From the NCBI GenBank assembly GCA_904387055.1, contig CAJFKV010000003.1, positions 17,499-81,498 on the forward strand: a DNA stretch of 64,000 bases, in the 5' to 3' direction. Under the pieces are notes generated by a model. The model did not search any database and had not been told where the DNA came from. It was given only the letters and a program-made list of their open reading frames with translations. Source of the stretch: Candidatus Heteroruminococcus faecigallinarum (GTDB lineage Bacteria > Bacillota > Clostridia > Oscillospirales > Ruminococcaceae). A program made the translations under genes and the position numbers. Positions 1 to 64,000 of this stretch are shown one piece after another; positions within the stretch are counted from its first letter, which is position 1; each line of letters opens with the position of its first letter.

Positions 1-1003
1 TGTCCGACCGAAGGCCGATGGGCAGACGGGCCAGGTGGCTGTTGAGGGAAAGGTGGTAGGCGTCGTCCAGGGTATCCACCTCCACACAGAGAACGTCGCA
101 GCCGCTGTCCTCCGCCTGGAAAAAGTCCTCCGCCATGTCCACCCCGCAGGGGATGGGCTCGGAAAACTCCAGATTCTCGTCCAGATAAAAGACCTCGTCC
201 GGGTTGCAGAGGACAATGGTGTCCGACAAATCCACCTTCTCCACCTGGGGCAGGGTCTCGTTGAGGACGTCCCGAGCCTCCAGAATGTGGGCGGACCCGG
301 CGCCGTAGCCGCCCCCCACGATCTCGACCCCCAGCAGGGCGCTGCTGCGGCAGAGCTGGCCAAAGTCGGCAGGGGTGAGCACCTCCTCCCGTTCCTCGTC
401 CAGACAGTCGGGCAGGGCGATGAGGGGGATGGTGGCATAGGGGGCAATCTCCTCAAAGAGGGGGAGCATCTCGCCGGGAGAAAGAGGGCGGCTGAAGCCA
501 AAGCCGGAAGCACCCAGGGCTTGGAGGGAAAAGAAGGTGGGCAGGATGCTGTCCCCTTCCGACAGTTCCTCCCCCGAGTGGTGAAGGGCCACGGTGATCC
601 ACACCGGCAGGCCGGTGGCTCTGGCGCCCAGCAGGGCGGCCCGGGCCTCGGCCAGGGTGGGGAGGCTGTGGATGAGGATGACCTCGCAGCCGGCCGCCTT
701 GAGGGCGGTGGCCTGGGAGAGGTAGATGGAGATCATCTCCAGGAAGGTGGTCTCCCCAAAGGGCTCCAGCTGGAGGCCGGTGGGCGGAAGGCCCCCCACC
801 AAGGGAACCTGGGGACCGTATTTCCGGCGCACCTGGGAAATTTGGCGGGAGGACTGGGAGAGGATGCCGGCGGCAGCCGGCTGGCTGTTCTCGGGGATCT
901 CCACCAGCAGAGCGGGAAGGGCCCGGTCCTCCTGGTCAAAGGCGGACAAAACTTTGGCTTGGGACATATCCAGTACTACAACTGGCCTAGGTCGGTCGTC
1001 CAT
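1..1003 (-). CDS. homocysteine S-methyltransferase-like (Hcy-binding TIM-barrel fold) protein; the C-terminal part runs off the window start
   Basis: Absent from the ORF track because there is no stop in the window. Manual translation from ATG at 1003 (AAGGAGG 13 nt upstream) gives MDDRPRPVVVLDMSQAKVLSAF...LGASGFGFSRPLSPGEMLPLFEEIAPYATIPLIALPD...GVEIVGGGYGAGSAHILEARDVL. This is colinear with the MetH/BHMT Hcy-domain blocks. The + ORF 35..1048 is its antisense shadow. Confidence 0.5.
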   Translation of the reverse strand, partial: MDDRPRPVVVLDMSQAKVLSAFDQEDRALPALLVEIPENSQPAAAGILSQSSRQISQVRRKYGPQVPLVGGLPPTGLQLEPFGETTFLEMISIYLSQATALKAAGCEVILIHSLPTLAEARAALLGARATGLPVWITVALHHSGEELSEGDSILPTFFSLQALGASGFGFSRPLSPGEMLPLFEEIAPYATIPLIALPDCLDEEREEVLTPADFGQLCRSSALLGVEIVGGGYGAGSAHILEARDVLNETLPQVEKVDLSDTIVLCNPDEVFYLDENLEFSEPIPCGVDMAEDFFQAEDSGCDVLCVEVDTLDDAYHLSLNSHLARLPIGLRSD

Positions 1004-1059
1004 GGCTGGGATGGTTCCTCCTTGCAAAACCGCCGGCAGGGCGGGTGATCAACAACAGG

Positions 1060-2772
1060 CTACATACTATCGGGGCAGGAGACCTGGAGCATGCCCAGGG
1101 CGTTGGCCAGGACCGTCTTGACGGCCAGGCACAGGTTGAGGCGGGCCTGCATCAGGTGCTCGTCGTCACACCGGCAGGAGCAGGTGGTGTAGAACTTGTG
1201 GAACAGGTTGGCCAGGTCCACCAGATACTTGGTGATGGCGGCGGGGTCGTAGCGGCGGGCGCTGTCGATGATGGTGGCAGGCAGCTGCCCCAGCTGGCGG
1301 ATCAGGTTCCGCTCGTCGCCGGTGGTGAGAAGATCCAGCTCCTCCCTGGTGCAGGGACGGACGGCGACCCCGTCCTGTTCCATCCGCCGCAGGATGGAGC
1401 AGATCCGGGCATGGGCGTACTGGACGTAGTAGACCGGGTTTTGGGAGGTCTGCTGGGCAGCCAGGCCCAGGTCGAAGTCCAGGGTGGAATTGGGCTCCCG
1501 CAGGTTGAAGAAGAAGCGGGCGGCGTCCACCGGCACTTCCTCAAACAGATCGGCCAGGGAGATGGCCTTGCCGGTGCGCTTGCTCATCTTGACGGGGGTG
1601 CCGTCCTTCATCAGCCGCACCAGCTGCATCAGGACGATGTCCAGCTTGCTGCCGTCCAGGCCGATGGCGTCCATGGCGCCCTTCAGCCGGGCCACATGGC
1701 CGTGATGGTCGGCGCCCCAGACGTTGATGCACCGCTCAAAGCCCCGCACGGCAAATTTGTTGTAGTGGTAGGCGATGTCGGCGGCAAAATAGGTGGGAAC
1801 CCCGTTGGCCCGCACCAGAACCTCGTCCTTCTCGTCTCCAAACTGGGTGGCCTTGTACCAGACGGCCCCCTCCTTCTCGTAGGTGAGCCCCCGGTCGGCC
1901 AGGGTTTTCAGCACCTGGTTGATGGCGTCGGGATGGAGGGTGCTTTCCAAGAACCAGGTGTCGTAATGGATCCGGTACTTGGCCAGATCCGCCTTCATCT
2001 GGGCCAGATTCCGGGGAAGGGCAAAGTCCACCAGAGCCTGGCGGCGCTCCTCGGCCGGGGCGTTTACATACCGGTCCCCATATTCCTTGGAGAAGTTCTT
2101 CGCGTGGACCCGGATGTCATCCCCGTGATAGCCGTCCTCCGGGAAGGGGACCGCCTCCTCGCCCTGATAGAGCTGCAGGTAACGGGCCTCCAGGGAGAGG
2201 CCGAACTTGGCAATCTGGTTGCCGGCGTCGTTGACATAGAACTCCCGGGAAACCTGGTAGCCGGCCCAGTCCAGCACGGCGGCCAGGCAGTCGCCGATGG
2301 CGCCGCCCCGGGCGTTTCCCATGTGCATGGGGCCGGTGGGGTTGGCGGAGACAAATTCCACGTTGATCTTCTCGCCATGGCCGTAATCGGTGCGGCCGTA
2401 CTGGGCCCCCAGGGCAAGAATGCTCTCCACAATGGTGGAGAACCATCCGGCCCCTACAAAAAAGTTGATGAAGCCGGGGCCGGCCACCTCCACCCGCTGG
2501 AAGGGGGTCCCCTCCAGGTTCATCTGCTCACACAGGATCTGGGCAATCTGCCGGGGGGCCATGGAAAAGGCCTTGGCGCCGGCCATGGCGGCGTTGGTGG
2601 CAAAGTCGCCCTTGGTGGGATCGGCGGGGATCTCCACCACAAAGGCGGGCAGGGGGGCGTCCTTGAGGGCCCCGGCGGCAATGGCCCGGTGGAAGCCCTC
2701 CTCCACCAGCTGCCGCGCCTGGGAGTAGGCCTGGTTGATGCTGTCCTTAACAATGGTGCTCATAGAATCCAT
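1060..2772 (-). CDS. argS: arginine--tRNA ligase
   Basis: 570-aa ORF with the class I HMGN(ARGG) motif and KMSKRTGK. Alternative start at 2763 (MSTIV), which has better RBS spacing. Confidence 0.95.
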   Translation of the reverse strand: MDSMSTIVKDSINQAYSQARQLVEEGFHRAIAAGALKDAPLPAFVVEIPADPTKGDFATNAAMAGAKAFSMAPRQIAQILCEQMNLEGTPFQRVEVAGPGFINFFVGAGWFSTIVESILALGAQYGRTDYGHGEKINVEFVSANPTGPMHMGNARGGAIGDCLAAVLDWAGYQVSREFYVNDAGNQIAKFGLSLEARYLQLYQGEEAVPFPEDGYHGDDIRVHAKNFSKEYGDRYVNAPAEERRQALVDFALPRNLAQMKADLAKYRIHYDTWFLESTLHPDAINQVLKTLADRGLTYEKEGAVWYKATQFGDEKDEVLVRANGVPTYFAADIAYHYNKFAVRGFERCINVWGADHHGHVARLKGAMDAIGLDGSKLDIVLMQLVRLMKDGTPVKMSKRTGKAISLADLFEEVPVDAARFFFNLREPNSTLDFDLGLAAQQTSQNPVYYVQYAHARICSILRRMEQDGVAVRPCTREELDLLTTGDERNLIRQLGQLPATIIDSARRYDPAAITKYLVDLANLFHKFYTTCSCRCDDEHLMQARLNLCLAVKTVLANALGMLQVSCPDSM

Positions 2773-2794
2773 TCCTCTGCTTTCCTCTCTCGTT

Positions 2795-3238
2795 TTACAC
2801 CGGTTCCGGTGTCGTTCCGCATTCGGTGACCTGAATGCGGATTTCGTTTTCGCTGGTAAGGGTGGTATTGATATCCAGGGAATATTTGAAGGCCAGATCG
2901 CCCCCCTGGTCGGTGAGGGAGGAGACGATGGAGTCCCCGCTCACGCCGATGATGAGGGAATGGCCTCCTACCTGATAGTTGCACTGGTGGCGGACCCCAT
3001 TTTCCACGATCAGATGGGACTGGACCGACCCGGACCGGAGCATGGTGACCCGTTTGTCCTCCTCCACCTTCAGCACCGTGTGGGAGCCTTCAAAGCCGGT
3101 GACCTCCGACTCGTCGTACGCGATGTAATAGTGGCCGCCCCGGCGGTAGTAGCTGCCGGTGGTGAGCAGCTCCACCTGATCCTTTTCCCCATCCACCAGC
3201 TGGGTCCCCTTGATGGAGATTAACACTTCCTTTTTCAT
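2795..3238 (-). CDS. DUF1934 (YwiB-like) beta-barrel protein
   Basis: 147-aa ORF MKKEVLISIKGTQ...YYIAYDESE...; RBS AGGTGA. It sits in the classic position directly upstream of argS in Firmicutes. Confidence 0.8.
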   Translation of the reverse strand: MKKEVLISIKGTQLVDGEKDQVELLTTGSYYRRGGHYYIAYDESEVTGFEGSHTVLKVEEDKRVTMLRSGSVQSHLIVENGVRHQCNYQVGGHSLIIGVSGDSIVSSLTDQGGDLAFKYSLDINTTLTSENEIRIQVTECGTTPEPV

Positions 3239-3255
3239 TCCATCACCTGCGTCGT

Positions 3256-4071
3256 TTAGATCCGGTCGATGTCCACTTGGCTTACCTGTTGGGAGATGGC
3301 TTCCCCCAAGAAGAACTCCGCCGTCTTGATAAAGCCGTCCACCTGGTCGCTGACATAGAAATCGAAGCTCCCTCCGCTGCTCTGGCTGTTCAGCAGGTTG
3401 TGGGAGGCCAGATACCCCCGCACATACCGGGCCACCTCGGAGCCGGAATCCACCAAGGTCACCTGGTAGTCCAGATAGGCGTTGATGACGTCGTAGAGGA
3501 GGGGATAGTGGGTGCAGCCCAGGACCAGGGTATCGATGCCCGCTTCCTTGAGGGGGGCCAGGTACATGGCCACCGCCTCCCTGGCGATGGGATTGTCCGG
3601 CTGGACCAGCCCTGCCTCCACAATGGGAACCAGCAGGGGGCAGGCGTTTCCGAAGACCTGTGCCTCCGGCCGGATGCCCCGGATGATCCGCCCGAATTCC
3701 CCGCTGCGGATGGTGGCCTGGGTGCCGATGACCCCGATCTTGCCGCCGGAGGAGAGCACGCAGGCAGCCTGGGCGGCCGGGACCAGCACCCCGGTATAGG
3801 GGACGTTGACCTGAAAACCGGGGGTGACGTTCAGCATGGAGCTGACCGTCCCGCAGGCCACCACGATCATCTTCACGTCAAAGGTTTGCAGGAAGCGGAT
3901 GTCCTGGTCCGCGTACTTGATGATCGTTTCCCGGCTGCGGGTGCCGTAGGGAATCCGGCCGGTGTCACCAAAATAGACGATATCCTCCCCCGGCAGAAGG
4001 CGGCGCAGAGCCTTCACCGCGGTGAGGCCTCCCAGGCCGGAGTCAAAAACGCCGATTGGCCGATTATCCAT
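3256..4071 (-). CDS. murI: glutamate racemase
   Basis: Internal start MDNRPIGVFDSGLGGLT...VVACGTVSS...LGCTHYPLL within track ORF 3256..4551. The upstream 160 codons are Arg/Gly junk overlapping ddl. Confidence 0.92.
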   Translation of the reverse strand: MDNRPIGVFDSGLGGLTAVKALRRLLPGEDIVYFGDTGRIPYGTRSRETIIKYADQDIRFLQTFDVKMIVVACGTVSSMLNVTPGFQVNVPYTGVLVPAAQAACVLSSGGKIGVIGTQATIRSGEFGRIIRGIRPEAQVFGNACPLLVPIVEAGLVQPDNPIAREAVAMYLAPLKEAGIDTLVLGCTHYPLLYDVINAYLDYQVTLVDSGSEVARYVRGYLASHNLLNSQSSGGSFDFYVSDQVDGFIKTAEFFLGEAISQQVSQVDIDRI

Positions 4072-4145
4072 GGAACAACCCTTTCTCCGCCGGCAGAATT
4101 TCCACCCGCAGCCCCTTCCCGGCGGCAGAAGGCCTGCGAACGGGA

Positions 4146-5216
4146 TTACCCTTCCAGGGCCAGGTCGATCAGCTTCTCCACCAGGCCGGGATAGTCGTAT
4201 CCCGAGGCCAAAAACAGCTTGGGGTACATGCTGATGTTGGTAAAGCCGGGCAGGGTGTTGATCTCGTTGAGAACCACGCCCCGGCCGTCCTCCGCCCCGT
4301 CGCAGACGAAGAAGTCCACCCGGGCAAGGCCCCGGCAGCCCAGCGCCCGGTAGGCCTTTACCGCCAGTGCCCGCACCCGCTCGGCGGCCGCCTGGGGAAT
4401 CCGGGCGGGGATGTACAGCTGGGCCGAGTCGTTGAGGTATTTGCCCTCGTAGTCGTAGAAGCCGGAGGCGGCGATCTCGCCCACCAGGTCGGAGGCGACC
4501 GGCTGGCCGTTGCCCATGACGGCGCACTCCACCTCCTGACCCTTGATGCACTCCTCGATGAGGACCCGGCTGTCAAAGCGGAGAGCGTCCCGCACCGCCT
4601 CCTCCAGCTGGGCGGGCTCGGTCACCTTGTGAACCCCCACCGACGACCCGGCGCAGACCGGCTTGACGAACATGGGATACCCCAGGGCGCTTGCCGCCTG
4701 CTCCTCCACCAGATCGATCCGGTCCAGGTCCTGGGCGGTTACCTCCATCCACCGGGCATTGGGAATGCCGGCCGCGGTAAAGAGGGTTTTGGCGATGGCC
4801 TTGTCCATGCAGTTGGCACTGGCGGTTACGCCGCAGCCCACATAGGGGATGCCGGCCATCTCCAGCAGGCCCTGGATGGTGCCGTCCTCCCCGTTGCGGC
4901 CGTGAAGGACGGGAAACACCACATCCAGCCGCACCGGACGGACCCCGCTCTCTTCCAGCAGGAGCACCCCGTGGGTGCCGGCATCGGGGGAAATGAGGGC
5001 GGGGGTCAGCCGGTCGCTGTGCTCCCAGCTGCCGTCCTCCACCCCTTCCACCGGCCCGTCGTAGCAGAACCAGCGGCCGTCCTTGGTGATGCCCAGCATC
5101 ATCAGGTCGAACCGGTCCTGGGGGACGCTGCGGAGGATGGAGGCCGCGCTCCACTGGGAGACCTCGTGCTCGCTGGAAGCGCCGCCGAAGACAACGGCCA
5201 GTTTGGATCTATTCAA
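4146..5216 (-). CDS. ddl: D-alanine--D-alanine ligase
   Basis: 356 aa. KLAVVFGGASSEHEVS, ATP-grasp blocks and the C-terminal EINTLPGFT motif. TTG start. Confidence 0.93.
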   Translation of the reverse strand: MNRSKLAVVFGGASSEHEVSQWSAASILRSVPQDRFDLMMLGITKDGRWFCYDGPVEGVEDGSWEHSDRLTPALISPDAGTHGVLLLEESGVRPVRLDVVFPVLHGRNGEDGTIQGLLEMAGIPYVGCGVTASANCMDKAIAKTLFTAAGIPNARWMEVTAQDLDRIDLVEEQAASALGYPMFVKPVCAGSSVGVHKVTEPAQLEEAVRDALRFDSRVLIEECIKGQEVECAVMGNGQPVASDLVGEIAASGFYDYEGKYLNDSAQLYIPARIPQAAAERVRALAVKAYRALGCRGLARVDFFVCDGAEDGRGVVLNEINTLPGFTNISMYPKLFLASGYDYPGLVEKLIDLALEG

Positions 5217-5421
5217 AGTTGGTCACACTCCTTATAATCGGGCCGCCGGCGGCGGCCGGCCAGGGGAACAGGCATTCCCCCTCCCGTAACGGGATATCCT
5301 GCGCCGGGAACGACAAAGAGACAGCTGGGCGCAATACCATTATATTTTATCATAAAGGGCGGATATGCGCAACAAGGCCGCCCCCCGCTTCCCCTGGAAA
5401 AAGGCGGTTTTTCCAGGGTTT

Positions 5422-5459
5422 TTACCGAAAACGGCCCGCGCCTTTCCGGGCGCGGGCCG
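5422..5459 (-). terminator. intrinsic terminator after upp
   Basis: GC hairpin with arms 5432-5442 and 5449-5459, followed by TTTT on the minus strand. Confidence 0.6.
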
Positions 5460-5476
5460 CTGGATGGGGGTAGGGG

Positions 5477-6106
5477 TCAATAGGTGCCGTAGATCCGGTC
5501 GCCGGCATCCCCCAGGCCGGGCAGGATGTACTTGTTCTCGTTGAGGCAGTCGTCCAGCGCGGCACAGTAGACCTGCACGTCCGGATGGGCCTTGGTGAGG
5601 GCTTCCAGCCCTTCGGGGGCGGCGATGATGCAGAGGAAGCGGATGTTCTTGCCCCCCTTGGCCTTGATCTGGCGGATGGCGTCCACCGCCGAGCCGCCGG
5701 TGGCCAGCATGGGATCCAGGACGAAGATGTCCCGCTCCTCAATATCGGCGGGGAGCTTGCAGTAGTACTCCACCGGCTGGTGGGTCTGGGGATCCCGGTA
5801 GAGGCCGATGTGGCCCACCCGGGCGCTGGGCACCAGGGTGAGGATTCCCTCCACCATCCCCATACCGGCCCGCAGAATGGGGACGATGGCCAGCTTCCGG
5901 CCGGCCAGCATCTTGCAGCGGGCAGGGGCCATGGGGGTTTCGACGGTGACCTCTTCCAGGGGAAGGTCCCGGGTGGCGTCGTAGCACATCAGGGTGGCCA
6001 GCTCGTTGATCAGCTCCCGGAACTCCTTGGAACCGGTGTTTTTGTCCCGCAGCACAGCCAGCTTGTGCTGCACCAAGGGATGATCCATGATGATGGGTTT
6101 GGGCAT
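5477..6106 (-). CDS. upp: uracil phosphoribosyltransferase
   Basis: 209 aa. [16 protein letters not shown]..., PRPP loop [12 protein letters not shown], and a C-terminal [10 protein letters not shown] motif. RBS AAGGAG. Confidence 0.95.
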
Positions 6107-6148
6107 ACGGAAAGACTCCTTTCTATTGCCGGCGCGGGAGAGGGGAGA

Positions 6149-6604
6149 CTACTCGGTGAGGGTCCCGTCCTCAATGGCGTCGATCATCTCCAAATACCGC
6201 AGATGGCGGCCGCCCTCAAAGGAGGCGTCCACAAAGGCATCCACAATGTCGTTGGCCAGACCGGGACCGACAATCTCCCAGCCCAGGCAGAGGGCGTTGC
6301 AGTTGCTCACCTGGCGGGCCAGGCGGGCGGTGCGGGTATCGGAACAGGCGGCGGGGTGGATTCCCTTCATCTTGCAGGCGGCGGACAGCACGCCGATGCC
6401 GGTGCCGCAGAAGAGGATCGCCAGGTCACACCGGCCGTCCTTCACGGCGTTGCCGCCGGCAAGGGCAGCCTTGGGGTAGTCCATCCGCTCCTCGGGGGTG
6501 TGGGTACCCAGGTCCTCGTAGGGGATTCCCCGCTCCTCCAGGTGGGCGCGGACGGCTTCCTTCAGGGCAAAAGCACCGTGATGGCAGGCGAGAGCAATTT
6601 TCAT
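6149..6604 (-). CDS. RpiB/LacA/LacB-family sugar-phosphate isomerase paralog with substituted active-site residues
   Basis: MKIALACHHGAF...FCGTGIG...ARQVSNCNALCLG...EGGRH. Start at 6604 (AAGGAG 9 nt upstream), not the track start 6613. Confidence 0.8.
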   Translation of the reverse strand: MKIALACHHGAFALKEAVRAHLEERGIPYEDLGTHTPEERMDYPKAALAGGNAVKDGRCDLAILFCGTGIGVLSAACKMKGIHPAACSDTRTARLARQVSNCNALCLGWEIVGPGLANDIVDAFVDASFEGGRHLRYLEMIDAIEDGTLTE

Positions 6605-6679
6605 CGGTAACATCTCCTTTTTGCATTGGTTGGCAGTGATAGAACCGGCTGCTGCCGGGGAAAGATGAACAACAGGGGG

Positions 6680-7135
6680 TTACTCGGTCAATTCTCCATC
6701 CTGGATGGCCATGATCTGGGCGACCCGGCGGGCGTGGCGTCCCCCCTCAAAGGAGGTGTCCAGAAAGGCGTCCACCAGCTCGTTGGCAAGGCCGGGTCCC
6801 AGCACCCGCCCGCCCAGGCAGAGGACGTTGGCGTCGTTGTGGAGGCGGGTATACCGGGCGGAATAGGTATCGGAGCAGCAGGCGGCCCGGATGCCCTTGA
6901 TCTTGTTGGCAGCCATGGACACGCCGATGCCGGTGCCGCAGCACAGGATGGCCATGGTGCAGCGGCCGTCGTTGATGGCGTTGCAGGCGTACAGGGAGGC
7001 GTAGGGGTAGTCCCGTTTTTCCTCGGCGGAATAGATGCCGAAGTCCTCGTAGGGGATCTCCCGCTCCTCCAGGTGGGCACGGATGGACTCCTTGAGCTGG
7101 AAGCCGCCGTGATCGCAGGAAAGGGCAATTTTCAT
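6680..7135 (-). CDS. rpiB: ribose-5-phosphate isomerase B
   Basis: MKIALSCDHGGF...CCGTGIG...RLHNDANVLCLG...EGGRH. Canonical RpiB motifs; RBS AAGGAG. Confidence 0.88.
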   Translation of the reverse strand: MKIALSCDHGGFQLKESIRAHLEEREIPYEDFGIYSAEEKRDYPYASLYACNAINDGRCTMAILCCGTGIGVSMAANKIKGIRAACCSDTYSARYTRLHNDANVLCLGGRVLGPGLANELVDAFLDTSFEGGRHARRVAQIMAIQDGELTE

Positions 7136-7158
7136 AGGGTATCAGGCTCCTTTTTTTG

Positions 7159-7890
7159 TTAACGGCCGGTGGCCGGATTGGTTGCTTGCTGGGCGGCCTG
7201 GCGGGCAAGAAGCTCCCGCTCGGCCTGGGGCAGCCGCAGGTAGACGGGGGCCAGCTCCCCGGCGGTGCACAGGCCCCCTGCCTCGGCCAGGGCCGCGGCG
7301 GCCATGGCCACCGACGAGGCCCGCTGATGGAGAAGATGGGCAGGGGCCACCCCCACATGGGGGCAGCCCTCCCCCAGGAAGGAACGGCAGAGGCGGGCCC
7401 CGTCTCCCACCAGGAGGGTGGGCTCCCGGCGGCGGGCCAGCTCTTCTCCCAACTGGGCAAGGGAGATGGCCTGGTCCTCCCACAGGCGGGTGAGCCGGCC
7501 TTCCCTGCAGGAGAAGAGGGCGGTGTACACCTGCTGGCAGCGGGCGTCCATCACCGGGCAGATGAGGCCGTCGTGGGCAAGAAGGTTGCAGGCAAGGCCC
7601 TCCAGGGTGGACACCGGGGCGCAGGGCTTGCCGGCGGCAAAGGCGAGGCCCTTGGCGGCGGCGATGCCGATCCGCAGGCCGGTGAAGGACCCCGGTCCCA
7701 CCGAAACGGCAAAACAGTCCGGCTGGGCAGGAGTCGTCTCGGTGCTCCGCAGCAGCTGGTCCACCAGGGGGAGAAGGGTCTGGCTGTGGGTAAGCCTGGT
7801 ATTGAGGAACTGCTCTCCCAACAGGTCCCCGTCCTTCCACAGGGCGGCCGAGGCGGCCCGGGAGGAGGAATCAACAGCCAAGATGATCAA
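7159..7890 (-). CDS. tsaB: tRNA t6A biosynthesis protein TsaB (YeaZ)
   Basis: TTG start giving (M)IILAVDSSSRAASAAL...VSVGPGSFTGLRIGIAAAKGLA. Overlaps the tsaE stop by 20 nt. The track ORF 7159..8325 is over-extended through tsaE. Confidence 0.85.
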   Translation of the reverse strand: MIILAVDSSSRAASAALWKDGDLLGEQFLNTRLTHSQTLLPLVDQLLRSTETTPAQPDCFAVSVGPGSFTGLRIGIAAAKGLAFAAGKPCAPVSTLEGLACNLLAHDGLICPVMDARCQQVYTALFSCREGRLTRLWEDQAISLAQLGEELARRREPTLLVGDGARLCRSFLGEGCPHVGVAPAHLLHQRASSVAMAAAALAEAGGLCTAGELAPVYLRLPQAERELLARQAAQQATNPATGR

Positions 7891-8392
7891 AGCGCTCGTC
7901 TCCTTCAATGGTAATGCGCCGGGTATCCTCCCCGGCCGGGTCAAAGGTGATGACGGTTGCCCCCTGGGGGAGGGCGCCGTCCATATTCTCGCTCCATTCC
8001 ACCGCCAGGATGGCGTCGCCCTCCAGATAGTCGAAAAAGCCGGTGGAGTACAGATCGTCAAACCCCCGGATCCGGAACATGTCAAAATGGCACAGGGAGA
8101 TCCCGTTGCCCCGGTACTCGTTGACCAGGGCGAAGGTGGGGCTGGAAACCACGTCCCCCAGGCCGAGGCCCTGGGCCAGGCCGGCGGTGAAGGTGGTCTT
8201 GCCGGCACCCATCCCCCCCCGATAGGCCAGCAGGTCCCCGGGGCGGAGGAGGGGGGCGATTTCCCGGGCCAGCTGCCGGGTTTCCTCGGGGGAATGGGTG
8301 ATCCGTGTGATCTGGGACAAAACATACACCGCCTTTTTCAAAAAGCCCGGGCAGAGAACCGGCCCTGCCGGGGGCCGCATGTCGGCCGGCAA
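7871..8392 (-). CDS. tsaE: tRNA t6A biosynthesis ATPase TsaE (YjeE)
   Basis: P-loop GGMGAGKTTF plus SPTFALVNEY and HFDMFRI. The true start is probably internal (GTG at 8329). Confidence 0.85.
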   Translation of the reverse strand: MPADMRPPAGPVLCPGFLKKAVYVLSQITRITHSPEETRQLAREIAPLLRPGDLLAYRGGMGAGKTTFTAGLAQGLGLGDVVSSPTFALVNEYRGNGISLCHFDMFRIRGFDDLYSTGFFDYLEGDAILAVEWSENMDGALPQGATVITFDPAGEDTRRITIEGDERFDHLGC

Positions 8393-8468
8393 GGGCCGCT
8401 GTAAGAACCATTATAGCATATTTCGCCCGGGTGTGACAATCGATTCTCCCTCTTCCGGGAGCGGATGG

Positions 8469-8497
8469 TTGAATTGGACATATTTTTGGGGTAAAAT
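8469..8497 (+). promoter_or_regulatory. sigma-A-type promoter for the SEDS gene
   Basis: TTGAAT (8469-8474), 17-nt spacer, TAAAAT (8492-8497). Confidence 0.5.
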
Positions 8498-8578
8498 GAG
8501 AAGCAATCCCCTGCCCGGGCGGCTGCCGCCTCCCGGCGGGGGGCCGATAACACCGTATTCTTGTGAAAGGAACAGCCT

Positions 8579-9715
8579 ATGAAAGCATTGTGGCGCCGCC
8601 TGTTTGTTGCCGTGGGCGGCTATATCCGGGCAACCGACCGGTATTTGTGGGCCATTGCCCTCACCCTTTCCGGCATCAGCGTCCTGCTCTTGCTGGGGCT
8701 TTTGAATACCGGCTACGCCACCAGGACCCAGCTGGCCACCCAGCTGATCGCCGCCTGCATGGGGATCGCCGCTGCCGTTATTCTGTCCAATCTGGATTAT
8801 CATGTTCTTGCCGGATTATGGAAGCTGTACATGCCGGCCTGCCTGCTGCTGGTGCTGCTCACCTTTACCCCCCTGGGGGTGGTGCGGGGGGACGACCAGG
8901 CCTGGCTCTCCATCCCGGTGATCAACTACACCATCCAGCCGTCGGAATTTCTCAAGCTGGCCTTTATCTTCACCTTTTCCCTTCATCTGGAGCGGGTGAG
9001 GGGGGAGGTCAACAAGATTCCCAACCTGGTGAAGCTGTGTATCCACGGGGCGATCCCGGTCCTCCTCATCCACCTGCAGGGGGACGACGGCTCGGCCATG
9101 ATCTTCCTGTTCATCTTCGTCTGCATGATCTTTGCCGCCGGGCTGGATATCAAGTATATCCTGTGGGCGGCGGGCGCGGCGGTGCTTGTCGCCCCGCTGG
9201 TGTGGTTCTTTGTCTTGACCGAGGATCAGAAAGAACGATTTTTGATCTTTACCAATCCGGCCTCCGACCCCACCGGCAAGGGCTGGCAGCAGTACCAGGG
9301 GCTGCTGGCCATCGGCTCGGGGGGCGTGTCCGGCACGGGGATCTTCAGCGGCCAGCATGTCTATGTGGGCGAGGCACGCAACGACTTTATCTTTACCTTC
9401 CTGGCCGAATCCCTGGGCTTTCTGGGCTGCCTGGGGTTGATCGCCCTGTTTATGGCTCTGTGCATCAAGATCCTGTGGAACAGCACCCGGGCGGAGGATC
9501 CCCTGGGCCAGTTCCTTTGTGTGGGGGTCTTTGCCATGATTGCCTTCCAGGTCATCATCAACCTGGGGATGTGCCTCAGCGTCCTGCCGGTGATCGGGGT
9601 TACCCTGCCCCTCCTCTCCTCCGGCGGCACCTCGGTGCTCACCGTGTATATCTCCCTTGGAATTGTGCTGAGCGTGTACCACCGAAGCCGGATCAACATG
9701 TTTATCGATACCTGA
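8579..9715 (+). CDS. FtsW/RodA/SpoVE (SEDS) family peptidoglycan polymerase
   Basis: 378-aa polytopic membrane protein with blocks ...QPSEFLKLAF...GDDGSAMIF...GTGIFSGQ...LPVIGVTLPLLSSGGTS. Confidence 0.88.
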   Translation: MKALWRRLFVAVGGYIRATDRYLWAIALTLSGISVLLLLGLLNTGYATRTQLATQLIAACMGIAAAVILSNLDYHVLAGLWKLYMPACLLLVLLTFTPLGVVRGDDQAWLSIPVINYTIQPSEFLKLAFIFTFSLHLERVRGEVNKIPNLVKLCIHGAIPVLLIHLQGDDGSAMIFLFIFVCMIFAAGLDIKYILWAAGAAVLVAPLVWFFVLTEDQKERFLIFTNPASDPTGKGWQQYQGLLAIGSGGVSGTGIFSGQHVYVGEARNDFIFTFLAESLGFLGCLGLIALFMALCIKILWNSTRAEDPLGQFLCVGVFAMIAFQVIINLGMCLSVLPVIGVTLPLLSSGGTSVLTVYISLGIVLSVYHRSRINMFIDT

Positions 9716-9765
9716 CCCATACCAAAACGTCCCCAGGCTCCTGCCCGGGGACGTTTTGGTATGGG
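9716..9765. terminator. bidirectional hairpin between the convergent SEDS gene and gltX
   Basis: 19-bp arms CCCATACCAAAACGTCCCC and GGGGACGTTTTGGTATGGG. Confidence 0.65.
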
Positions 9766-9776
9766 AAGAAAGGGGG

Positions 9777-11234
9777 TTACCGGCTCAGCTTTTCAATGGC
9801 GGACCGGATGCGGGCCAGAGACTCCTCCTTGCCCAGCACGGCGCACAGCTCGATGCCGCCGCCGGGGGTGAACTGCTTGCCGCTGACCGCCACCCGCACC
9901 GGCCACAGCAGATAGCCGTTCTTGCAGCCCAGCTGGCCGATCAGCTCAAAGAGGGCGTTGTGGATGCCGTCCACGGTGAAATCCTCCAGCTGCTCCAGGC
10001 AGGGGAGCACCTTCTGCAGCACCTCCAGGGAGGTGGCCTGGTTGGTCTTCATCTTCTTGCTGACAAACAGCTCGTCCGAATACTCCGGAAGGGCGTCGAT
10101 GAAATCCACCTGGTCCGGGATATCCCCCAGCACCTCGCACCGGGCCTGCAGGACGGTGGACAGCAGGCGCAGGTCGGCGGTCTCGCTCTTCACCGTGCGG
10201 CGCATCCAGGGGAGGGCGGCCTGGTAAAAGTCCTCGGGGGAGAGGCGGCGGATATATTCGCCGTTGATGTAGTTGAGCTTCTGGGTGTCGAAGATGGCGG
10301 GCGATTTGGAGATGCCGGCCACGTCAAACTCCTTCACCAGCTCCTCCAGGGTGAAGATTTCGTTGTCCCCCTTGGGACTCCAGCCCAGGAGGGCAATGTA
10401 GTTGAGGATGGCGTCCTTCAGGTATCCTTTTTCCACCAGGTCCTGGTAGGAGGCGTCCCCGTTGCGCTTGGACAGCTTCTGGGTGGCGTTCTTCATCACC
10501 GGGCTGCAGTGGATGTACTTGGGGATGGGCCAGCCGAAGGCCTCGTAGAGCAGGTTGTACTTGGGGGTGGAGGACAGGTACTCGTTGCCCCGGATCACCA
10601 CGTTGATTCCCATCAGGTGGTCGTCCACTACATTGGCGAAGTTATAGGTGGCCATCCCGTCCGCCTTGATGAGGATCTGATCGTCCAGGGTGGAGTTCTC
10701 CACCGTAATGTCCCCGAAGACCTCGTCGTGGAAGGTGGTGGTGCCCTCGGTGGGGACCTTCTGCCGGATGACGTAGGGAACGCCGGCGGCCAGCTTCTCG
10801 GCCACCTCCTCCGGGGAGAGGTTGCGGCAGTGCCCGTCATACTTGGTGGGCATGCCCGAGGCGGACTGGACCCGCTTGGCCTCCTCCAGCCGCTCCTTGT
10901 CACAGAAGCAGTAATAGGCGGCGCCCTTCTTGATCAGCTCTTCCGCATAGGCCTTGTGGATGCCCATCCGCTCCGACTGGACGTAGGGCCCCACCGGGCC
11001 GCCGATGTCCGGCCCCTCGTCCCACTGGAGGCCGGTTTCCCGCAGGGTGTTGTAGATGATGTCCACCGCCCCTTCCACATAGCGGCCCTGGTCGGTATCC
11101 TCGATCCGCAGGATGAACCGGCCGTCCTGGCTCTTGGCCAGCAGGTAGGCGTAGAGAGCGGTGCGCAGGTTGCCCACGTGCATGTAGCCGGTGGGGCTGG
11201 GGGCAAACCGGGTGCGGATATAGTTGAACTCCAT
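9777..11234 (-). CDS. gltX: glutamate--tRNA ligase
   Basis: [26 protein letters not shown]... with KLSKRNG. ATG at 11234 is preferred over the track TTG at 11252. Confidence 0.95.
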
Positions 11235-11486
11235 GATGTTGTTGACCTCCAATTTTTCTCGGCAGTTTGGACCATCTGGGGAGAGAGATTCCCCAGGAAT
11301 ACAGACACTTCTATACTACCCCCCTCCCAGGGAATTGTCAAGGGAGACGGGGAAATCCGTCCCCGGGGGCCGGTTTTCCTTGTAAAGCCCATCCCCCTTA
11401 TGGTAAAGTAAAGGCAGAAACGGCGCAGAGGGAGGAAGCGCTCTGCTGCCGGAGAGCCTGGCGGAAGCAGGAAAGGAGGAAGCGGG

Positions 11487-12368
11487 ATGAAACGGAGACG
11501 CTGTACTGTCTGGATGGTGGGGGTGCTGCTGTTGGCGGCGCTGTGGCCTATGGCAGTATTTGCCGACATGGGACCCAAGCCTTCGGTGACGGTTGCCGTT
11601 GCCGGCGGGGAAGGGCAGGCATATTACGGTACCCTCCTGTCCCAAACGGCCTCCACCGGCCCTGCCTCCGCCTGGGATGGAAGGAGCGACTATTCCCAGT
11701 GCTGGCAGTACGGCCAGTGGGGGGAAGAGGGCCGGCCGGTGTGGGAGGCGTTCGTCCGCTACCAGGACCCGGACGGGTTCTATTTCCTGCAGGAGTGGTG
11801 GGACTGTACCCAGACCCAGTCCTTCGCCTGGACCTACTACCCCCCGTCCACCTTCAAGGTGCTCCTGTATTTTCCCCAGGAGGAGCGGTTCCTGGTAAGC
11901 CCGGTCTGCCAGACCTACGCCTTTGACAGCCACTTTACCGTCCAGCTGCCGGAAGGGGAGGGGGAGCTCCTCACGGTAACCGCCAGCTACCAGTATGGGT
12001 GGGAGGCGGTCTCCCTGGTGGTCCGGTACCTGCTCACCTTCCTGGTGGAGATGGGGGTGGCCCTCCTCTTCGGGTACCGTGGCCGGAGGGCGCTGGCGGT
12101 GCTGGCGGTGGTTAACGGAGCCACCCAGCTGGGGCTGAACCTGGCCCTGGGATGGGTGAACTATGCCGCCGGGTCGATGGCCTTTGTGGGGGCCTACATC
12201 CTGCTGGAGCTGGCCGTGTTTGGGGTGGAAGCGGCGGTGTATGCCAGAACGCTGCCCCGGCGGGGCTTTGGCGGAAAAGGAAGGGCGGTCTGCTACAGCC
12301 TGGCGGCCAACGGGGTCTCCTTTGCCCTGGGCCTGTGGCTGGCCAGGGTGATTCCCGGCATCTTCTGA
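11487..12368 (+). CDS. hypothetical secreted-domain/membrane protein (signal peptide, Trp/Tyr-rich ectodomain, C-terminal multi-TM block)
   Basis: RBS AAGGAGG. MKRRRCTVWMVGVLLLAALWPMAVFA then DMGPKPSVTV...; the C-terminal ~120 aa is hydrophobic (about 4 helices). No family recognised. Confidence 0.6.
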   Translation: MKRRRCTVWMVGVLLLAALWPMAVFADMGPKPSVTVAVAGGEGQAYYGTLLSQTASTGPASAWDGRSDYSQCWQYGQWGEEGRPVWEAFVRYQDPDGFYFLQEWWDCTQTQSFAWTYYPPSTFKVLLYFPQEERFLVSPVCQTYAFDSHFTVQLPEGEGELLTVTASYQYGWEAVSLVVRYLLTFLVEMGVALLFGYRGRRALAVLAVVNGATQLGLNLALGWVNYAAGSMAFVGAYILLELAVFGVEAAVYARTLPRRGFGGKGRAVCYSLAANGVSFALGLWLARVIPGIF

Positions 12369-12383
12369 AGGGAGGGAGAGAGG

Positions 12384-12557
12384 ATGGAGATTTTTCGGCT
12401 TCTGCTCTTTTTGGCGTCGGTTGTCTGCGCCCTTTGTTCCCAGCGGATCGATCGGGCGGTCCAGGGGAAGGGTGTCGTCCAGCGGGTGATCCTGGTCTTT
12501 GCAGGCGGCGTCTGGCTGGTGCTGCTGCTGGCGGCGCTGGCTCCCCTGTTGTGGTAA
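12384..12557 (+). CDS. 57-aa two-helix membrane peptide (hypothetical)
   Basis: Below the track size cut-off. Purine-rich RBS-like tract GGGAGAGAGG ending 1 nt before the ATG at 12384 (short spacing). MEIFRLLLFLASVVCALCSQRIDRAVQGKGVVQRVILVFAGGVWLVLLLAALAPLLW. Confidence 0.4.
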   Translation: MEIFRLLLFLASVVCALCSQRIDRAVQGKGVVQRVILVFAGGVWLVLLLAALAPLLW

Positions 12558-12767
12558 ACGAGGAAGCAAGTTTTCCGGCAGAGGAGAGGAGATTTCGGCC
12601 CCGAGGAGGATTTCCCCGGGGCGTTTTTGCGCCCGGTTTCCGCCTAAGCGGCGGGAAGGGACCGCTTTTCCCAAAAGGCGACGTCTGGGAATGACAGGAT
12701 TTTCCATGCAGGAGGGGATAGAATACCCGTAGAACAATCCGCCGGGACAAGCCCTGGCGGGAAAAGG

Positions 12768-15092
12768 GTGAATGCAATGAAAAACTCCACGGAATTTGTG
12801 GGGCTGAGGCTGGGGGACCGGCTCTCCCGGCTGGCCGCCTCCAACCATCCCCTCCTCGTTTGGTTTGCTGCCCTGGGACTGGGGTTCCTGCTGGCCCAGG
12901 GACGAATCCTGGGGGAGGGAACCTCCTTCGGCCTGGCGGCGGTGGCCGCCTGCAGCCACGCCCTGACCCTTCCCACTGCCGCCGGCGCCATGGCCGGTTA
13001 CCTGGTGGGACAGGGACTGGCCGACCGGGTGGGATTCCTGGTCGCCGCCTTCCTGATGGCGGTGGGAAAGATTGCCGTGGGGGAGGAGCGGTGGAAGGAG
13101 CTCCCCGTGTGGGCGGCCCCTGCCCTGGCGGGGACAGGGGCTGTGGTCAGCTCTCTGGCGGGAATCTGGGCCAGCGGCACAGGGTACGACTGGGCGCTGA
13201 TGGTTTCCCGCCTTCTGCTGGCGGCGGTGGGGTGCTATTTCCTCCTGTCGGTTCAGGCCAGCGCCCGGGCCGGGTTCCGCTTGCTGGGGCGGCTGGAATG
13301 GATTGCTGCCGCCGTTTGTGCCGCCATGGTGGTTTCCGGGCTGGCCCAGCTGACGGTGGGGCCGGTTTCCCTGGGGCGGACCGCCGCCATCCTCCTGGTG
13401 CTGGTGGCCGCCCGGGTGTCCGGCGTCCAGGGGGGCGCGGTGGCCGGGGTGGCCGCCGGGTTTGCCATGGGGTTTGTCAGCGGGGAGTTTTCCCTTTACA
13501 TTACCGCCTACGGCCTGGGAGGGCTGCTGGCGGGGGTCTTCGCAGGAATGGGCCGCCTGGGAGCGGCGGGGGCCTTTGCCGTGACCAACGGTTTTTTGGT
13601 ATTGGTTACCTATCCCAGAGGGGAGCTCTCCCCCCTGCTGGAGGCCTTTGCCGCCACGGTTCTCTTCATGGTGCTGCCGGGGAGTCTCCTTCGCCGGGCG
13701 GAGGCGTTCCTGCTGCCCGGCGCCGGCGAGGAGAGCAGCTCGGTCAAGCGGGTGGTGGCGGCGTCCCTTGGGGCGACGGTCGCCGCCCTGGACGAGATCA
13801 GTCAGGTGACCCAGCAGGTGTCCGGACAGCTGGAAAAGCTGAGCGGCCCTCCCGCCGCCCCCGGCCCCGACCGGGCGGTGGAGACAGTCTGCCGCCGGTG
13901 CTCCAGCCGGCTCACCTGCTGGCAGCGGCGGTATGACGACACGGCCGACGGCCTCTCCAAGGCGGTTGCCCAGCTGCGGATGGAGGGCCGGGTGGACCCG
14001 GAGGCCCTGCCGGAGCCATTCCGGGAGCGGTGTGTCCGCCTTCCCCAGCTGCTGGGGGAGCTGGAAAAGGAGTACGCCGCCTACACCGCCGGGGAAGGCA
14101 CCCGGCGGAAGGTATCCCAGGTACGGTCGGCGGTGACCGACCAGTTCCGGGGGATGGCCATGTTCCTCTCCGGGCTGGAGCGCCAGGTAGAGGAGATTGC
14201 CTCCGGGGACCCGGCCGCCACCCAGCGGCTGCGGGAATATTTGAAGGCGCGGATGCTGGAGCCCCTGTGGGCGGTGTGCTACACCGACCGGGGACGGCGG
14301 CTGTGGGTAAAGGCCTGCATCCCTCTCTACAAAAAGGCCCGCCTGGATGTGGAGGAGCTGACCCTGGAGCTGTCCGACCTGCTGGACCGGGATCTGGAAC
14401 GCCCCCGGGTCTCCCAGCTGGAGGGAAAGGTGATCCTTACCTTTTCGGAAAAAGCGGAGCTGACCGCCGTTTTTGGTTCCTATCAGATCACCTGCGGCGG
14501 GGAAAACCTGTGCGGGGACAGCTTCCGCACCTTTGTCACCGACGGGGTGACCGCCCACCTGATCCTGTCCGACGGGATGGGCAGCGGCGGCGCGGCGGCG
14601 GTGGATTCGGCCATGGCGGCGGGGCTCATTGCCCGGCTGGCCCAGGCGGGGGTGGATTACGACTCGGCCCTGCGGCTGGTGAACTCGGCCCTGCTGGTGA
14701 AATCGGGGGAGGAATCCCTGGCCACGGTGGACGTGACCTCCATCGACCTGCACACCGGCCGGGCTTCCTTTTACAAGGCGGGGGCCGCCCCCACCATCCT
14801 CCGGAAGGGGGGACGGGGCGGGAGCGTGGAATCCGCCTCCCTGCCCGCCGGGATCTTGAAAGGGGTGGACTTTGAGAAGAGCACCCTGGCCCTCCACCCG
14901 GGGGACCTGGTGGTGATGCTCTCGGATGGCGTGTGTGCTTCCGGGGTGGACTGGATTGTCAGCATGGTGGAGCATTGGGAAGGGGAAGATCCCGATCAGC
15001 TTTGCCGCCAATTGGCCGAGACCGCCCGCTTGCGGCGGAACGACGGCCGGGAGGACGATATTACCGTCCTTTGCTGCATCCTCCAGCGATAG
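12768..15092 (+). CDS. spoIIE: stage II sporulation protein E (PP2C phosphatase)
   Basis: 774 aa. About 10 N-terminal TM helices and a C-terminal PP2C domain with SDGMGSGGAAAVDS and MLSDGV. The start may be the ATG at 12777. Confidence 0.92.
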   Translation: MNAMKNSTEFVGLRLGDRLSRLAASNHPLLVWFAALGLGFLLAQGRILGEGTSFGLAAVAACSHALTLPTAAGAMAGYLVGQGLADRVGFLVAAFLMAVGKIAVGEERWKELPVWAAPALAGTGAVVSSLAGIWASGTGYDWALMVSRLLLAAVGCYFLLSVQASARAGFRLLGRLEWIAAAVCAAMVVSGLAQLTVGPVSLGRTAAILLVLVAARVSGVQGGAVAGVAAGFAMGFVSGEFSLYITAYGLGGLLAGVFAGMGRLGAAGAFAVTNGFLVLVTYPRGELSPLLEAFAATVLFMVLPGSLLRRAEAFLLPGAGEESSSVKRVVAASLGATVAALDEISQVTQQVSGQLEKLSGPPAAPGPDRAVETVCRRCSSRLTCWQRRYDDTADGLSKAVAQLRMEGRVDPEALPEPFRERCVRLPQLLGELEKEYAAYTAGEGTRRKVSQVRSAVTDQFRGMAMFLSGLERQVEEIASGDPAATQRLREYLKARMLEPLWAVCYTDRGRRLWVKACIPLYKKARLDVEELTLELSDLLDRDLERPRVSQLEGKVILTFSEKAELTAVFGSYQITCGGENLCGDSFRTFVTDGVTAHLILSDGMGSGGAAAVDSAMAAGLIARLAQAGVDYDSALRLVNSALLVKSGEESLATVDVTSIDLHTGRASFYKAGAAPTILRKGGRGGSVESASLPAGILKGVDFEKSTLALHPGDLVVMLSDGVCASGVDWIVSMVEHWEGEDPDQLCRQLAETARLRRNDGREDDITVLCCILQR

Positions 15093-15200
15093 CCCCGTTT
15101 TCCATAGATGACGTTTCGTCTCCTTCCTCAGATTCTCAACAGCAGAACCAGGGGTCCCGGTCCGGCCGGAACCCCTGGTTCTGTTTTTTCTTCCAAGGGG

Positions 15201-15260
15201 TTGACAAAGGTGATCTGTCTGTATATACTGTTATCATAACAAGCATAACAGTTATAACAG
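15201..15260 (+). promoter_or_regulatory. promoter plus repeated ATAACAG/CTGTTAT operator heptamers (YtrA-type autoregulation site)
   Basis: TTGACA (15201-15206), 17-nt spacer, TATACT (15224-15229). CTGTTAT-C-ATAACAa at 15228-15242. Palindrome ATAACAGTTAT at 15245-15255. ATAACAG again at 15254-15260. Confidence 0.65.
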
Positions 15261-15271
15261 GAGGTGGGAAG

Positions 15272-15655
15272 GTGAAGCTGTTGCTCTCCAATACATCCGG
15301 CGTCCCCATCTATGAACAGCTGAAGGCGCAGATCAAGGAAGCGATCCTGTCGGGGGAGCTGGCGGAGGGGGAGGCCCTGCCCTCCCTCCGGCAGCTGGCC
15401 AAGGACCTGCGGATCAGCGTCCTGACGGTGACCAGGGCCTATACCCAGCTGGAGCAGGAGGGATTTGTGACCAACGTCCAGGGCAAGGGCTGCTACGTCC
15501 TCTCCCGGGACAACGGGATGATCCGGGAACAGCTGCTCCGGACGGTGGAGCAGCATCTGGAGCAGGGGGTCCGGGCGGCCCGGACCGCCGGCCTGTCGTG
15601 GGAAGAACTGGTGTCGATGCTGCAAGGGCAGTGGGAGGAAGAAAGCCATGAATGA
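15272..15655 (+). CDS. GntR-family (YtrA-subfamily) transcriptional regulator
   Basis: GTG start after GGAGGTGGGAAG. PIYEQLKAQIKEAILSGELAEGEALPSLRQLAKDLRISVLTVTRAYTQLEQEGFV. The short C-terminal domain is typical of YtrA. Confidence 0.88.
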   Translation: MKLLLSNTSGVPIYEQLKAQIKEAILSGELAEGEALPSLRQLAKDLRISVLTVTRAYTQLEQEGFVTNVQGKGCYVLSRDNGMIREQLLRTVEQHLEQGVRAARTAGLSWEELVSMLQGQWEEESHE

Positions 15656-16496
15656 TATTCTCAGGGTAAACAATCTGGCCAAGCGGTACCCTTCGTTTTC
15701 CCTGGAGGGGATCACGCTGGACCTGCCGGCCGGATACATTATGGGCCTCATCGGGGAAAACGGAGCAGGAAAGACCACCCTGATCCGCACCATCCTGGGG
15801 ATGGTGCAGGCGGACGAGGGGACGGTGGAGCTGCTGGGTCGCCCTGTGGACAAGGAAGTCCTGTCCCAGGTAGGGGTGGTGTTTGACCAGTCCCACCTGG
15901 TGGAGGAGTGGAAGGTGGCCGAGGCGGAGAAGGCGCTCATGGCCTTCTATCCCCAGTGGGACCGGGAGACCTTCCGGCGCTGTTTGGAGCGGTTTGCCAT
16001 CTCCCCCGGCAAGAAGGTGAAGGAGCTGTCCCGAGGGATGCAGACCAAGCTGTCGCTGAGCATGGCCCTCTCCCACCGGGCGCGGCTGCTGATTCTGGAC
16101 GAACCCACCAGCGGCCTGGACCCGGCCTCCCGGGACGAGCTGATGGAGCTGCTGGCCGACTACATTCTGGACGGGGAGAAGAGCGTGCTCTTCTCCACCC
16201 ACATCACCGCGGACCTGGAACGGGGGGCGGATTTTATCACCTACCTGCACCGGGGCCAGCTGTTGTACACCGGCCCCAAGGAGGAACTGATGGAGAGCTT
16301 CTGCCTGGTGCGGGGGGAGAAGGAGGCCTTTGTTCCCAGAGTGAAGGAGCGGGTAATCGGCCTGCGGCGGTATGGCAGCGGGTACGAAGGGCTTCTCCGG
16401 GCGGAGGATGTGGGGCTGCTGCCCCCGTCCATCCAGCGGGAGCGGGTGACCATCGACCAGATTATGGTGTTTGTAGGAAAGGAGGAGCTGGCATGA
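15648..16496 (+). CDS. ABC transporter ATP-binding protein
   Basis: Walker A GENGAGKTT, signature LSRGMQTKLSL, Walker B LLILDEPTSGLD. Overlaps the regulator stop. Confidence 0.93.
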   Translation: MNDILRVNNLAKRYPSFSLEGITLDLPAGYIMGLIGENGAGKTTLIRTILGMVQADEGTVELLGRPVDKEVLSQVGVVFDQSHLVEEWKVAEAEKALMAFYPQWDRETFRRCLERFAISPGKKVKELSRGMQTKLSLSMALSHRARLLILDEPTSGLDPASRDELMELLADYILDGEKSVLFSTHITADLERGADFITYLHRGQLLYTGPKEELMESFCLVRGEKEAFVPRVKERVIGLRRYGSGYEGLLRAEDVGLLPPSIQRERVTIDQIMVFVGKEELA

Positions 16497-17155
16497 GGGG
16501 AACGCTGTGCTGCTGCCGGTTCGACTATTATCAGCTGCTGGCCTACCGCAAGAGCATGCTGTTTTTTCTGCTGTACCCGGCATTGATGGCGTTTTTTACC
16601 GGCGAAGCCATGAGCGGGGTGACCTTTGTGGGGATCATGTCCATCATGACGGTGGGATACGCCTTTTCCATTGAGGAGCGGTACCACACCGACCGGCTGG
16701 CCCTCCCGGTGGACCGGAAAGCCAAGGTGCGGGGACGGTATCTGTTTACGGTGGGGCTGATTGTGGCGATCAGCCTGCTTGGGCCGGTGGAGGGGATCCT
16801 CTTGTCGGTGCTGATGGACCAGCCGCTGGACCTGGCCGCCGCGCTGGGGCTGTGGCTGGCGACGGTGCTGGCGGTGCTGATCCTGGCCTCCTTCCAGCTG
16901 CCGGTCTTCTTCAAGGTGGGGTATATGAAGGGGCGGTATGTGGCGGTGATCCCCTTTATGCTGTGCTGCCTGTCGGTGCCGCTCCTTCTGGAGCTGCTGC
17001 GGGACGAGGGGACCCGGGCCGTTTTGGAGAAGACGGTCCACCAGATCCTGGGGAACCCCTTGTTCCTGCTGGCCGCGCTGGGGGTGGGGGCCATCCTGGC
17101 CCTGGGAGTTTCCTATCGGATATCGACGCGGCTGTACAGCCGCCGGGAGTTATGA
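16493..17155 (+). CDS. ABC-2 type transporter permease
   Basis: ATGA overlap with the ATPase gene. 220-aa protein with about 6 TM helices (MRGTLCCCRFDYYQLLAYRKSMLFFLLYP...). Confidence 0.75.
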   Translation: MRGTLCCCRFDYYQLLAYRKSMLFFLLYPALMAFFTGEAMSGVTFVGIMSIMTVGYAFSIEERYHTDRLALPVDRKAKVRGRYLFTVGLIVAISLLGPVEGILLSVLMDQPLDLAAALGLWLATVLAVLILASFQLPVFFKVGYMKGRYVAVIPFMLCCLSVPLLLELLRDEGTRAVLEKTVHQILGNPLFLLAALGVGAILALGVSYRISTRLYSRREL

Positions 17156-17448
17156 AGGGAGGCGCCGCCCGGCCCCTGGGAGCCGTTCTGGGGGCGGCCC
17201 TTCTCCTGGCAGGGTGCCGCGGACCGGGCTTGCCGGCAGGAACGTACACCACGCCGGACGGGCGCTGGGAGCTGGCGGTGGAGCCGCCGCAGGGATTGGG
17301 GGGCGGTTCCGGCCGGATTGTACTGGTCCTTCCCAATGGGGAGGAGCGGGTTTTTCAGGTGGAGGGGAACAGCCCGCTGTTCTGGGAAGGGGAATCGCCG
17401 CAGGGCGGATCCGGGTACAGAGATTCTGGCTGGAAGAAGACACAATAA
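17152..17448 (+). CDS. small putative lipoprotein
   Basis: ATGA overlap with the permease gene. MKGGAARPLGAVLGAALLLAGC lipobox. Confidence 0.55.
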   Translation: MKGGAARPLGAVLGAALLLAGCRGPGLPAGTYTTPDGRWELAVEPPQGLGGGSGRIVLVLPNGEERVFQVEGNSPLFWEGESPQGGSGYRDSGWKKTQ

Positions 17449-17507
17449 GAAGGCTCCGGGGGAGGAACAGGGCATTGGGTACCCTGTCCCTATCCCGGAG
17501 CCTTCTT
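17447..17507 (+). terminator. long nested hairpin ending the YtrA-ABC operon
   Basis: 14-bp outer arms AAGAAGGCTCCGGG and CCCGGAGCCTTCTT with an inner ACAGGG/CCCTGT stem. No clear U-tract. Confidence 0.45.
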
Positions 17508-17692
17508 GCCTGCCGCAGCGGGTTTTAAAATCTGCGGGGGCAGGGGATTTTTTCTACACCTGAAAACGGGTGGAGGGCACAAAAGCCCGGAGAAGCCTGC
17601 TGGATTTGGGAAACCAGCTGCCGGACGACCGGATAGCAGCCGTAGGCGCTTTTGAGGAGCAGAGGGCGACAATTCCCCGAGGAGAGTCGTCT

Positions 17693-17980
17693 TCAATGGG
17701 GATTCCCACCAGTTGACCGCTCTGTACCCTTTGTACCGCTGTGCCGGCTGGCCATTGCGGAATGCCCCTGCTTTGCTTCCCTATTGATTCTCTCGCCCTC
17801 CCTGGGCGCGAGGCGGATGCCGCTGCTGGAACGGGAAACCAAGGCGACCCCCAGTTCTTCCTCCAGCAGATGAAGGGTTTTGGTCAGGCTGGGCTGGGAC
17901 AGATAGAGCTGGCGGGCGGCCTTGCTGATCGACCCCGCCTCCACCAAAGCGACAAAATAGGCCAAAGACTGAATTTTCAT
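17693..17980 (-). pseudogene. LysR-family regulator remnant (HTH domain only)
   Basis: MKIQSLAYFVALVEAGSISKAARQLYLSQPSLTKTLHLLEEELGVALVSRSSSGIRL... is a typical LysR winged HTH. The frame then decays and stops at 95 aa. No ~200-aa effector domain follows. Confidence 0.7.
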
Positions 17981-18130
17981 TGCCGCTGCCCCCTTTTGTA
18001 GGCCGTTGCCTTCAATAAGAAAGTGGGACGTCCACCCAAACGGTTCTGTACGGGATGATTACGCCCCATAGATTTTTTTCATGCTGCTCAATTTTTCTGT
18101 ATTTTACAAATTCAAACGAATATGTTAAAC

Positions 18131-18148
18131 TAATTATAACGATAATTA
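18131..18148. promoter_or_regulatory. AT-rich palindrome (LysR T-N11-A-like box) in the divergent intergenic region
   Basis: TAATTAT-AACG-ATAATTA with perfect 7-bp arms, between the LysR remnant and the UroD-like gene. Confidence 0.4.
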
Positions 18149-18217
18149 ACGGAGGTTTCAAGACGAGCCCGTTAATTTGAAAGCACTGATCAAAATACTG
18201 AAAAGGAGCGAGCAGTT

Positions 18218-19237
18218 ATGACCAAGCGTGAACGTTTTGAGAAATTCCTGGCAAACGAGCCTGTGGATCGTGTCCCTGTGGCATTTTTCCACCATTTTAC
18301 CACCGAGCAGGAATGGCTTAGCGGTATGACCAATGAAGCTGCTTTTGAAAAGAACATCGAGGGACACCGGAAGGCCCGGGAGGTCTTTGATCCCGATGTA
18401 ATCAAGGTCATGAACGATACCCTGATGATCATGCCGGTGGACGCTTCTTTTGTAAAGACTCCCGCCGATCTGCGGAAGATTCAGCCCCCCATGCCTGGTT
18501 CTCCCTTCTTTGAAAAGAGCAAAGAGCTGACCCAGCGGGTAGTGGAGATTTACAAGGGCTCCGATGCGCCCATCTATATCACCGGATTCAGCCCCTGCAT
18601 CATCCTGCGCACCGCCATCAGCGGGATGGATGTGGGAACCGAAAAGTCGGATAAGACCAAGCTCCACACCTTCCTGGAGGAGGATCCCGAGTCGGTGATG
18701 GCGGCGCTGGACAAGATTGCCGACAGTGTAATTGCCCTTACCAAGATGCTGCTGACCGAAACCGGCGCCGAGGCCATCTATCTGAGCGTCAACAACCAGT
18801 CCCATTATGTGCCCGACGAGTTCTATACCAAGTACATTACGCCTTCGGACAAAAAGGTCATCGCCGCCGTCAATGAGCTGAGCAAGTTCAACATGCTCCA
18901 TATCTGCGGGTACCACGGCAAGGCCAACAACCTGGAGCTTTTCAAAGACTATGACTTCCCGGTTATCAACTGGGCGGTGCACGCCGAGGGCGTGGGCCTG
19001 GCCGAAGGCAAGAAGATCTTTGGCGGCAAGCCGGTTTGCGGCGGCTTTGCCCAGGCGGAGACCATCTACACCGGCACCCGGGAGGAAGTAAAGGCCGAGA
19101 CCTACAAGTATCTGGACGAAGTGGGCCAGGTGGGCGTGATGCTGGGCGCCGACTGCACCGTCCCCACCGATATTGACGACAACCGTCTGGAATGGGTGCG
19201 GCAGGCCGCCGTCGACTACGCCGCCGAGCACAAATAA
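18218..19237 (+). CDS. uroporphyrinogen decarboxylase (URO-D) family protein (MtaA/CmuA-like methyltransferase fold)
   Basis: 339 aa. RBS AAGGAG. N-terminal ...EPVDRVPVAFF..., ...MLHICG..., ...GADCTVP... Visibly more AT-rich than the flanking DNA. Confidence 0.7.
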   Translation: MTKRERFEKFLANEPVDRVPVAFFHHFTTEQEWLSGMTNEAAFEKNIEGHRKAREVFDPDVIKVMNDTLMIMPVDASFVKTPADLRKIQPPMPGSPFFEKSKELTQRVVEIYKGSDAPIYITGFSPCIILRTAISGMDVGTEKSDKTKLHTFLEEDPESVMAALDKIADSVIALTKMLLTETGAEAIYLSVNNQSHYVPDEFYTKYITPSDKKVIAAVNELSKFNMLHICGYHGKANNLELFKDYDFPVINWAVHAEGVGLAEGKKIFGGKPVCGGFAQAETIYTGTREEVKAETYKYLDEVGQVGVMLGADCTVPTDIDDNRLEWVRQAAVDYAAEHK

Positions 19238-19329
19238 CGGCGCGGCAGGATAGAATGACAATGGAGGCGGCAGCCCGGCGGGGCTGCCGCCCACCCAGAT
19301 ATAGAAACATACAAGGAGGGGATTTTATT

Positions 19330-20517
19330 ATGGAAAATGGGAAAAGAACCGGCTGGCAGACCTTCCAAGCCTGGTTCGGCATTGGCGCGCTGATGTTTGG
19401 TACCTACTGCGGCGCCAATATGGCCAGCGGTGTGTACGCCTCCGCTTACATCGTCACCCTGGGCGGCGGCTGGGCCTTTGTGTGGCTGGCCATGTTCTGT
19501 GTGGCAATGTCCTTCTTCTGCAGCGTGGGCCTCAACTTTATCCGGGCCTACAAGGTGAACAACTACAATGCCTATTATCTGGCCCTGTACGGCCTCCAGA
19601 AGCCGGATTCCAACGCGCTGCTCAAGAACATTGTCACCATCTTTTTTGATATTTACACCATCCTGATGGGGCTGGTTACAGTAGCCGCCACAATCGCCCT
19701 CTTTGCAGAGCTGTTTTACTCCCTGCTGGGTGTGCCGGTTTTCATCGGCAGCGTGGGAGCGGTGCTCCTTTTTGCGGTGCTTACCATCTACGGGGCCGGC
19801 TTCCTGCGGAAGTTTAACACCGTCATGACAATTTCCCTGATTTTGTCCATTCTTGCTATTCTGGTTTCGGTGATTGCCATCCGGGGGGATGTGCTGGCCG
19901 AGCGGATCGGAAACTTTGAGATCGGTCCGGACTGGGGAATTACTGCTCTGGGAGCCCATCTTTCCATGTTTGTCTCCTACTGCTTTACCACCTCCAGCTG
20001 GGGTTCTTCCCTGAGCAACTATGCGGATCAGATTCACACCAAGAAGGACGCCATTGGATCGGGCATTACCATCGGCATCATGGTGACCTCCCTCTTTGTG
20101 GCCACCGGCGCCATCGTGCTTCCCTTTATGCCGGAAGCCTATGCCGACAGCGCCCCCATCCTCACCATCTGCCAGAAGTACCTGAACCCGGTGCTGACCA
20201 TTGTGTACTGGCTGGTGGTCATCCTGTCGGTGGTGTCCACTGCCCCCACCTTTACCTTTAACGTGGCCAACCGGTGGTCCATCGTCTGGAAGACCGACAA
20301 GATTCCCCAGAAGGCCAAGTTCTTTATCCTGTCCATGGCCTTCCTGCTGGCCTGCTGGTTCATCTCCGGCGTGGGATTGATGGCCATCGTCCAGAAGGGA
20401 TACGTCATGCTGGGCAACATCGCCCTCTTTGCCGTGGTAATCCCCTTGCTGATTTCCATGGTGCGGGTCCATCGTCTGGACAAGAAGAACAAGGAAGAAG
20501 GGAAGGAGCCTGCCTAA
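19330..20517 (+). CDS. polytopic membrane transporter (YkvI-like, APC-superfamily-like)
   Basis: RBS AGGAGG then ATG at 19330. 395 aa, about 11-12 TM helices, FGTYCGANMASGVYA near the N-terminus. Confidence 0.6.
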   Translation: MENGKRTGWQTFQAWFGIGALMFGTYCGANMASGVYASAYIVTLGGGWAFVWLAMFCVAMSFFCSVGLNFIRAYKVNNYNAYYLALYGLQKPDSNALLKNIVTIFFDIYTILMGLVTVAATIALFAELFYSLLGVPVFIGSVGAVLLFAVLTIYGAGFLRKFNTVMTISLILSILAILVSVIAIRGDVLAERIGNFEIGPDWGITALGAHLSMFVSYCFTTSSWGSSLSNYADQIHTKKDAIGSGITIGIMVTSLFVATGAIVLPFMPEAYADSAPILTICQKYLNPVLTIVYWLVVILSVVSTAPTFTFNVANRWSIVWKTDKIPQKAKFFILSMAFLLACWFISGVGLMAIVQKGYVMLGNIALFAVVIPLLISMVRVHRLDKKNKEEGKEPA

Positions 20518-20571
20518 GGGAGGATTCTCCCGGGCCGCAGATGCGGCTGGCTGGTTTCTTTGAAAACAAAC

Positions 20572-20610
20572 GCCCGATAGTACAGGAGTATTGTATTATC
20601 GGGCATTTTT
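20572..20610 (+). terminator. intrinsic terminator after the transporter gene
   Basis: GCCCGATA...TATCGGGC stem followed by ATTTTT. Confidence 0.55.
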
Positions 20611-20672
20611 GTGGAAAAAAGTGGGCCTGGCCTCCCTCAAAGGCTGTAACTATCTGGGGAAGGAGATACAAA

Positions 20673-21938
20673 ATGGATGTTCATCAGTATGCCAACTACC
20701 TGCAGATCCTCCGCAAGGAACTGATTCCCGCCATGGGCTGCACCGAGCCCATCGCCGTTGCCTTCGCGGCGGCCAAGGCCCGCCAGGTGCTGGGTGTCAT
20801 GCCCGAGCGGATGGTGGCCCGGTGCAGCGGCAACATCATCAAAAACGTCAAGGGGGTCAGCGTGCCCAATGCCGGCGGCCAGAAGGGAATTGAAGCGGCG
20901 GCGGTTTTGGGAGCGCTGGCGGGGAAGGCGGATCTGGAGCTGGAGGTCATCAGCCAGGCGACCCCTCAGGAGGCGGAAGAAACCCGCCGGCTGGTGGCCG
21001 CGGGGCTTTGCCGGTGCCAGCTGGCAGAAAAGGTGGAAAATCTGTATATCTGCATCGAGGCGGCGGCCGGGGAGGACACGGCGGTTGTGGAGGTGAAGAC
21101 CAAGCACAACCACATCTCCCGCATTGAGAAGAATGGGCAGGTGCTGCTGTCCGCCGACGATATCCCCGTAGAGGACGGCGGCGACAAGAGCCAGCTGAAC
21201 CTGAAGGACATCCTGGAGTTTGCCAACGCGGTGAAGCTGGAGGATGTGGAAGAGGTGATCGGCCGGCAGATCCAGTACAACTGCGCCATCTCCCGGGAAG
21301 GACTGGACCGGGAATGGGGCGCTTCGGTGGGCCGGACGGTGCTGGAAACGGGCGGCGAAGACCTGCGGACCCAGGCGATTGCCCGGGCGGCGGCGGGATC
21401 GGATGCCCGGATGAACGGCTGTGCCCTGCCGGTGGTGATCAACGCCGGCAGCGGGAACCAGGGGATTACCTGCACCCTGCCGGTGGTGACCTATGCGGAG
21501 GCGATGGGGGTGGGGAAGGAGAAGCTCTACCGGGCGATGGTCCTCACCAACCTGATTGCCCTCCATCAGAAGCGGTATATCGGCAACCTGTCCGCCTACT
21601 GCGGGGCGGTTTCGGCGGGGACCGCTGCCGCCTGCGGAGTGGCCTACCTCCATGGGGAGGGGTACGAGGTGATCGGCAAGACCATCGTCAACTCCCTGGG
21701 CAACACAGGGGGGATCGTCTGTGACGGGGCCAAGGCCTCCTGTGCCGCCAAAATTGCCTCGGCGGTAAACGGCGGGCTGCTGGGGTACGAGATGGCCAAG
21801 CGGGGCCGGGTCTTCCCCTTTGGAGAAGGGCTGGTGGAAGGCGATTACGAGCAGACCATCCGCAACTTCGGCCAGCTGGGACGCAGCGGCATGAAGGAAA
21901 CCGACGTGGAGATCCTCCACATGATGATCGGCGACTGA
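20673..21938 (+). CDS. UPF0597 / L-cysteine desulfidase family (serine dehydratase alpha-like) protein
   Basis: RBS AAGGAG. MDVHQYANYLQILRKELIPAMGCTEPIAVAFAAA..., INAGSGNQGIT, GIVCDGAKASCAAK. Confidence 0.8.
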   Translation: MDVHQYANYLQILRKELIPAMGCTEPIAVAFAAAKARQVLGVMPERMVARCSGNIIKNVKGVSVPNAGGQKGIEAAAVLGALAGKADLELEVISQATPQEAEETRRLVAAGLCRCQLAEKVENLYICIEAAAGEDTAVVEVKTKHNHISRIEKNGQVLLSADDIPVEDGGDKSQLNLKDILEFANAVKLEDVEEVIGRQIQYNCAISREGLDREWGASVGRTVLETGGEDLRTQAIARAAAGSDARMNGCALPVVINAGSGNQGITCTLPVVTYAEAMGVGKEKLYRAMVLTNLIALHQKRYIGNLSAYCGAVSAGTAAACGVAYLHGEGYEVIGKTIVNSLGNTGGIVCDGAKASCAAKIASAVNGGLLGYEMAKRGRVFPFGEGLVEGDYEQTIRNFGQLGRSGMKETDVEILHMMIGD

Positions 21939-21958
21939 CGGGAAGAAGGCATCCCCCC

Positions 21959-21996
21959 AACAGGCCCGCTCCCTGCGAGGGAAGCGGGCCTGTTTT
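21959..21996. terminator. bidirectional terminator
   Basis: AACAGGCCCGCT and AGCGGGCCTGTT arms followed by TT, between convergent genes. Confidence 0.65.
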
Positions 21997-22005
21997 GATG
22001 GAGGC

Positions 22006-23799
<1,794 letters not shown>

Positions 23800-23901
23800 G
23801 GGGCGCTCCTTTCGGAAAATGGGGGATTTTCCGCCGTTTTGGGCGGATGAGGGGCACGGCGGCCAACGGCCGCTTTTTTTCGCCCTCCTGCGGATGAATG
23901 G

Positions 23902-23930
23902 TTGAAATATCGGCGGTAAGGCCGTATAAT
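23902..23930 (+). promoter_or_regulatory. sigma-A promoter for corA
   Basis: TTGAAA, 17-nt spacer, TATAAT. Confidence 0.6.
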
Positions 23931-24009
23931 AGTACTGGTGCGTTGGAATCTTCTGCGGCAGGCGGGCGGTTCCAGACGGGCGAACCACTGCCGAAGGGGG
24001 AAGAGTTCG

Positions 24010-24942
24010 GTGATTTCTTTCTACAAAACGATTGACAATACGGTTCAGCCGGTGGACGAGCTGGTGGATGGCTGCTGGGTGTCGGTGGTATCCCCCACCG
24101 CCAGCGACCTGGGCTTTTTGGCGGACCAGCTGGGAGTAGACCCCGGGTTTGTCCAGGCGGCAATGGACGAGGAGGAAAGCTCCCGGATTGAGAGCGACGA
24201 GGGACAGACCCTGGTCATTGTGGACGTTCCCTCCGCCGACCCCCAGCCCCAGGACGAACGTACCATAGTATATTCCACCCTGCCTATGAGCATTATCATT
24301 CTGGAGAATTATGTAATCACCGTCTGCCTGCGGCCCCTTCAGGTAATTGAGGACATTGCGGAGGGGCGGGTGAGAGGGGTGGCCACCCACCTGAAGACCC
24401 GTTTCCTCTTTACCCTCCTGCTGCGGATTGCCAACCGCTTCCTGATCTACCTGAAGCAGATCGACAAATTGACCTCCTACACCGAGATGCAGCTCCACAA
24501 GGCCATGAAAAACGCCGAGCTGATCCAGCTGCTGGGGCTGCAAAAGTCCCTGGTGTTCTTCTCCACCTCCCTGAAGTCCAATGAGATGACCATGGAGAAG
24601 ATCCTGCGGGGGCGGATCCTCAAGCTCTACGAGGAGGACGAGGAGCTGCTGGAGGACGTGCTCATCGAGATCAAGCAGGCCATTGAGATGTGTAGCATTT
24701 ACACGGGGATTCTGTCCAGCACCATGGATGCCTTCGGATCCATCATCTCCAACAATCTGAACATTGTGATGAAGGTGTTGACCTCCCTGACGGTGGTGAT
24801 GGCCATCCCCACCATGGTGTCCGGCTTTTATGGGATGAATGTTTCGGGCCTTCCGTTCCCCTACTTCTGGTTCCCCACCCTGGTGACCCTGATTCTGGTG
24901 GCGGTGGCGACCATCATTCTGGTAAAGAAAGGGATGTTCTGA
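24010..24942 (+). CDS. corA: CorA-family magnesium/cobalt transporter
   Basis: GTG start after AAGGGGGA. C-terminal GFYGMNV motif and two TM helices. Confidence 0.88.
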   Translation: MISFYKTIDNTVQPVDELVDGCWVSVVSPTASDLGFLADQLGVDPGFVQAAMDEEESSRIESDEGQTLVIVDVPSADPQPQDERTIVYSTLPMSIIILENYVITVCLRPLQVIEDIAEGRVRGVATHLKTRFLFTLLLRIANRFLIYLKQIDKLTSYTEMQLHKAMKNAELIQLLGLQKSLVFFSTSLKSNEMTMEKILRGRILKLYEEDEELLEDVLIEIKQAIEMCSIYTGILSSTMDAFGSIISNNLNIVMKVLTSLTVVMAIPTMVSGFYGMNVSGLPFPYFWFPTLVTLILVAVATIILVKKGMF

Positions 24943-24994
24943 CAGGGGAAAAGGCGAGGGGCCCGGTGGAAACAGGCCGTTTTGTAGGTTTGAA

Positions 24995-25030
24995 ATTAGC
25001 TTTGACTAACTTGTGAGGCGGGGCATACTG
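24995..25030 (+). promoter_or_regulatory. ZIP-gene promoter overlapped by an ATTAG-N6-CTAAC palindrome
   Basis: ATTAGCTTTGACTAAC at 24995-25010. TTGACT (25002-25007), 16/17-nt spacer, CATACT. Confidence 0.55.
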
Positions 25031-25103
25031 TCTGTAAGAAGCGCTCTTCCGGCCCTTGGGCGGGAGGAGGGGCGGCTGCCCGGCCTCGAAAGGAGGAAGA
25101 TGG

Positions 25104-25895
25104 ATGAACGGTATTGCATGGGCGGCGGTAGGGACCGGCTTTACCTTTGGAATGACCACCCTGGGCGCGGCGCTGGTGTTCTTTTTCCGCAGGGGGGTGA
25201 GCCCCCAGCTGCAGCGGGTGCTGCAGGGATTTGCGGCGGGGGTGATGATCGCCGCCTCGGTGTGGAGCCTGCTGATCCCGGCCATCGAGGAGGCGGAGGC
25301 CGCGGGCATTCCCGGGTGGATGCCGGCGGCGGGAGGCTTCGTGCTGGGGATTGCCTTCCTGATGGTGCTGGACCTGTGCCTGCCCCATCTGCATCCCGGC
25401 TCCCGGGAACCGGAGGGCCGTCAAGCCGGCTGGAAGCGGACCACCATGCTGGTGCTGGCAGTCACCCTCCACAACATTCCCGAAGGAATGGCGGTGGGCC
25501 TTTCCTTCGCCCTGGCTGCCCAGCACACGGGGGAAGCGGCCCTGGGAGCGTCGGCCCTGGCGCTGGCCCTGGGCATCGGGATTCAGAACTTTCCCGAGGG
25601 AGCGGCCATCTCCCTGCCCCTGCGGCAGGAGGGCTTGTCCCGGCTGCGCAGCTTTGCCTATGGAAGCCTGTCGGGAATTGTGGAGCCGATCTTCGGCATT
25701 TTGGTGGTGCTGGCGGCGGGGACGATCCAGCCGCTGATGCCCTGGCTGCTCAGCTTTGCGGCGGGGGCCATGCTCTATGTGGTGGTGGAGGAGCTGATCC
25801 CCGAGGCCCATCTGGGGGAACATTCCCACCTGGGAACCTTGGGGGTCATGGGCGGCTTCCTGGTGATGATGGTGCTGGATGTGGCCTTGGGATAG
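25104..25895 (+). CDS. ZIP-family (ZupT-like) divalent metal transporter
   Basis: RBS AGGAGG. MNGIAWAAVGTGF...LAVTLHNIPEGMAVG...GIGIQNFPEGAAIS... Confidence 0.88.
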   Translation: MNGIAWAAVGTGFTFGMTTLGAALVFFFRRGVSPQLQRVLQGFAAGVMIAASVWSLLIPAIEEAEAAGIPGWMPAAGGFVLGIAFLMVLDLCLPHLHPGSREPEGRQAGWKRTTMLVLAVTLHNIPEGMAVGLSFALAAQHTGEAALGASALALALGIGIQNFPEGAAISLPLRQEGLSRLRSFAYGSLSGIVEPIFGILVVLAAGTIQPLMPWLLSFAAGAMLYVVVEELIPEAHLGEHSHLGTLGVMGGFLVMMVLDVALG

Positions 25896-26002
25896 GAAGA
25901 AAGCGAGGACTCGCTGTCGAAAGAAGGCAGGATTTTTCTTTCTTCGGCTGATGAAGCTTGACTTTTCCCGGTCAAATGGAGTACACTGGAGCTGGTAGAG
26001 AA

Positions 26003-26026
26003 GGTTAGCAATCGCTAACCTTTTTT
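26003..26026 (+). terminator. hairpin plus T6; also a GTTAG-N6-CTAAC palindrome copy
   Basis: GGTTAGC-AATC-GCTAACC followed by TTTTTT. Confidence 0.55.
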
Positions 26027-26038
26027 ACGTGGAAGAAA

Positions 26039-26056
26039 TGTTAGCTATGACTAACA
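26039..26056. promoter_or_regulatory. perfect palindrome TGTTAG-CTATGA-CTAACA upstream of the P-type ATPase operon
   Basis: Read directly from the sequence. 49 nt upstream of the ATG at 26105. Overlaps a weak ATGACT-17-TATTGA promoter-like element. Confidence 0.5.
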
Positions 26057-26104
26057 GAAAATGAGGCCATATTGACCTTCAGCACAAGAAAGGACGGAAT
26101 CCCT

Positions 26105-26344
26105 ATGAATTGTTTTCACTGCATCAAAAATGAAAAGTTTCTCTGCTTTGTAGGTGGGATTGCAGCTGCTACCATCGGGGTAAAGGCCATCAGGAGCCCA
26201 CAGGCCCGCAAACTGTGTGTTACCGGCATGGCCAAAGGGATGAAGCTGCAAAAGGATGCCCAGGCCATGTTCCAGAACATGAAAGAGGATGCCCAGGACC
26301 TGTGTTATGACGCGAAGATGGAAGCTGAGGGGAAGGACGCATAA
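26105..26344 (+). CDS. 79-aa Cys-containing membrane-associated protein (hypothetical ATPase partner)
   Basis: RBS AAAGGA. MNCFHCIKNEKFLCFVGGIAAATIGV... then an amphipathic Lys/Gln/Ala-rich helix. Its TAA overlaps the ATPase ATG (TAATG). Confidence 0.6.
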   Translation: MNCFHCIKNEKFLCFVGGIAAATIGVKAIRSPQARKLCVTGMAKGMKLQKDAQAMFQNMKEDAQDLCYDAKMEAEGKDA

Positions 26345-28506
26345 TGCACAGCACCATTGTCTATGATCGACCGGGCCGACTGCGCCTTCGGTGTGGCCAA
26401 TATGCCTTTGACCAGCGGCAGGCGCCGGGGATCGAGGCCCTTCTGATGGGCGAGATGGGGGTGGAGCAGGTGACCGCCTGCTCCACCAACGGCAGCATTC
26501 TCGTCCTTTATCGCGGTACGGCCAGAGCGCGGATTCTGGAGCGGGTGGCCGCCATCCGCCGGGACACCATCCCTGCAGCCCCTCAGGAAACGGTCCAGGG
26601 GCTGCAGGAGATCGACAATTGGTTTTGGAACCGGTTTGCTTGGATGGTGGTCCGACGTGCCCTGTTCCGGTTTATTCTTCCTTCGCCGATTCGAATGGCG
26701 GTGACCCTGATAAAGGCGCTGGGATATGGGAGGGCTGGCCTGCACAGCTTGTTCCGTGGGAGGATGGACGTGTCGGTTTTGGATGCGGCCTCCATTGGGG
26801 CGGCCATCGCCCAGGGTTCCTATGCCACCGCCAGCTCGGTGATGTTCTTGCTGTCCCTTTCCGGACTGCTGGAGGAGTATACCCGCCGCCGCACGGGGAC
26901 AGCACTCCGGCAAAGCCTGACAATCCATGTGGATCAGGTGTGGCGGGTGGAAGAAAACGGCCGTGAGGAATCGATTCCCATGGCTTCCCTGCAGGTGGGG
27001 GAGAAGATCCGCATTCGCTGTGGATCGCTGATCCCCGTGGACGGCAAAGTAACCGACGGCGACGGCATGGTGAACGAAGCAGCCATGACCGGAGAACCGC
27101 TGGCTGTTCATAAGCGGCCCGGATCGGTGGTTTATGCGGGCACCACTATGGAAGAGGGGACGCTCACGGTGGAGGTGACCGCTCTTTCCGGGGAGAGCCG
27201 GATCAGTCAGATCGTGGAGATGATTGAAGAGTCGGAAAATTTGAAGGCCGGCGTACAGAGCCGGGCCGAACACCTCGCCGATGCCATTGTTCCGCTCAGC
27301 TTTTTGGGAGCTTTGGGGGTGGGAGCGGTAACCCGCAGCCTGACCAAGGCCCTCTCGGTCCTGATGGTGGACTACTCCTGCGCCATCAAGCTGTCCACCC
27401 CCATTGCGGTGATTTCCGCCATGCGGGAGGCGGCGACCCACAAGCTGATGGTGAAGGGAGGCAAGTATCTGGAAGCCTTTGCCCGGGCGGACACCATGAT
27501 TTTTGACAAGACCGGCACCTTGACTGCCGCCTGCCCTCAGGTGACCAAGGTGATTCCTCTGGCCGGCTATAGCCGGGACCAGGTACTGCGGATTGCCGCC
27601 TGTATCGAGGAGCATTTCCCCCACAGCATGGCCCGGGCGGTGGTCCAAAAGGCAGTGGAGGAGAATCTCCAGCATGAGGAACGTCATGCGCAGGTGGAAT
27701 ACGTGGTGGCCCATGGGGTGTCCACCCAGCTGTATGGCCAGCGTGCCCTCATCGGCAGCTACCATTTTATCTTTGAGGACGAACAGATCCCCTTTCCTCA
27801 GGAGGAGAAAGAGCTGGTGGAACGGGAGACGGCCGGGTCCTCCGCACTGTATCTGGCCATCGGCGGCCGGCTGGCGGGGGTAATCTGCATCAGCGACCCA
27901 CCCCGGCCGGAGGCTGCCCAAGCCATTCAAGAGCTGCGGGAACTGGGGATCCGCCAGGTGGTGATGCTGACCGGCGACCACGAAAACGCCGCCCGCAGCG
28001 CCTGCCGGCAGATGGGTATCTCCCAGTACCGTGCCCAGGTGCTTCCCGACGAAAAGGCCACGCTGGTGGCCCGGTACAAGGAGGGAAGCGCCGGGGTGAT
28101 TATGGTGGGGGACGGCATCAACGATTCCCCCGCCCTGGCTGCCGCCGATGTATCGGTGGCCATGAAGGATTCCTCCGACCTTGCCCGGGAAGTGGCGGAT
28201 ATTACCCTTCTTTCGGCAGACCTGAGGGATCTGGCGGTACTGCGCCGGCTGAGCAGAAGGATGCTGGAGCGGATCGACCGAAATTATCGGACCATCCTTT
28301 CATTCAATACGGCCCTGCTGCTGTTGGGACTGGGTGGCGTACTGCGGCCCACCACTACGGCCATGCTGCACAATCTGTCCACCATGGCCATTGCGGCGGG
28401 CAGCATGCGCCTGTATTTGAAGGAGGAAGACGGCAAACGACAGACGAAACAAACGGCCCTTCCGGCATCCCGCCAGGGATCGGGCCGGAGACGGGGAAGC
28501 CTGTAG
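26344..28506 (+). CDS. heavy-metal-type (P1B) P-type ATPase with a non-canonical TM4 motif
   Basis: 720 aa. TGEP, DKTGTLT and GDGINDSPALAAADV are present. TM4 reads VDYSCAIKLSTP rather than CPC. The last TM carries HNLST. The N-terminal HMA-like domain has no CxxC. Confidence 0.88.
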   Translation: MHSTIVYDRPGRLRLRCGQYAFDQRQAPGIEALLMGEMGVEQVTACSTNGSILVLYRGTARARILERVAAIRRDTIPAAPQETVQGLQEIDNWFWNRFAWMVVRRALFRFILPSPIRMAVTLIKALGYGRAGLHSLFRGRMDVSVLDAASIGAAIAQGSYATASSVMFLLSLSGLLEEYTRRRTGTALRQSLTIHVDQVWRVEENGREESIPMASLQVGEKIRIRCGSLIPVDGKVTDGDGMVNEAAMTGEPLAVHKRPGSVVYAGTTMEEGTLTVEVTALSGESRISQIVEMIEESENLKAGVQSRAEHLADAIVPLSFLGALGVGAVTRSLTKALSVLMVDYSCAIKLSTPIAVISAMREAATHKLMVKGGKYLEAFARADTMIFDKTGTLTAACPQVTKVIPLAGYSRDQVLRIAACIEEHFPHSMARAVVQKAVEENLQHEERHAQVEYVVAHGVSTQLYGQRALIGSYHFIFEDEQIPFPQEEKELVERETAGSSALYLAIGGRLAGVICISDPPRPEAAQAIQELRELGIRQVVMLTGDHENAARSACRQMGISQYRAQVLPDEKATLVARYKEGSAGVIMVGDGINDSPALAAADVSVAMKDSSDLAREVADITLLSADLRDLAVLRRLSRRMLERIDRNYRTILSFNTALLLLGLGGVLRPTTTAMLHNLSTMAIAAGSMRLYLKEEDGKRQTKQTALPASRQGSGRRRGSL

Positions 28507-28539
28507 GGCCCTGCCTTTTGCCGGGGAAAGGAGCAGGTC

Positions 28540-28935
28540 ATGGTTACCTGGATCATTCTGGCAGCGGTGATCCTCATCGCTGTGTACACGGTTGGTTCCT
28601 ATCGGAAAAAGCTGACCTCCGGCTGCTGCGGCGCCCAGGGGGACGGAATGGAAAAGAAAGTAAGGGTGGAGGACCGAAACAAGAACCATTATCCCTATCA
28701 GGCGGTAGTAACCATTGATGGGATGGTTTGCGGCAGTTGCAGCCGGCGGGTGGAGAATGCCCTCAATCGGCTGGATGGGGTATGGGCCCAGGTGGATCTG
28801 GGGGCGGGTACCGCGCTGGTGCGGATGAAATACCCCGTGGAGGATGCCGTCCTCAAGGAAGCAGTAAACAGGAGCGGGTACACGGCCCTTCGGATTACCC
28901 ATCCGACGGGGCCGGTTTCCCAGCCGCTGCTGTAA
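28540..28935 (+). CDS. membrane-anchored heavy-metal-associated (HMA) domain protein
   Basis: N-terminal TM helix followed by SGCCG (this resembles FeoB-associated Cys-rich membrane peptides), then a canonical HMA domain VVTIDGMVCGSCSRRVENAL. Confidence 0.8.
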   Translation: MVTWIILAAVILIAVYTVGSYRKKLTSGCCGAQGDGMEKKVRVEDRNKNHYPYQAVVTIDGMVCGSCSRRVENALNRLDGVWAQVDLGAGTALVRMKYPVEDAVLKEAVNRSGYTALRITHPTGPVSQPLL

Positions 28936-28980
28936 AAAACCGCCCGCCGGAATCGTTCCGATTCCGGCGGGCGGTTTTTT
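28934..28980. terminator. bidirectional intrinsic terminator
   Basis: A-tract, ACCGCCCGCCGGAATCG and CGATTCCGGCGGGCGGT arms, then T-tract. Confidence 0.8.
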
Positions 28981-28995
28981 GCGATACGGGAAAGG

Positions 28996-29508
28996 CTACA
29001 GGGTGAGGGTGGGGGCGGCATAGGTCCGGGCGGCCAGCTCGCTGTCCACCATATACAGGCCCTTGGGATCGCTTCCAAAGAGCTCCATCTTGGTAATCAG
29101 GTCGTGGGAGTTGGTTTCCTCTTCCCCCTGCTCCTTCACAAACCAATCCAGGAACTGGGTGGTGCGGAAGTCCTTCGCCTCCTGGGCGGCGGCGTAGATG
29201 GTGTGGATGAGCCCCGTGACATACTCCTCGTGGGCCAGGCCGGCCTGGAGCGGGTCCATCAGGGTCGAGAAGGCGGTATCCGGCTTGGGGATGGCCTCCA
29301 GCGTGACGGGGGCGTTGTTGTTCTGCAGGTACTGGTAGAAGAGCATGGCGTGATCCCGCTCCTCCTGGGCCTGGACCTTGTACCAGTTGGCAAAGCCATG
29401 TAGGCCTTTTGCTTCGTAGAAGTTGGAAAAATCCAGATACAGATAGGCGGAGTAGAATTCCTTGTTGATCTGGTCATTGAGCAGGGTTGCCACCGTCTTG
29501 TTCAGCAT
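28996..29508 (-). CDS. ferritin (non-haem, Ftn type)
   Basis: MLNKTVATLLNDQINKEFYSAYLYL...QAQEERDHAMLFYQYL... ferroxidase-centre residues. Confidence 0.92.
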   Translation of the reverse strand: MLNKTVATLLNDQINKEFYSAYLYLDFSNFYEAKGLHGFANWYKVQAQEERDHAMLFYQYLQNNNAPVTLEAIPKPDTAFSTLMDPLQAGLAHEEYVTGLIHTIYAAAQEAKDFRTTQFLDWFVKEQGEEETNSHDLITKMELFGSDPKGLYMVDSELAARTYAAPTLTL

Positions 29509-29561
29509 AAAAACAACCTCCTAGTATCAAGAATGGGGAAGGCGCCGGTGTTTCCACCTGT

Positions 29562-29591
29562 ATTATAGCCCCGGCGGGCGGGTTCCGTCAA
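29562..29591 (-). promoter_or_regulatory. sigma-A promoter for ferritin
   Basis: On the minus strand: TTGACG, 18-nt spacer, TATAAT. Confidence 0.5.
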
Positions 29592-29710
29592 TTCCCGGCG
29601 GGGGAGAAGTTGTTAGAAAAGATTCCATAAGGCATCGGAGAAAAGGATGGCAAGATGGGCGCCGGGTGTGGTATGCTGTAGCCAGCGACGCAGAAAGGAG
29701 CGGAAAGAAC

Positions 29711-30148
29711 ATGGAGGAGTTTTTCCAGGCGCTGAAGGAATTTGCCCGGGAGGAAGCCGCGGTGGAAGGCATTCTCCTGGTGGGGTCCTATGCCAGAGGA
29801 ACCAACAGGGAGACGTCCGACCTGGACCTTTGCATCCTGACCACCAGGAAGGAGGAGATGGTCCGCCATCCGGCGTTTGTGGGCCGGTTCGGCGAGTACC
29901 GGGAGCTGCGGAGGGAGGAGTATGGAGCCTGTACCTCCATCCGCGTTTTTTACAAGGACGGCCGGGAGGTGGAGTTCGGCATGGTGGACCCGTCGTGGAT
30001 CCGCCGGCCGCTGGACGAGGGGACGAAACAGGTGCTGCGGGGCGGGTACAGGGTCCTGGCGGACAAGAAAAACTACTTTGCGGAGGAAAGCCTTTCCCGG
30101 GAGCTGGAGGAGCTGGCGGCGGGAACAGAATCCGGGACGGCCCAATAG
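29711..30148 (+). CDS. nucleotidyltransferase-domain protein (minimal NTase / ANT-like)
   Basis: RBS AAAGGAG. ...ILLVGSYARGTNRETSDLDLCIL... (GS-x9-DxD signature). Confidence 0.75.
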   Translation: MEEFFQALKEFAREEAAVEGILLVGSYARGTNRETSDLDLCILTTRKEEMVRHPAFVGRFGEYRELRREEYGACTSIRVFYKDGREVEFGMVDPSWIRRPLDEGTKQVLRGGYRVLADKKNYFAEESLSRELEELAAGTESGTAQ

Positions 30149-30170
30149 AGTGAAAAGAGGAGGCGGAGAG

Positions 30171-30608
30171 ATGGAGATGCGGGAGCTGCATGTGGAGCAG
30201 GCGGAAGAAATCCAGGAGGCGATAGAGAAGATCTTTTCCCCAGCCCCCTGGAACGATGTGTGGACAAAGGAGCAGCTCCAGGAATATGTTCTGGAGCTGC
30301 TGGAGAACCGCAATCCCCTGTCGCTGGGGCTGTATGAGGGAAATTGCCTGATTGGCATCTCCCTGGGGCGGATCAAGCACTGGTGCATGGGGACGGAGTA
30401 CTGGATCGAGGAGTTTGGCATCCTTCCGCAGTGGCAGGGAAAGGGGAAGGGCGGGGAGTTCCTCCGGAAAATCCAAGGCCATCTGGCGGAACGGGGGATC
30501 CACCAGATGGTCCTGTTGACCGAGAGAGGGGTGCCGGCCTACGGGTTCTACCAGAAAAACGGCTTCCAGGAGGTGGAGGGCCAGGTGCTCTTTGCCTGGG
30601 AAGGATAA
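30171..30608 (+). CDS. GNAT-family N-acetyltransferase
   Basis: RBS GGAGG. ...IEEFGILPQWQGKGKGGEFL... acetyl-CoA loop and ...GFYQKNGF.... Confidence 0.8.
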   Translation: MEMRELHVEQAEEIQEAIEKIFSPAPWNDVWTKEQLQEYVLELLENRNPLSLGLYEGNCLIGISLGRIKHWCMGTEYWIEEFGILPQWQGKGKGGEFLRKIQGHLAERGIHQMVLLTERGVPAYGFYQKNGFQEVEGQVLFAWEG

Positions 30609-30635
30609 GGGGGAACAGCCCTCGGCGGCTTCCTG

Positions 30636-31718
30636 TTACGGGGAGGGGGACCGGTCCTTGCCTGGGGGTGTGGGCAGGTATCCCTCCCGGATCAGAAAGA
30701 CGGCCAGCATCGCCAGCAGCGGGGCGGCAATCATCCCGAGAAAACCGGCCAGGTGGAGCCCCATATACATGGCGGTGACGGTGGCGACCGGGTGGAGCCC
30801 CAGCTGCTGGCCCACAATCCGAGGCTCCGCCACGTTGCGCACCAAGGTGATGACCCCCCACAGGGCCGCCAGCCCCGCCCCCAGGGACGGCCTCCCCAGC
30901 AGCAGCTCGATTGCTGCCCAGGGAAGAAGGACGGCGCCGCTGCCCAGTACAGGCAGGATGTCCAGGGCGGCGATGAGGGCGGCCATGGCCAGAAAGTAGT
31001 CCACCCCCAGCAGCCACAGCCCCGCTGCCAGCTCCAGAAAGGTGAGGAGCAGGATGAGAAAGTAGGCCCGGCAGAGACGGAGCATCGACCCCAGCAGGAA
31101 GCGCTTGGAGCCCAGGAGGGCCTCCCCCACAGGGCGGGGCAGATGGGATACCAGGAAGCCGGTAACCTGGTTGTAGTCCAGGGTGATGAGCACCGAGGAG
31201 AGAAGGGTGAGCACCAGGGCGAGAGCGGCGGACGGAAGGGCGGCGGCCAGATGGGCGATGCCGTCCATGGCGGCGGCGGAAAGGCTGCCCAGGCAGCTCA
31301 TCCCCGCCTGGGTGAGGGTTTCCATCAGCTGGCCGGTGGGGATGGGGAAGAGGCGGGGGAGAAAGCGGGAGACCCGCTCCAGCCATGCCCCGAGGGCGAG
31401 GGCGGTTTCCTCCCACAGCTGGGGCAGATGGGAGAAGAGGGAGACTGCCTGGGAGCAGGCCAGCCACCCCACCGCCCACAAAGCGCCGCCGATCCCCAGG
31501 TAGAAGAAGAGACAGGCCAGCAGGGCCGCCGGCCGGCGCCGGACCCCTCGTTTTGCCATCCAGCAGGCGATGGGGTGGATGAGAACCGCCAGCCCCAGCC
31601 CCAGCAGGAAGGGGAGAAGGCCGGGCAGGGCGACCCGCAGGAAAAACCACCCGGCGGCGACCAGCGCCCCGGCCAGCAGCAGATTCAGCAGGAGATGTTC
31701 TTTTTGCGGACGGGTCAT
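30636..31718 (-). CDS. AI-2E family transporter (sporulation YtvI-like integral membrane protein)
   Basis: Start MTRPQKEH (RBS AAGGAGG). 360 aa, 7-8 TM helices, ...DILPVLGSGAVLLPWA.... The track ORF is over-extended to 31916. Confidence 0.75.
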   Translation of the reverse strand: MTRPQKEHLLLNLLLAGALVAAGWFFLRVALPGLLPFLLGLGLAVLIHPIACWMAKRGVRRRPAALLACLFFYLGIGGALWAVGWLACSQAVSLFSHLPQLWEETALALGAWLERVSRFLPRLFPIPTGQLMETLTQAGMSCLGSLSAAAMDGIAHLAAALPSAALALVLTLLSSVLITLDYNQVTGFLVSHLPRPVGEALLGSKRFLLGSMLRLCRAYFLILLLTFLELAAGLWLLGVDYFLAMAALIAALDILPVLGSGAVLLPWAAIELLLGRPSLGAGLAALWGVITLVRNVAEPRIVGQQLGLHPVATVTAMYMGLHLAGFLGMIAAPLLAMLAVFLIREGYLPTPPGKDRSPSP

Positions 31719-31897
31719 CCTTCTCGGCCTCCTTTGAATGGGCAACAGGGGAACAAAACAGTAGAAAAGCGGGACGATTTCTTTGAAACAATCGGGAAAA
31801 GCAGAGATAATCCAGAGAAAACAGGCGAAATCAAATGGTAAAATAGGAAAACAAGAAAATCTGAAAGGATTTGACCAAAAATAACGAAAAGAAACGA

Positions 31898-31926
31898 TTG
31901 TCTCCGAACGGCGCACGTGGTATAGT
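31898..31926 (+). promoter_or_regulatory. sigma-A promoter for the ACT-hom-thrB-ask operon
   Basis: TTGTCT, 17-nt spacer, TATAGT. Confidence 0.5.
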
Positions 31927-32001
31927 TGTATTCAGTTGCGGTACAATCGTATGTGATATAGGGACTTGTTCCCGCCGGCAACCAAAAGGGAGGAGAAAAG
32001 A

Positions 32002-32442
32002 ATGGGAGAACATGCAAAATATCTCCTGGTGGACACCAAGGTGCTCCCCGATGTGTTCTTGCGAGTGGTACAGGCCAAGCGCCTGCTGGCCCAGGGCAAG
32101 GCGGACAGCCTGTCCCAGGCGGCCAAGATGGCCGGAATCTCCCGCAGCGCGCTTTATAAGTATAAGGACTTCGTCCACAATTATGACGAGAGCCTGCGGG
32201 AAAATATTTTGAACATCTCGGCAACCCTGGAGGACCGGCCGGGGGTTCTGTCGGCGGTGCTGGGGGAGCTGAGCCGCTTCCACGCCAACGTGCTCACCGT
32301 CAACCAGAACATCCCCTTTGACGGGGTGGCGCCGGTGTCCCTGTCGGTCCGGTACGACCGGGGGGACGGGGAGGACGCCCTGCTGGAGGCCCTGCAGGCC
32401 TTGTCCGGCGTGGTGGATGTAAAGATCGTAACGTCACGATAA
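32002..32442 (+). CDS. ACT-domain protein (UPF0735/PheB-like) with an N-terminal HTH-like segment
   Basis: RBS GGGAGGAG. MGEHAKYLLVDTKVLPDVF...GISRSALYKYKD...ATLEDRPGVLSAVLGEL.... Confidence 0.75.
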   Translation: MGEHAKYLLVDTKVLPDVFLRVVQAKRLLAQGKADSLSQAAKMAGISRSALYKYKDFVHNYDESLRENILNISATLEDRPGVLSAVLGELSRFHANVLTVNQNIPFDGVAPVSLSVRYDRGDGEDALLEALQALSGVVDVKIVTSR

Positions 32443-32465
32443 CAGACAACAGGAGGAAACGGAAG

Positions 32466-33695
32466 ATGAATGTAGCAGTTATGGGATACGGCACTGTGGG
32501 CGTGGGGGTGGTGGAGATTCTTCGCCGCCATGGGGACGACATCGCCCAAAAGGTGGGCCAGCCCCTGCAGGTGACCAAAATACTGGTGCGCCATGAGTAC
32601 CCCGGTTCCCCGGATACGGAGCTGTTTGTCCAGGAGTTTGACCAGATTCTCCGGGACGAGAGTATCCAGCTGGTGGCCGAGGCGATGGGCGGCCTTCATC
32701 CCGCTTACGACTATATCAAGGCCTGCCTGGAGGCCGGCAAGAGCGTGGTAACGGCCAACAAGGAGCTGGTGGCGGAGAAAGGGGCGGAGCTGCTGGCCAT
32801 CGCCGCCCGGCAGGGGGGCAACCTCCTCTTTGAAGCCAGCGTGGCCGGGGGAATCCCCATCCTCCATACCCTCACCAACTGCCTGTGGGCCAATCGGATT
32901 ACCCGGATTGCCGGTATCCTCAACGGCACCACCAATTTCATCCTTACCAAGATGTTCCGGGAGGGGATGAGCTTTGACCGGGCCCTGGGCATCGCCCAGG
33001 AGAAGGGATATGCGGAGAGCGATCCCACCGCCGACGTGGAGGGGATCGACGCCTGCCGGAAAATCTGCATCCTGGCGGGGCTGGCCTTCGGCTGCCAGGT
33101 TCTCCCGGCCCAGGTGCCCACCAAGGGGATCTCCTCGGTAGGGCCGGAGGATGTGCAGTATGCCGCCGGCTGGGGCGGGGCGATCAAGCTGCTGGGCCAG
33201 TGCAGCCTGGCCGAGGACGGCCGGGTGTGGATCTCGGTGGAGCCGGCCTTCGTTCCCGGCAGCAGCCAGCTGTGCCGGATTGACGACGTGTACAACGGGG
33301 TTGCCGTGCGGGGCGACTCGGTGGGCGAGGTGGTCCTGTACGGCCCCGGCGCCGGGCGGTTTCCCACCGCCTCGGCCATGGTGTCCGACCTGATGGAGGC
33401 GGCCCGCGCAACGGGGACCCTCCCCATGTACCGCTGGGAGGACAAGGGGGACCGGACGGCCGATCCCATGACCCAGCCCACCGCCTGCTATCTGCGGCTG
33501 GAGGGCCCGGGGGCCGGCGACAAGGCGAGGGAGCTTTTCGGCCAGGTGGAGGAGCTGGACCGGGCCGGGCGCCCGGCGGAGGAGTTTGCCTGCATCACCC
33601 CCCAGCTGCCCCTGGGGGAGATTCTTCTCCGAGTGGAAGCCCTGGAGAAGGCGGGGATCCGCTTGCTGGGCAGGATGCCCGTTTCCCCCCTGTAA
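32466..33695 (+). CDS. hom: homoserine dehydrogenase
   Basis: MNVAVMGYGTVGVGV..., central catalytic domain (...GILNGTTNFILT...) and a C-terminal ACT-like region. Confidence 0.92.
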   Translation: MNVAVMGYGTVGVGVVEILRRHGDDIAQKVGQPLQVTKILVRHEYPGSPDTELFVQEFDQILRDESIQLVAEAMGGLHPAYDYIKACLEAGKSVVTANKELVAEKGAELLAIAARQGGNLLFEASVAGGIPILHTLTNCLWANRITRIAGILNGTTNFILTKMFREGMSFDRALGIAQEKGYAESDPTADVEGIDACRKICILAGLAFGCQVLPAQVPTKGISSVGPEDVQYAAGWGGAIKLLGQCSLAEDGRVWISVEPAFVPGSSQLCRIDDVYNGVAVRGDSVGEVVLYGPGAGRFPTASAMVSDLMEAARATGTLPMYRWEDKGDRTADPMTQPTACYLRLEGPGAGDKARELFGQVEELDRAGRPAEEFACITPQLPLGEILLRVEALEKAGIRLLGRMPVSPL

Positions 33696-33719
33696 CGGCA
33701 CCGAGAAAGGAGCAAAGCC

Positions 33720-34649
33720 ATGGTTCATCTGCAGATTCCCGCCACCAGCGCCAACCTGGGAGCGGGCTTCGATTCCCTGGGGATCGCTGTCACACTGTAC
33801 AACCAAGTGAATATAGATGAAAGTGAGGGGGTTTCCATCACCGCCCTGGACGGGGCGGCGATCCCCCTGGACGAGAGCAACCTGATTTACCAGACGGCGA
33901 GCCGCCTGTTTCGCCTGTGCGGCCGGCCCTTCCGGGGGCTGACCATTCAGCAGGTGAACGAGATCCCCATGGCCCGGGGGCTGGGCAGCAGCTCGGCCTG
34001 CATTGTGGCGGGGCTGCTGGGGGCCAACGAGCTGATGGGGCGGCCCTTGGAGATGGGGGACCTTCTCAACGAGGCCGCCGCCGTGGAAGGACACCCGGAC
34101 AACGTCGCCCCCGCCCTGCTGGGGGGGATGGTGACCGCTGTCGTTGAGGACGGCAAGGTGTGGCAGGTGAAGCAGGAGCTTCGGGACGACCTGGCCATGG
34201 TGGCGGTGGTGCCCGACTTTCCCCTGAAAACCGCCGATGCCCGGGCCGCCCTGCCGGGGGAGATCCCCCACAGGGACGGGGTGTACAATCTGTCCCGGGC
34301 GGCGCTGATGGCCGTATCCCTGGCCAGCGGCCGGTACGAGAATCTGGCCGTGGCCTGCGGCGACCGGCTTCACCAGCCCTACCGGCTGAAGCTGATCCCC
34401 CACGGGGAAGAGGTGCTGGCCATCTGCCGGGAGCTGGGGGCTTACGGAGCATATCTGAGCGGGGCCGGTTCCACCTTGATGGCGCTGGTTCCCCGTTCCC
34501 GCGCTGGGTTTGCCAGCGAGCTGAGGACCCGCCTGGACCGGCTGGGTCTGGAGGGGTGGAAGATCCACACGCTGGCGGCCGACAACGCCGGCGCCCGGGT
34601 TCTTCCCCAGTCATGTCCGCCGGCGGAGGCCGGCACAAATGGGAGGTAA
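33720..34649 (+). CDS. thrB: homoserine kinase
   Basis: PATSANLGAGFDSLG and GHMP motif PMARGLGSSSA. Confidence 0.92.
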   Translation: MVHLQIPATSANLGAGFDSLGIAVTLYNQVNIDESEGVSITALDGAAIPLDESNLIYQTASRLFRLCGRPFRGLTIQQVNEIPMARGLGSSSACIVAGLLGANELMGRPLEMGDLLNEAAAVEGHPDNVAPALLGGMVTAVVEDGKVWQVKQELRDDLAMVAVVPDFPLKTADARAALPGEIPHRDGVYNLSRAALMAVSLASGRYENLAVACGDRLHQPYRLKLIPHGEEVLAICRELGAYGAYLSGAGSTLMALVPRSRAGFASELRTRLDRLGLEGWKIHTLAADNAGARVLPQSCPPAEAGTNGR

Positions 34650-34653
34650 TCGA

Positions 34654-35859
34654 ATGGCTTTGATTGTACAGAAGTTCGGCGGCAGCTCGGTGGCGGACGC
34701 TGAACGGATTTTCAATGTGGCGCGGATCATCGGCGATACATACGACGCGGGCAACAGCGTGGTGGCGGTGGTCTCGGCCCAAGGGGACACCACCGATGAT
34801 CTGATCGCCAAGGCCCAGGAGATCAACCCCGGCGCTTCCAAGCGGGAGATGGATGTGCTTCTGTCCACCGGAGAGCAGATTTCCATCTCCCTGCTGGCGA
34901 TGGCCCTGGAAAAACTGGGGTATCCCTGCAAATCCCTCACCGGCTGGCAGGCGGGGGTGCTGACCGATTCCACCCACGGCAGCTCCCGGGTGCGGCGGAT
35001 CAACAAGGAGCGGCTGGAAAACGAGCTGGGCAAGGGAAACATCCTGATTGTGGCCGGCTTCCAAGGGATCAACCGGTACGACGACATCACCACCCTGGGC
35101 CGGGGCGGGTCGGACACCAGCGCGGTGGCGCTGGCCGCCGCCCTCCATGCGGACAACTGCCAGATCTTCACCGATGTGGACGGGGTGTATACCGCCGATC
35201 CCCGCCTGGTGCCCAATGCCCACAAGCTGGAGGAGGTCAGCTACGACGAGATGCTGGAGCTGGCTTCCCTGGGGGCACAGGTGCTCCACAACCGGTCGGT
35301 GGAGATGGCCCAGAAATACAATGTGAAGCTGGAGGTTCTGTCCAGTTTGGAGCGGAAGCCCGGTACCCAGATTAAGGAGGTAGTACAAGTGGAGAAGATG
35401 TTGATCAGAGGCGTTGCAAGGGACAACGACGTTACCCGTATTTCCATCATCGGCGTGGCCGATACCCCCGGCGTGGCCTTCCGGATCTTCTCCGCTCTTG
35501 CCGCCGCCAAGATCAACGTGGACATCATCCTCCAGTCGGTGGGGCGGGACGGCACCAAGGACATCTCCTTCACCATCTCCCGGTCCTACAAGCACGAGGC
35601 CATGGAGATCATGGAGAACCTGAAAACCGCCCTGAACGCCCACGAGGTGGCGGTGGACGACAATGTGTCCAAGGTGTCGATTGTGGGGTCCGGCATGCAG
35701 ACCAATCCGGGCGTGGCCTCCAAGATGTTTGAGGCCCTGGCCGACGCCAACATCAACATCCACATGATCTCCACCAGCGAGATCAAGATCTCGGTGCTGA
35801 TCGATCTGGACGAATCCCAGCGGGCGGTGGTGGCGATCCACGAGGCCTTTGAGGTGTAA
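34654..35859 (+). CDS. aspartate kinase
   Basis: RBS GGGAGG. MALIVQKFGGSSVAD..., two C-terminal ACT domains. Confidence 0.92.
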   Translation: MALIVQKFGGSSVADAERIFNVARIIGDTYDAGNSVVAVVSAQGDTTDDLIAKAQEINPGASKREMDVLLSTGEQISISLLAMALEKLGYPCKSLTGWQAGVLTDSTHGSSRVRRINKERLENELGKGNILIVAGFQGINRYDDITTLGRGGSDTSAVALAAALHADNCQIFTDVDGVYTADPRLVPNAHKLEEVSYDEMLELASLGAQVLHNRSVEMAQKYNVKLEVLSSLERKPGTQIKEVVQVEKMLIRGVARDNDVTRISIIGVADTPGVAFRIFSALAAAKINVDIILQSVGRDGTKDISFTISRSYKHEAMEIMENLKTALNAHEVAVDDNVSKVSIVGSGMQTNPGVASKMFEALADANINIHMISTSEIKISVLIDLDESQRAVVAIHEAFEV

Positions 35860-35877
35860 ACAGCGGGGCAAAACGAC

Positions 35878-35915
35878 AGAAGGGGCAGGTTCCCAGACGG
35901 GAACCTGCCCCTTCT
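35878..35915. terminator. hairpin between convergent ask and methyltransferase genes
   Basis: AGAAGGGGCAGGTTCCC and GGGAACCTGCCCCTTCT arms. Confidence 0.65.
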
Positions 35916-35930
35916 TCCCTGCGGAGGGGG

Positions 35931-36662
35931 TTATTCCGGCTTGCGGGCCCGGACCAGCAGCATCATGGGCCGGCGCAGCTCGTCGGCCATGCCGGGCAGA
36001 TCCATCATCTCCTGGGGAGGCATGGCCTCCTCCACCGCCTCCAGGACAAAGCCCGTCCCCAGCAGGCCGCCCAGAATCTGGGAGAGGGTGTGGTGTTCCT
36101 TTTCCACCGGCTGGCCCAGGAAGCGGGTCTGGCGGGGGCCGGGAGAAAAATACCTGTCCACCGGCCAGTAAAGGGGACGGCCTTCCCCGTCGTAGATCCA
36201 GTCCTGGCCGACCCCAGCGGTGAAGACGGGGTGTTCGATGTTTAGCAGGAAGACCCCGCCTGCCGTCAGGGTGCGGAACACCTTCCCGTAGATGCTGTCC
36301 AGATCCCGCAGGTAGTGGAGAACCAGGTTGGAGAGGACCAGGTCGTAGGCCGCCGGGGGGTAGGAATAGTCCTCCAGGGAGCCCACCTGGTACCGGATGA
36401 CCGGGTGGGGGTTCTTTTCCCGGGCGGCGGCGATCATCTTCTCGCTCTGGTCGATTCCCAGAACCTGGGCGGCTCCCTGCTGGACGGCATACTGGCAGTG
36501 CCAGCCATAGCCGCACCCCAGGTCCAGGACGGTTTTCCCCGCCAGCGGGGGAAAGAGGGGGAGGAGCTGGTGCCATTCGCCGGCCCCGGCCAGGCCTTCC
36601 CGGCTGCGGGACATCTTGGCGTATTCCTGGAAGAAACGGTCGTTGTCGTAGAGGGTGTTCAT
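35931..36662 (-). CDS. class I SAM-dependent methyltransferase
   Basis: Start MNTLYDNDRFF (RBS AAAGGAG). Motif I VLDLGCGYGW. The track ORF is over-extended. Confidence 0.85.
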   Translation of the reverse strand: MNTLYDNDRFFQEYAKMSRSREGLAGAGEWHQLLPLFPPLAGKTVLDLGCGYGWHCQYAVQQGAAQVLGIDQSEKMIAAAREKNPHPVIRYQVGSLEDYSYPPAAYDLVLSNLVLHYLRDLDSIYGKVFRTLTAGGVFLLNIEHPVFTAGVGQDWIYDGEGRPLYWPVDRYFSPGPRQTRFLGQPVEKEHHTLSQILGGLLGTGFVLEAVEEAMPPQEMMDLPGMADELRRPMMLLVRARKPE

Positions 36663-36875
36663 GGCGGCGCTCCTTTGTAACCATGTGGATTGGCCCGAAA
36701 GGCCTTGTTTCTTGATTATATCGGTTTTTATGCCGATCGGCAAGGACAGGCCCGGTTTTTTGGGGGGGAAAACCAGTCTTCTCAACCGCTGGTAGAGGAG
36801 GGGAAACCAACAGTCGGTTGCCTTTTTGTTTTGGGTGTGGTATGCTGGCGGGGATTACGGAAGGAGGATGGAACG

Positions 36876-37289
36876 ATGGGAGAGGAAACCATGGGCGTCC
36901 GGATTGCCCGGCTGCGCCGGGAACGTGGGATGACCCAGGCAGATTTGGCGAACCAAATGGGGGTGACCGACAAGGCCGTCTCCAAATGGGAGAGGGACCG
37001 GTCCTGCCCGGATCTGCACTCCCTGCCTCGTTTGGCCCGGGCGCTGGGGGTACCGGTGGAAGAGCTGCTGCCAGGGGAGAATCTGACAAAGCAGACGGCG
37101 GCGCCTGCCGCCGGGGGGATTGTTTCCATCCGGAGGATCGCCCCTTTGGCGGGCCGTGCAGTGGCGGTAGCCATGGGGGTGGCGGTGGCGGTTCTTTCCC
37201 GCCTGGGGGAGCTTTCCCTTGTAGACGGGATCCAGATGGTGGGCATCGGCCTCGCCTGCTTGGGATTGGCCTCCCTGGCAGAAGAATAG
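36876..37289 (+). CDS. XRE-family HTH regulator with a C-terminal membrane anchor
   Basis: RBS AAGGAGG. IARLRRERGMTQADLANQMGVTDKAVSKWERDRSCPDL, then a hydrophobic C-terminal ~60 aa. Confidence 0.8.
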   Translation: MGEETMGVRIARLRRERGMTQADLANQMGVTDKAVSKWERDRSCPDLHSLPRLARALGVPVEELLPGENLTKQTAAPAAGGIVSIRRIAPLAGRAVAVAMGVAVAVLSRLGELSLVDGIQMVGIGLACLGLASLAEE

Positions 37290-37344
37290 GGGACGGATCC
37301 TTCCAGGCGGATGGGGTACGCACAGAGAAAAGGCCATTTCCCCG

Positions 37345-37373
37345 TTGACAATTTTCCCCCGGCCTTTTATAAT
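37345..37373 (+). promoter_or_regulatory. consensus sigma-A promoter for the valS leader
   Basis: TTGACA, 17-nt spacer, TATAAT. Both hexamers are perfect. Confidence 0.8.
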
Positions 37374-37379
37374 GAGCCT

Positions 37380-37658
37380 AGATGGACAAAGGATGAACGG
37401 CAGTGACAAGGAGGAGTATCCCTTGCCCCCCGGCAGAGAGAGAAGATGGCTGGTGGAAATCTTCGCGGGGAGAGGGAGAAGGTCGCCTTGATAGCCCCGG
37501 CCCCAACGGGAAGGGTTTCCCCAGTAGGCGTCGGCGGAGGTTCCCCCGTTACCGGGAACGCGGCGTCTTGACGCCGGCAGAGCGCGGGGGCCTGTCCCCC
37601 GAAGTTAGGTGGTACCGCGGATGATTTCGCCCTAAGCTGGAAAGCTTGGGGCGTTTTT
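37380..37658 (+). promoter_or_regulatory. T-box riboswitch leader (valine-specific, candidate GUC specifier) with terminator
   Basis: AGAGA box, GCTGGTGGAAA distal-loop motif and the T-box sequence AGTTAGGTGGTACCGCGG. Terminator CGCCCTAAGCT/AGCTTGGGGCG plus T6. Candidate specifier in GAAGGTCGCC. Confidence 0.85.
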
Positions 37659-37726
37659 TCGTTTTTTCCCTTCTTCCTTTGGCCGCCGCAGCCGAGAACA
37701 AACCGAAAGAGAGGTTAACGAGCGTT

Positions 37727-40351
37727 ATGAGAAAGCAGCTGGACAAGGTGTACGACCCCAGCCAGGTGGAGGACCGCACCTATGACTTCTGGCTCCGGGG
37801 CAACTACTTCCACGCCAAGGTGGACCCGGACAAGAAGCCCTTTACCATTGTGATTCCCCCGCCCAACGTGACCGGGCAGCTTCACATGGGCCACGCCCTG
37901 GACGAGACCCTGCAGGACATTCTGATCCGGTGGAAGCGGATGGAGGGCTGCGAGGCCCTGTGGCTCCCCGGCACCGACCACGCCGCCATCGCCACCGAGG
38001 CCAAGGTGGTGGCCGCCCTTCAGGAGGAGGGCCTCACCAAGGAGAGCCTGGGCCGGGAAAAGTTCCTGGAGCGGGCCTGGGAGTGGAAGGAGAAGTACGA
38101 AGGGCGGATTGTGAGCCAGCTGAAGAAGCTGGGCTCCTCCTGCGACTGGGAGCGGCAGCGGTTCACCATGGACGAGGGCTGCTCCAAGGCGGTGCAGGAG
38201 GTCTTCCTCAAGCTGTACAACAAGGGGCTCATCTACCGGGGGGAGCGGATCATCAACTGGTGCCCCCACTGCAAGACCTCCCTCTCCGACGCGGAGGTGG
38301 AGTATGAGGAGAAGGCGGGGGCCTTCTGGCACATCCGCTATCCCCTGGCCGACGGCAGCGGCAGCGTAGAGGTGGCCACCACCCGGCCCGAGACCATGCT
38401 GGGCGACAGCGGCGTGGCGGTGAACCCCAACGACGACCGGTACCGGGAGCTGGTGGGCAAGAAGGTGATCCTGCCCCTGGTGGGCCGGGAGATCCCCATT
38501 GTGGCCGACGACTATGTGGAGATGGACTTCGGCACCGGGGTGGTGAAGATGACCCCCGCCCACGACCCCAACGACTTTGAGGTGGGCCTGCGGCAGAACC
38601 TGGAGGTCATCAACATCTTTACCGACGACGCCCACATTGTGGAGGGCTACGGCAGATACTCCGGCATGGACCGGATGGAGGCCCGCAAGGCCATCGTGGC
38701 CGACCTGGAGGAGCAGGGCTACCTGATCCGCACCGAGGAATACACCCACAACGTGGGCACCTGCTACCGGTGCGGCACGGTGGTGGAACCCAAAGTGTCC
38801 AAGCAGTGGTTTGTGAAGATGGAGCCCCTGGCCGGCCCCGCCATCCAGGCGGTGAAGGAGGGGAAGACCCAGTTCATCCCCGAGCGGTTTGACAAGATCT
38901 ACTACCACTGGCTGGAGAACATCCGGGACTGGTGCATTTCCCGGCAGATCTGGTGGGGGCACCGGATTCCTGCCTATTACTGCGACGACTGCGGGGAGAT
39001 GGTGGTGGCCGGCGAGGCTCCGAAGGCCTGTCCCAAGTGCGGCGGCCATATGACCCAGGACCCGGACACCCTGGACACCTGGTTCTCCTCCGCTCTGTGG
39101 CCCTTCTCCACCCTGGGCTGGCCGGACAAGACCCCGGAGCTGTCCTACTTCTATCCCACCGACGTGCTGGTTACCGGCTACGACATCATCTTCTTCTGGG
39201 TGGTGCGGATGATGTTCTCCGGCCTGGAGCACATGGGGGAGGTCCCCTTCCACACGGTGCTGATCCACGGCCTGGTGCGGGATGCCCAGGGGCGGAAGAT
39301 GAGCAAATCCCTGGGCAACGGCATCGATCCCCTGGAGATCATCGCCCAGTACGGGGCCGACGCCCTCCGCTTCACCCTGGCTACCGGCAACAGCCCGGGC
39401 AACGACATGCGCTTCTCCGACGAGAAGGTCCGTTCCAGCCGGAACTTTGCCAATAAGATCTGGAACGCCGCCCGCTTCATCCTGATGAACCTTCCGGAGG
39501 AGATGGGCCCCGCGGTCCTTCCCAAGGAGCTGACGGTGGAGGACAAGTGGATCCTCAGCAAGTACAACCACCTGGTTCGGGAGGTTACCGACCATCTGGA
39601 AGCCTTTGAGCTGGGGCTGGCGGTCCAGTGCCTATACGACTTTATCTGGGACATCTTCTGCGACTGGTACATTGAACTGGCCAAAATCCGCCTGAACGCC
39701 GGCGGGGACGGGGCCGCCAATGTGCAGAATGTGCTGGTCTATGTGATGGACGGGGTGCTGCGGCTCCTCCATCCCTTTATGCCGTATATCACCGAGGAGA
39801 TCTGGCAGGCCCTGCCCCACGAGGGCGAGGCGCTGGTGGTGGCTGCCTGGCCCGCCTGGCGGGAGGAGCTCTCCTTCCAGAAGGAAGAGGCCGAATTCCA
39901 GCGGGTGATGGACATCATCCGGGCCATCCGCAACCAGCGGGCCGAGATGAATATCCCCCCCAGCAAGAAGGCCAAGGTCTATCTGTCCACCCCCTATGGG
40001 GACACCTTCCGGGATGGAATCCCCTTTATCCAGCGGCTGGCCGGCGCTTCCGACGTGATCATCGCCCCGGCCCAGGAGATCCCGGTGGAGGGATCAGTGC
40101 AGGTGATTACCGACTCGGCCCGGGCCTTTATCCCCATGGCCGAGCTGATTGACCGGGACAAGGAGCTTGCCCGCCTGCGCAAGGAGGAGAAGAGCTGCCA
40201 GAAGGACATCGATACCCTGACCGCCAAGCTGAACAACCCGGGCTTCCTGGCCAAAGCGCCCGCCGCGGTGGTGGAGGCCGACAAGGAGAAGCTCCAGAAA
40301 GCCAACGAGCGGATGGGGCATATCCGGGACAGCATCCAGGCCTTGGGGTAA
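37727..40351 (+). CDS. valS: valine--tRNA ligase
   Basis: [22 protein letters not shown]..., [24 protein letters not shown]-terminal coiled coil. The track ORF start 37646 lies inside the leader terminator. Confidence 0.95.
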
Positions 40352-40452
40352 CCACAAATCAAACCAAATCCGCGAGCAAAAGGACCCCAGGGAGGCGGAG
40401 CGCTTCCCTGGGGCTCCTCTGTACCAACGGAGAGAAAAAGGAGGCTGCTGAT

Positions 40453-41523
40453 ATGTCCAAGGGAAGGGTGTCTCCCATTGCGGAACCGTTGGTTCTTCCC
40501 CATCTGGTTCTCCAGAACCGGGTGGTCCGGTCGGCCACAGCCAACGGCATGGCGGACGAGCGGGGGTATGTGACGGCGCCCCAGGTGGAGCTGTACCGGC
40601 GGCTGACGGCAGGGGAAATCGGCCTGATTGTCACCGGCCACTGTTTCATCTGCCCGGAGGGGATTGCCTCCCCGGGGCAGACCGGCATCCATGAACCCGG
40701 CTGCCTGCCCGGCCTGGCCGAGATTGCCTCCCTGGCCGGGGGGAGCCTGTCGAAGATGGCGGTCCAGCTGAACCACGCCGGGGCCAAAGCCCCCTTCGCC
40801 CACCAGCCGGTGGGGCCTGCGGCCATCTGCCTGCGGAAGGACGGAAAGGCTGCCCGGCTCCTGGAGGCGGGGGAGATGAAGGGGATTGTGGAGGCGTTTG
40901 TCCAGGCGGCGCTCCTGGGCAAGCAGGCGGGATTTGCCGGGGTGCAGGTCCATCTGGCCCACGGGTACCTGCTCTCCCAGTTTCTGGACCCCCTGTACAA
41001 CACCCGGGAGGATGGATATGGCCGCACCGCCGAGGGGCGCTTCCGCCTGGCGGGGGAGGTGCTGGAAGGGATCAAAGCCGCCTGTGGAGAGGCGTTTCCC
41101 GTCTTTGTGAAGATGAACATTACCACCGGCGGGGAGGACGACGCCTTTGAAGAGGACGCGGCGGCCTATCTGAACCTGCTGGCGGACTGCGGCGTGGAGG
41201 CTGCCGAGCTGAGCGGCCACATCGTCCGGAAACGGGGGAACCGGGACCGGCTCTATTTTCTGGAGCGGGCGGCCCGCCTGCGGAAGAAGACCTCCCTTCC
41301 CCTGATGCTGGTGGGAGGAATCCGCACCCTGGGGGAGATGGAACAGGTACTGGCGGCGGGCATCCAGATGGTGTCCCTCTGCCGGCCCTTCATCTGCGAG
41401 CCGGATCTGGTTCCCCGGCTGCTGGGCGGCCAGGAAGGAGCCCGGTGTGTGGGCTGTGAACAATGTTTTGCCAGGACGGCGGAAGGCGTGCGAAACTGCG
41501 TCTTCCACCGTCCCAACGAATAA
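40453..41523 (+). CDS. NADH:flavin oxidoreductase (Old Yellow Enzyme family)
   Basis: RBS AAGGAGG. ...LQNRVVRSATANGMAD...QLNHAGA...VQVHLAHGYLLSQFLDPLYNTREDGYG.... Confidence 0.85.
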   Translation: MSKGRVSPIAEPLVLPHLVLQNRVVRSATANGMADERGYVTAPQVELYRRLTAGEIGLIVTGHCFICPEGIASPGQTGIHEPGCLPGLAEIASLAGGSLSKMAVQLNHAGAKAPFAHQPVGPAAICLRKDGKAARLLEAGEMKGIVEAFVQAALLGKQAGFAGVQVHLAHGYLLSQFLDPLYNTREDGYGRTAEGRFRLAGEVLEGIKAACGEAFPVFVKMNITTGGEDDAFEEDAAAYLNLLADCGVEAAELSGHIVRKRGNRDRLYFLERAARLRKKTSLPLMLVGGIRTLGEMEQVLAAGIQMVSLCRPFICEPDLVPRLLGGQEGARCVGCEQCFARTAEGVRNCVFHRPNE

Positions 41524-41535
41524 GGAGGCGTTTCC

Positions 41536-42813
41536 ATGACCGAACAGGAAGCCATTTCCTATCTGCATTCCCTGGGGCGGCTGGGCCCGGCAGCGGGCCT
41601 TGCCCGGATCACCCGCCTGATGGAGCTGCTGGGCAACCCCCAAAAGGAGCTGCGGTTTGTCCATGTGGCGGGAACCAACGGAAAGGGTTCCACCTGTGCC
41701 ATGACCGCGTCGATTCTGCGGAAGGCCGGGTACCGCACAGGGCTGTACATTTCTCCCTATATTGTCACCTTCCGGGAGAGAATCCAGCTGGACGGGGAGA
41801 TGATCCCCCCGGAGGAGCTGGCCTGGGCGGTGGAACGGGTACAGGCGGCGGCCGAGCAGATGAGGGCGGAAGGAACGCCCCCGGTGGAATTTGAGGCGGT
41901 GACCGCCACCGCCCTGCTGTGGTATGCCAAGGCGAAGGTGGATGTGGTGGTGTTGGAAGTGGGCCTGGGGGGCCGGTTTGACGCCACCAATGTGATCCCC
42001 TGCCCCCTGTGCACCGTAATTACCCCCATTGGCCTGGACCACACCGAGCTGCTGGGGGATACCCTGGCGGCGATTGCCGGGGAGAAATGCGGCATCATCA
42101 AAGAGGGCGGGGTGACGGTGACCGCCACCCAGGACCCGGAGGCCCTGGCGGTGATTATGGAGACCTGTGCCCGGCGGGGCAATCCTCTCATCAGCGGAAA
42201 CCGGCAGGCTGTCCGTGTACTGGGGGAGGACTTTACAGGTACCCGCCTCCAGTATGGGGAGCTGGAGCTGACCCTGCCCCTCCTGGGAGATTACCAGGTG
42301 GACAACTGTGTCACCGCAGTCGAGACGGCACGGCTGCTGAACCGCCGGGGCCTGACCGTCCCCGACCAGGCCATTGTGGAGGGGATTGCCGCCGTCCGGT
42401 GGCCGGCCCGGATGGAGCTGCTGCAGCAGGAGCCCTTTGTCCTGCTGGACGGGGCCCATAACCAGGCGGGGGCCGAGGCGCTGGCCCGTTCCCTCACCCG
42501 GCTGGGCGCGGGGAAGGCGACCATGATCTGCGGCATGCTGGCCGACAAGGACTGGCATGGGGCGGTAAGCCGGTTTCTCCCCTTTGCCCAAGAGCTGCTG
42601 GCGGTGACCCCCCAGAGCCCCCGGGCCCTGCCGGCGGAGAAACTGGCGGCCTTTGCCCGGGAAGAGGGGGTGCCGGCCCGGCCCTGTGCCGACGGCCGGG
42701 AGGCCTGGCGCCTTGCCAGGGAAAAGGGGACGCCGGTGATCATCTGCGGCTCCCTGTACCTGGCGGCGGAGCTGCGGGAAGTGGTACTAACCGACCTGCA
42801 AAAATCCAAATAG
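41536..42813 (+). CDS. folC: bifunctional folylpolyglutamate synthase / dihydrofolate synthase
   Basis: HVAGTNGKGST P-loop and Mur-ligase architecture. Confidence 0.92.
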   Translation: MTEQEAISYLHSLGRLGPAAGLARITRLMELLGNPQKELRFVHVAGTNGKGSTCAMTASILRKAGYRTGLYISPYIVTFRERIQLDGEMIPPEELAWAVERVQAAAEQMRAEGTPPVEFEAVTATALLWYAKAKVDVVVLEVGLGGRFDATNVIPCPLCTVITPIGLDHTELLGDTLAAIAGEKCGIIKEGGVTVTATQDPEALAVIMETCARRGNPLISGNRQAVRVLGEDFTGTRLQYGELELTLPLLGDYQVDNCVTAVETARLLNRRGLTVPDQAIVEGIAAVRWPARMELLQQEPFVLLDGAHNQAGAEALARSLTRLGAGKATMICGMLADKDWHGAVSRFLPFAQELLAVTPQSPRALPAEKLAAFAREEGVPARPCADGREAWRLAREKGTPVIICGSLYLAAELREVVLTDLQKSK

Positions 42814-42902
42814 GAATATTGAAGGCTGATTTGACAGAAAGGATTATTCTTTCCGTATAAATTACCGGAATTTATACGAAAAAGAAAGGGCCGAACGAAA
42901 AA

Positions 42903-42936
42903 GGCCGGGACAAGATTGCCTTGTCCCGGCCTTTTT
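42903..42936 (+). terminator. intrinsic terminator upstream of spoIIA
   Basis: GGCCGGGACAAG and CTTGTCCCGGCC arms followed by TTTTT. Confidence 0.75.
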
Positions 42937-43067
42937 GCCGTGGAGGGAAAAAAACCGGGGGCGTCGACCGTTCCCGGCAAAATCCCCCTGGGGTCCTGGG
43001 GTAAGCTGGAAACGGTGCAGAGGCGGGACAAGCCGCCCGCCAATTTGACAAGAAAGGGGAACAAAGG

Positions 43068-43388
43068 ATGCCGGTACAGATCGAAACAGGGCCGGAGGTG
43101 GTGTCGGCCTTCCTCAGCGGGGAGATCGACCATCACAACGCCCGGCAGCTGAGGACGGAGATTGACGAGGCGGCAGTGCGGGTGCTGCCGGCGGTTTTGC
43201 GGCTGGATTTTTCCGGGGTGGAGTTTATGGACAGCTCCGGCATTGGGCTGGTGCTGGGGCGGTACCAGCTGATGGAGGACCTGGGCGGCAAGCTGGAGGT
43301 GACCGGTCTGCCCCGCCACCTGCGGAAGGTGATGACGGTGGCCGGCATCGACAAGCTGGGCATTGTGGAGGAGGGAACCAAACGGTGA
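43068..43388 (+). CDS. spoIIAA: anti-sigma-F factor antagonist
   Basis: STAS domain with phosphorylatable Ser in ...VEFMDSSGIGLVLGR.... Confidence 0.92.
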   Translation: MPVQIETGPEVVSAFLSGEIDHHNARQLRTEIDEAAVRVLPAVLRLDFSGVEFMDSSGIGLVLGRYQLMEDLGGKLEVTGLPRHLRKVMTVAGIDKLGIVEEGTKR

Positions 43389-43846
43389 AGAACGACAACT
43401 TTATGACCTTGACCATCCCCAGCCGGTCGGCCAACGAGGCCTTTGCCCGGATGGCGGTGGCGGCCTTTGTGGCCCAGCTGGACCCAACGGTGGAGGAGCT
43501 GTGTGACATCAAGACGGCGGTGTCCGAGGCGGTGACCAACTGCATCGTCCACGCCTATCGGGATACCATCGGCCGCATCTACATACAGGGGCGGATCGAC
43601 GACCGGCGGATTACCGTCCGCATCCGGGACAAGGGATGCGGCATCCCCGACGTGGAAAAAGCCATGGAACCCCTGTTTACCACCGGCACCGGCGCCGAGG
43701 AGCGGGCCGGGCTGGGATTCGCGGTGATGCAGGCCATGATGGACCGGGTGAAGGTGACCTCCGCCGTGGGCAAAGGAACCACTGTCCTGCTTCAAAAGAG
43801 GCTGAGCGACCGGGGGGATGGGGATGACCGAAAAGACCGCCCTTGA
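43385..43846 (+). CDS. spoIIAB: anti-sigma-F factor (Ser kinase)
   Basis: GTG start overlapping the spoIIAA stop. ...EAVTNCIVHAY..., HATPase_c G-boxes ...RDKGCGI... and ...GLGF.... Confidence 0.92.
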   Translation: MKNDNFMTLTIPSRSANEAFARMAVAAFVAQLDPTVEELCDIKTAVSEAVTNCIVHAYRDTIGRIYIQGRIDDRRITVRIRDKGCGIPDVEKAMEPLFTTGTGAEERAGLGFAVMQAMMDRVKVTSAVGKGTTVLLQKRLSDRGDGDDRKDRP

Positions 43847-44504
43847 CCGGGAGGCTCCCGCCCCGGTAGTGGAGGAGCACCTGGGGCTGGTGCACGCCTG
43901 TGCCCACCGGTTCCGGGGCCGGGGGGTGGAATACGAGGATCTGTACGGCGCCGGGTGCATCGGTCTGGTGAAGGCGGCCGCCGCCTTCGACCGGAACCGG
44001 GGGGTCAAGTTCTCCACCTATGCGGTGCCGGTGATTTTGGGGGAGATCCGCCGCCTGTTCCGGGATGGAGGAAGCGTCAAGGTGAGCCGCAGCCTGAAGG
44101 AGCTGGGCCTGCGGGTGACCCGGGCCCGGGAGGAGATCCTGGCCAAGGAGGGCCGGGAACCGACGGTGGCCCGGCTGGCGGCCCTCTTGGGGGAGAAGGA
44201 GGAGGCGGTGGTGGAGGCCATCAGCGCCGGGACGCCCCCCGTCTCCCTCACCGAGAGCGAGGAGGAGGGCGGCGGCCAGATGGACCTGCCGGTGGACTCC
44301 CCGGAGGAGACCATCACCGACCTGCTCTCCCTGGACCAGGCCATGGACTGCCTGCCCCCGCTGGACCGGCAGCTGATTACCCTGCGGTACTTTGGGGGGA
44401 AGACCCAGACCCAGACCGCCCAGGAGCTGGGCATGACCCAGGTGCAGGTTTCCCGCCGGGAGAAGAAGATCCTCCTGGCCATGCGGCGGCAGCTTACCGG
44501 GTGA
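43818..44504 (+). CDS. sigF: RNA polymerase sporulation sigma factor F
   Basis: Sigma-70 regions 2-4 (...YEDLYGAGCIGLVKAAAAFD...FSTYAVPVILGEIRR...TQTQTAQELGMTQVQVSRREKK). Confidence 0.9.
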   Translation: MGMTEKTALDREAPAPVVEEHLGLVHACAHRFRGRGVEYEDLYGAGCIGLVKAAAAFDRNRGVKFSTYAVPVILGEIRRLFRDGGSVKVSRSLKELGLRVTRAREEILAKEGREPTVARLAALLGEKEEAVVEAISAGTPPVSLTESEEEGGGQMDLPVDSPEETITDLLSLDQAMDCLPPLDRQLITLRYFGGKTQTQTAQELGMTQVQVSRREKKILLAMRRQLTG

Positions 44505-44515
44505 CAAACGGCCAA

Positions 44516-44555
44516 CCCGGGGGACCTTCGGAAGAAGAAGGTCCCCCGGGTTTTT
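44516..44555 (+). terminator. intrinsic terminator after sigF
   Basis: CCCGGGGGACCTT and AAGGTCCCCCGGG arms followed by TTTTT. Confidence 0.8.
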
Positions 44556-44720
44556 GGTGCGCTGACAGCGGAGGGAAATGTGGAATCGTGTACAAATTTG
44601 CCGAAGGGTTGTTGGACAAGGCGACGGTTTTTCCGGCAGGAGGCGGGAGGGGCTTGCAAAAACGAGGGAAGGTGGTATGCTGGAGGTAATCCCTAAATTC
44701 TGGAAGGAGGCTGCCGACCC

Positions 44721-46262
44721 ATGAAACGAGCAGCGGACCGAAAAACGGCGCGGAGGAAGCGGGCGGCCCTTTGCCTGGCAGCGGCGATCCTGGTGGGGGC
44801 GGCAGTGGCGGGCTGCGGGGCCCCGGCTTCCCCTTCGCAGGCGGCGATCCCTCGGGAGGAGCCGTCCGCCCCCATGGAGGAGGAATCTTCTTCGGTTTCC
44901 CCGGCCCCTCCCCAGGAGGAACAGCCCGCCTCGGCGCCGGGAGATTCGTCGTCTGGGTCCCCAGCCTCCCCCGCCGCCGGGGACACGGACGCCCAGGAAC
45001 AGGAAGCCCCTTCCAGCCAATGGGAGGAGCCGGCGCAGGGTCCCCTCGACCCCCTTGTCTTTGTGGTGATCGACAGCAACGGCACCCCGGCCGTCAACGC
45101 CCAGGTGACCCTGAAGACCGCGGACGACGCCCAGTTCTGGGGATATTGGCGGACCGGGTCCCAGGGGCAGGTGACCGTCCCCCCGCCGGAGGGGCTGGCC
45201 TGGGGCAGCTATCTGCTGGGCATCGAGACGGCGGGCCCTGGCGGGGAGAGTGCCTACGAGGAGGTGCCGGTTACCCTGGCTCCCGGGGAGAAGGGCGCTT
45301 CCATCCCGGTGCAGATGGCGGGGGAATCCCTCTATGAACAGGTGAAGAAGGCGGAAAACCGGGTGGAGATCTGCCTCCTGGACCTGGAAGGGAACCCGCT
45401 TCCCGACCTGTGGGTCACCACCAACCTGATGGGGGACCAGTTCCCCGACACCGGCGGCTTTCTTGTGCCCGGAGAGGGTTACACCGACCAGGACGGGGTG
45501 GTGTATTTTGACCAGTACGACAGCCCCTATGCCTCCTTGCGGGAACAGGCGGGGACAAAGCGGGTGGGCATCCGGCTGGAGGAAGGCTACCGGCCCCTCA
45601 ACAGCATCCGGGTGCCGGTGGAGCCCGGCGTGAAGCGGTACACCATGACGGTGGACCTGGAGGCCCTGCCCCCCGGCTTCCGCCTGCGGATGGTGGACCG
45701 GGACGGGGTCCCCATCCAGAATACCAAGGCGGTGGTGAATGTGGAGGAGCAGGCCTCCTTCCTTGCCATCACCAATTCCCGCGGGGAGATCACCGTGCCG
45801 GAGGACTATTTTGAGGGGCTCCGGTACGGGGTGGAGTATGGGGTGAACCTGGAGCTGGACTCGGTGACCGGCGGCCAGGGGGTGGAGACCCAGCCCTTTG
45901 TGCTGACCCCAGCGGCCTGGAGCGAGCCGGTGGTGGTTTCCTGGCCTTTCCCCTCCCCCTACGAGGCCCTCAAGACTGCCCCCGACCGGGTGGAGATCAC
46001 CATCCAGGACGGGAGAGGGAACCCCATCCCGGACCTGTGGGTGATTGCGAGCTTTGGCGGAACGCAGGAGCCGGACCGGGGCGGCAGCAAGGGCACTTAC
46101 GAAGGGTACACCGACCAGGAGGGGACCATCTACTTCACCCAGTATCACCCGGGGGAGATCCCGGTGGGGATCAGCCCGGCAGGGGAATCCTACCGGCAGC
46201 TGGGGACCATCTCGGTCACCGGGGAACCGGGGGTGCAGTCCTTCCTCTTCGTCCTGGAATAG
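44721..46262 (+). CDS. modular lipoprotein with four beta-sandwich-like repeats (hypothetical)
   Basis: RBS GGAAGGAGG. Lipobox LVGAAVAGC, a Pro/Ser/Glu-rich linker, then paired repeats such as RVEICLLDLEGNPLPDLWV...GYTDQDGVVYFDQY and RVEITIQDGRGNPIPDLWV...GYTDQEGTIYFTQY. Confidence 0.7.
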   Translation: MKRAADRKTARRKRAALCLAAAILVGAAVAGCGAPASPSQAAIPREEPSAPMEEESSSVSPAPPQEEQPASAPGDSSSGSPASPAAGDTDAQEQEAPSSQWEEPAQGPLDPLVFVVIDSNGTPAVNAQVTLKTADDAQFWGYWRTGSQGQVTVPPPEGLAWGSYLLGIETAGPGGESAYEEVPVTLAPGEKGASIPVQMAGESLYEQVKKAENRVEICLLDLEGNPLPDLWVTTNLMGDQFPDTGGFLVPGEGYTDQDGVVYFDQYDSPYASLREQAGTKRVGIRLEEGYRPLNSIRVPVEPGVKRYTMTVDLEALPPGFRLRMVDRDGVPIQNTKAVVNVEEQASFLAITNSRGEITVPEDYFEGLRYGVEYGVNLELDSVTGGQGVETQPFVLTPAAWSEPVVVSWPFPSPYEALKTAPDRVEITIQDGRGNPIPDLWVIASFGGTQEPDRGGSKGTYEGYTDQEGTIYFTQYHPGEIPVGISPAGESYRQLGTISVTGEPGVQSFLFVLE

Positions 46263-46269
46263 ACAAAAA

Positions 46270-46300
46270 GGAGCCGCCGGGCGTCTTGCCCGGCGGCTCC
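46270..46300. terminator. bidirectional hairpin
   Basis: GGAGCCGCCGGGC and GCCCGGCGGCTCC arms. Confidence 0.65.
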
Positions 46301-46320
46301 TCTTCCAAACGGGGGAACAA

Positions 46321-46617
46321 TCATGGGATGATTTTCACGGCGGTGCCGTAGACCAGGACCTCGGCGGCGCCCTGCATCACGACGCTGGAGGAATACCGGA
46401 TCGCCACAATGGCGTCGGCCCCCAGGGCCTGGGCACGCTGGATCATCCGCTGGGTGGCAATCTCCCGGGATTGATCCATCATCTGGGTACAGGAAGAGAG
46501 TTCCCCTCCCACAAGGGGTTTCTTGCCGAAATGGACCGACTGGATCATGGATCCCTGCACCATCCCGAGAAGCTCCAGCGTTTTGCCGGGAAGGGAGTCG
46601 ACGGTTACCAGCATCAT
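46321..46617 (-). CDS. YbjQ-family (UPF0145, putative heavy-metal-binding) protein
   Basis: RBS AAGGAGG then MMLVTVDSLPGKTLELLGMVQGS...ALGADAIVAIRY.... Confidence 0.8.
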   Translation of the reverse strand: MMLVTVDSLPGKTLELLGMVQGSMIQSVHFGKKPLVGGELSSCTQMMDQSREIATQRMIQRAQALGADAIVAIRYSSSVVMQGAAEVLVYGTAVKIIP

Positions 46618-46693
46618 GGGCGATTCCTCCTTTTTGATGGAAGTGTCGCCTTCAGTATACCATAAACCGGGGGAGCGGGACAAGGACAGCCGG

Positions 46694-48337
46694 TTACTGG
46701 GTGACAGCCTGGTCGGCCAGGGTGATCCGGCAGCTGGCGCTGGCCGCTGTCTGCCCGTCGGGGTCCCGAAGGGTGACGTCCACGGTCAGCTCCAGGAGCC
46801 CGTCCGGCAGGATGTCCAGGAAATAGAGCATCCCAATTTGGGAGAAGTCGTAGTCCCCGTGCCAGCTCATGGCGCCGTCCTCCCCCATGGCGACCCGGCC
46901 GGCCAGGAGGATCTGGTGGGTCCAGCCGTCGGGCAGGCCCATGGGGAGATCGATGCGCAGGAGGCCGTCCGGGGTGACGGAGACGGAGGCGATCACCGTC
47001 TGGACCCAGGCGTCCGGGTCAAAGCTTCCGTCCCCATAGGGGGGCATGCCCAGCATGAGCGCCTCCAGGGTGGGCATGTGGGAGCAGGAGTAGACCATCT
47101 GCCCGTCCTCCCGGTAGAAGGTGGCCGAAAGGGTGACGCACTCCGGCAGGGGATCGGGAATGGGGATGGTATACCCGGTTCCGGCGGCGACCTTCTCCTC
47201 CTGAAGGAAGGGGGTGCGGGTTTCCCCGTCTACCCATTCGCCCTCCAGGGAGAGGGAAAGTTCCTCCTCCGGGGAAAGGGCGGGAGCGCCGAAATACAGG
47301 GTACCGTCGGAGACGCCGATGGAGGCCTGGAACGCTTCCTCCCACTGGACGAAGGCGGCAGGGGTGGAGGCGTCCCCGGAGGCTTCGGCAGCGGCGGTGC
47401 TGGAGGAGCGGTCCCGGGGAAGAAGGTCACCGAAGCAGAGGAGCAGGACCACCGTGGCCGCCAGGGCCAGGGGGACCGCCACCCGGGCGGCGGGATGGGC
47501 CCGACCTAGGGCCAGGAGCCGTTCCTTCAGGCCGTAACCGCCGTTCATCACCGCGGCGGAAGGTCGCCGCTGACCGCCGGCACAAGCCAGAAGCAGGCGG
47601 GCGTAGTCCTGGCGGCGGCCGGTGAGGGCGACCACCTGCCCGTCGCACCGCAGCTCCAGGTCCGACCGCCAGGCAAAGAAGGCCGCCCAGGCGAGGGGAT
47701 TGTACCAGTGGAGGCAGAGGAGGGCCAGGGCCAGCCAGGTGAGCAGGACGTCCCGGTTCTTCCAGTGGCAGAGCTCGTGGAGAAGGGCCTGGTCCCAATC
47801 CTCCTCCGGGAGATGGAGGGGCAGCACCACCACCGGCCGGAACACCCCGGCGGTGCAGGGACGCTCCCCGCCCAGGCGAAGCTCCGGAAGGGTGTCCCGC
47901 CCCAGCAGGCCGGCACACCGGCGGGCGGCAACCTGGAGACGGTCATCTCCGGGGGAGAGGGAGCGCAGCCGGCGGCGCAGGCGCAGCTGGCCAGCCAGCA
48001 GCCACAGGGCCAGGACGGCGGCCCCGGCCAGCCACAGGAGAAGCGGCCAGGGGAGGGGTGTTCCCGCGGGGGAAGGGGTCAGGGGGACGGCGGCTGCTTC
48101 CGCCCCCGGAAGGGGGGTGGGGACGGCGGTTTGGGGGGAGGGGGAGAGGACAGCGGCCCCGCCCGGCCGGGCAAAGGGGCTGGCAAAGGTGACAGGGAGG
48201 GCCAGCCGCAGGCCCACCAAGCCCCACAGGGCCATCCGGACGGCGGGGGTGAGGAAGCGGCCCAGGGCCAGCCGAAGGAGCAGAGCCGCCGCCAGCAGCA
48301 GGGAGGCGGAGAATGCCCAGGAAAGCAGGGTGGTCAC
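46694..48337 (-). CDS. BlaR1/MecR1-type M56 metalloprotease signal transducer with an unrecognised C-terminal extracytoplasmic domain
   Basis: GTG start overlapping the blaI stop (GTGA). HELCHWKNRD zinc motif and TM helices. The C-terminal ~250 aa has no SxxK motif and no PBP-like motifs. Confidence 0.8.
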   Translation of the reverse strand: MTTLLSWAFSASLLLAAALLLRLALGRFLTPAVRMALWGLVGLRLALPVTFASPFARPGGAAVLSPSPQTAVPTPLPGAEAAAVPLTPSPAGTPLPWPLLLWLAGAAVLALWLLAGQLRLRRRLRSLSPGDDRLQVAARRCAGLLGRDTLPELRLGGERPCTAGVFRPVVVLPLHLPEEDWDQALLHELCHWKNRDVLLTWLALALLCLHWYNPLAWAAFFAWRSDLELRCDGQVVALTGRRQDYARLLLACAGGQRRPSAAVMNGGYGLKERLLALGRAHPAARVAVPLALAATVVLLLCFGDLLPRDRSSSTAAAEASGDASTPAAFVQWEEAFQASIGVSDGTLYFGAPALSPEEELSLSLEGEWVDGETRTPFLQEEKVAAGTGYTIPIPDPLPECVTLSATFYREDGQMVYSCSHMPTLEALMLGMPPYGDGSFDPDAWVQTVIASVSVTPDGLLRIDLPMGLPDGWTHQILLAGRVAMGEDGAMSWHGDYDFSQIGMLYFLDILPDGLLELTVDVTLRDPDGQTAASASCRITLADQAVTQ

Positions 48338-48744
48338 GGATGGTCATCTCCTTTCTCGCCGGCGGGAAGGTTGTCCAGCCGGGCGGCCAGCCGTTCCAGC
48401 TCGGCCCGCTCCTGGGGGGTGAGGCGGCTTTCCCGGGCCAGGGCGGCCATCATCAGGGAAACCGACCCGTCAAAGACCCGGGAGAGAAAGCTGTGGGCCT
48501 CCTGCACCCGGCAGGTGCTGCTGTCCACGGCGGCCGTATACCGGAAGCTGTTCCCCACCGACCGGTCGGCCAGGATGAGCCCCTTGTTGACCAGCCGGCC
48601 CACCAGGGTTTTGATGGTGGAGTAGCTCCAGCCGCTCCCCTCCAGGGCGGCGACAATCTGGTGGAGGGAGGCGCCGGGGCAGCGCCACACCACCTCCATT
48701 ACCTTCCACTCCCCCTCGCTGATGGAGTATCGTCTTGTTTCCAT
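48334..48744 (-). CDS. BlaI/MecI/CopY-family transcriptional repressor
   Basis: RBS AAAGGAGGG. METRRYSISEGEWKVMEVVW...SYSTIKTLVGRLVNKG.... Confidence 0.88.
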   Translation of the reverse strand: METRRYSISEGEWKVMEVVWRCPGASLHQIVAALEGSGWSYSTIKTLVGRLVNKGLILADRSVGNSFRYTAAVDSSTCRVQEAHSFLSRVFDGSVSLMMAALARESRLTPQERAELERLAARLDNLPAGEKGDDHP

Positions 48745-48770
48745 GGGGATCCCTCCTTTGGACATTCGGC

Positions 48771-48804
48771 TACATTTGTGGCTTTCATTAAGTCTACATC
48801 TGTA
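48771..48804. promoter_or_regulatory. two TACAnnTGTA-type boxes (BlaI/CopY operator)
   Basis: TACATTTGTG at 48771-48780 and the perfect TACATCTGTA at 48795-48804 (within CTACATCTGTAG), in the divergent intergenic region. Confidence 0.65.
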
Positions 48805-48985
48805 GCTTCAAAATGTCAAGGGGAGGAGCGGGAAAGAGGGGAGAAAAGCTCCATGGAAGGGGGACCTTCCATGGGTGCAACCGGCGGTTGACGGATTTTC
48901 GGGCCCTGTATGTGGACAGCAACCGGTTCTTTTGGTACAATCGAGCTGGAAGAACGGCAGTGCCGATGGAAAGGAATGGTTGGGA

Positions 48986-50002
48986 ATGGTTGGATTGGGA
49001 GAGCGGATTTCCCGCCTGCGGAAGGAGCGGGGATGGTCCCAGGAGGAGCTGGCCGGGCGGCTGGAGGTGACCCGGCAGTCGATCTCCAAATGGGAGAGCG
49101 GGACCTCGGTTCCCGACCTGGAGAAGATTCTGCGGATGGGGGAGCTGTTTGGGGTGAGCACCGATTTCCTTCTCAAGGAGGGGGAAGAGGCGCAGCCGTC
49201 CGGCCGGGCGGAAGAAGCCCGCAGCGTCTCCCGGGAGGAGGCGGAGGCGTACCTGTCCGCGGTGGAGAGGCTGGCCCCTCGGAAGGCGCTGGCCGTGGCC
49301 CTGTTTATCCTGTCCCCTGTGGTCCTGTTCCTGCTGCAAAGCGGGAAGGAGAGCGGTATATTCCCCCTTCCCGCGGGACTGGCAGAGGGAATCGGGCTGG
49401 TTGTGTTGCTGGGCATGGTGGCGGCGGGGGTGGGCCTGCTGATCCTGAGCGGCCTGCCCCGTTACGACTATCTGGAGGAACGGGAGATCGCCCTGTCCCG
49501 GGAGGGAAAGGAATGGGCAAAGAGCTGCCGGGAAGGGTTCCGGCCCCGCCTCCAGCGGGGGGTGGCCGTCGGGGTTGTCCTGTGTATCCTGGGGGCGGCG
49601 CCGGTGGTGCTGGCCGGGTCCCTGGACGCCGGGGAGCCGTGGGGAAGCGTCTGCTTCTGTATGCTGCTGATTCTGGTGGCCGGGGGTGTGTATGGGTTTG
49701 TGCGCCACGGGGTGGTGTACAACGCCTATGCCAAGCTCCTCCAGGAGGGGGAATATACCCGCCGGCAGAAGGAGCTGAACCGGCGGTTTGCCTATCTGCC
49801 GGGGGTGTATTGGTGCCTGGCGACCGCCCTGTATCTGGGGATCAGCTTCCTGTGGAACAGCTGGGACACCTCGTGGATTGTGTGGCCGGTGGCGGGGGTG
49901 CTGTACGCCGCCCTGCTGAGCCTCCTCTACGGCCTGGCCGAGGCCAGGGGGCGGAAAGAAACCAAATCCTGCGAGCAAGAAAGGAAGAGGGAACGGTCAT
50001 GA
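48986..50002 (+). CDS. XRE-family HTH regulator fused to a polytopic membrane domain
   Basis: MVGLGERISRLRKERGWSQEELAGRLEVTRQSISKWESGTSVPDL followed by about 6 TM helices. The track ORF start 48875 is over-extended. Confidence 0.8.
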   Translation: MVGLGERISRLRKERGWSQEELAGRLEVTRQSISKWESGTSVPDLEKILRMGELFGVSTDFLLKEGEEAQPSGRAEEARSVSREEAEAYLSAVERLAPRKALAVALFILSPVVLFLLQSGKESGIFPLPAGLAEGIGLVVLLGMVAAGVGLLILSGLPRYDYLEEREIALSREGKEWAKSCREGFRPRLQRGVAVGVVLCILGAAPVVLAGSLDAGEPWGSVCFCMLLILVAGGVYGFVRHGVVYNAYAKLLQEGEYTRRQKELNRRFAYLPGVYWCLATALYLGISFLWNSWDTSWIVWPVAGVLYAALLSLLYGLAEARGRKETKSCEQERKRERS

Positions 50003-50580
50003 AGAGGAGATTTTGGATGATCCTGGCGGCTGGTTTGCTGGCGGTGGCCGGCTGCAGCGGCCCGCCCGAGCCGGCCCACGGGGAAGCGGACCGGGATTTT
50101 TACCTGCGGCTGGGAAGCTCCGCCGGCGTCACCCAGACCTTCGAGGATGAGGAGATGGGGGTGACGGGCAGCCTGCGTGTGGACTACCAGAGGATTCCCG
50201 GGGACGGAGGGGAGGCCTATCTGCTGGTGACGGGCGTTTCCGGAAGCTGGACGGTGGAGGACCCATCCTGGGAGGTGACCGGCTGCCAGGTGGCGGCCGC
50301 CTGCCTGTCCCCGGACCCGGCCAGCGAAGGCCAATGGACCTTGTGGGAGCCGGAAGAGCTGACCTTCTCCTATGAGGTGGCCTTCCCCCAGCCGGTGCTG
50401 GACGGGAAGGAAACGGCGGCGGGAGCCCAGGCGACCCTCTACCTGCGGCAGGGGGAGGGGAAGATTCATCCGGTGACGATGACCGCCGCTGCCGGCTCCG
50501 ACAGCCGCCGGGACCTCCCCGACCTGGCCGCCTGGGCGGAGGAGGGAAAGACCCCCTTCCCCAATGGGGAGGAGGGGTAG
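49999..50580 (+). CDS. lipoprotein (hypothetical)
   Basis: ATGA overlap with the upstream gene. MKRRFWMILAAGLLAVAGC lipobox. Confidence 0.65.
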   Translation: MKRRFWMILAAGLLAVAGCSGPPEPAHGEADRDFYLRLGSSAGVTQTFEDEEMGVTGSLRVDYQRIPGDGGEAYLLVTGVSGSWTVEDPSWEVTGCQVAAACLSPDPASEGQWTLWEPEELTFSYEVAFPQPVLDGKETAAGAQATLYLRQGEGKIHPVTMTAAAGSDSRRDLPDLAAWAEEGKTPFPNGEEG

Positions 50581-50660
50581 CGGTTCTTTCTGAAAAGCAG
50601 CCTTGAGCCGGACAGGCTCAAGGCACGGATGGGACAGGGCCAGTGGTCCACGGATTTCGT

Positions 50661-50691
50661 AAAAGCCCCCGGATGGTGACCGGGGGCTTTT
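50661..50691 (+). terminator. intrinsic terminator
   Basis: AAAAGCCCCCGG and CCGGGGGCTTTT arms. A second weaker hairpin lies at about 50598-50625. Confidence 0.7.
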
Positions 50692-50721
50692 GTGCTTTTT
50701 GCCAAAATGGGCCCCGCGGGG

Positions 50722-50750
50722 TTGACAACGGACCCTCTTTCCTGTATAAA
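50722..50750 (+). promoter_or_regulatory. sigma-A promoter for the symporter operon
   Basis: TTGACA, 17-nt spacer, TATAAA. Confidence 0.6.
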
Positions 50751-50813
50751 CTTTAATATAGCAGAGAGATAAAGAGCTACTACGTTATTGCATAAAAGAG
50801 GAGGCGGACGATT

Positions 50814-51023
50814 GTGCAATCGAAAAAACGACGGAACTGGGTCTTCATCTTGTTATGGGTGGTGGCTTTTGCGCTGGTGAACTATCCCATAGGGGCGATC
50901 GCCTCGGTGCGGATCGAGCCCTTTGTTTTGGGGATGCCTTTCAGCGTGTTTTACTTTTGGGCGGCGTATTCGGTGCTGATCCTGGCCGGTGTGGTGCTGG
51001 CCTGGAAGGTTATGCGGGATTAA
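50814..51023 (+). CDS. DUF3311-like small two-TM subunit of a sodium:solute symporter
   Basis: GTG start after AGGAGG. 69 aa, MQSKKRRNWVFILLWVVAFALVNYP.... Confidence 0.7.
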   Translation: MQSKKRRNWVFILLWVVAFALVNYPIGAIASVRIEPFVLGMPFSVFYFWAAYSVLILAGVVLAWKVMRD

Positions 51024-51036
51024 GGAGGGAAAACAG

Positions 51037-52542
51037 ATGCCAAGCTGGATGATTATTCTCATCATCGTGGCCATTTATTGTGCCGTGGTGATCGCCGTGG
51101 GTGTGTTTACCCGCAGCAAGGAGAAATCCTTGCAGGATTACTTTGTGGGGAACCGGTCCCTGGGGGCGTTTGTGGCCTTCTTTACCTATGTGGCCACCTT
51201 CCACAGCAGCTTTGCCTTTATTGGGGCGGCGGGGCAGATGTACTCGTCGGGGATCAAGTTTTTTGCCACCTTCACCTCCTGCGTGGTGAGCCCGCTGATG
51301 ATCTACATCATCGGCCGGCCCACCTGGTACCTGGGCAAAAAGTACAACTACATGACCCAGGGGGAACTGGTGGGGGACTACTATGAGAGCAAGGCCCTGC
51401 GGTATCTGGTGGCCATTGTGAGCCTGATCTTCCTGGTGCCCTATCTTCAGTCCCAGATTGCGGCGGGAGGCATCATCTTTGAGACCATCACCGAGGGGCG
51501 GGTGTCCTACCTGATGGGGTGTGCCATCCTGTACGCAGTGATTATCTGTTATATTCTGCTGGGCGGCTTCAAGGCGGTGGCCTGGACCGACACGGTACAG
51601 GGCATCCTGATGATCGTTATGGTCTGGATTGCCGGCGGCGTCATCCTGATGCGGACCACCGGCGGGATGGACTGGAGGCCGCTGATGGAGGCCGTCGCCA
51701 CCCAGTACCCCGACCGGGTGCTGGTGCCGGTGGAATATTGGCCTACCTATATGACCTCCTTCATCTCCCTTTTCGGCATCTCCATCTATCCTCCGTCCTT
51801 CCAGCGGTTCTTTGCGGTGAAGAACCCCAAGACGCTGAAGTGGCTGTCGGTCACCACCCCCATCTATCTGATCTTCTTCTATGTGCCGGTGATGATCATC
51901 GCCTTTTCCGGGGTGATTTACATGCCGGAACTGTCGTCGGCGGACCAGGTGCTGCCCATGATGCTGACCCGGTATGCCTCGCCGGTGCTGGTGGGGCTGG
52001 TGATGGCCGGCGCCCTGGCGGCCACCATGTCCTCTACCGATTCCCAACTCCACTCGGCGTCTTCCATCTTCACGGTGGACCTGTATAAGGGCTTCCGCCC
52101 CCAGGCCAGCGACGAACGGGCCATCATCGTGGGCAAGGGGTTCATCGTGGTCATCAGCGCCGCGGCGCTGATCCTGAGCCAGTATAACAACGACCTGATT
52201 ACCACCATCGTCACCATCGCCCTGGGCGGCTGCCTTCAGGTGCTGCCCTCCCTCATCGGCGCCCTGTTCTGGAAGGGGGCCAGCAAGGCCGGCGCCTTCA
52301 GCGGCCTGGTGGTGGGGGTGATCGTGGTGATCCTGACCCAATATGTCCCCGCCATCCAGACCCCCTTGGGCCTGTCCAGCGGTTTCTGGGGGCTGGTGTG
52401 CAACCTGGCGGTCTTCTTTGTGGTGAGCAAGATGACCCCCAAGCCCTCCCAGGCAACCATCCAGAAGTTCCACGGGTATCTGGCCCAGGTGAACCGGCTT
52501 GAGGAGGAAGGAACACCGGTGGAGGAGGCGATTGCCCAGTGA
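51037..52542 (+). CDS. sodium:solute symporter (SSS) family transporter
   Basis: RBS AAGGAGGG. MPSWMIILIIVAIYCAVVIAVGVFTRSKEKSLQDYFVGNRSLG..., about 13 TM helices. Confidence 0.88.
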   Translation: MPSWMIILIIVAIYCAVVIAVGVFTRSKEKSLQDYFVGNRSLGAFVAFFTYVATFHSSFAFIGAAGQMYSSGIKFFATFTSCVVSPLMIYIIGRPTWYLGKKYNYMTQGELVGDYYESKALRYLVAIVSLIFLVPYLQSQIAAGGIIFETITEGRVSYLMGCAILYAVIICYILLGGFKAVAWTDTVQGILMIVMVWIAGGVILMRTTGGMDWRPLMEAVATQYPDRVLVPVEYWPTYMTSFISLFGISIYPPSFQRFFAVKNPKTLKWLSVTTPIYLIFFYVPVMIIAFSGVIYMPELSSADQVLPMMLTRYASPVLVGLVMAGALAATMSSTDSQLHSASSIFTVDLYKGFRPQASDERAIIVGKGFIVVISAAALILSQYNNDLITTIVTIALGGCLQVLPSLIGALFWKGASKAGAFSGLVVGVIVVILTQYVPAIQTPLGLSSGFWGLVCNLAVFFVVSKMTPKPSQATIQKFHGYLAQVNRLEEEGTPVEEAIAQ

Positions 52543-53432
52543 TTCCCGCTTATGACCTGCACCTCCACGCCGGCCCGGAGGTAATTCCCCGGAAGTATGA
52601 CGCGCTCCAGGCGGGGGAAGCCCTCCGGCGGGACGGCCTGGGCGGCGCAGTGCTCAAGAACCACTATTATTCCACCGTGCCCTTTGTTCAGATGGCCCGG
52701 GAGCGGGGCATCGAGAACGTGTGGGCCTCCCTGACGCTGAACCACTATGTGGGCGGGCTCAATCCCTTTGCCCTGCGGGGGTCCCTGGGCCTGCGGGAGA
52801 AGGACGGGCGCCCCCTCCTGCGGGTGGTGTGGATGCCCACCGTCCATGCGGCGGCCCATCTGGCGGTGCGCCGGGGGCTGGGGGAGCGGTACGACGTGCC
52901 CCCCGAATGGACCGGCGGCCTGGTTGCCGGCACCCCGGTGGACCAGGTACCCCCCATTACGGTGACCGATCCCCAGGTACAGGACAATCTGCGGGAAATT
53001 TTGTCCCTTATTGCGGAGAACGGATTGATCCTGGCCACCGGGCACCTGTCCAAGGAAGAGGTGTTTTACCTGGTTCCCCTGGCCAAGAAGCTGGGGGTGG
53101 AAAAGATCATCCTGACCCATCCGGCCTATGTGACCACCCGGCTCACGGTGGAGGAGGTGAAGGAGCTGACCGCCCTGGGCGGGGTGTACAGCGAGCAAAG
53201 CTACGCCCTGATGCCCATCGACCACCTGACCCCCGCCGAAGTGGCGGCCTACATCCGCGGGGTGGGCCCCCAGGCCACCATTATGACCACCGACCTGGGG
53301 CAGCGGGCGGGGCTCTCCCCCCGGGAGGGGATCGACCTGTTTGCCTCCCTGATGGAGAAGGAGGGGATCTCGCCCCAGGAGATCGTTACCATGGCGGTGG
53401 AGAACCCGGCGGCCCTACTGGGCCAGCGGTGA
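52539..53432 (+). CDS. metal-dependent hydrolase-fold (amidohydrolase/PHP-like, DUF6282-like) protein
   Basis: GTGA overlap with the symporter stop. MIPAYDLHLHAGPEV...ATGHLSKEE...ILTHP...TDLGQ.... The histidine and aspartate pattern resembles a TIM-barrel hydrolase. Confidence 0.6.
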   Translation: MIPAYDLHLHAGPEVIPRKYDALQAGEALRRDGLGGAVLKNHYYSTVPFVQMARERGIENVWASLTLNHYVGGLNPFALRGSLGLREKDGRPLLRVVWMPTVHAAAHLAVRRGLGERYDVPPEWTGGLVAGTPVDQVPPITVTDPQVQDNLREILSLIAENGLILATGHLSKEEVFYLVPLAKKLGVEKIILTHPAYVTTRLTVEEVKELTALGGVYSEQSYALMPIDHLTPAEVAAYIRGVGPQATIMTTDLGQRAGLSPREGIDLFASLMEKEGISPQEIVTMAVENPAALLGQR

Positions 53433-53452
53433 CCAAAGGGAATCCGAAGAAC

Positions 53453-53489
53453 AACAGCGGCATGGCCTTTTTGCGGCCATGCCGCTGTT
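53453..53489 (+). terminator. hairpin after the symporter operon
   Basis: AACAGCGGCATGGCC and GGCCATGCCGCTGTT, 15-bp arms. Confidence 0.65.
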
Positions 53490-53793
53490 GGCCGTTCTGC
53501 GGGCTTCTACTGGAGACCGAGGCGGGAGGCATGTATTTTGCCTACCCCTTTACCTTGGGGGGAGAGGAAATAGCGGAGATAACCGAGCGGGTATATGCCG
53601 CGTTCTATCCGGACGCGCTGGACGATTCCTAGGCCCCCGCTGTCCCCCGAGGGAGCGGCGGGGGTTGCCGCCGACACGGCGGATGGCCCTGGGGAAGGAG
53701 ACACGCCGGGAAAGGGGGGAACTTTTCCCGCGGGCGTTCTTTCCCTGTTCTGTTTCCCATATACTGGGATGGACAGAAAGGGGCGGATACAGG

Positions 53794-54333
53794 ATGAATA
53801 TGGTGACCTTTCGTTTTCGATGGAAGCTGGCGACCCTTCTTCTCCTGGTGGGGGCCGCCGTCCTGGCAGGAGGGCTCTTTTTAAAGGATGGGCTGCCGCT
53901 GCCGGGGGAGGATCGCCCGGCGGAGACCGACAACGCCAGCAGCGGCCTGGGGACCAACGAGGGCCGCCGCCAGTATTTGATCGCCCTGGGCTGGGAGGTG
54001 GGGGAAGAACCGGAGGAGATCCGGGAGGTGGTGATTCCCCAGGAATTTGACGAGACCTACCAGCAGTACAACCAGCTGCAGGAGGAGCAGGGCTTCGATC
54101 TGGAGCGGTACCGGGGACAGCGGGCGAAGGTGTATACCTACCAGATTCTCAACTACCCGGACCGACCGGAAGGGATTGTGGCCCATCTGCTCATCTGCGA
54201 CTGGAAGGTGATAGGGGGCGACGTGTGCTCGGTGGAGCTGGACGGCTTTATGCAGGGGCTGGAGCAGCCGGAGTTTTCCCAGGATGACGGCGGCAGCAGC
54301 GGGGAAGAGGAAGCCGCTTCCCAGGAAGAATAA
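53794..54333 (+). CDS. DUF4830-domain protein (N-terminal membrane anchor)
   Basis: MNMVTFRFRWKLATLLLLVGAAVLAGG...YLIALGWEVGEEPEEIREVVIPQEFDETYQQYNQLQEEQGFDLERYRG.... Confidence 0.75.
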   Translation: MNMVTFRFRWKLATLLLLVGAAVLAGGLFLKDGLPLPGEDRPAETDNASSGLGTNEGRRQYLIALGWEVGEEPEEIREVVIPQEFDETYQQYNQLQEEQGFDLERYRGQRAKVYTYQILNYPDRPEGIVAHLLICDWKVIGGDVCSVELDGFMQGLEQPEFSQDDGGSSGEEEAASQEE

Positions 54334-54487
54334 CGTCTCAAAAGGAGGACCATGGCGGCACGCCGGTTTCTTTCGCCCTGCCGGGGCGGGAGGGACCGGT
54401 GTTTTTTGCCGGAAACGGGGGAGAAAACGGGTTTTTCTTGACGGGATGTGGTACAATGAAGCAGGAAGAAGAAAGGAGGGACGTCCC

Positions 54488-55432
54488 ATGAAGAAGATCC
54501 TGGTGGTGGGAAGTTCCAACGTGGATTTTGTCATCGACACGCCCCACATCCCGGCGCCGGGGGAAACGGTGCTGGGGGGACAGCTGGTGAAATACCCGGG
54601 CGGAAAGGGGGCCAACCAGGCCAACGCCGCCGGCCGCCTGGGGGGCGAGGTTGTCTTCCTCACGGTGCTGGGGGAGGACGAGGAAGGCCGGATGCTGCGC
54701 CAGGGGCTGACCCAGGCGGGGGTAGAGATGGACCGGGCGGGAACCGCCCCGGATCTGGCTACCGGCATCGCCTCCATCTATGTGGCGGAGGAGGGGGAGA
54801 ACGCCATTGTGGTGGCCCCCGGCGCCAACCGCCGGTGCGGCCGGGCGTATCTGGAGGAGCAGGAGGAAGCGTTTGCAGAATGCGGACTGCTGCTGCTGTC
54901 CATGGAGATCCCCCTGGAGGGGGTGGACTATGCCGCCCGGAAGGGGAAGGAGCGGGGCAAGCTGGTGATCCTCAACCCGGCGCCGGCCCCCGTGCCGGAC
55001 AGCCTTTCCCCCTCCCTGTGGGAGCAGGTGGACCTGCTGACCCCCAACGAGACCGAGCTGGGAAAACTGTCGGGAATGCCGGTGGAGACCCTTCCCCAGA
55101 TGGAGGCCGCCTGCCATGCCCTGCTGGAGAAGGGAGCCGGGTGCCTGGTGGTGACCCTGGGGGAGAAGGGGGCGCTGCTGGTGAAGAAGGGGAAGACGGC
55201 CCTCTTCCCCGCCCCGGCGGTAACTGCCGTGGATACCACCGGCGCGGGGGATACCTTTAACGGCGCGCTGGCGGTGATGCTGGCCAAGGGCGCCGGCCTG
55301 GAGCAGGCGGTCTCCTTTGCCAACTGCGCGGCGGCACTGTCGGTTACCCGGAGGGGGGCGCAGACCTCCGCGCCGGCCTTTGACGAGGTGAACGCCCTTT
55401 GGCAGGCAGAGACGGCAGGCCGGACAAACTAG
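54488..55432 (+). CDS. rbsK: ribokinase
   Basis: MKKILVVGSSNVDFV...GGKGANQA...DTTGAGDTFNGAL. Confidence 0.9.
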   Translation: MKKILVVGSSNVDFVIDTPHIPAPGETVLGGQLVKYPGGKGANQANAAGRLGGEVVFLTVLGEDEEGRMLRQGLTQAGVEMDRAGTAPDLATGIASIYVAEEGENAIVVAPGANRRCGRAYLEEQEEAFAECGLLLLSMEIPLEGVDYAARKGKERGKLVILNPAPAPVPDSLSPSLWEQVDLLTPNETELGKLSGMPVETLPQMEAACHALLEKGAGCLVVTLGEKGALLVKKGKTALFPAPAVTAVDTTGAGDTFNGALAVMLAKGAGLEQAVSFANCAAALSVTRRGAQTSAPAFDEVNALWQAETAGRTN

Positions 55433-55469
55433 GACAGGCCAGACGATGGAAAGAAAGAAGGAGCAAACG

Positions 55470-56810
55470 ATGAACAGAGAAATAACCCAACAGCTATTGG
55501 ATTTTCTTCAGAAAAGCCCCAGCCCCTACCACGCGGTGGCCAATATGGCGAAGGAGCTGGAGGACCACGGGTACCGCTGCCTGTACGAGGAGGAGGGATG
55601 GGAGCTGCTTCCCGGGGGACGGTACTATGTGACCAGGGGAGGGTCGGCGTTGATCGCCTTTGCGCTGCCCGGCCGGCCCAAGCCGGAGAGCTTCCAGATC
55701 ATGGCCAGCCACAGCGACAGCCCCACCTTCAAGCTGAAGGAGGCGCCGGAGCTGCTGGTGGACGACCGGTTTGTCAAGCTGAATGTGGAGAAATACGGGG
55801 GGATGCTGATGGCCCCTTGGTTTGATCGGCCGCTGTCCATTGCCGGACGGCTGCTGATCCGCCAGGGGGAGGAGATCCAGGGGAGGCTGGCGGATGCCGG
55901 CCGGGACCTGGTGATGATCCCCAACCTGGCGATTCATATGAACCGGAACGCCAACGACGGGCAGAGCTACAATCCCCAGGTGGATCTGCTGCCCCTCTTT
56001 GGAGGGCGGGAGGCAAAGGGGAAGCTGATGACCATTATGGCCGAGAGTGCCGGTGTCTCGCCGGAGGACGTGGTGGCCAGCGACCTGTTTTTGTATAACC
56101 GGATGCCCGGCACCATCTGGGGCGCCAACGAGGAGTTTGTTTCCTGCGGGCGTTTGGACGATCTCCAGTGTGCCTTTGCCTCCCTGAAGGGGCTGCTGGC
56201 GGCAGAGGCCAACCCGCGCAGGGCCATGGTGCACTGTGTCTTTGACAACGAGGAGGTGGGAAGCCTCACCCGCCAGGGGGCAGCGTCCACCTTCTTAAAG
56301 GATGTGCTTACCCGGATTGCCGAGGACCTGTCCATGAGCCGGGAGGAGAATCTGCGGGCGCTGGCCGGGAGCTTCATGGTCTCCGCCGACAATGCCCACA
56401 GCGTTCACCCCAACCACGGGGAGAAGGCGGACCAGGTCAACCGTCCCTATCTGAACGAGGGGATTGTGGTGAAGTTCAGCGCCAACCAGCGGTACACCAC
56501 CGACGGGGCCAGCGCGGCGGTGTTCCGGGAGCTGTGCCGCCAGGCGGAGGTCCCCTGCCAGACCTTCTTCAACCGGTCGGACATGGTGGGAGGGTCCACC
56601 TTGGGCAACCTTTCCAACGGACAGGTGGCCCTGCACACGGTGGACATCGGCCTGCCCCAGCTGGCCATGCACTCCCCCTATGAGACGGCGGGGGTGGAGG
56701 ACACCGCATCGCTGGTGAAGGCGGCGGCCGCCTTCTATGGCGCGGATATTGCGATCCGCCGGGACGGATGTTACCGGGTGTCGCTGGAAAAGGGCTCCGG
56801 TCGTCCATAG
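55470..56810 (+). CDS. M18-family aminopeptidase
   Basis: AAGGAG 7 nt before the ATG at 55470. ...FLQKSPSPYHAV...SHSDSPTFKLK...DNEEVGS...LAMHSPYE.... Alternative start at 55446. Confidence 0.88.
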   Translation: MNREITQQLLDFLQKSPSPYHAVANMAKELEDHGYRCLYEEEGWELLPGGRYYVTRGGSALIAFALPGRPKPESFQIMASHSDSPTFKLKEAPELLVDDRFVKLNVEKYGGMLMAPWFDRPLSIAGRLLIRQGEEIQGRLADAGRDLVMIPNLAIHMNRNANDGQSYNPQVDLLPLFGGREAKGKLMTIMAESAGVSPEDVVASDLFLYNRMPGTIWGANEEFVSCGRLDDLQCAFASLKGLLAAEANPRRAMVHCVFDNEEVGSLTRQGAASTFLKDVLTRIAEDLSMSREENLRALAGSFMVSADNAHSVHPNHGEKADQVNRPYLNEGIVVKFSANQRYTTDGASAAVFRELCRQAEVPCQTFFNRSDMVGGSTLGNLSNGQVALHTVDIGLPQLAMHSPYETAGVEDTASLVKAAAAFYGADIAIRRDGCYRVSLEKGSGRP

Positions 56811-56896
56811 AAGGAGATGGCCGGGCAGCGGTTTGGGCTGGATGCCTGTCAGGATACAGGCAATTCCCAAGAGAGTGGGAATGAAGGGAATGGAAA

Positions 56897-56928
56897 ACGG
56901 GGCCGCCGGCGATTGCCGGCGGCCCCGT
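56897..56928 (+). terminator. terminator after the aminopeptidase gene
   Basis: ACGGGGCCGCCGGC and GCCGGCGGCCCCGT arms, with a T-run a few nt downstream. Confidence 0.65.
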
Positions 56929-57039
56929 TGGCGTTTTTGCAGGATGGGGGACAACAGCTTGGGGTGTGAACAGGTTTCAGGTAATGGTTTGGCACAGTTG
57001 ATGGGGGAACTTGGTATGCTCTGGACGCGGGCGAAAACC

Positions 57040-57083
57040 TTGGACAAAACAAAGGGCCTGGAGCGCGAAATGGCTCCAGGCCC
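57040..57083 (-). terminator. minus-strand intrinsic terminator closing the noncoding stretch 3-prime of tRNA-Pro
   Basis: GGGCCTGGAGC and GCTCCAGGCCC arms followed on the minus strand by TTTGTTTTG. Confidence 0.5.
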
Positions 57084-57254
57084 TGGTTTGTCAGCTTTAT
57101 CAAAGCGGGGTGCGGCCCCGCACCCGCAAAAGGGTGGTAGCGACCGCGAGCCGTCGTGAGGGCGCTTGCAACCGAACAGGCGAGCCGAGCGTGCCCTTTT
57201 GCGGAAAAGGAGGAGCAAGGGAGCGGGCGGATGACTTCTTTTTTGCCGTAGGCC

Positions 57255-57290
57255 AAAAAGAAGTCGGAGCAAAGCGGACTTTGCTCCGAC
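57255..57290 (-). terminator. hairpin immediately 3-prime of tRNA-Pro
   Basis: GTCGGAGCAAAG and CTTTGCTCCGAC arms followed on the minus strand by TTCTTTTT. Confidence 0.6.
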
Positions 57291-57291
57291 G

Positions 57292-57367
57292 TGGTCGGAG
57301 TGGCGGGACTCGAACCCGCGGCCTCTTGGTCCCGAACCAAGCACGCTACCACCTGCGCTACACCCCG
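57292..57367 (-). tRNA. tRNA-Pro (anticodon CGG), CCA encoded
   Basis: Minus-strand CGGGGTGTAGCGCAGGTGGTAGCGTGCTTGGTTCGGGACCAAGAGGCCGCGGGTTCGAGTCCCGCCACTCCGACCA folds as a cloverleaf. The anticodon loop is TTCGGGA. Confidence 0.9.
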
Positions 57368-57381
57368 AAACGGCACTACCC

Positions 57382-57411
57382 ATTATATCCCACGGGAGGG
57401 CATTCTGTCAA
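57382..57411 (-). promoter_or_regulatory. promoter for tRNA-Pro
   Basis: On the minus strand: TTGACA, 18-nt spacer, TATAAT. The -35 lies inside an 8-bp inverted repeat, GGCATTCT/AGAATGCC. Confidence 0.6.
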
Positions 57412-57475
57412 CAGGTAGAATGCCGGGAATCCAAGAAAAACTGCCGGATTGCGGCTGCCCCGCGGGGAATGAGGC

Positions 57476-57509
57476 AAGGAAAAACGCTCAGCCATTGGCT
57501 GAGCGTTTT
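57476..57509 (-). terminator. terminator after tRNA-Gln
   Basis: AAAACGCTCAGCC and GGCTGAGCGTTTT arms. Confidence 0.7.
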
Positions 57510-57514
57510 TCCTT

Positions 57515-57588
57515 TGGTTGCCCGAAAAGGATTCGAACCCTTACAAACAGAGTCAGAGTCTGTCGTGCTGCCATTACACAATCGGGCA
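57515..57588 (-). tRNA. tRNA-Gln (anticodon CTG), CCA encoded
   Basis: Minus-strand TGCCCGATTGTGTAATGGCAGCACGACAGACTCTGACTCTGTTTGTAAGGGTTCGAATCCTTTTCGGGCAACCA. The anticodon arm is ACAGA-CTCTGAC-TCTGT. Confidence 0.88.
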
Positions 57589-57600
57589 TCAACGCTATCT

Positions 57601-57628
57601 ATTATACCGCAGTTTTTTCATTTGTCAA
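57601..57628 (-). promoter_or_regulatory. promoter for tRNA-Gln
   Basis: On the minus strand: TTGACA, 16-nt spacer, TATAAT. Confidence 0.6.
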
Positions 57629-57735
57629 TCCATTTGAGAAAATTTTTTTGGAAGGGGATGGGAAGAGAGAAAAAGCATATTTGCGGCGCCGATTCTTATA
57701 CTAAAAGCAAAAAGCAAGGGACAGGGGGAAGAAGA

Positions 57736-58461
57736 ATGAAAAACAGCCGCCGCGGCCTGCCGCCGGATCTGGTGGTGGGGGCGTACACGGTCATCGAGCC
57801 TGGGGTCAGGATCGGCCGGGGGTGTCGATTGGGCCACCATGTGGTTCTTCACCGGGGAACCGTCCTGGGAAACGATGTGCGGATAGAGGATTTTGCCGTG
57901 GTGGGCCGGCGACCCATCCGGTCCAGCCGGTCCCAGGCGACCAGTCCCCAGCCGCCTGGACCGGCGGTGATCGACAGCGGCACCATGGTGGGGAGCCATA
58001 CGGTGATCTACGCCGGCGCCCGGCTGGAAAAGGGATGCCTGGTGGGGGACGGCGCGGTGATCCGGGAGGGATGCACCATTGGCAAGGAGAGTATTGTGGG
58101 CTGCCGGGTGACGGTGGAGAACAACTGCCGGGTGGGCGGCCGGTGCAAGCTGGAGACGGGGGCGTATCTATGCGCCTTCAGCCAGGTGGAGGACGACTGC
58201 TTTCTTGCCCCCTGTGCCGTTACCACCAACGACAACACCCTGGGGGCGCCCGGTCCCAAGGTGCTGGCCGGGGCCAGGCTGGAGCAGGGGGCCCGCATTG
58301 GGGCGGGAGCGGTCATCCTGCCGGGGAGGACGCTGCGGGAACATGCCGCCGTAGGGGCCGGGGCGGTGGTGACCCAGAACGTTCCGGCCGGGCAGCTTCA
58401 TGTGGGATGCCCGGCGCGGTATCTGCGGGACTATTTCCCGGGGGCGGCACAGAAGAAGTGA
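57736..58461 (+). CDS. left-handed beta-helix (hexapeptide-repeat) acyltransferase
   Basis: MKNSRRGLPPDLVVGAYTVIEPGVRIGRGCRLGHHVVLHRGTVLGNDVRIEDFAVVG... with repeated [LIV]-G-x4 hexapeptides throughout. Confidence 0.8.
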   Translation: MKNSRRGLPPDLVVGAYTVIEPGVRIGRGCRLGHHVVLHRGTVLGNDVRIEDFAVVGRRPIRSSRSQATSPQPPGPAVIDSGTMVGSHTVIYAGARLEKGCLVGDGAVIREGCTIGKESIVGCRVTVENNCRVGGRCKLETGAYLCAFSQVEDDCFLAPCAVTTNDNTLGAPGPKVLAGARLEQGARIGAGAVILPGRTLREHAAVGAGAVVTQNVPAGQLHVGCPARYLRDYFPGAAQKK

Positions 58462-58506
58462 CAAAAGAAAGGCCGGGAAGCTCCCGGCCAGCGAGGGGAA
58501 CGGCGG

Positions 58507-59172
58507 CTACCACCGGTAGTTGTCGTTCCGTTTCATTTGCTTGTTGAAATTGTTGCGCACCGACCGGTACCGCTGCCGGTCCTTGATGGTTTGGAGGATG
58601 GAGCGGCCGAAGAACAGGAAGAAGTTCAGCAGCGACATGATGATGGCCAGCCGCGCGCCCCAGCTTCCCATCAGGAAGGACAGGAGGAAGAGGGCTGCGT
58701 CCAGATAGGCCAGGTACTTGATCTTGACGGGAATAACAAAGAAGATTAACACCTCGTGGTCCGGCCAGAGCATGGCATAGGCGAAGAAGAGGGACATGTT
58801 CAGGTAGAAGGCCGTGCCGAAGCCGGTAAACAGCGAGGCAAGGGTGGTGCCGATCATCCCGATAAAATAGTAGACGTTGAATTTGAAGCTGCCCCAGGCT
58901 GCCTCCAGCCAGTTCCCCACGATGTAATAGAAGTACAGGGTAAAAAGGAGAAAGATGGGGGAGGTGGTGGGGGGGATGAAAATATAGGTGACCAGCCGCC
59001 AGATCTGCCCGCGGAAGACGGCGCTGGGCACCATCGCCAGATAGCTGCTCACCGAGATGGGGAGAAGCAGGTCGGCCAGGTAGACGAACAAGGTAGTGGT
59101 GGTGATATAGAGCATCAGGTTGGGAATGGCATAGCGGCCGATCTTCCGTTCCAGCTTATAAACCCATTTCAT
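58507..59172 (-). CDS. rhomboid-fold membrane protein lacking recognisable catalytic Ser/His motifs
   Basis: 221 aa, about 6 TM helices. GQIWRLVTYIF matches the rhomboid TM2 WR-motif context, but no GxSG or HxxxN motif is seen. Confidence 0.55.
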   Translation of the reverse strand: MKWVYKLERKIGRYAIPNLMLYITTTTLFVYLADLLLPISVSSYLAMVPSAVFRGQIWRLVTYIFIPPTTSPIFLLFTLYFYYIVGNWLEAAWGSFKFNVYYFIGMIGTTLASLFTGFGTAFYLNMSLFFAYAMLWPDHEVLIFFVIPVKIKYLAYLDAALFLLSFLMGSWGARLAIIMSLLNFFLFFGRSILQTIKDRQRYRSVRNNFNKQMKRNDNYRW

Positions 59173-59436
59173 GGCGGCACCTCTTCATGTTACAGGATTC
59201 CAGGGCGGCAGACAGCCGTCCTTTCCCATCTTACTCTACCGACGGGCGGTTGTCAATCGACAGGGGCAAACGTTCAAAAGGTGTTTACATCCGGACGCCG
59301 TGCAGCCGGGGCGGACCTTCCTTCCAATACCAATAGTATGGGCGGCGGGGGACGTTTCCAGTCAATGGGGTGGAATTTTTCCAACGGTTTGGGCCATGCT
59401 ATAAGAGAATGGATTCGATTGTGGGAGGCGCTGTGG

Positions 59437-59985
59437 ATGATACCGGTTCTGACCTTGGGAGATCCCCGGGATCTGCGGCTGTTCCAGGCCCTGCGGGGAC
59501 TGCTGGCAGGGAAAGGGCCGCTCCTCGCCCTGGGGTCCCGCGAGGTGTGGCTGCCGGGAGGAAAGACCCCCTTTTTGCTGGGGGACTGCGGGCTGGTTTC
59601 CCAGATCTGGGGGAACGGCCTGCTGGCGGTGAAGAACTGCCAGCTCCTGCCCTCCAGCCTCTACGCCCAGGAGGGGTCCCTGGCGGTAATCTGTTCCCAT
59701 CACCGGGAATCGGTGGAGCTGCTGGCCCGCACCGGCATCCAGGCGGTGACCTGCGGCCTTTCCCCCCGGGACACCGTTACCTTTTCCAGCCTGGAGCCGG
59801 GGAGAGGGACGGTGGCCCTCCAGCGGCCCCTGCGGCTGCCGGCCTTCTCCCTGCGGGCAGAGCCGGGGGAATTTCCGGCGGCCTTCCCACCCCAGTGGGA
59901 CGCCTACACCGTCCTTTGCTGCGGCGCGGTGGCAGCTCTCCTGGGCCTGGCGGAGGATGGGATGGAGCTGCGGGAGGAGGAGTAA
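59437..59985 (+). CDS. hypothetical protein
   Basis: GGGAGG 8 nt before the ATG at 59437. MIPVLTLGDPRDLRLFQALRGLLAGKG.... Codon usage looks coding. No family recognised. The track ORF start 58756 is antisense to the previous gene. Confidence 0.5.
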   Translation: MIPVLTLGDPRDLRLFQALRGLLAGKGPLLALGSREVWLPGGKTPFLLGDCGLVSQIWGNGLLAVKNCQLLPSSLYAQEGSLAVICSHHRESVELLARTGIQAVTCGLSPRDTVTFSSLEPGRGTVALQRPLRLPAFSLRAEPGEFPAAFPPQWDAYTVLCCGAVAALLGLAEDGMELREEE

Positions 59986-60027
59986 AGGGAGCCACAGGGC
60001 TGGCAAACTTCCGCGCAGAAATTGACA

Positions 60028-60057
60028 GTCATATTCCCCGGGGGCAGCGGGATACTA
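60028..60057 (+). promoter_or_regulatory. forespore (sigma-F/sigma-G type) promoter for the SASP gene
   Basis: GTCATA, 15-nt spacer, GGGATACTA. This matches the G(Y)ATA-N15-GGnnAnAnTA architecture of forespore promoters. Confidence 0.6.
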
Positions 60058-60119
60058 GATAATGCAAACGCGAAACACGAACTCAAGTTCGATTAACAAA
60101 TTCAAGGAGTGTAGAACAA

Positions 60120-60308
60120 ATGGCCAACAAGAATGTTGTTCCCGAGGCTCGTGAGGCCCTCAATAAGTTCAAGATGGAAGCCGCCAGCGAGGTGGGCGTG
60201 AACCTGAAGCAGGGTTACAACGGCGACCTGACCTCCAAGCAGGCTGGTTCCGTGGGCGGCCAGATGGTCAAGAAGATGATCGAGAGCTACGAGAACTCCA
60301 TCAAGTAA
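60120..60308 (+). CDS. alpha/beta-type small acid-soluble spore protein
   Basis: MANKNVVPEAREALNKFKMEAASEVGV...SKQAGSVGGQMVKKMIE. This covers both conserved SASP blocks. Confidence 0.93.
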   Translation: MANKNVVPEAREALNKFKMEAASEVGVNLKQGYNGDLTSKQAGSVGGQMVKKMIESYENSIK

Positions 60309-60323
60309 GGACTGTTTTCTTAG

Positions 60324-60353
60324 AAAGGGCCTGTCTCAAGGGACAGGCCCTTT
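60324..60353 (+). terminator. terminator after the SASP gene
   Basis: AAAGGGCCTGTC and GACAGGCCCTTT arms. Confidence 0.7.
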
Positions 60354-60417
60354 CCCGTCTCTTGACAAGGCGGCCGGCCCCTTCTATGATGGGAGACAGA
60401 AAGGAAGGGGAGACGAG

Positions 60418-60711
60418 ATGACGGTTCGGCTGGATTGCGGAAGGGTACATTCGATTCCCGGACTGGTGGACCGGCTGGGAAGCCTGCTGGAGCGGGAGGA
60501 CCTTCCCTCCCCGCCGGAGGAACTGGCTGCCGCCCTGGAGGAGGACCCGCGGGGGATCTGCCTTTGGCTGGAGCGGGCCCAGTGCCTGTGCAGCACCCTG
60601 GGTCCCTATGGGGAGGAGCTGCTGGACCGGCTGCTGGCCGCCTCCCGCGGACCGGGACCCCTGCGGGTACATCTCTCTTTTGAGGAGTCAGAAGACCCTT
60701 CCGATTGTTGA
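60418..60711 (+). CDS. hypothetical 97-aa acidic protein (weak barstar-like pattern)
   Basis: RBS AAGGGGAG. MTVRLDCGRVHSIPGLVDRLGSLLEREDLPSPPEELAAALEED.... Confidence 0.45.
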   Translation: MTVRLDCGRVHSIPGLVDRLGSLLEREDLPSPPEELAAALEEDPRGICLWLERAQCLCSTLGPYGEELLDRLLAASRGPGPLRVHLSFEESEDPSDC

Positions 60712-60729
60712 TGGAAAGGTGGTTTTGAT

Positions 60730-61233
60730 ATGAAACGGACGATGAAGATGCTGGCGGCGATCTGCCTGGCGGCAGGGATGCTGGCCGCCTGCCAAGGAGC
60801 AGCATCCCCGGGGAAGGAAGCAGCTCCCGACGCCGCGGCGGAAGGAAGCGCGATGTCCCAGGAGCTGCCGCCGGTGGAGGAGATGATGGAGGCGCTGGCC
60901 GGCTACCAGGAGGGAACGGCGGGCAGCAGCCTGAAGCGGTACATTGCGGCCTGCGGCGTGCTGAACTTTGCAGAGGAATACACCGGGGAAGAGGGCCCGC
61001 TGCGGGAAGCGGTGGACGCCTGGTTGGCAGAAAGCGAGGAGCTGGAGGTGGAGGCTGTCCGGGAAGGGTGGCCGGATGTGCAGGATGCAGCAAAGGAGAT
61101 CCTGACCCAGGGGATCGACGAACTGGCGGAGGTACTGGAGGACGCGGGAAATCCCAACCGGTTTGACCAGTATCACCAGGACCGCTACGACCGGGTGGCC
61201 GGTGTGCTGGATCAGGCGCTGCAAGAAGAATAA
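60730..61233 (+). CDS. lipoprotein (hypothetical, acidic helical)
   Basis: MKRTMKMLAAICLAAGMLAAC lipobox. Confidence 0.65.
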   Translation: MKRTMKMLAAICLAAGMLAACQGAASPGKEAAPDAAAEGSAMSQELPPVEEMMEALAGYQEGTAGSSLKRYIAACGVLNFAEEYTGEEGPLREAVDAWLAESEELEVEAVREGWPDVQDAAKEILTQGIDELAEVLEDAGNPNRFDQYHQDRYDRVAGVLDQALQEE

Positions 61234-61246
61234 GCAGGACGGAAAG

Positions 61247-61276
61247 GGGGAAAGGCGGCTGCCTTTCCCCCTTTGG
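61247..61276. repeat. 30-bp hairpin (terminator-like), copy 1 of an exact duplicate
   Basis: GGGGAAAGGCGGCTGCCTTTCCCCCTTTGG, identical to 62206-62235. Confidence 0.85.
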
Positions 61277-61291
61277 ATGACAGAAGGGCTG

Positions 61292-61963
61292 CTACGAATG
61301 TTCCCGTCGAAAGCAAAGGAACCAGTCCAAGCAATATTGGTCACCCGATTGATTTTCCATCCGCTCCCGAGCGGTGCCGCAGGAACCGGCGGTGGGAATG
61401 ATGACGTCGTCGCCGGGACGCCAGTCGGCCGGGGTGGCACATTGATCCGCGTCGGCTTTTTGAAGGGCCTGGACCAAACGCTTGATCTCATCAAAGTTTC
61501 GGCCGGTGGAGAGAGGATAGTACAGGATGGCGCGAACCTTGGCGGAGGGATCGATGACAAAGACCGCCCGGACCGCCTGGGTGGTGGAGGCGCCCGACTG
61601 AATCATGCCGTACCGATGGGCAATCTCCATCCGAATATCCTCAATGAGGGGGAAGGTGACCTCCAGATGCTCCTTGTCCTTCCATTTCAACTCCTGGATT
61701 TTGCGCAGCCAGGCAATGTGGGAATAAAGGGAATCCACCGATAACCCTATCAGCTGGGTATTGAGGGCATCAAATTCCTCCAGCATGGAGGCGAAGGTCA
61801 TAAATTCGGTAGTGCAGACAGGGGTAAAATCGGCCGGGTGGGAAAACAGAACGATCCATTTCCCGGCAAAATCCTGGGGAAAATGAATGACGCCCTGGGT
61901 GGTGACGGCTTCAAAGGCAGGGGCGTCGTCCCCAATGAGGGGCATCTTGTGCATGGCTTCCAT
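61292..61963 (-). CDS. peroxiredoxin (Prx6/1-Cys-like AhpC/TSA family)
   Basis: RBS AAGGAGG. ...WIVLFSHPADFTPVCTTEF... peroxidatic Cys, and a C-terminal CLDWFLC tail. Confidence 0.9.
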   Translation of the reverse strand: MEAMHKMPLIGDDAPAFEAVTTQGVIHFPQDFAGKWIVLFSHPADFTPVCTTEFMTFASMLEEFDALNTQLIGLSVDSLYSHIAWLRKIQELKWKDKEHLEVTFPLIEDIRMEIAHRYGMIQSGASTTQAVRAVFVIDPSAKVRAILYYPLSTGRNFDEIKRLVQALQKADADQCATPADWRPGDDVIIPTAGSCGTARERMENQSGDQYCLDWFLCFRREHS

Positions 61964-62053
61964 GGCAAAACCTCCTTATGTTCTGGATAGGTCGGGGCCT
62001 TGGCTGAGAGAGAACCAAGGCCCCTTGGGTGCAGGGTGAAGAGAAGGAATGGA

Positions 62054-62106
62054 GGTTAGTGTAAACTAACCAATGAAATAATACCATTTTACTCTTTTTT
62101 TGACAA
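62054..62106 (-). promoter_or_regulatory. peroxiredoxin promoter with a GGTTAG-N6-CTAACC palindrome at the transcription start region
   Basis: On the minus strand: TTGTCA (62101-62106), 17-nt spacer, TATTAT (62078-62083). The palindrome lies at 62054-62071, 6 nt downstream of the -10. Confidence 0.55.
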
Positions 62107-62205
62107 GGGGGTGTTGTTACCTATGGATACAAGGAACCTTGTGAAACAGCCGGGGCAACCAGTACGCCGGACCGAACGTTGTAAAAAGAAGGGGAACAGA
62201 AAAAC

Positions 62206-62235
62206 GGGGAAAGGCGGCTGCCTTTCCCCCTTTGG
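62206..62235. repeat. 30-bp hairpin (terminator-like), copy 2
   Basis: Exact copy of 61247-61276, located just 3-prime of the DUF1847 gene. Confidence 0.85.
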
Positions 62236-62284
62236 GCTGCAGAAGAGATACGGCCGGCGGAAGGTGTTCCCCCGGCATGGCCGG

Positions 62285-62911
62285 CTATTGGCCGGGGAAG
62301 AGCTGGTTTTTGTAGTAGCCGGTGTACAGAGCGCCGGCGGGGTTGTGGGAGAGGACCCGGTCCTTGGTGATGGCGGTGGTGACCGGCGCATCGGAATATT
62401 TGTAAAACAGGGAGTCGTGGCCCACGCAGAGGCCGACCACCACGTTGAGCTGGGTGCCGATGCGGTTGAGGAGCGTGGCTTGCAGGATGGGGTTGCAGGA
62501 ATATTCCCCGCATTCTTCGCATTCCAGGGGGAGGCCCAGCTCATGCTTGGGGACCATGCCCACTTTGCAGCCCACCCCGTAAACCTCCAGCCCCATCAGG
62601 CGCAGGTGGCGGGCGATGAGGCGGGCCTCGTTGATCAGCCCCACGCAGGTGGCGATTCCCACCCGGCGGCAGCCGATCCGCTGGGCAAAGCGGCCGATCT
62701 CCTGGATGCGGGGAATGTGGTAGCCTTCGCATTCGGTGACGGCGGCGGCCAGGAGAAGGGTGTGGTTTTCCTCCTCCTCGTAGAGGGCCAGAGCCGCCCG
62801 GAGCTCTTCCGGGTCCAGGTTCTCGGTGAGGCAGAAATCCGGGAAGGGGCCTTTGCCGTGGTTGCAGCCGGCTGTTCCGCAGTCGATGCAGGAACGAGGG
62901 GTGGTCTCCAT
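62285..62911 (-). CDS. DUF1847-family Cys-rich (putative metal-binding) protein
   Basis: METTPRSCIDCGTAGCNHGKGPFPDFC...LECEECGEYSCNPILQ...VVGLCVGHDSLF.... Confidence 0.75.
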   Translation of the reverse strand: METTPRSCIDCGTAGCNHGKGPFPDFCLTENLDPEELRAALALYEEEENHTLLLAAAVTECEGYHIPRIQEIGRFAQRIGCRRVGIATCVGLINEARLIARHLRLMGLEVYGVGCKVGMVPKHELGLPLECEECGEYSCNPILQATLLNRIGTQLNVVVGLCVGHDSLFYKYSDAPVTTAITKDRVLSHNPAGALYTGYYKNQLFPGQ

Positions 62912-63112
62912 GAAAATTCCTCCTTTTGGGGGATGGGGAATGCCCCCGAAATCGCTCTTTCTATTATAGCCCTGGAAAGAAAGGGAAACAAGGAAACGCC
63001 CTGACGAAAAAGGCCGGCATCTTTTGGGGGAATTGGTCTTGCCAAGGGAAGGGGGGATGGGGTATAGTTAAAGCAAGGGAATAGAACCCATCATCAAAGG
63101 GAGGAACGACCA

Positions 63113-64000
63113 ATGGAGCAAGACATGATCGTGATTCTGGACCTGGGGAGCGAGCAGAATGCCCAGATTGCCCGGGAGATTCGGGCGCTGGGGGTGTACT
63201 CGGAGATTCATCCCCACGATATTTCCAAGGGGGAGCTGGAGGCCCTGCCCAATGTGCGGGGGATTATCCTCAACGGCGGGAAGAACCGGGTGGTGGACGG
63301 CAAGGCCATCGACGCGGGCGAGCACGTGTACCACTGCGGGCTGCCGGTGCTGGCGGTGGACCATCCCCCGGTGGCGGACAGCCTGCCTGCCTGGCCCCAG
63401 GAGGACGAGGAGAGAAAGGCGCTGCTGAGCCGGTTTGTCTTTGACAGCTGCAAGGCGGCGGCCAACTGGAACATGAAGAACTTCGTGGCCGACCAGGTGG
63501 AGCTGCTGCGGCGGCAGATCGGCGGGCGGAAGGTGCTGCTGGCCCTATCGGGCGGGGTGGACAGCTCGGTGGTGGCGGCGCTGCTGATTAAGGCGGTGGG
63601 CGACCAGTTGACCTGTGTCCATGTGAACCACGGCCTGCTGCGGAAAGGGGAGCCGGAACAGGTGGTGGAGGTGTTCCGCCATCAGATGAAGGCCAACCTG
63701 ATCTATGTGGACGCGGTGGACCGGTTCCTGGACAAGCTGGCCGGCGTGGCCGACCCGGAGCAGAAGCGGAAGATCATCGGGGCGGAGTTTATCCGCGTCT
63801 TTGAAGAAGAGGCCCGGAAGCTGGAAGGGATCGACTGCCTGGGGCAGGGAACCATCTACCCGGACATCCTGGAGAGCGGCACCAAGACGGCCAAGATGGT
63901 GAAGAGCCATCACAACGTGGGCGGCCTGCCGGAGGACATGACCTTCGAGCTGGTGGAGCCCCTCAAGCAGCTGTTCAAGGACGAGGTGCGGGCCTGCGGG
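63113..64000 (+). CDS. guaA: GMP synthase (ATP-pyrophosphatase part intact, N-terminal glutaminase domain vestigial); the 3-prime end is off the window
   Basis: Not in the track (no stop). RBS AAAGGGAGG. MEQDMIVILDLGSEQNAQIAREIRALGVY..., PP-loop LLALSGGVDSSV, KRKIIGAEFIRVFEEEA, KSHHNVGGLP. Confidence 0.88.
   Translation, partial: MEQDMIVILDLGSEQNAQIAREIRALGVYSEIHPHDISKGELEALPNVRGIILNGGKNRVVDGKAIDAGEHVYHCGLPVLAVDHPPVADSLPAWPQEDEERKALLSRFVFDSCKAAANWNMKNFVADQVELLRRQIGGRKVLLALSGGVDSSVVAALLIKAVGDQLTCVHVNHGLLRKGEPEQVVEVFRHQMKANLIYVDAVDRFLDKLAGVADPEQKRKIIGAEFIRVFEEEARKLEGIDCLGQGTIYPDILESGTKTAKMVKSHHNVGGLPEDMTFELVEPLKQLFKDEVRACG

Follow-up and report, generated by a model that had tools for sequence, protein, structure and literature searches.

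Four palindromes that recur in the 64-kb window (the whole stretch of DNA analyzed here) are probably operators that each take one dimer of a DtxR-family metalloregulator. This protein would have two domains and about 120–130 aa, and its gene would lie elsewhere in the genome. The palindromes are located at a ZIP transporter gene, a P-type ATPase operon, and a peroxiredoxin gene. Sequence evidence supports the view that one repressor, common to the three promoters, uses them as its operators, because they lie on promoters, combine conserved arms with varying spacers, and are conserved across genera. Fe(II) is the most likely signal, the regulator is expected to repress rather than activate, and its gene should be present in this organism's genome. 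The type of switch is already known, and this operator at these genes is most likely a further example of it.

The four sites are ATTAGCTTTGACTAAC (site 1, 24995..25010), GGTTAGCAATCGCTAACC (site 2, 26003..26020), TGTTAGCTATGACTAACA (site 3, 26039..26056), and GGTTAGTGTAAACTAACC (site 4, 62054..62071), listed without a strand, and their consensus is G-TTAG-[C/T]-N4-[G/A]-CTAA-C. The original prediction had named these four copies and described all of them as intergenic. We recovered each one, found no further TTAG-N6-CTAA in the window, and confirmed that all four fall in non-coding DNA, which by a rough gene list makes up ~20% of the window. Exactly four matches in 64 kb compare with an expectation of 0.08 (mean of 100 dinucleotide-preserving shuffles) and with a maximum of one in any single shuffle. 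Allowing one mismatch in RTTAG-N6-CTAAY yielded no extra site in the window. On a weight matrix whose training sites came from other genomes only, sites 1 to 4 scored 24.2, 25.1, 24.1, and 24.3 bits, no other window position reached 8 bits, and the top score in 30 Markov shuffles was 15.0.

Each site either overlaps a promoter-like sequence or follows shortly after one. Site 1 overlaps, as had been proposed, the −35 hexamer TTGACT of a promoter-like sequence that precedes the ZIP gene (TTGACT-16-CATACT, 25002..25029, + strand; a consensus match only). The gene itself (25104..25895, + strand), a predicted target, encodes a 263-aa ZIP-family divalent-metal transporter (Pfam PF02535) that matches the ZupT model below the model cut-off. 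For the ATPase operon, a promoter-like site is found at 25958..25987 on the + strand (TTGACT-18-TACACT, again by consensus match only); its −10 is followed by site 2 after 17 bp and by site 3 after 53 bp, and site 2 would take up roughly positions +10 to +25 of the predicted RNA. Site 3 follows site 2 at a distance of 36 bp and precedes the first start codon of the operon, that of a fezA-like gene, by ~50 bp. Site 4 begins 8 bp downstream of the −10 of a TG-extended promoter-like site for the peroxiredoxin gene (TTGTCA-17-TATTAT, 62078..62106, − strand; 10 of 12 matches). This second predicted target (61292..61963, − strand) encodes a 223-aa 1-Cys-type peroxiredoxin with Pfam AhpC-TSA and 1-cysPrx_C domains and scores above the cut-off of NCBIfam NF009668 (321 bits). 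Its membership in the regulon is predicted from this window alone.

The fezA-like gene (26105..26344, + strand) encodes a 79-aa protein with a hydrophobic N-terminal segment and a weak match to DUF6110 (21.3 bits, under the cut-off of 26). Its equivalent in a relative (locus L090) is recorded as DUF6110, and the gene occupies the same position as fezA (bioRxiv 10.1101/2020.01.10.902569). The next gene (26344..28506, + strand) encodes the 720-aa P-type ATPase. The definition of FezB calls for a P1B-6 ATPase whose transmembrane motifs are D[Y/F]SCA and HNxxT, whose N terminus is rich in R, and which lacks an N-terminal metal-binding domain (bioRxiv 10.1101/2020.01.10.902569), and the window ATPase has all of these features: it contains DYSCA, HNLST, and GRLRLRCG, and its Pfam domains are E1-E2_ATPase and Hydrolase only, without an N-terminal HMA domain. 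The last gene (28540..28935, + strand) encodes a FezC-like, membrane-anchored protein of 131 aa, with one N-terminal hydrophobic helix, a C-terminal HMA domain (Pfam HMA, residues 56–114), and the motifs SGCCG and GMVCGSC. In FezC of D. magneticus, by contrast, the HMA domain is N-terminal and there are two helices (bioRxiv 10.1101/2020.01.10.902569). The FezB/P1B-6 signatures occur together with FezA-like and HMA partners. The operon is, as read from its genes, a probable ferrosome iron-storage cluster, and the earlier description of the ATPase as a metal efflux pump is not supported. The fez genes are upregulated in low iron, and genes for Fur and DtxR often adjoin fez clusters (bioRxiv 10.1101/2020.01.10.902569). 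C. difficile keeps FezA and FezB under Fur repression and needs the system when iron is limiting (PMC12574912).

The geometry of the palindromes corresponds to one half of a known iron operator. In crystal structures of IdeR bound to DNA, each dimer occupies repeats 1 and 3 or repeats 2 and 4 of the 19-bp box TTAGGTTAGSCTAACCTAA, with one subunit per CCTAA repeat, and single-dimer half sites are also bound (PMC8464063). Since a dimer takes repeats 1 and 3, the per-dimer site reads TTAG-N6-CTAA, and all four window sites are this one-dimer part of the box. With the iron box of actinobacterial IdeR and DtxR they share the TTAG/CTAA half-site word, the G and C flanks, the 10-bp centre-to-centre spacing per dimer (PMC8464063), and a location on iron-uptake gene promoters. 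Unlike that box, they are single-dimer sites, repeated separately 19–36 bp apart; the full 19-bp box with two overlapping dimer sites is absent (3–7 mismatches in 8 bases when shifted by 5 bp in either direction), and the host is a Clostridia-class anaerobe. The palindromes had been judged not to fit DtxR/IdeR, a judgment that the per-dimer IdeR contact and the binding of single-dimer sites by IdeR overturn (PMC8464063).

Single dimers on A/T-rich palindromes at transporter promoters are also the arrangement used by MntR and by streptococcal ScaR, SloR, and PsaR. The streptococcal boxes read AATTAA-N6-TTAATT, with the same spacing as the window sites. Fur, Zur, and PerR boxes are 15-bp 7-1-7 inverted repeats (19 bp with flanks) and thus of odd length; the lack of fit to them that had been pointed out is borne out by the 16-bp length and 6-bp spacer of the sites. 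Nor do the motif-bearing fez loci carry a full-length Fur-family gene: full-length matches were found only in a locus without the motif (L061) and in a CopA-type ATPase locus with one site (L062). CIRCE/HrcA, FapR, CRP/FNR-type 5-6-5, AdcR/MarR, and NolR operators were considered as well, and none is known to combine the word, the spacing, and the neighborhood evidence. The literature searched contained no description of the motif or the regulon in Clostridia.

A candidate for the binding protein emerges from the relatives. A protein with the N-terminal Fe_dep_repress DNA-binding domain (PF01325; 49.5 and 42.9 bits, cut-off 26) and the Fe_dep_repr_C dimerization and metal domain (PF02742; 50.7 and 51.2 bits, cut-off 27) is encoded beside motif-bearing targets in five organisms, if one counts a more divergent protein, in locus L106, that matches the N-terminal domain only. 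The regulator gene is divergent from fezA-fezB in Anaerotignum lactatifermentans (L007), as is the gene for the divergent protein in L106, where two one-mismatch sites lie between it and fezA-fezB. In an Oscillospiraceae MAG (L026) it directly follows the ZIP gene, and its product starts MVLQESGEMYLETIYVLSHKK; in L097 it follows DUF2325-DUF3793-flavodoxin-ZIP, again with the ZIP gene directly upstream. In L090 it belongs to an operon of a fezC-like gene, a methyltransferase gene, and the regulator gene, preceded by a perfect site. With MntR, DtxR, and the regulator of the relatives as queries, tblastn found no DtxR-family gene within the 64-kb window, in agreement with the earlier statement that no regulator adjoins the ZIP, ATPase, or peroxiredoxin genes. 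The DNA flanking the peroxiredoxin locus is likewise free of regulator genes. The window's own regulators (a BlaI-type repressor, an XRE protein, a LysR fragment, and a sigma factor) were considered, and none fits.

Sites cluster ahead of the regulator gene. A regulator alignment retrieved 80 metagenome loci, which are not independent and in several cases come from the same species; in these loci, exact GTTAG-N6-CTAAC occurs 76 times, compared with 0 times in 940 kb of unrelated loci. With up to one mismatch allowed, the 300 bp preceding the regulator start hold 68 sites (2.96 per kb; at least one site in 29 of 77 loci), compared with 0.084 per kb elsewhere in the same loci and 0.0085 per kb in the unrelated loci. 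This background consists of unrelated P-type ATPase loci from a profile search of genome contigs with the ATPase alignment; among the matches listed by that search, no relative was closer than 55%, and many were unrelated P-type ATPases. As judged from this gene neighborhood and the dense sites before the regulator gene, the motif is linked to the DtxR-family regulator, which supplies a candidate for what had been called an unidentified repressor; its metal-dependent binding to the operator is predicted.

The footprinting that had been suggested upstream of ATPase orthologs gave a corresponding result. Upstream regions (700 bp) of 24 fezB homologs from several families (43–66% identity) contain 13 sites with up to one mismatch, or ~0.8 per kb against the background of 0.0085, with about half of the loci lacking a site; the closest relatives likewise bear sites. 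The motif is also found in relatives in the promoters of feoA (L013) and in the feoB region (L025), and in those of flavodoxin-DUF3793, DUF2325, and pyruvate formate-lyase (L007, L016). The presence of feoA/feoB, flavodoxin, and pyruvate formate-lyase among the motif-bearing genes points to a putative iron-limitation regulon.

We propose that when metal, most likely Fe(II), is plentiful, a metal-loaded dimer would sit on each site. Repression would come from occlusion of the −35 element at the ZIP gene and, at the fez operon and the peroxiredoxin gene, of the start and the first stretch to be transcribed. When iron is scarce, the apo-protein would leave the DNA, letting the ferrosome cluster (fezA-fezB-HMA), the ZIP importer, and a peroxidase without iron be expressed jointly. 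Of the original idea of a co-regulating repressor, the single shared operator at three promoters is retained; the theme of metal uptake, metal efflux, and peroxide defense is replaced by iron limitation, which the DtxR-type operator, the link to the regulator, and the FezB-type ATPase jointly suggest. The proposed logic, iron-replete repression and iron-limited expression, is that of Fur at fezA-fezB in C. difficile (PMC12574912), and so is the target, a small membrane protein with a P1B-6 ATPase. The two systems would differ in that the proposed regulator belongs to the DtxR family rather than to Fur and has another operator, in the HMA protein of the window cluster, and in the sharing of the operator with the ZIP and peroxiredoxin genes.

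A broader proposal, to which we give somewhat less than an even chance, is that in many gut Oscillospirales and Lachnospirales the master sensor of iron is a clade of small DtxR-family proteins, which acts through single-dimer TTAGC-N4-GCTAA operators to control ferrosomes, ferrous-iron and ZIP uptake, and iron sparing. If so, a clade with MntR-like architecture and a DtxR-like iron site and helix would do the work that Fur does in C. difficile, with an iron-sparing program of flavodoxin, pyruvate formate-lyase, thiol peroxidase, and perhaps a RyhB/FsrA-type small RNA. Uncultured gut Clostridia have been little studied for iron regulation, and their iron-limitation genes would gain a concrete operator and a candidate regulator. 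The locus once read as a heavy-metal efflux ATPase becomes a cluster for an iron-storage organelle, suggesting that ferrosomes serve under iron limitation in commensals too, beyond C. difficile, with a DtxR-type switch here in place of a Fur-type one. For metagenome-assembled genomes, the motif offers a direct means of predicting iron regulons.

The regulator of the relatives ends at about 120–150 aa without the SH3-like third domain of DtxR. Among solved structures, B. subtilis MntR is the closest to it, and the best-scoring NCBIfam models for the regulator are those of MntR (87.7 bits against a cut-off of 153; 71.4 against 138), with 48.8 against a cut-off of 290 for the DtxR equivalog. The primary metal site, however, is M-C-E-H in 11 of the 12 members examined (N-C-E-H in L007), as in DtxR and IdeR, whereas that of MntR is D-E-E-H. 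The recognition helix, [ST]-[RK]-P-S-[VI]-S-R, is in register with S-G-P-T-V-S-Q of DtxR and conforms to the S-x-P-[ST]-V-S-x pattern, although Arg replaces DtxR Gln43. The ancillary site of DtxR (His79, Glu83, His98) is not kept, His79 alone being retained. One source labels homologs 'Mn-dependent DtxR family transcriptional regulator.'

These features leave room for the same operator and regulator family answering to Mn(II), or to Mn and Fe together, a reading we consider unlikely. On that reading, supplying manganese would be the role of the ZIP transporter and the ATPase, and a Mn-linked oxidative-stress response would include the peroxiredoxin. Mn signaling is known for MntR, ScaR, SloR, and MtsR. 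The MntR matches in NCBIfam and the PDB, the two-domain architecture shared with MntR, the naming of homologs in that source, and the Asn in place of Met10 in the L007 protein all lean this way, and the best model and nearest structure make a Mn(II) or mixed signal possible. In addition, DtxR expressed in B. subtilis responded to both Fe and Mn (PMC11672702). The same study links the sulfur ligands M10 and C102 of DtxR to selectivity for Fe(II) over Mn(II) (PMC11672702), and at these positions, which discriminate Fe-sensing DtxR/IdeR from MntR, Met is present in 11 and Cys in all 12 of the members examined. With Met and Cys in place of Asp/Glu ligands and every MntR model score under its curated cut-off, the relatives' protein does not classify as an MntR equivalog. 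The regulon of the relatives likewise contains the iron-limitation markers feoA/feoB, flavodoxin, and the fez cluster, content that, unlike that of the MntR, ScaR, SloR, and PsaR regulons, points to iron.

An iron-responsive DtxR-family repressor also accounts for the operator better than would another binding protein, such as a Fur-family variant, a MarR or Rrf2 protein, or the product of a short Fur-like ORF, with the DtxR-family gene merely a co-regulated neighbor. Such a substitution is quite improbable. In L013 and L162, motif sites are indeed followed by ORFs of 88 and 81 aa that resemble the Fur DNA-binding domain, the window sites adjoin no regulator gene, and the tie between protein and DNA is a predicted one. 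Against this, the motif is densest directly before the DtxR-family gene in many genomes, its geometry and half-site are those of the crystallographic per-dimer IdeR site (PMC8464063), and the motif-bearing fez loci are without a full-length Fur-family gene. The odd-length 7-1-7 boxes of Fur, Zur, and PerR differ from these sites as well.

Site 2 has a further property. It lies within a 15-bp extended palindrome followed by T6, and with its flanks it would form a 15-bp RNA hairpin (−21.1 kcal/mol, z = −7.6) followed by U6; transcripts would include sites 2 and 3 and probably also site 4. That the palindromes are RNA hairpins (leader structures or terminators) rather than protein-binding DNA is nevertheless scarcely credible: site 1, on a −35 hexamer, would be untranscribed, sites 1, 3, and 4 fold weakly (−4.6 to −7.7 kcal/mol), Rfam gave no match, the T-run 3′ of site 2 is missing from the equivalent sites in relatives, and across genomes the arm sequence is invariant and the spacer variable, the signature of a protein site and not of a pairing constraint.

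The palindromes named in the original prediction were found at all four positions (24995-25010, 26003-26020, 26039-26056, and 62054-62071), each in non-coding DNA, which makes up about 20% of the window. Within the 64 kb there are four matches to TTAG-N6-CTAA where 0.08 would be expected, every shuffle gave at most one match, and a one-mismatch search of the window added no sites. With a weight matrix built only from the sites of other genomes, the four copies score 24 to 25 bits; the rest of the window stays below 8 bits, and the top null score is 15. Each copy accompanies a promoter-like consensus match. The first lies over the -35 element of TTGACT-16-CATACT, 5′ of the ZIP gene, the second and third come after TTGACT-18-TACACT, 5′ of the ATPase operon, and the fourth starts 8 bp past the -10 element of a strong promoter-like site (TTGTCA-17-TATTAT) of the peroxiredoxin gene. 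All four overlap or closely follow a core promoter, the usual layout for repression. The palindrome is a real, functional-looking feature.

The ZIP gene and ATPase operon belong to a compact metal island (23938-29508) that runs, by Pfam, from CorA through ZIP, a 79-aa protein, a 720-aa P-type ATPase, and a 131-aa HMA protein to a convergent ferritin gene on the opposite strand. Within it, operator sites occur only on the ZIP and ATPase operon promoters, the weight-matrix scan of the window finding none at the ferritin gene. The ATPase had been called an efflux pump, a label that its motifs do not bear out. It has no N-terminal HMA domain (Pfam) and carries GRLRLRCG at its N terminus, DYSCA in the fourth membrane helix region, and HNLST near its C terminus; D[Y/F]SCA, HNxxT, and an arginine-rich RxRxR are the signatures of FezB, the P1B-6 ATPase of ferrosomes, which are iron-storage organelles (bioRxiv 10.1101/2020.01.10.902569). 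Judged by these sequence signatures, it is a FezB-type ferrosome ATPase, not an ordinary efflux pump, and its nearest relatives are Oscillospiraceae-type sequences (e.g., Intestinimonas, 65% identity). The 79-aa protein upstream, a weak DUF6110 match, has a hydrophobic N terminus as in FezA, and the downstream HMA protein is membrane anchored and FezC-like, with a topology differing from that of FezC. Directly upstream of peroxiredoxin on the same strand, a Cys-rich DUF1847 gene (62206-62911) carries a terminator-like hairpin of its own (62229-62206), so that peroxiredoxin would have a separate, operator-bearing promoter. Two further stretches (43068-44504 and 48334-50002) hold a spoIIAA-spoIIAB-sigF-like trio (STAS anti-anti-sigma, anti-sigma kinase, and sigma factor), which indicates that the host is a spore former, and a BlaI/Penicillinase_R-family repressor divergent from a 375-aa gene. 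A SASP gene is also called near the peroxiredoxin in L087.

Loci of relatives were collected with an alignment of FezB homologues. Among the matches listed, the motif lies 5′ of fezA-fezB in Paralachnospira (L010), Blautia (L011), one Lachnospiraceae MAG (L024), and two Oscillospiraceae/Ruminococcaceae MAGs (L026, L090); Collinsella (L023) has a lone one-mismatch site, much weaker evidence than the other loci. Again among the matches listed, 24 fez upstream regions of 700 bp contain 13 sites with at most one mismatch, against 8 in 940 kb of unrelated P-type ATPase loci, where the exact 16-mer is absent. The three nearest FezB relatives (64-66% identity) likewise have sites or near-sites on the fez promoter. 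Across sites, the G-TTAG and CTAA-C arms do not vary, the central four bases do, and positions 5 and 10 favor C/T and G/A, respectively.

In relatives, the motif also marks the promoters of feoA (L013), the feoB region (L025), DUF2325 and DUF3793-flavodoxin (L007), flavodoxin-DUF3793 (L016), and pyruvate formate-lyase (L016). The feo and flavodoxin genes are classic iron-limitation genes, and pyruvate formate-lyase would fit an iron-sparing role. DUF2325, DUF3793, and flavodoxin form a recurrent cluster with a common operator in three genomes (L007:1765-3142, L016:13585-14747, and L097:2694-4062), which suggests that the two DUF proteins act with flavodoxin when iron is limited. The pyruvate formate-lyase locus (L016:2500-5223) has one operator site between -35 and -10 and another just downstream; these fit a switch from the iron-sulfur-rich pyruvate:ferredoxin oxidoreductase under iron scarcity.

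A tblastn search with MntR and DtxR identified a small gene of the DtxR family in two motif-bearing loci; its product contains both Pfam domains above cut-off. The gene is divergent from fezA-fezB amid five sites (L007), starts 11 nt past the ZIP stop codon (L026), follows DUF2325-DUF3793-flavodoxin-ZIP (L097), or lies in an operon starting downstream of fezB, with a perfect site in front of it (L090). A more divergent protein, matching the N-terminal domain only, is encoded divergently from fezA-fezB, and the gap separating the genes holds two near-perfect sites (L106). That intergenic region (L106:7400-7745) also contains a related palindrome, GTTAAGCAAAGTTAAC (TTAA-N6-TTAA), the half-site type of streptococcal manganese regulators. 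Fur and DtxR genes are frequent neighbors of fez clusters, according to the authors who described ferrosomes. As the strongest test, metagenomes were scanned with the regulator alignment, and the 80 loci obtained (630 kb) contain 76 exact GTTAG-N6-CTAAC sites. Allowing at most one mismatch, 68 sites fall within 300 bp upstream of the regulator start codon (2.96 per kb), compared with 0.084 per kb over the remainder of these loci. At least one site, often two to four in tandem, occurs in this interval in 29 of 77 loci, which are not independent, several being from the same species and about ten distinct groups being visible. Such a pattern is typical, in comparative genomics, of a factor that regulates itself through its own operator. 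The idea of one shared operator is supported, and the supposedly unidentified repressor now has a DtxR-family candidate, tied to the motif by neighborhood and by the sites clustered upstream of its own gene. The host's own regulator gene was not located by tblastn within the 64-kb window.

The palindrome had been held not to fit DtxR/IdeR operators, a view that the IdeR structures contradict. In IdeR-DNA crystals, one subunit occupies each CCTAA repeat, with four repeats in TTAGGTTAGSCTAACCTAA, so paired that a dimer takes either the first and third or the second and fourth; half sites, whether designed or natural, are likewise bound by one dimer (PMC8464063). Repeats 1 and 3 of the IdeR box read TTAG-N6-CTAA, exactly the window motif. 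A second copy offset by 5 bp is absent at the window sites, which would make them single-dimer sites; separate sites are spaced 36 bp apart upstream of the window fez operon and 19 to 34 bp apart in relatives. The recognition helix of the regulator, [ST]-[RK]-P-S-[VI]-S-R, keeps Ser37 and Pro39 in the DtxR register, with Ser for Thr40 and Arg in place of DtxR Gln43; positions 37, 39, and 40 touch the CCTAA repeat in IdeR (PMC8464063). The palindrome is most likely a single-dimer operator of DtxR/IdeR type, the regulator being the candidate protein that binds it.

The main rival concerns the signal, which could be manganese or mixed metals: the regulator is MntR-like in size, lacks an SH3 domain, and has MntR as its best PDB and NCBIfam match, with all scores below curated cut-offs. 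However, its predicted metal site (M-C-E-H) has Met and Cys at the subfamily-distinguishing positions, as in DtxR/IdeR, where MntR has Asp and Glu. Such sulfur ligands are associated with a preference for Fe(II) over Mn(II); exchanging them switches or broadens the response (PMC11672702). Because of these residues and the iron-limitation content of the regulon, iron appears the likelier signal. A metal-loaded regulator dimer would repress ZIP, the fez operon, and peroxiredoxin, and iron limitation would release them. Operator control of peroxiredoxin is suggested by this window only; speculatively, the enzyme might be an iron-free stand-in for iron-dependent peroxidases. Low iron is reported to up-regulate fez genes (bioRxiv 10.1101/2020.01.10.902569), and Fur represses FezA and FezB in Clostridioides difficile (PMC12574912). 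For gut commensal Clostridia, our findings suggest that ferrosomes and iron sparing are under a DtxR-type switch, not a Fur-type one.

Binding of the palindrome by a different protein is disfavored because the sites cluster in front of a DtxR-family gene. A general role at the RNA level is unlikely: although the second site and its flanks (25995-26028) form a perfect 15-bp hairpin, GUAGAGAAGGUUAGC-AAUC-GCUAACCUUUUUUAC, followed by U6 (-21.1 kcal/mol, z = -7.6), the other three sites fold weakly, the first lies outside the predicted transcript, what is conserved is the sequence of the arms and not their pairing, and a search of Rfam gave no match. This hairpin and U-run come immediately past the predicted fez transcription start, and the T-run is not conserved at the equivalent sites of relatives; the hairpin could double as a 5′ stabilizing stem or early terminator beside the protein site.

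In a Lachnospiraceae MAG (L016:13335-13455), two operator sites lie on a promoter (TTGACA...TAATAT), and a strong intrinsic terminator, CAGCCACGG...CCGTGGCTG plus T7, comes about 60 nt further on; the intervening stretch contains no ORF. The predicted transcript of roughly 85 nt, without an Rfam match, has an unpaired UUUCUCCU that could pair with ribosome-binding sites, and may represent a RyhB/FsrA-like small RNA controlled by iron. Two short ORFs downstream of operator sites, L013:8949-9215 (88 aa, beside feoA) and L162:3144-3389 (81 aa, beside an ABC-transporter ATPase), are similar to Fur only over its N-terminal winged-helix domain; they might be targets of the regulation or act as accessory DNA-binding proteins.

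Follow-up and report, generated by a model that had tools for sequence, protein, structure and literature searches.

A probable fez (ferrosome) gene cluster in an uncultured lineage of gut Clostridia

Introduction

Ferrosomes are membrane-enclosed organelles that store iron as granules. Desulfovibrio magneticus, Shewanella, Rhodopseudomonas and Clostridioides difficile need FezB, a P1B-6 ATPase with SCA and HNxxT motifs, to form them. In C. difficile, ferrosomes depend on both FezA and FezB, and Fur represses the two (Pi et al. 2023, as related in papers that cite it). The mineral of the ferrosome is ferrous phosphate and FezB is the proposed importer. Reviews still term the P1B-6 class poorly understood, and a reduced six-helix topology has been reported for this subgroup. 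Grant et al. defined the FezB signatures as D[Y/F]SCA, HNxxT and an arginine-rich N-terminus (RxR/RxRxR) that has no CxxC. They also accept Gxxx[A/S] as a variant of the GxxxG motif.

The pairing of a small protein with a P1B-6 pump has already been published, for FezA and for DUF6110, and the DUF6110/P1B-6 pair has been described as related to PacL/DUF1490. The EA repeats of PacL bind the metal-binding domain of its ATPase. The mycobacterial ATPase CtpC has been termed 'P1B-6-like', and the arginine-rich motif is common to FezB and CtpC.

Here we analysed a locus within a 64,000-nt stretch of DNA (the window) from Candidatus Heteroruminococcus faecigallinarum, and we consider it likely to be a fez gene cluster of a bacterium related to Intestinimonas and Flavonifractor. 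That FezA and FezB function in ferrosomes is taken from the literature; our own evidence concerns family membership, linkage, operon anatomy and operator enrichment.

Operon structure and genomic context

The three open reading frames of a preliminary description of this DNA, all on the + strand, were recovered together with the following features:

25056..25895, + strand: ZIP/ZupT-family metal importer gene (Pfam Zip 5e-23, NCBIfam ZupT 2e-35), outside the operon
25995..26028, + strand: hairpin with T-run, 15-bp stem
26105..26344, + strand: fezA-like gene, protein of 79 aa (DUF6110/FezA family); hydrophobic helix with G18xxxA22/A21xxxG25, plus an amphipathic helix that is acidic
26344..28506, + strand: fezB-like gene, 720-aa P1B-6 ATPase with RLRLR at 12-16, DYSCA at 343-347 and HNLST at 676-680
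28540..28935, + strand: TM-HMA gene, 131-aa protein with an N-terminal TM helix, GCCG and a CxxC ferredoxin-like domain; optional fez accessory
28936..28980, unstranded: bidirectional intrinsic terminator (A6, G+C-rich stem of ~20 bp, T6) that also serves the convergent ferritin gene
28996..29508, - strand: non-haem ferritin gene (Pfam Ferritin 3e-37), convergent, outside the operon, an iron-storage context

The TAA of the fezA-like gene and the ATG of the pump share one base (TAATG; cataATGcac), in line with the translational coupling proposed earlier. A gap of 33 nt with a ribosome-binding site, and with no terminator, separates the pump from the HMA gene, and the terminator after the third gene has a predicted RNA fold of -46.4 kcal/mol (z = -9.8). 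Because of the overlap, the short terminator-free gap and this -46 kcal/mol terminator, the three genes probably form one transcription unit, as had been suggested.

The ZIP, CorA and ferritin genes named earlier as neighbours are indeed present in the flanks. The ZIP gene is probably co-regulated with the operon, and ZIP genes recur near four other fez loci (L028, L062, L073 and L087). The hairpin 3' of it (RNA fold -21.1 kcal/mol, z = -7.2) is its probable terminator. Genes for FezD-H, DUF4405 and DUF2202 were not found at the locus, nor were genes for CsoR, CopY or CueR near the operon.

A P1B-6 ATPase of the FezB class

The pump carries the P-type hallmarks TGEP, DKTGTLT and GDGINDSP, with VDYSCAIKLSTP at residues 342-353 and EEHFPHS at residues 422-428. 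In a HMMER alignment with Legionella CopA (3rfu), 'vdYSCAiklstP' of the pump falls column for column on 'iaCPCAlglatP', and VDYSCAIK (residues 342-349) stands opposite the CopA CPCA. C-P-C is thus replaced in register by Y-S-C, with the second Cys alone retained, and no CPC, SPC or CPH occurs in register, so that the unusual metal site noticed earlier holds. Residues D343, S345, C346, H676, N677 and T680, as well as R14, are invariant in alignments of 37-40 relatives. Among 77 full-length relatives (80 species were sampled), 68 have a strict D[YF]SCA and all have HNxxT; in the pump HNLST falls within a predicted helix (669-686).

The N-terminal 70 residues contain no CxxC, and C17 and C46 are the sole Cys in the first 75 positions. 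AlphaFold2 models these 70 residues as beta-beta-alpha-beta-beta-alpha (pLDDT about 80), with the arginine-rich motif (GRLRLRCG, residues 11-18) on a beta-hairpin of the ferredoxin-like domain. Pfam HMA_2 (PF19991) matches the N-terminus of several relatives, which agrees with the HMA-like domain proposed at the outset. In its membrane region the model has eight helices (84-111, 114-137, 143-156, 160-191, 306-330, 333-365, 628-663 and 669-686); 84-111 and 114-137 are amphipathic and charged, and predictors may not score them as TM. The supplement to the published fez catalogue heads its motif column 'TM4/6'.

Among solved structures, CopA and ZntA come nearest in fold (Foldseek TM-score 0.6-0.7, 27-29% identity). 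With the copper model TIGR01511 (337, cutoff 397), the CopA equivalog (298, cutoff 1316) and the ZntA equivalogs (265-298, cutoffs above 1000) alike, the pump fell short of the cutoff. It has all three published FezB signatures, namely D[Y/F]SCA in TM4, HNxxT in TM6 and an arginine-rich N-terminus that has no CxxC. Its DYSCAIK/HNLST/YDRPGRLRLRCG closely resembles the DYSCAIK/HNAST/YDQPGRLRVRFG of the catalogued FezB homologue of Flavonifractor plautii. On these sequence features we assign the pump to the P1B-6 ATPases, FezB class.

The SCA metal site is real, but it is an already-known hallmark of the FezB family. The literature bears out the link between an SCA signature and P1B-6, whereas the view of this subgroup as uncharacterised is outdated, since the P1B-6 ATPases have turned out to be ferrosome FezB proteins. 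With close characterised orthologues at hand, the novelty claimed for the pump system is lost. The suggested metal ('unknown, Fe2+/Co2+-like?') fares better in part: iron is likely, while 'unknown specificity' no longer applies to a pump of the known FezB class.

The small partner protein

The CFHC motif (residues 3-6), single hydrophobic stretch (12-29) and amphipathic tail (~44-60, hydrophobic moment ~0.4) noted earlier in the 79-aa protein were all found. The hydrophobic segment FLCFVGGIAAATIGVKAI gives G18xxxA22 and A21xxxG25, with G18 invariant and G25 at least 90% conserved in the alignment of the FezA-like family. Some close relatives keep the CFHC motif in the form CFDC or CFNC, but an Intestinimonas-like homologue has no such motif. 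The protein is 68% identical to its homologue at L090 and 77% to that at L001. It matches Pfam DUF6110 at 21.3 bits (E = 2.8e-4), below the gathering cutoff of 26, while 21 of the 23 sampled positional homologues match that model at E <= 0.01 (best 5e-38). Its motif CFVGGIAAATIGVK matches 'CFAGGVAAALVGAK' of a 79-aa F. plautii protein, which Grant et al. place in GxxxG subgroup 2-2 with the protein encoded beside C. difficile fezB. The AlphaFold model is of low confidence (pLDDT 55). By these matches we place the protein in the FezA/DUF6110 family.

Of 72 related loci, 70 have a FezA-like open reading frame directly 5' of the pump and in the same orientation. This linkage supports the view of the 79-aa protein as a dedicated pump partner, in agreement with the small accessory subunit postulated in the preliminary description.

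An optional membrane-anchored HMA protein

CxxC sites of HMA domains are classically Cu(I), Zn or Cd sites, not Fe(II) sites. In the 131-aa protein, a TM helix and GCCG precede an HMA domain (GMVCGSC; Pfam HMA 3.6e-10), as reported; the likeness to FeoB-associated peptides is sub-threshold (PF12669, 17.8 bits, cutoff 27). Since basic residues (YRKK) follow the TM helix, the CC and CxxC sites are predicted to be cytosolic. No RxR motif was found in the protein. Subgroup 3-5 of Grant et al. comprises 'copper chaperone' HMA proteins of 120-131 aa that lack an arginine-rich motif and occur in fez clusters of Firmicutes and Actinobacteria; compared with that description, the 131-aa protein fits in size, HMA domain, lack of an arginine-rich motif and fez-cluster position.

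The linkage of this gene to fez genes is sporadic. An HMA gene lies near the pump in 4 of 80 related loci, and in three of these it is a TM-HMA gene. At L090/L091 it lies 3' of the pump with a 4-nt overlap. The identical three-gene order is seen on an Intestinimonas-like contig, where the surrounding genes differ and the HMA gene runs across the stop codon of the pump. In three of 80 species (L073, L075 and L039) a TM-HMA gene instead precedes fezA, overlapping its start by 4 nt at L073. At L075 it comes after feoB and a Fur-family gene, and a true FeoB-associated peptide and the TM-HMA protein start almost identically (MGTAV...). TM-HMA homologues were found within fez clusters L039, L073, L075, L087 and L090, while others, at 58-61% identity, stand alone beside unrelated genes and carry their own GTTAG-N6-CTAAC 25-40 nt upstream.

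Because most related pumps lack such a neighbour and its homologues are for the most part found singly, in unrelated contexts, the TM-HMA protein appears to be an optional, lineage-restricted fez accessory and not a general component. Co-occurrence of the small genes with SCA-type pumps, a check proposed earlier, thus holds for the 79-aa gene but not in general for the TM-HMA gene (3/80), and a membrane-tethered chaperone of the pump's own is an idea that stands for some lineages only.

A palindrome shared with iron genes

Two operator-like palindromes overlap the putative promoters of the ZIP gene and of the operon:

24995..25010, unstranded: palindrome ATTAGCTTTGACTAAC, differing from GTTAG-N6-CTAAC at one position; overlaps the -35-like TTGACT of the ZIP promoter
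26040..26055, unstranded: palindrome GTTAGCTATGACTAAC; overlaps the -35-like ATGACT, with CATATT 15 nt later

The ZIP promoter has the same layout as the fezA promoter (the 16-mer, about 13 nt, CATACT). Near fez loci GTTAG-N6-CTAAC was observed 67 times against 0.4 expected, and a spacer of 6 nt is the only enriched spacing. The genes that follow it include fezA, feoA/B, flavodoxin, Fur/DtxR-family, HMA (stand-alone TM-HMA genes among them), DUF2325 and DUF3793 genes, and this suggests a regulon of the iron type. The operator, a by-product of this analysis, may be new. No candidate regulator was found in the window.

One of the two fezA-proximal palindromes, GTTAGCAATCGCTAAC (26004-26019), is located in the stem of the terminator-like hairpin behind the ZIP gene, and it may double as an operator.

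A model for the locus and its alternatives

We propose that the pump, driven by ATP, would carry Fe(II), its presumed substrate, out of the cytosol and through a membrane into a vesicle-like compartment, and that the iron would build up there as an iron-phosphate mineral. The 79-aa protein, with one hydrophobic helix (GxxxA/G) and a cytoplasmic helix that is acidic and E/D-A-rich, would be an obligatory membrane partner. By analogy with PacL/DUF1490, it probably binds the arginine-rich N-terminal domain of the pump and so stabilises or clusters it. The 131-aa protein, anchored with its CC and CxxC facing the cytosol, would act as a chaperone, probably passing metal to a pump that has no CxxC domain of its own. 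The three genes would be co-transcribed from the promoter overlapped by the GTTAG-N6-CTAAC operator. As this operator also lies 5' of feoAB, flavodoxin and Fur/DtxR-family genes across Clostridia, the putative regulator is most likely an iron-sensing repressor, and the operon would be induced on iron limitation like C. difficile fezAB.

The same topology would suit both export and organelle loading, and to our knowledge all characterised P1B pumps carry metal out of the cytosol. The small protein might then scaffold the pump in plasma-membrane clusters, a PacL/CtpC-type 'effluxosome' that detoxifies the cell by exporting excess metal (Fe2+, Zn2+ or other). The reported relation of DUF6110 to DUF1490, the 'P1B-6-like' CtpC and weak DUF1490 matches in 5 of 23 FezA-like proteins (best 7e-4) agree with this. 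However, TM4 has CPC in CtpC and SCA in the pump, the 79-aa protein has no His-rich C-terminal metal-binding motif, and ferrosomes are genetically tied to SCA-type pumps. Furthermore, an operator in common with feoAB and flavodoxin suggests induction on iron limitation, the opposite of what is expected of a detoxification pump, and we judge this explanation unlikely. Far more improbable still is a system for copper or another thiophilic metal, with a CopZ-like chaperone and a CopA/ZntA-like exporter. Public annotations of the homologues ('copper chaperone', 'Cd(2+)-exporting ATPase') suggest it, the nearest folds are CopA and ZntA, and CopZ-type models match the HMA domain at 1e-9 to 1e-11, though below their cutoffs. 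Against it, the TM4 site has lost its first Cys and its Pro to other residues, leaving no CPC, CPH or SPC, the pump stays under the copper and equivalog cutoffs, genes for CsoR, CopY and CueR are absent nearby, and the regulon partners are iron genes.

A closer question is whether the TM-HMA gene belongs to the functional unit at all, or is an independent passenger of the same iron-type regulon beside a two-gene fezAB. Its rarity near related pumps and its stand-alone homologues with operators of their own would fit a passenger, as does C. difficile, for which the papers citing the original work describe fezAB only. Nevertheless, the linkage has recurred independently, 3' of the pump at L090/L091 and 5' of fezA at L073, with 4-nt overlaps; the fez-cluster catalogue lists HMA proteins of like size, the ferrosome-associated FezC of D. 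magneticus also has an HMA domain, and no terminator separates pump and HMA gene here. A passenger is thus conceivable, yet we doubt it. Within the fez cluster that we favour, we tentatively raise a joint reading in which the TM-CC-HMA protein is a metallochaperone, tethered to the membrane, that handles Fe(II) or is regulated by iron, and the palindrome is the operator of an undescribed iron-responsive regulon of Oscillospirales and Lachnospirales. The protein would then be a FeoB-associated-type Cys-rich anchor fused to a CxxC HMA domain, belonging to the regulon beside fezAB or not, and an atypical Fur-family or a DtxR-family repressor would control feoAB, flavodoxin, fezAB, TM-HMA, DUF2325 and DUF3793 genes.

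Implications

If this assignment is correct, an uncultured high-GC lineage of gut Clostridia carries the genetic blueprint for ferrosomes. Only four species have so far been shown to form these organelles, C. difficile being the sole source of evidence within the Firmicutes, and in C. difficile they matter for gut colonisation. Public annotation would be corrected accordingly: 'Cd(2+)-exporting ATPase' to FezB, 'copper chaperone' to fez accessory and 'DUF6110' to FezA. The by-products, namely the operator and the optional TM-HMA linkage, may prove more useful than the locus itself. The operator would join fezAB, feoAB, flavodoxin and the TM-HMA family in one regulon across many gut Firmicutes, and together with the recurrent TM-HMA linkage it offers testable handles on the regulation and supply of ferrosome loading. 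If the TM-HMA protein handles Fe(II), the range of HMA 'copper chaperone' domains would grow to take in the trafficking of iron into ferrosomes.

Comparison with known systems

CopZ/CopA and ZntA (P1B-1/P1B-2) share with the locus the overall P1B fold and a chaperone domain of the HMA ferredoxin-like type, and differ in having CPC where the pump has YSC in TM4; at the locus the chaperone is membrane-tethered and the regulon is of an iron type. FeoB-associated peptides (PF12669) resemble residues 1-31 of the 131-aa protein (TM helix, GCCG), and they lack the HMA domain that is complete in the latter.

The fez operons of D. magneticus (FezABC), Shewanella putrefaciens and Rhodopseudomonas palustris (six genes each in the latter two) combine FezB, a GxxxG protein and an HMA accessory, as the locus does, and in these organisms too the neighbours include iron-homeostasis genes. 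FezC has an N-terminal arginine-rich HMA domain followed by two TM helices, whereas in the 131-aa protein the order is reversed, with one TM helix, CC and a C-terminal CxxC HMA domain. We considered the 131-aa protein as a FezC orthologue and rejected this on account of the reversed domain order, the single TM helix and the lack of RxR.

PacL1-CtpC of Mycobacterium tuberculosis has a similar layout, with a single-TM protein (G-rich helix and E/A-rich cytoplasmic helix) encoded directly 5' of the ATPase. CtpC resembles the pump in the HN motif of TM6 and in an arginine-rich N-terminal domain that has no CxxC, but it is a zinc exporter with CPC in TM4. PacL1 differs from the 79-aa protein in its His-rich C-terminal motif, and DUF1490, confined to Actinobacteria, gave no match to the 79-aa protein. 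By analogy, PacL1-CtpC may be the best mechanistic model for the role of this small protein.

Another close system is fezAB of C. difficile, as described in papers citing the original study, which likewise encodes a small membrane protein and then a P1B-6 ATPase. There the small protein is longer (131 aa) and of the FLGGVLFGTVG type, compared with FVGGIAAATIG at the locus, and the unit has two genes and is Fur-regulated, whereas the locus has the additional TM-HMA gene and a palindrome that is not a Fur box. By published motif strings rather than by alignment, the signatures of C. difficile FezB (D[F/Y]SCA, HNxST, arginine-rich N-terminus) match the pump. The protein encoded beside C. difficile fezB shares subgroup 2-2 with the F. 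plautii protein that the 79-aa protein closely resembles. Both hosts are gut anaerobes of the Firmicutes, and both operons appear to be iron-responsive.

Operon structure and neighbourhood

Three plus-strand genes, for which we obtained the same coordinates as the preliminary description, make up the operon:

26105-26344, plus strand: 79-aa protein (FezA-like)
26344-28506, plus strand: 720-aa P1B-6 pump (FezB-like)
28540-28935, plus strand: 131-aa protein with a transmembrane (TM) helix and a heavy-metal-associated (HMA) domain

The stop codon of the first gene overlaps the pump start (TAATG), the overlap from which translational coupling had been proposed. The 33-nt gap between the pump and HMA genes has AAAGGAG before the ATG and no hairpin. 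Directly 3' of the HMA stop codon, an A6/T6-flanked hairpin (-46.4 kcal/mol, z = -9.8) faces the convergent ferritin gene. The flanking CorA, ZIP and ferritin genes are as previously described. Among genomes, the closest match to the pump is 66% identical; a 99% match occurs in a metagenome only, on a contig that has the whole ZIP-fezA-fezB-HMA-ferritin arrangement.

Elsewhere in the window, the segment 21845-24543 (70% G+C) has several overlapping ORFs of >500 aa in different frames. Judged from the sequence, only the 845-aa minus-strand ORF at 22006-24543 looks like a real protein, with a membrane N-terminus followed by what looks like a nucleotide-sugar dehydratase/epimerase-like domain.

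Classification of the pump

The pump has all of the P-type hallmarks reported for it (TGEP, DKTGTLT and GDGINDSP). Its score on the NCBIfam heavy-metal P-type ATPase subfamily model is above the cutoff (506 against 346 bits), and it falls short on the copper, CopA and ZntA models. In a HMMER alignment to Legionella CopA, vdYSCAiklstP lies opposite iaCPCAlglatP with every column matching. Thus, as had been read from the sequence, CPC is truly replaced by YSC, and the second cysteine alone is kept. Other motifs noted earlier were also borne out: EEHFPHS aligns opposite the SEHPL region with its His kept, HNLST (residues 676-680) falls within the last predicted helix, and the N-terminal 70 residues lack CxxC and are modelled as a small beta-beta-alpha-beta-beta-alpha domain. 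Pfam HMA_2 is found at the N-terminus of some pump relatives.

The preliminary description had pointed to a link between SCA motifs and the P1B-6 subgroup, and a literature search on it led to ferrosome work and FezB. Grant et al. describe FezB as a P1B-6 ATPase that is essential for ferrosomes, the membrane-bound organelles in which D. magneticus, S. putrefaciens and R. palustris store iron. They define the FezB group by D[Y/F]SCA, HNxxT, an N-terminal R-rich motif (RxR or RxRxR) and no classical metal-binding domain. Ferrosomes in C. difficile depend on both FezA, a membrane protein, and FezB, the transporter; the two are Fur-repressed and aid colonisation. The ferrosome mineral is ferrous phosphate, and FezB has been proposed as an importer. 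The window pump has DYSCAIK, HNLST and YDRPGRLRLRCG, compared with DYSCAIK, HNAST and YDQPGRLRVRFG in the catalogued Flavonifractor plautii FezB homologue. By their defining motifs and linkage, the window genes belong to the FezB and FezA families.

We sampled 80 loci, one per species, that encode pump relatives at 42-66% identity; the Fez sequences of C. difficile and D. magneticus are not among them. Strict D[YF]SCA occurs in 68 of the 77 full-length pumps and HNxxT in all 77.

Recent reviews differ on the P1B-6 metal, one giving Fe(II) and another calling it still poorly understood. Searches of the PDB by sequence and by fold found no P1B-6 structure, the best matches being CopA and ZntA at 26-29% identity. 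To our knowledge, direct transport data for P1B-6 are also apparently lacking. Thus, the class is biochemically under-characterised, and the window locus gives no new handle on that.

The small upstream protein

As first described, the 79-aa protein has one hydrophobic helix (segment 12-29) and an amphipathic tail, which is acidic (about 44-60). AlphaFold2 predicts two helices at pLDDT 55, usable for secondary structure at most. Among the 72 loci with enough upstream sequence, an HMM made from upstream ORFs identified a same-strand fezA homologue that ends just 5' of the pump in 70. The suggested co-occurrence of this gene with SCA-type pumps therefore holds, but it is already published. Pfam DUF6110 matches 21 of 23 sampled upstream proteins (best 5e-38), and the window protein scores 21 bits against a cutoff of 26, as a divergent member. 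By profile searching the family is very large, and its sole NCBI name is 'DUF6110 family protein'. Grant et al. (Supplementary Table 4) assign a 79-aa F. plautii protein (CFAGGVAAALVGAK; the window protein has CFVGGIAAATIGVK) to GxxxG subgroup 2-2, which also holds the protein encoded beside C. difficile fezB.

The window protein is 77% identical to its homologue in the closest genome relative (L001) and 68% identical to that on an Intestinimonas-like contig (L090). The N-terminal CxxC is present in L001 and in a 64% relative (L088) and missing in L090; it does not characterise the family.

The third gene

As proposed, the 131-aa protein starts with a TM helix and runs through GCCG into an HMA domain that contains GMVCGSC; it does resemble FeoB-associated Cys-rich peptides, but below the model threshold. 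The family closest to it, of 120-130-aa proteins annotated 'heavy-metal-associated' or 'copper chaperone' (50-61% identity), is usually encoded by stand-alone genes with unrelated genes adjoining. Co-occurrence with SCA-type pumps, which the preliminary description had suggested for this gene as well, is not general: most related pumps have no HMA gene on their 3' side, and tblastn with the 131-aa protein gave matches in 4 of the 80 loci. On the Intestinimonas-like contig the order fezA-fezB-HMA, with a 4-nt overlap, recurs in a wholly different neighbourhood (identities to the window of 65% for the pump, 68% for FezA and 53% for the HMA protein). Three further loci (L073, L075 and L039) have a TM-CC-HMA homologue 5' of fezA; it overlaps the fezA start in L073, and in L075 it comes after feoB, a gene for a FeoB-associated Cys-rich peptide and a Fur-family gene. 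L075 1629-8073 forms a compact iron locus of feoB, the three genes listed next, fezA and fezB:

L075 4151-4357: FeoB-associated Cys-rich peptide
L075 4450-4947: atypical Fur-family gene
L075 4920-5285: TM-CC-HMA

The L075 peptide and TM-HMA protein have near-identical starts (MGTAV...), which suggests that the TM-HMA protein may have arisen by fusion of a FeoB-associated-peptide-type anchor to an HMA domain.

Grant et al. list, as subgroup 3-5, 120-131-aa 'copper chaperone' proteins of fez clusters in Firmicutes and Actinobacteria that lack the R-rich motif. Given this and the recurrent but patchy linkage, the 131-aa gene is a fez accessory that is optional and restricted to certain lineages. 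The layout of FezC, an N-terminal R-rich HMA domain and two TM helices, rules the 131-aa protein out as its orthologue.

A recurrent palindrome at iron genes

The palindrome GTTAG-N6-CTAAC occurs four times in the window at <=1 mismatch (24995-25010, 26004-26019, 26040-26055 and 62055-62070), compared with 0.41 expected, and no shuffle reached four. In 865 kb of the 80 species loci we identified 67 copies against 0.4 expected from shuffles. Examples across loci L001-L085 are L081 5960-5975, L039 4034-4049, L073 4383/4417 and L025 1919/1997/2588. Enrichment is seen at the 6-nt spacer only, and none of seven control palindromes matched in composition had a hit in the 865 kb. The consensus is rGTTAG-wwwwar-CTAACy.

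Upstream of fezA, GTTAGCTATGACTAAC (26040-26055) is followed 15 nt on by CATATT, and an RBS then precedes the start codon (ATG, 26105). The ZIP promoter is arranged in the same way (ATTAGCTTTGACTAAC, about 13 nt, CATACT), and the palindrome is also found 5' of fezA in L001. A promoter-like match at 25958-25987 lies 5' of a strong hairpin and T-run, and is perhaps a less likely promoter than one overlapping the 26040 palindrome. An RNA leader or riboswitch was rejected, since Rfam searches 5' of the operon at E <= 1 gave only chance-level matches to unrelated families.

On the 3' side of the ZIP gene, a perfect 15-bp hairpin at 25995-26028 with an A-tract and a T-tract (-21.1 kcal/mol, z = -7.2) embeds one of the palindromes, and may be a ZIP terminator, an operator or both; a consensus terminator scan did not list it.

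Genes found no more than 200 nt downstream of a palindrome, checked with Pfam, are as follows.

Palindrome sites by downstream gene
FezA: 10
FeoA: 8
ABC transporters: 7
DUF3793: 7
DUF2325: 6
DtxR-family: 5
Fur-family: 4
Flavodoxin: 3
HMA proteins: 3
Peroxiredoxin: 2
FeoB: 1

FeoAB and flavodoxin are the classic signature of an iron-starvation regulon. Their presence among the targets agrees with fezAB being under Fur control in C. difficile and brings the 'copper chaperone' family into iron biology. We therefore regard the palindrome as a candidate operator for an iron-type regulon shared by Lachnospirales and Oscillospirales; a literature search for the pattern turned up no publication that contains it. 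In all five stand-alone TM-HMA loci (L081-L085) a site lies 25-40 nt before the start codon, suggesting that the whole TM-HMA family may be iron-regulated and not copper-related. These five genes, at 6001-6381 or 6001-6372 of their loci, have unrelated neighbourhoods; one stand-alone example, from Clostridium sp. M62/1, is annotated 'copper chaperone'.

The window site at 62055 is 92 nt 5' of the start of a 1-Cys peroxiredoxin gene (61292-61963, minus strand), and a Cys-rich DUF1847 gene lies just beyond (62285-62911, minus strand).

ZIP/ZupT-family importer genes recur beside fez clusters:

window 25056-25895
L062 4087-4890, directly after the pump
L028 9498-10232
L073 12552-13286
L087 253-1044

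The shared operator type in the window ZIP promoter hints that this ZIP supplies Fe(II).

In L088, which has no HMA gene, a DtxR-family gene (4023-4400, minus strand) is divergent from fezA, with a one-mismatch operator copy (ATTAGCACTAGCTAAC) in the intergenic region. This arrangement makes the DtxR-family protein a candidate operator-binding regulator; a Fur-family protein is also a candidate. Tblastn with the DtxR-family and Fur-family proteins of related loci found no such gene in the 64-kb window. The half-sites are like the inner ones of the IdeR/DtxR box but are spaced by 6 rather than 1, and the palindrome does not fit a Fur-type 7-1-7 box. In F. plautii, a short DtxR-family repressor gene (HMPREF0372_01422) is likewise divergent from fezA (Grant et al., supplement).

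Functional model and comparison with known systems

PacL proteins, relatives of DUF6110, use E/A repeats to bind the ATPase N-terminal domain and are needed for ATPase stability and clustering, and the R-rich motif is common to FezB and CtpC (Grant et al.). In the 79-aa protein, the acidic helix rich in E/D and A could dock on the RLRLR hairpin of the pump, which would carry Fe(II) out of the cytosol to a compartment formed by invagination or a vesicle. With its Cys sites predicted to be cytosolic (positive-inside YRKK after the TM helix), the HMA protein would feed or sense metal, and an iron-sensing repressor would release the operon and the ZIP importer on iron limitation. The main rival explanation, a less probable one, is a PacL/CtpC-style efflux platform in the plasma membrane. 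The window site is SCA, not CPC, and the regulon is of the iron-starvation type, both of which argue against efflux. Public annotations point to copper or zinc/cadmium, a reading that the motifs and the model cutoffs contradict.

The operator and its regulon, together with the iron-regulon membership of the TM-HMA proteins, may be the new parts of this work. The core finding stays within what is known: publications already cover pumps of the SCA class, the small GxxxG/DUF6110 protein that partners them and, in some clusters, an HMA protein of 120-131 aa. The locus is an uncharacterised fez member in an uncultured high-GC lineage of Clostridia.
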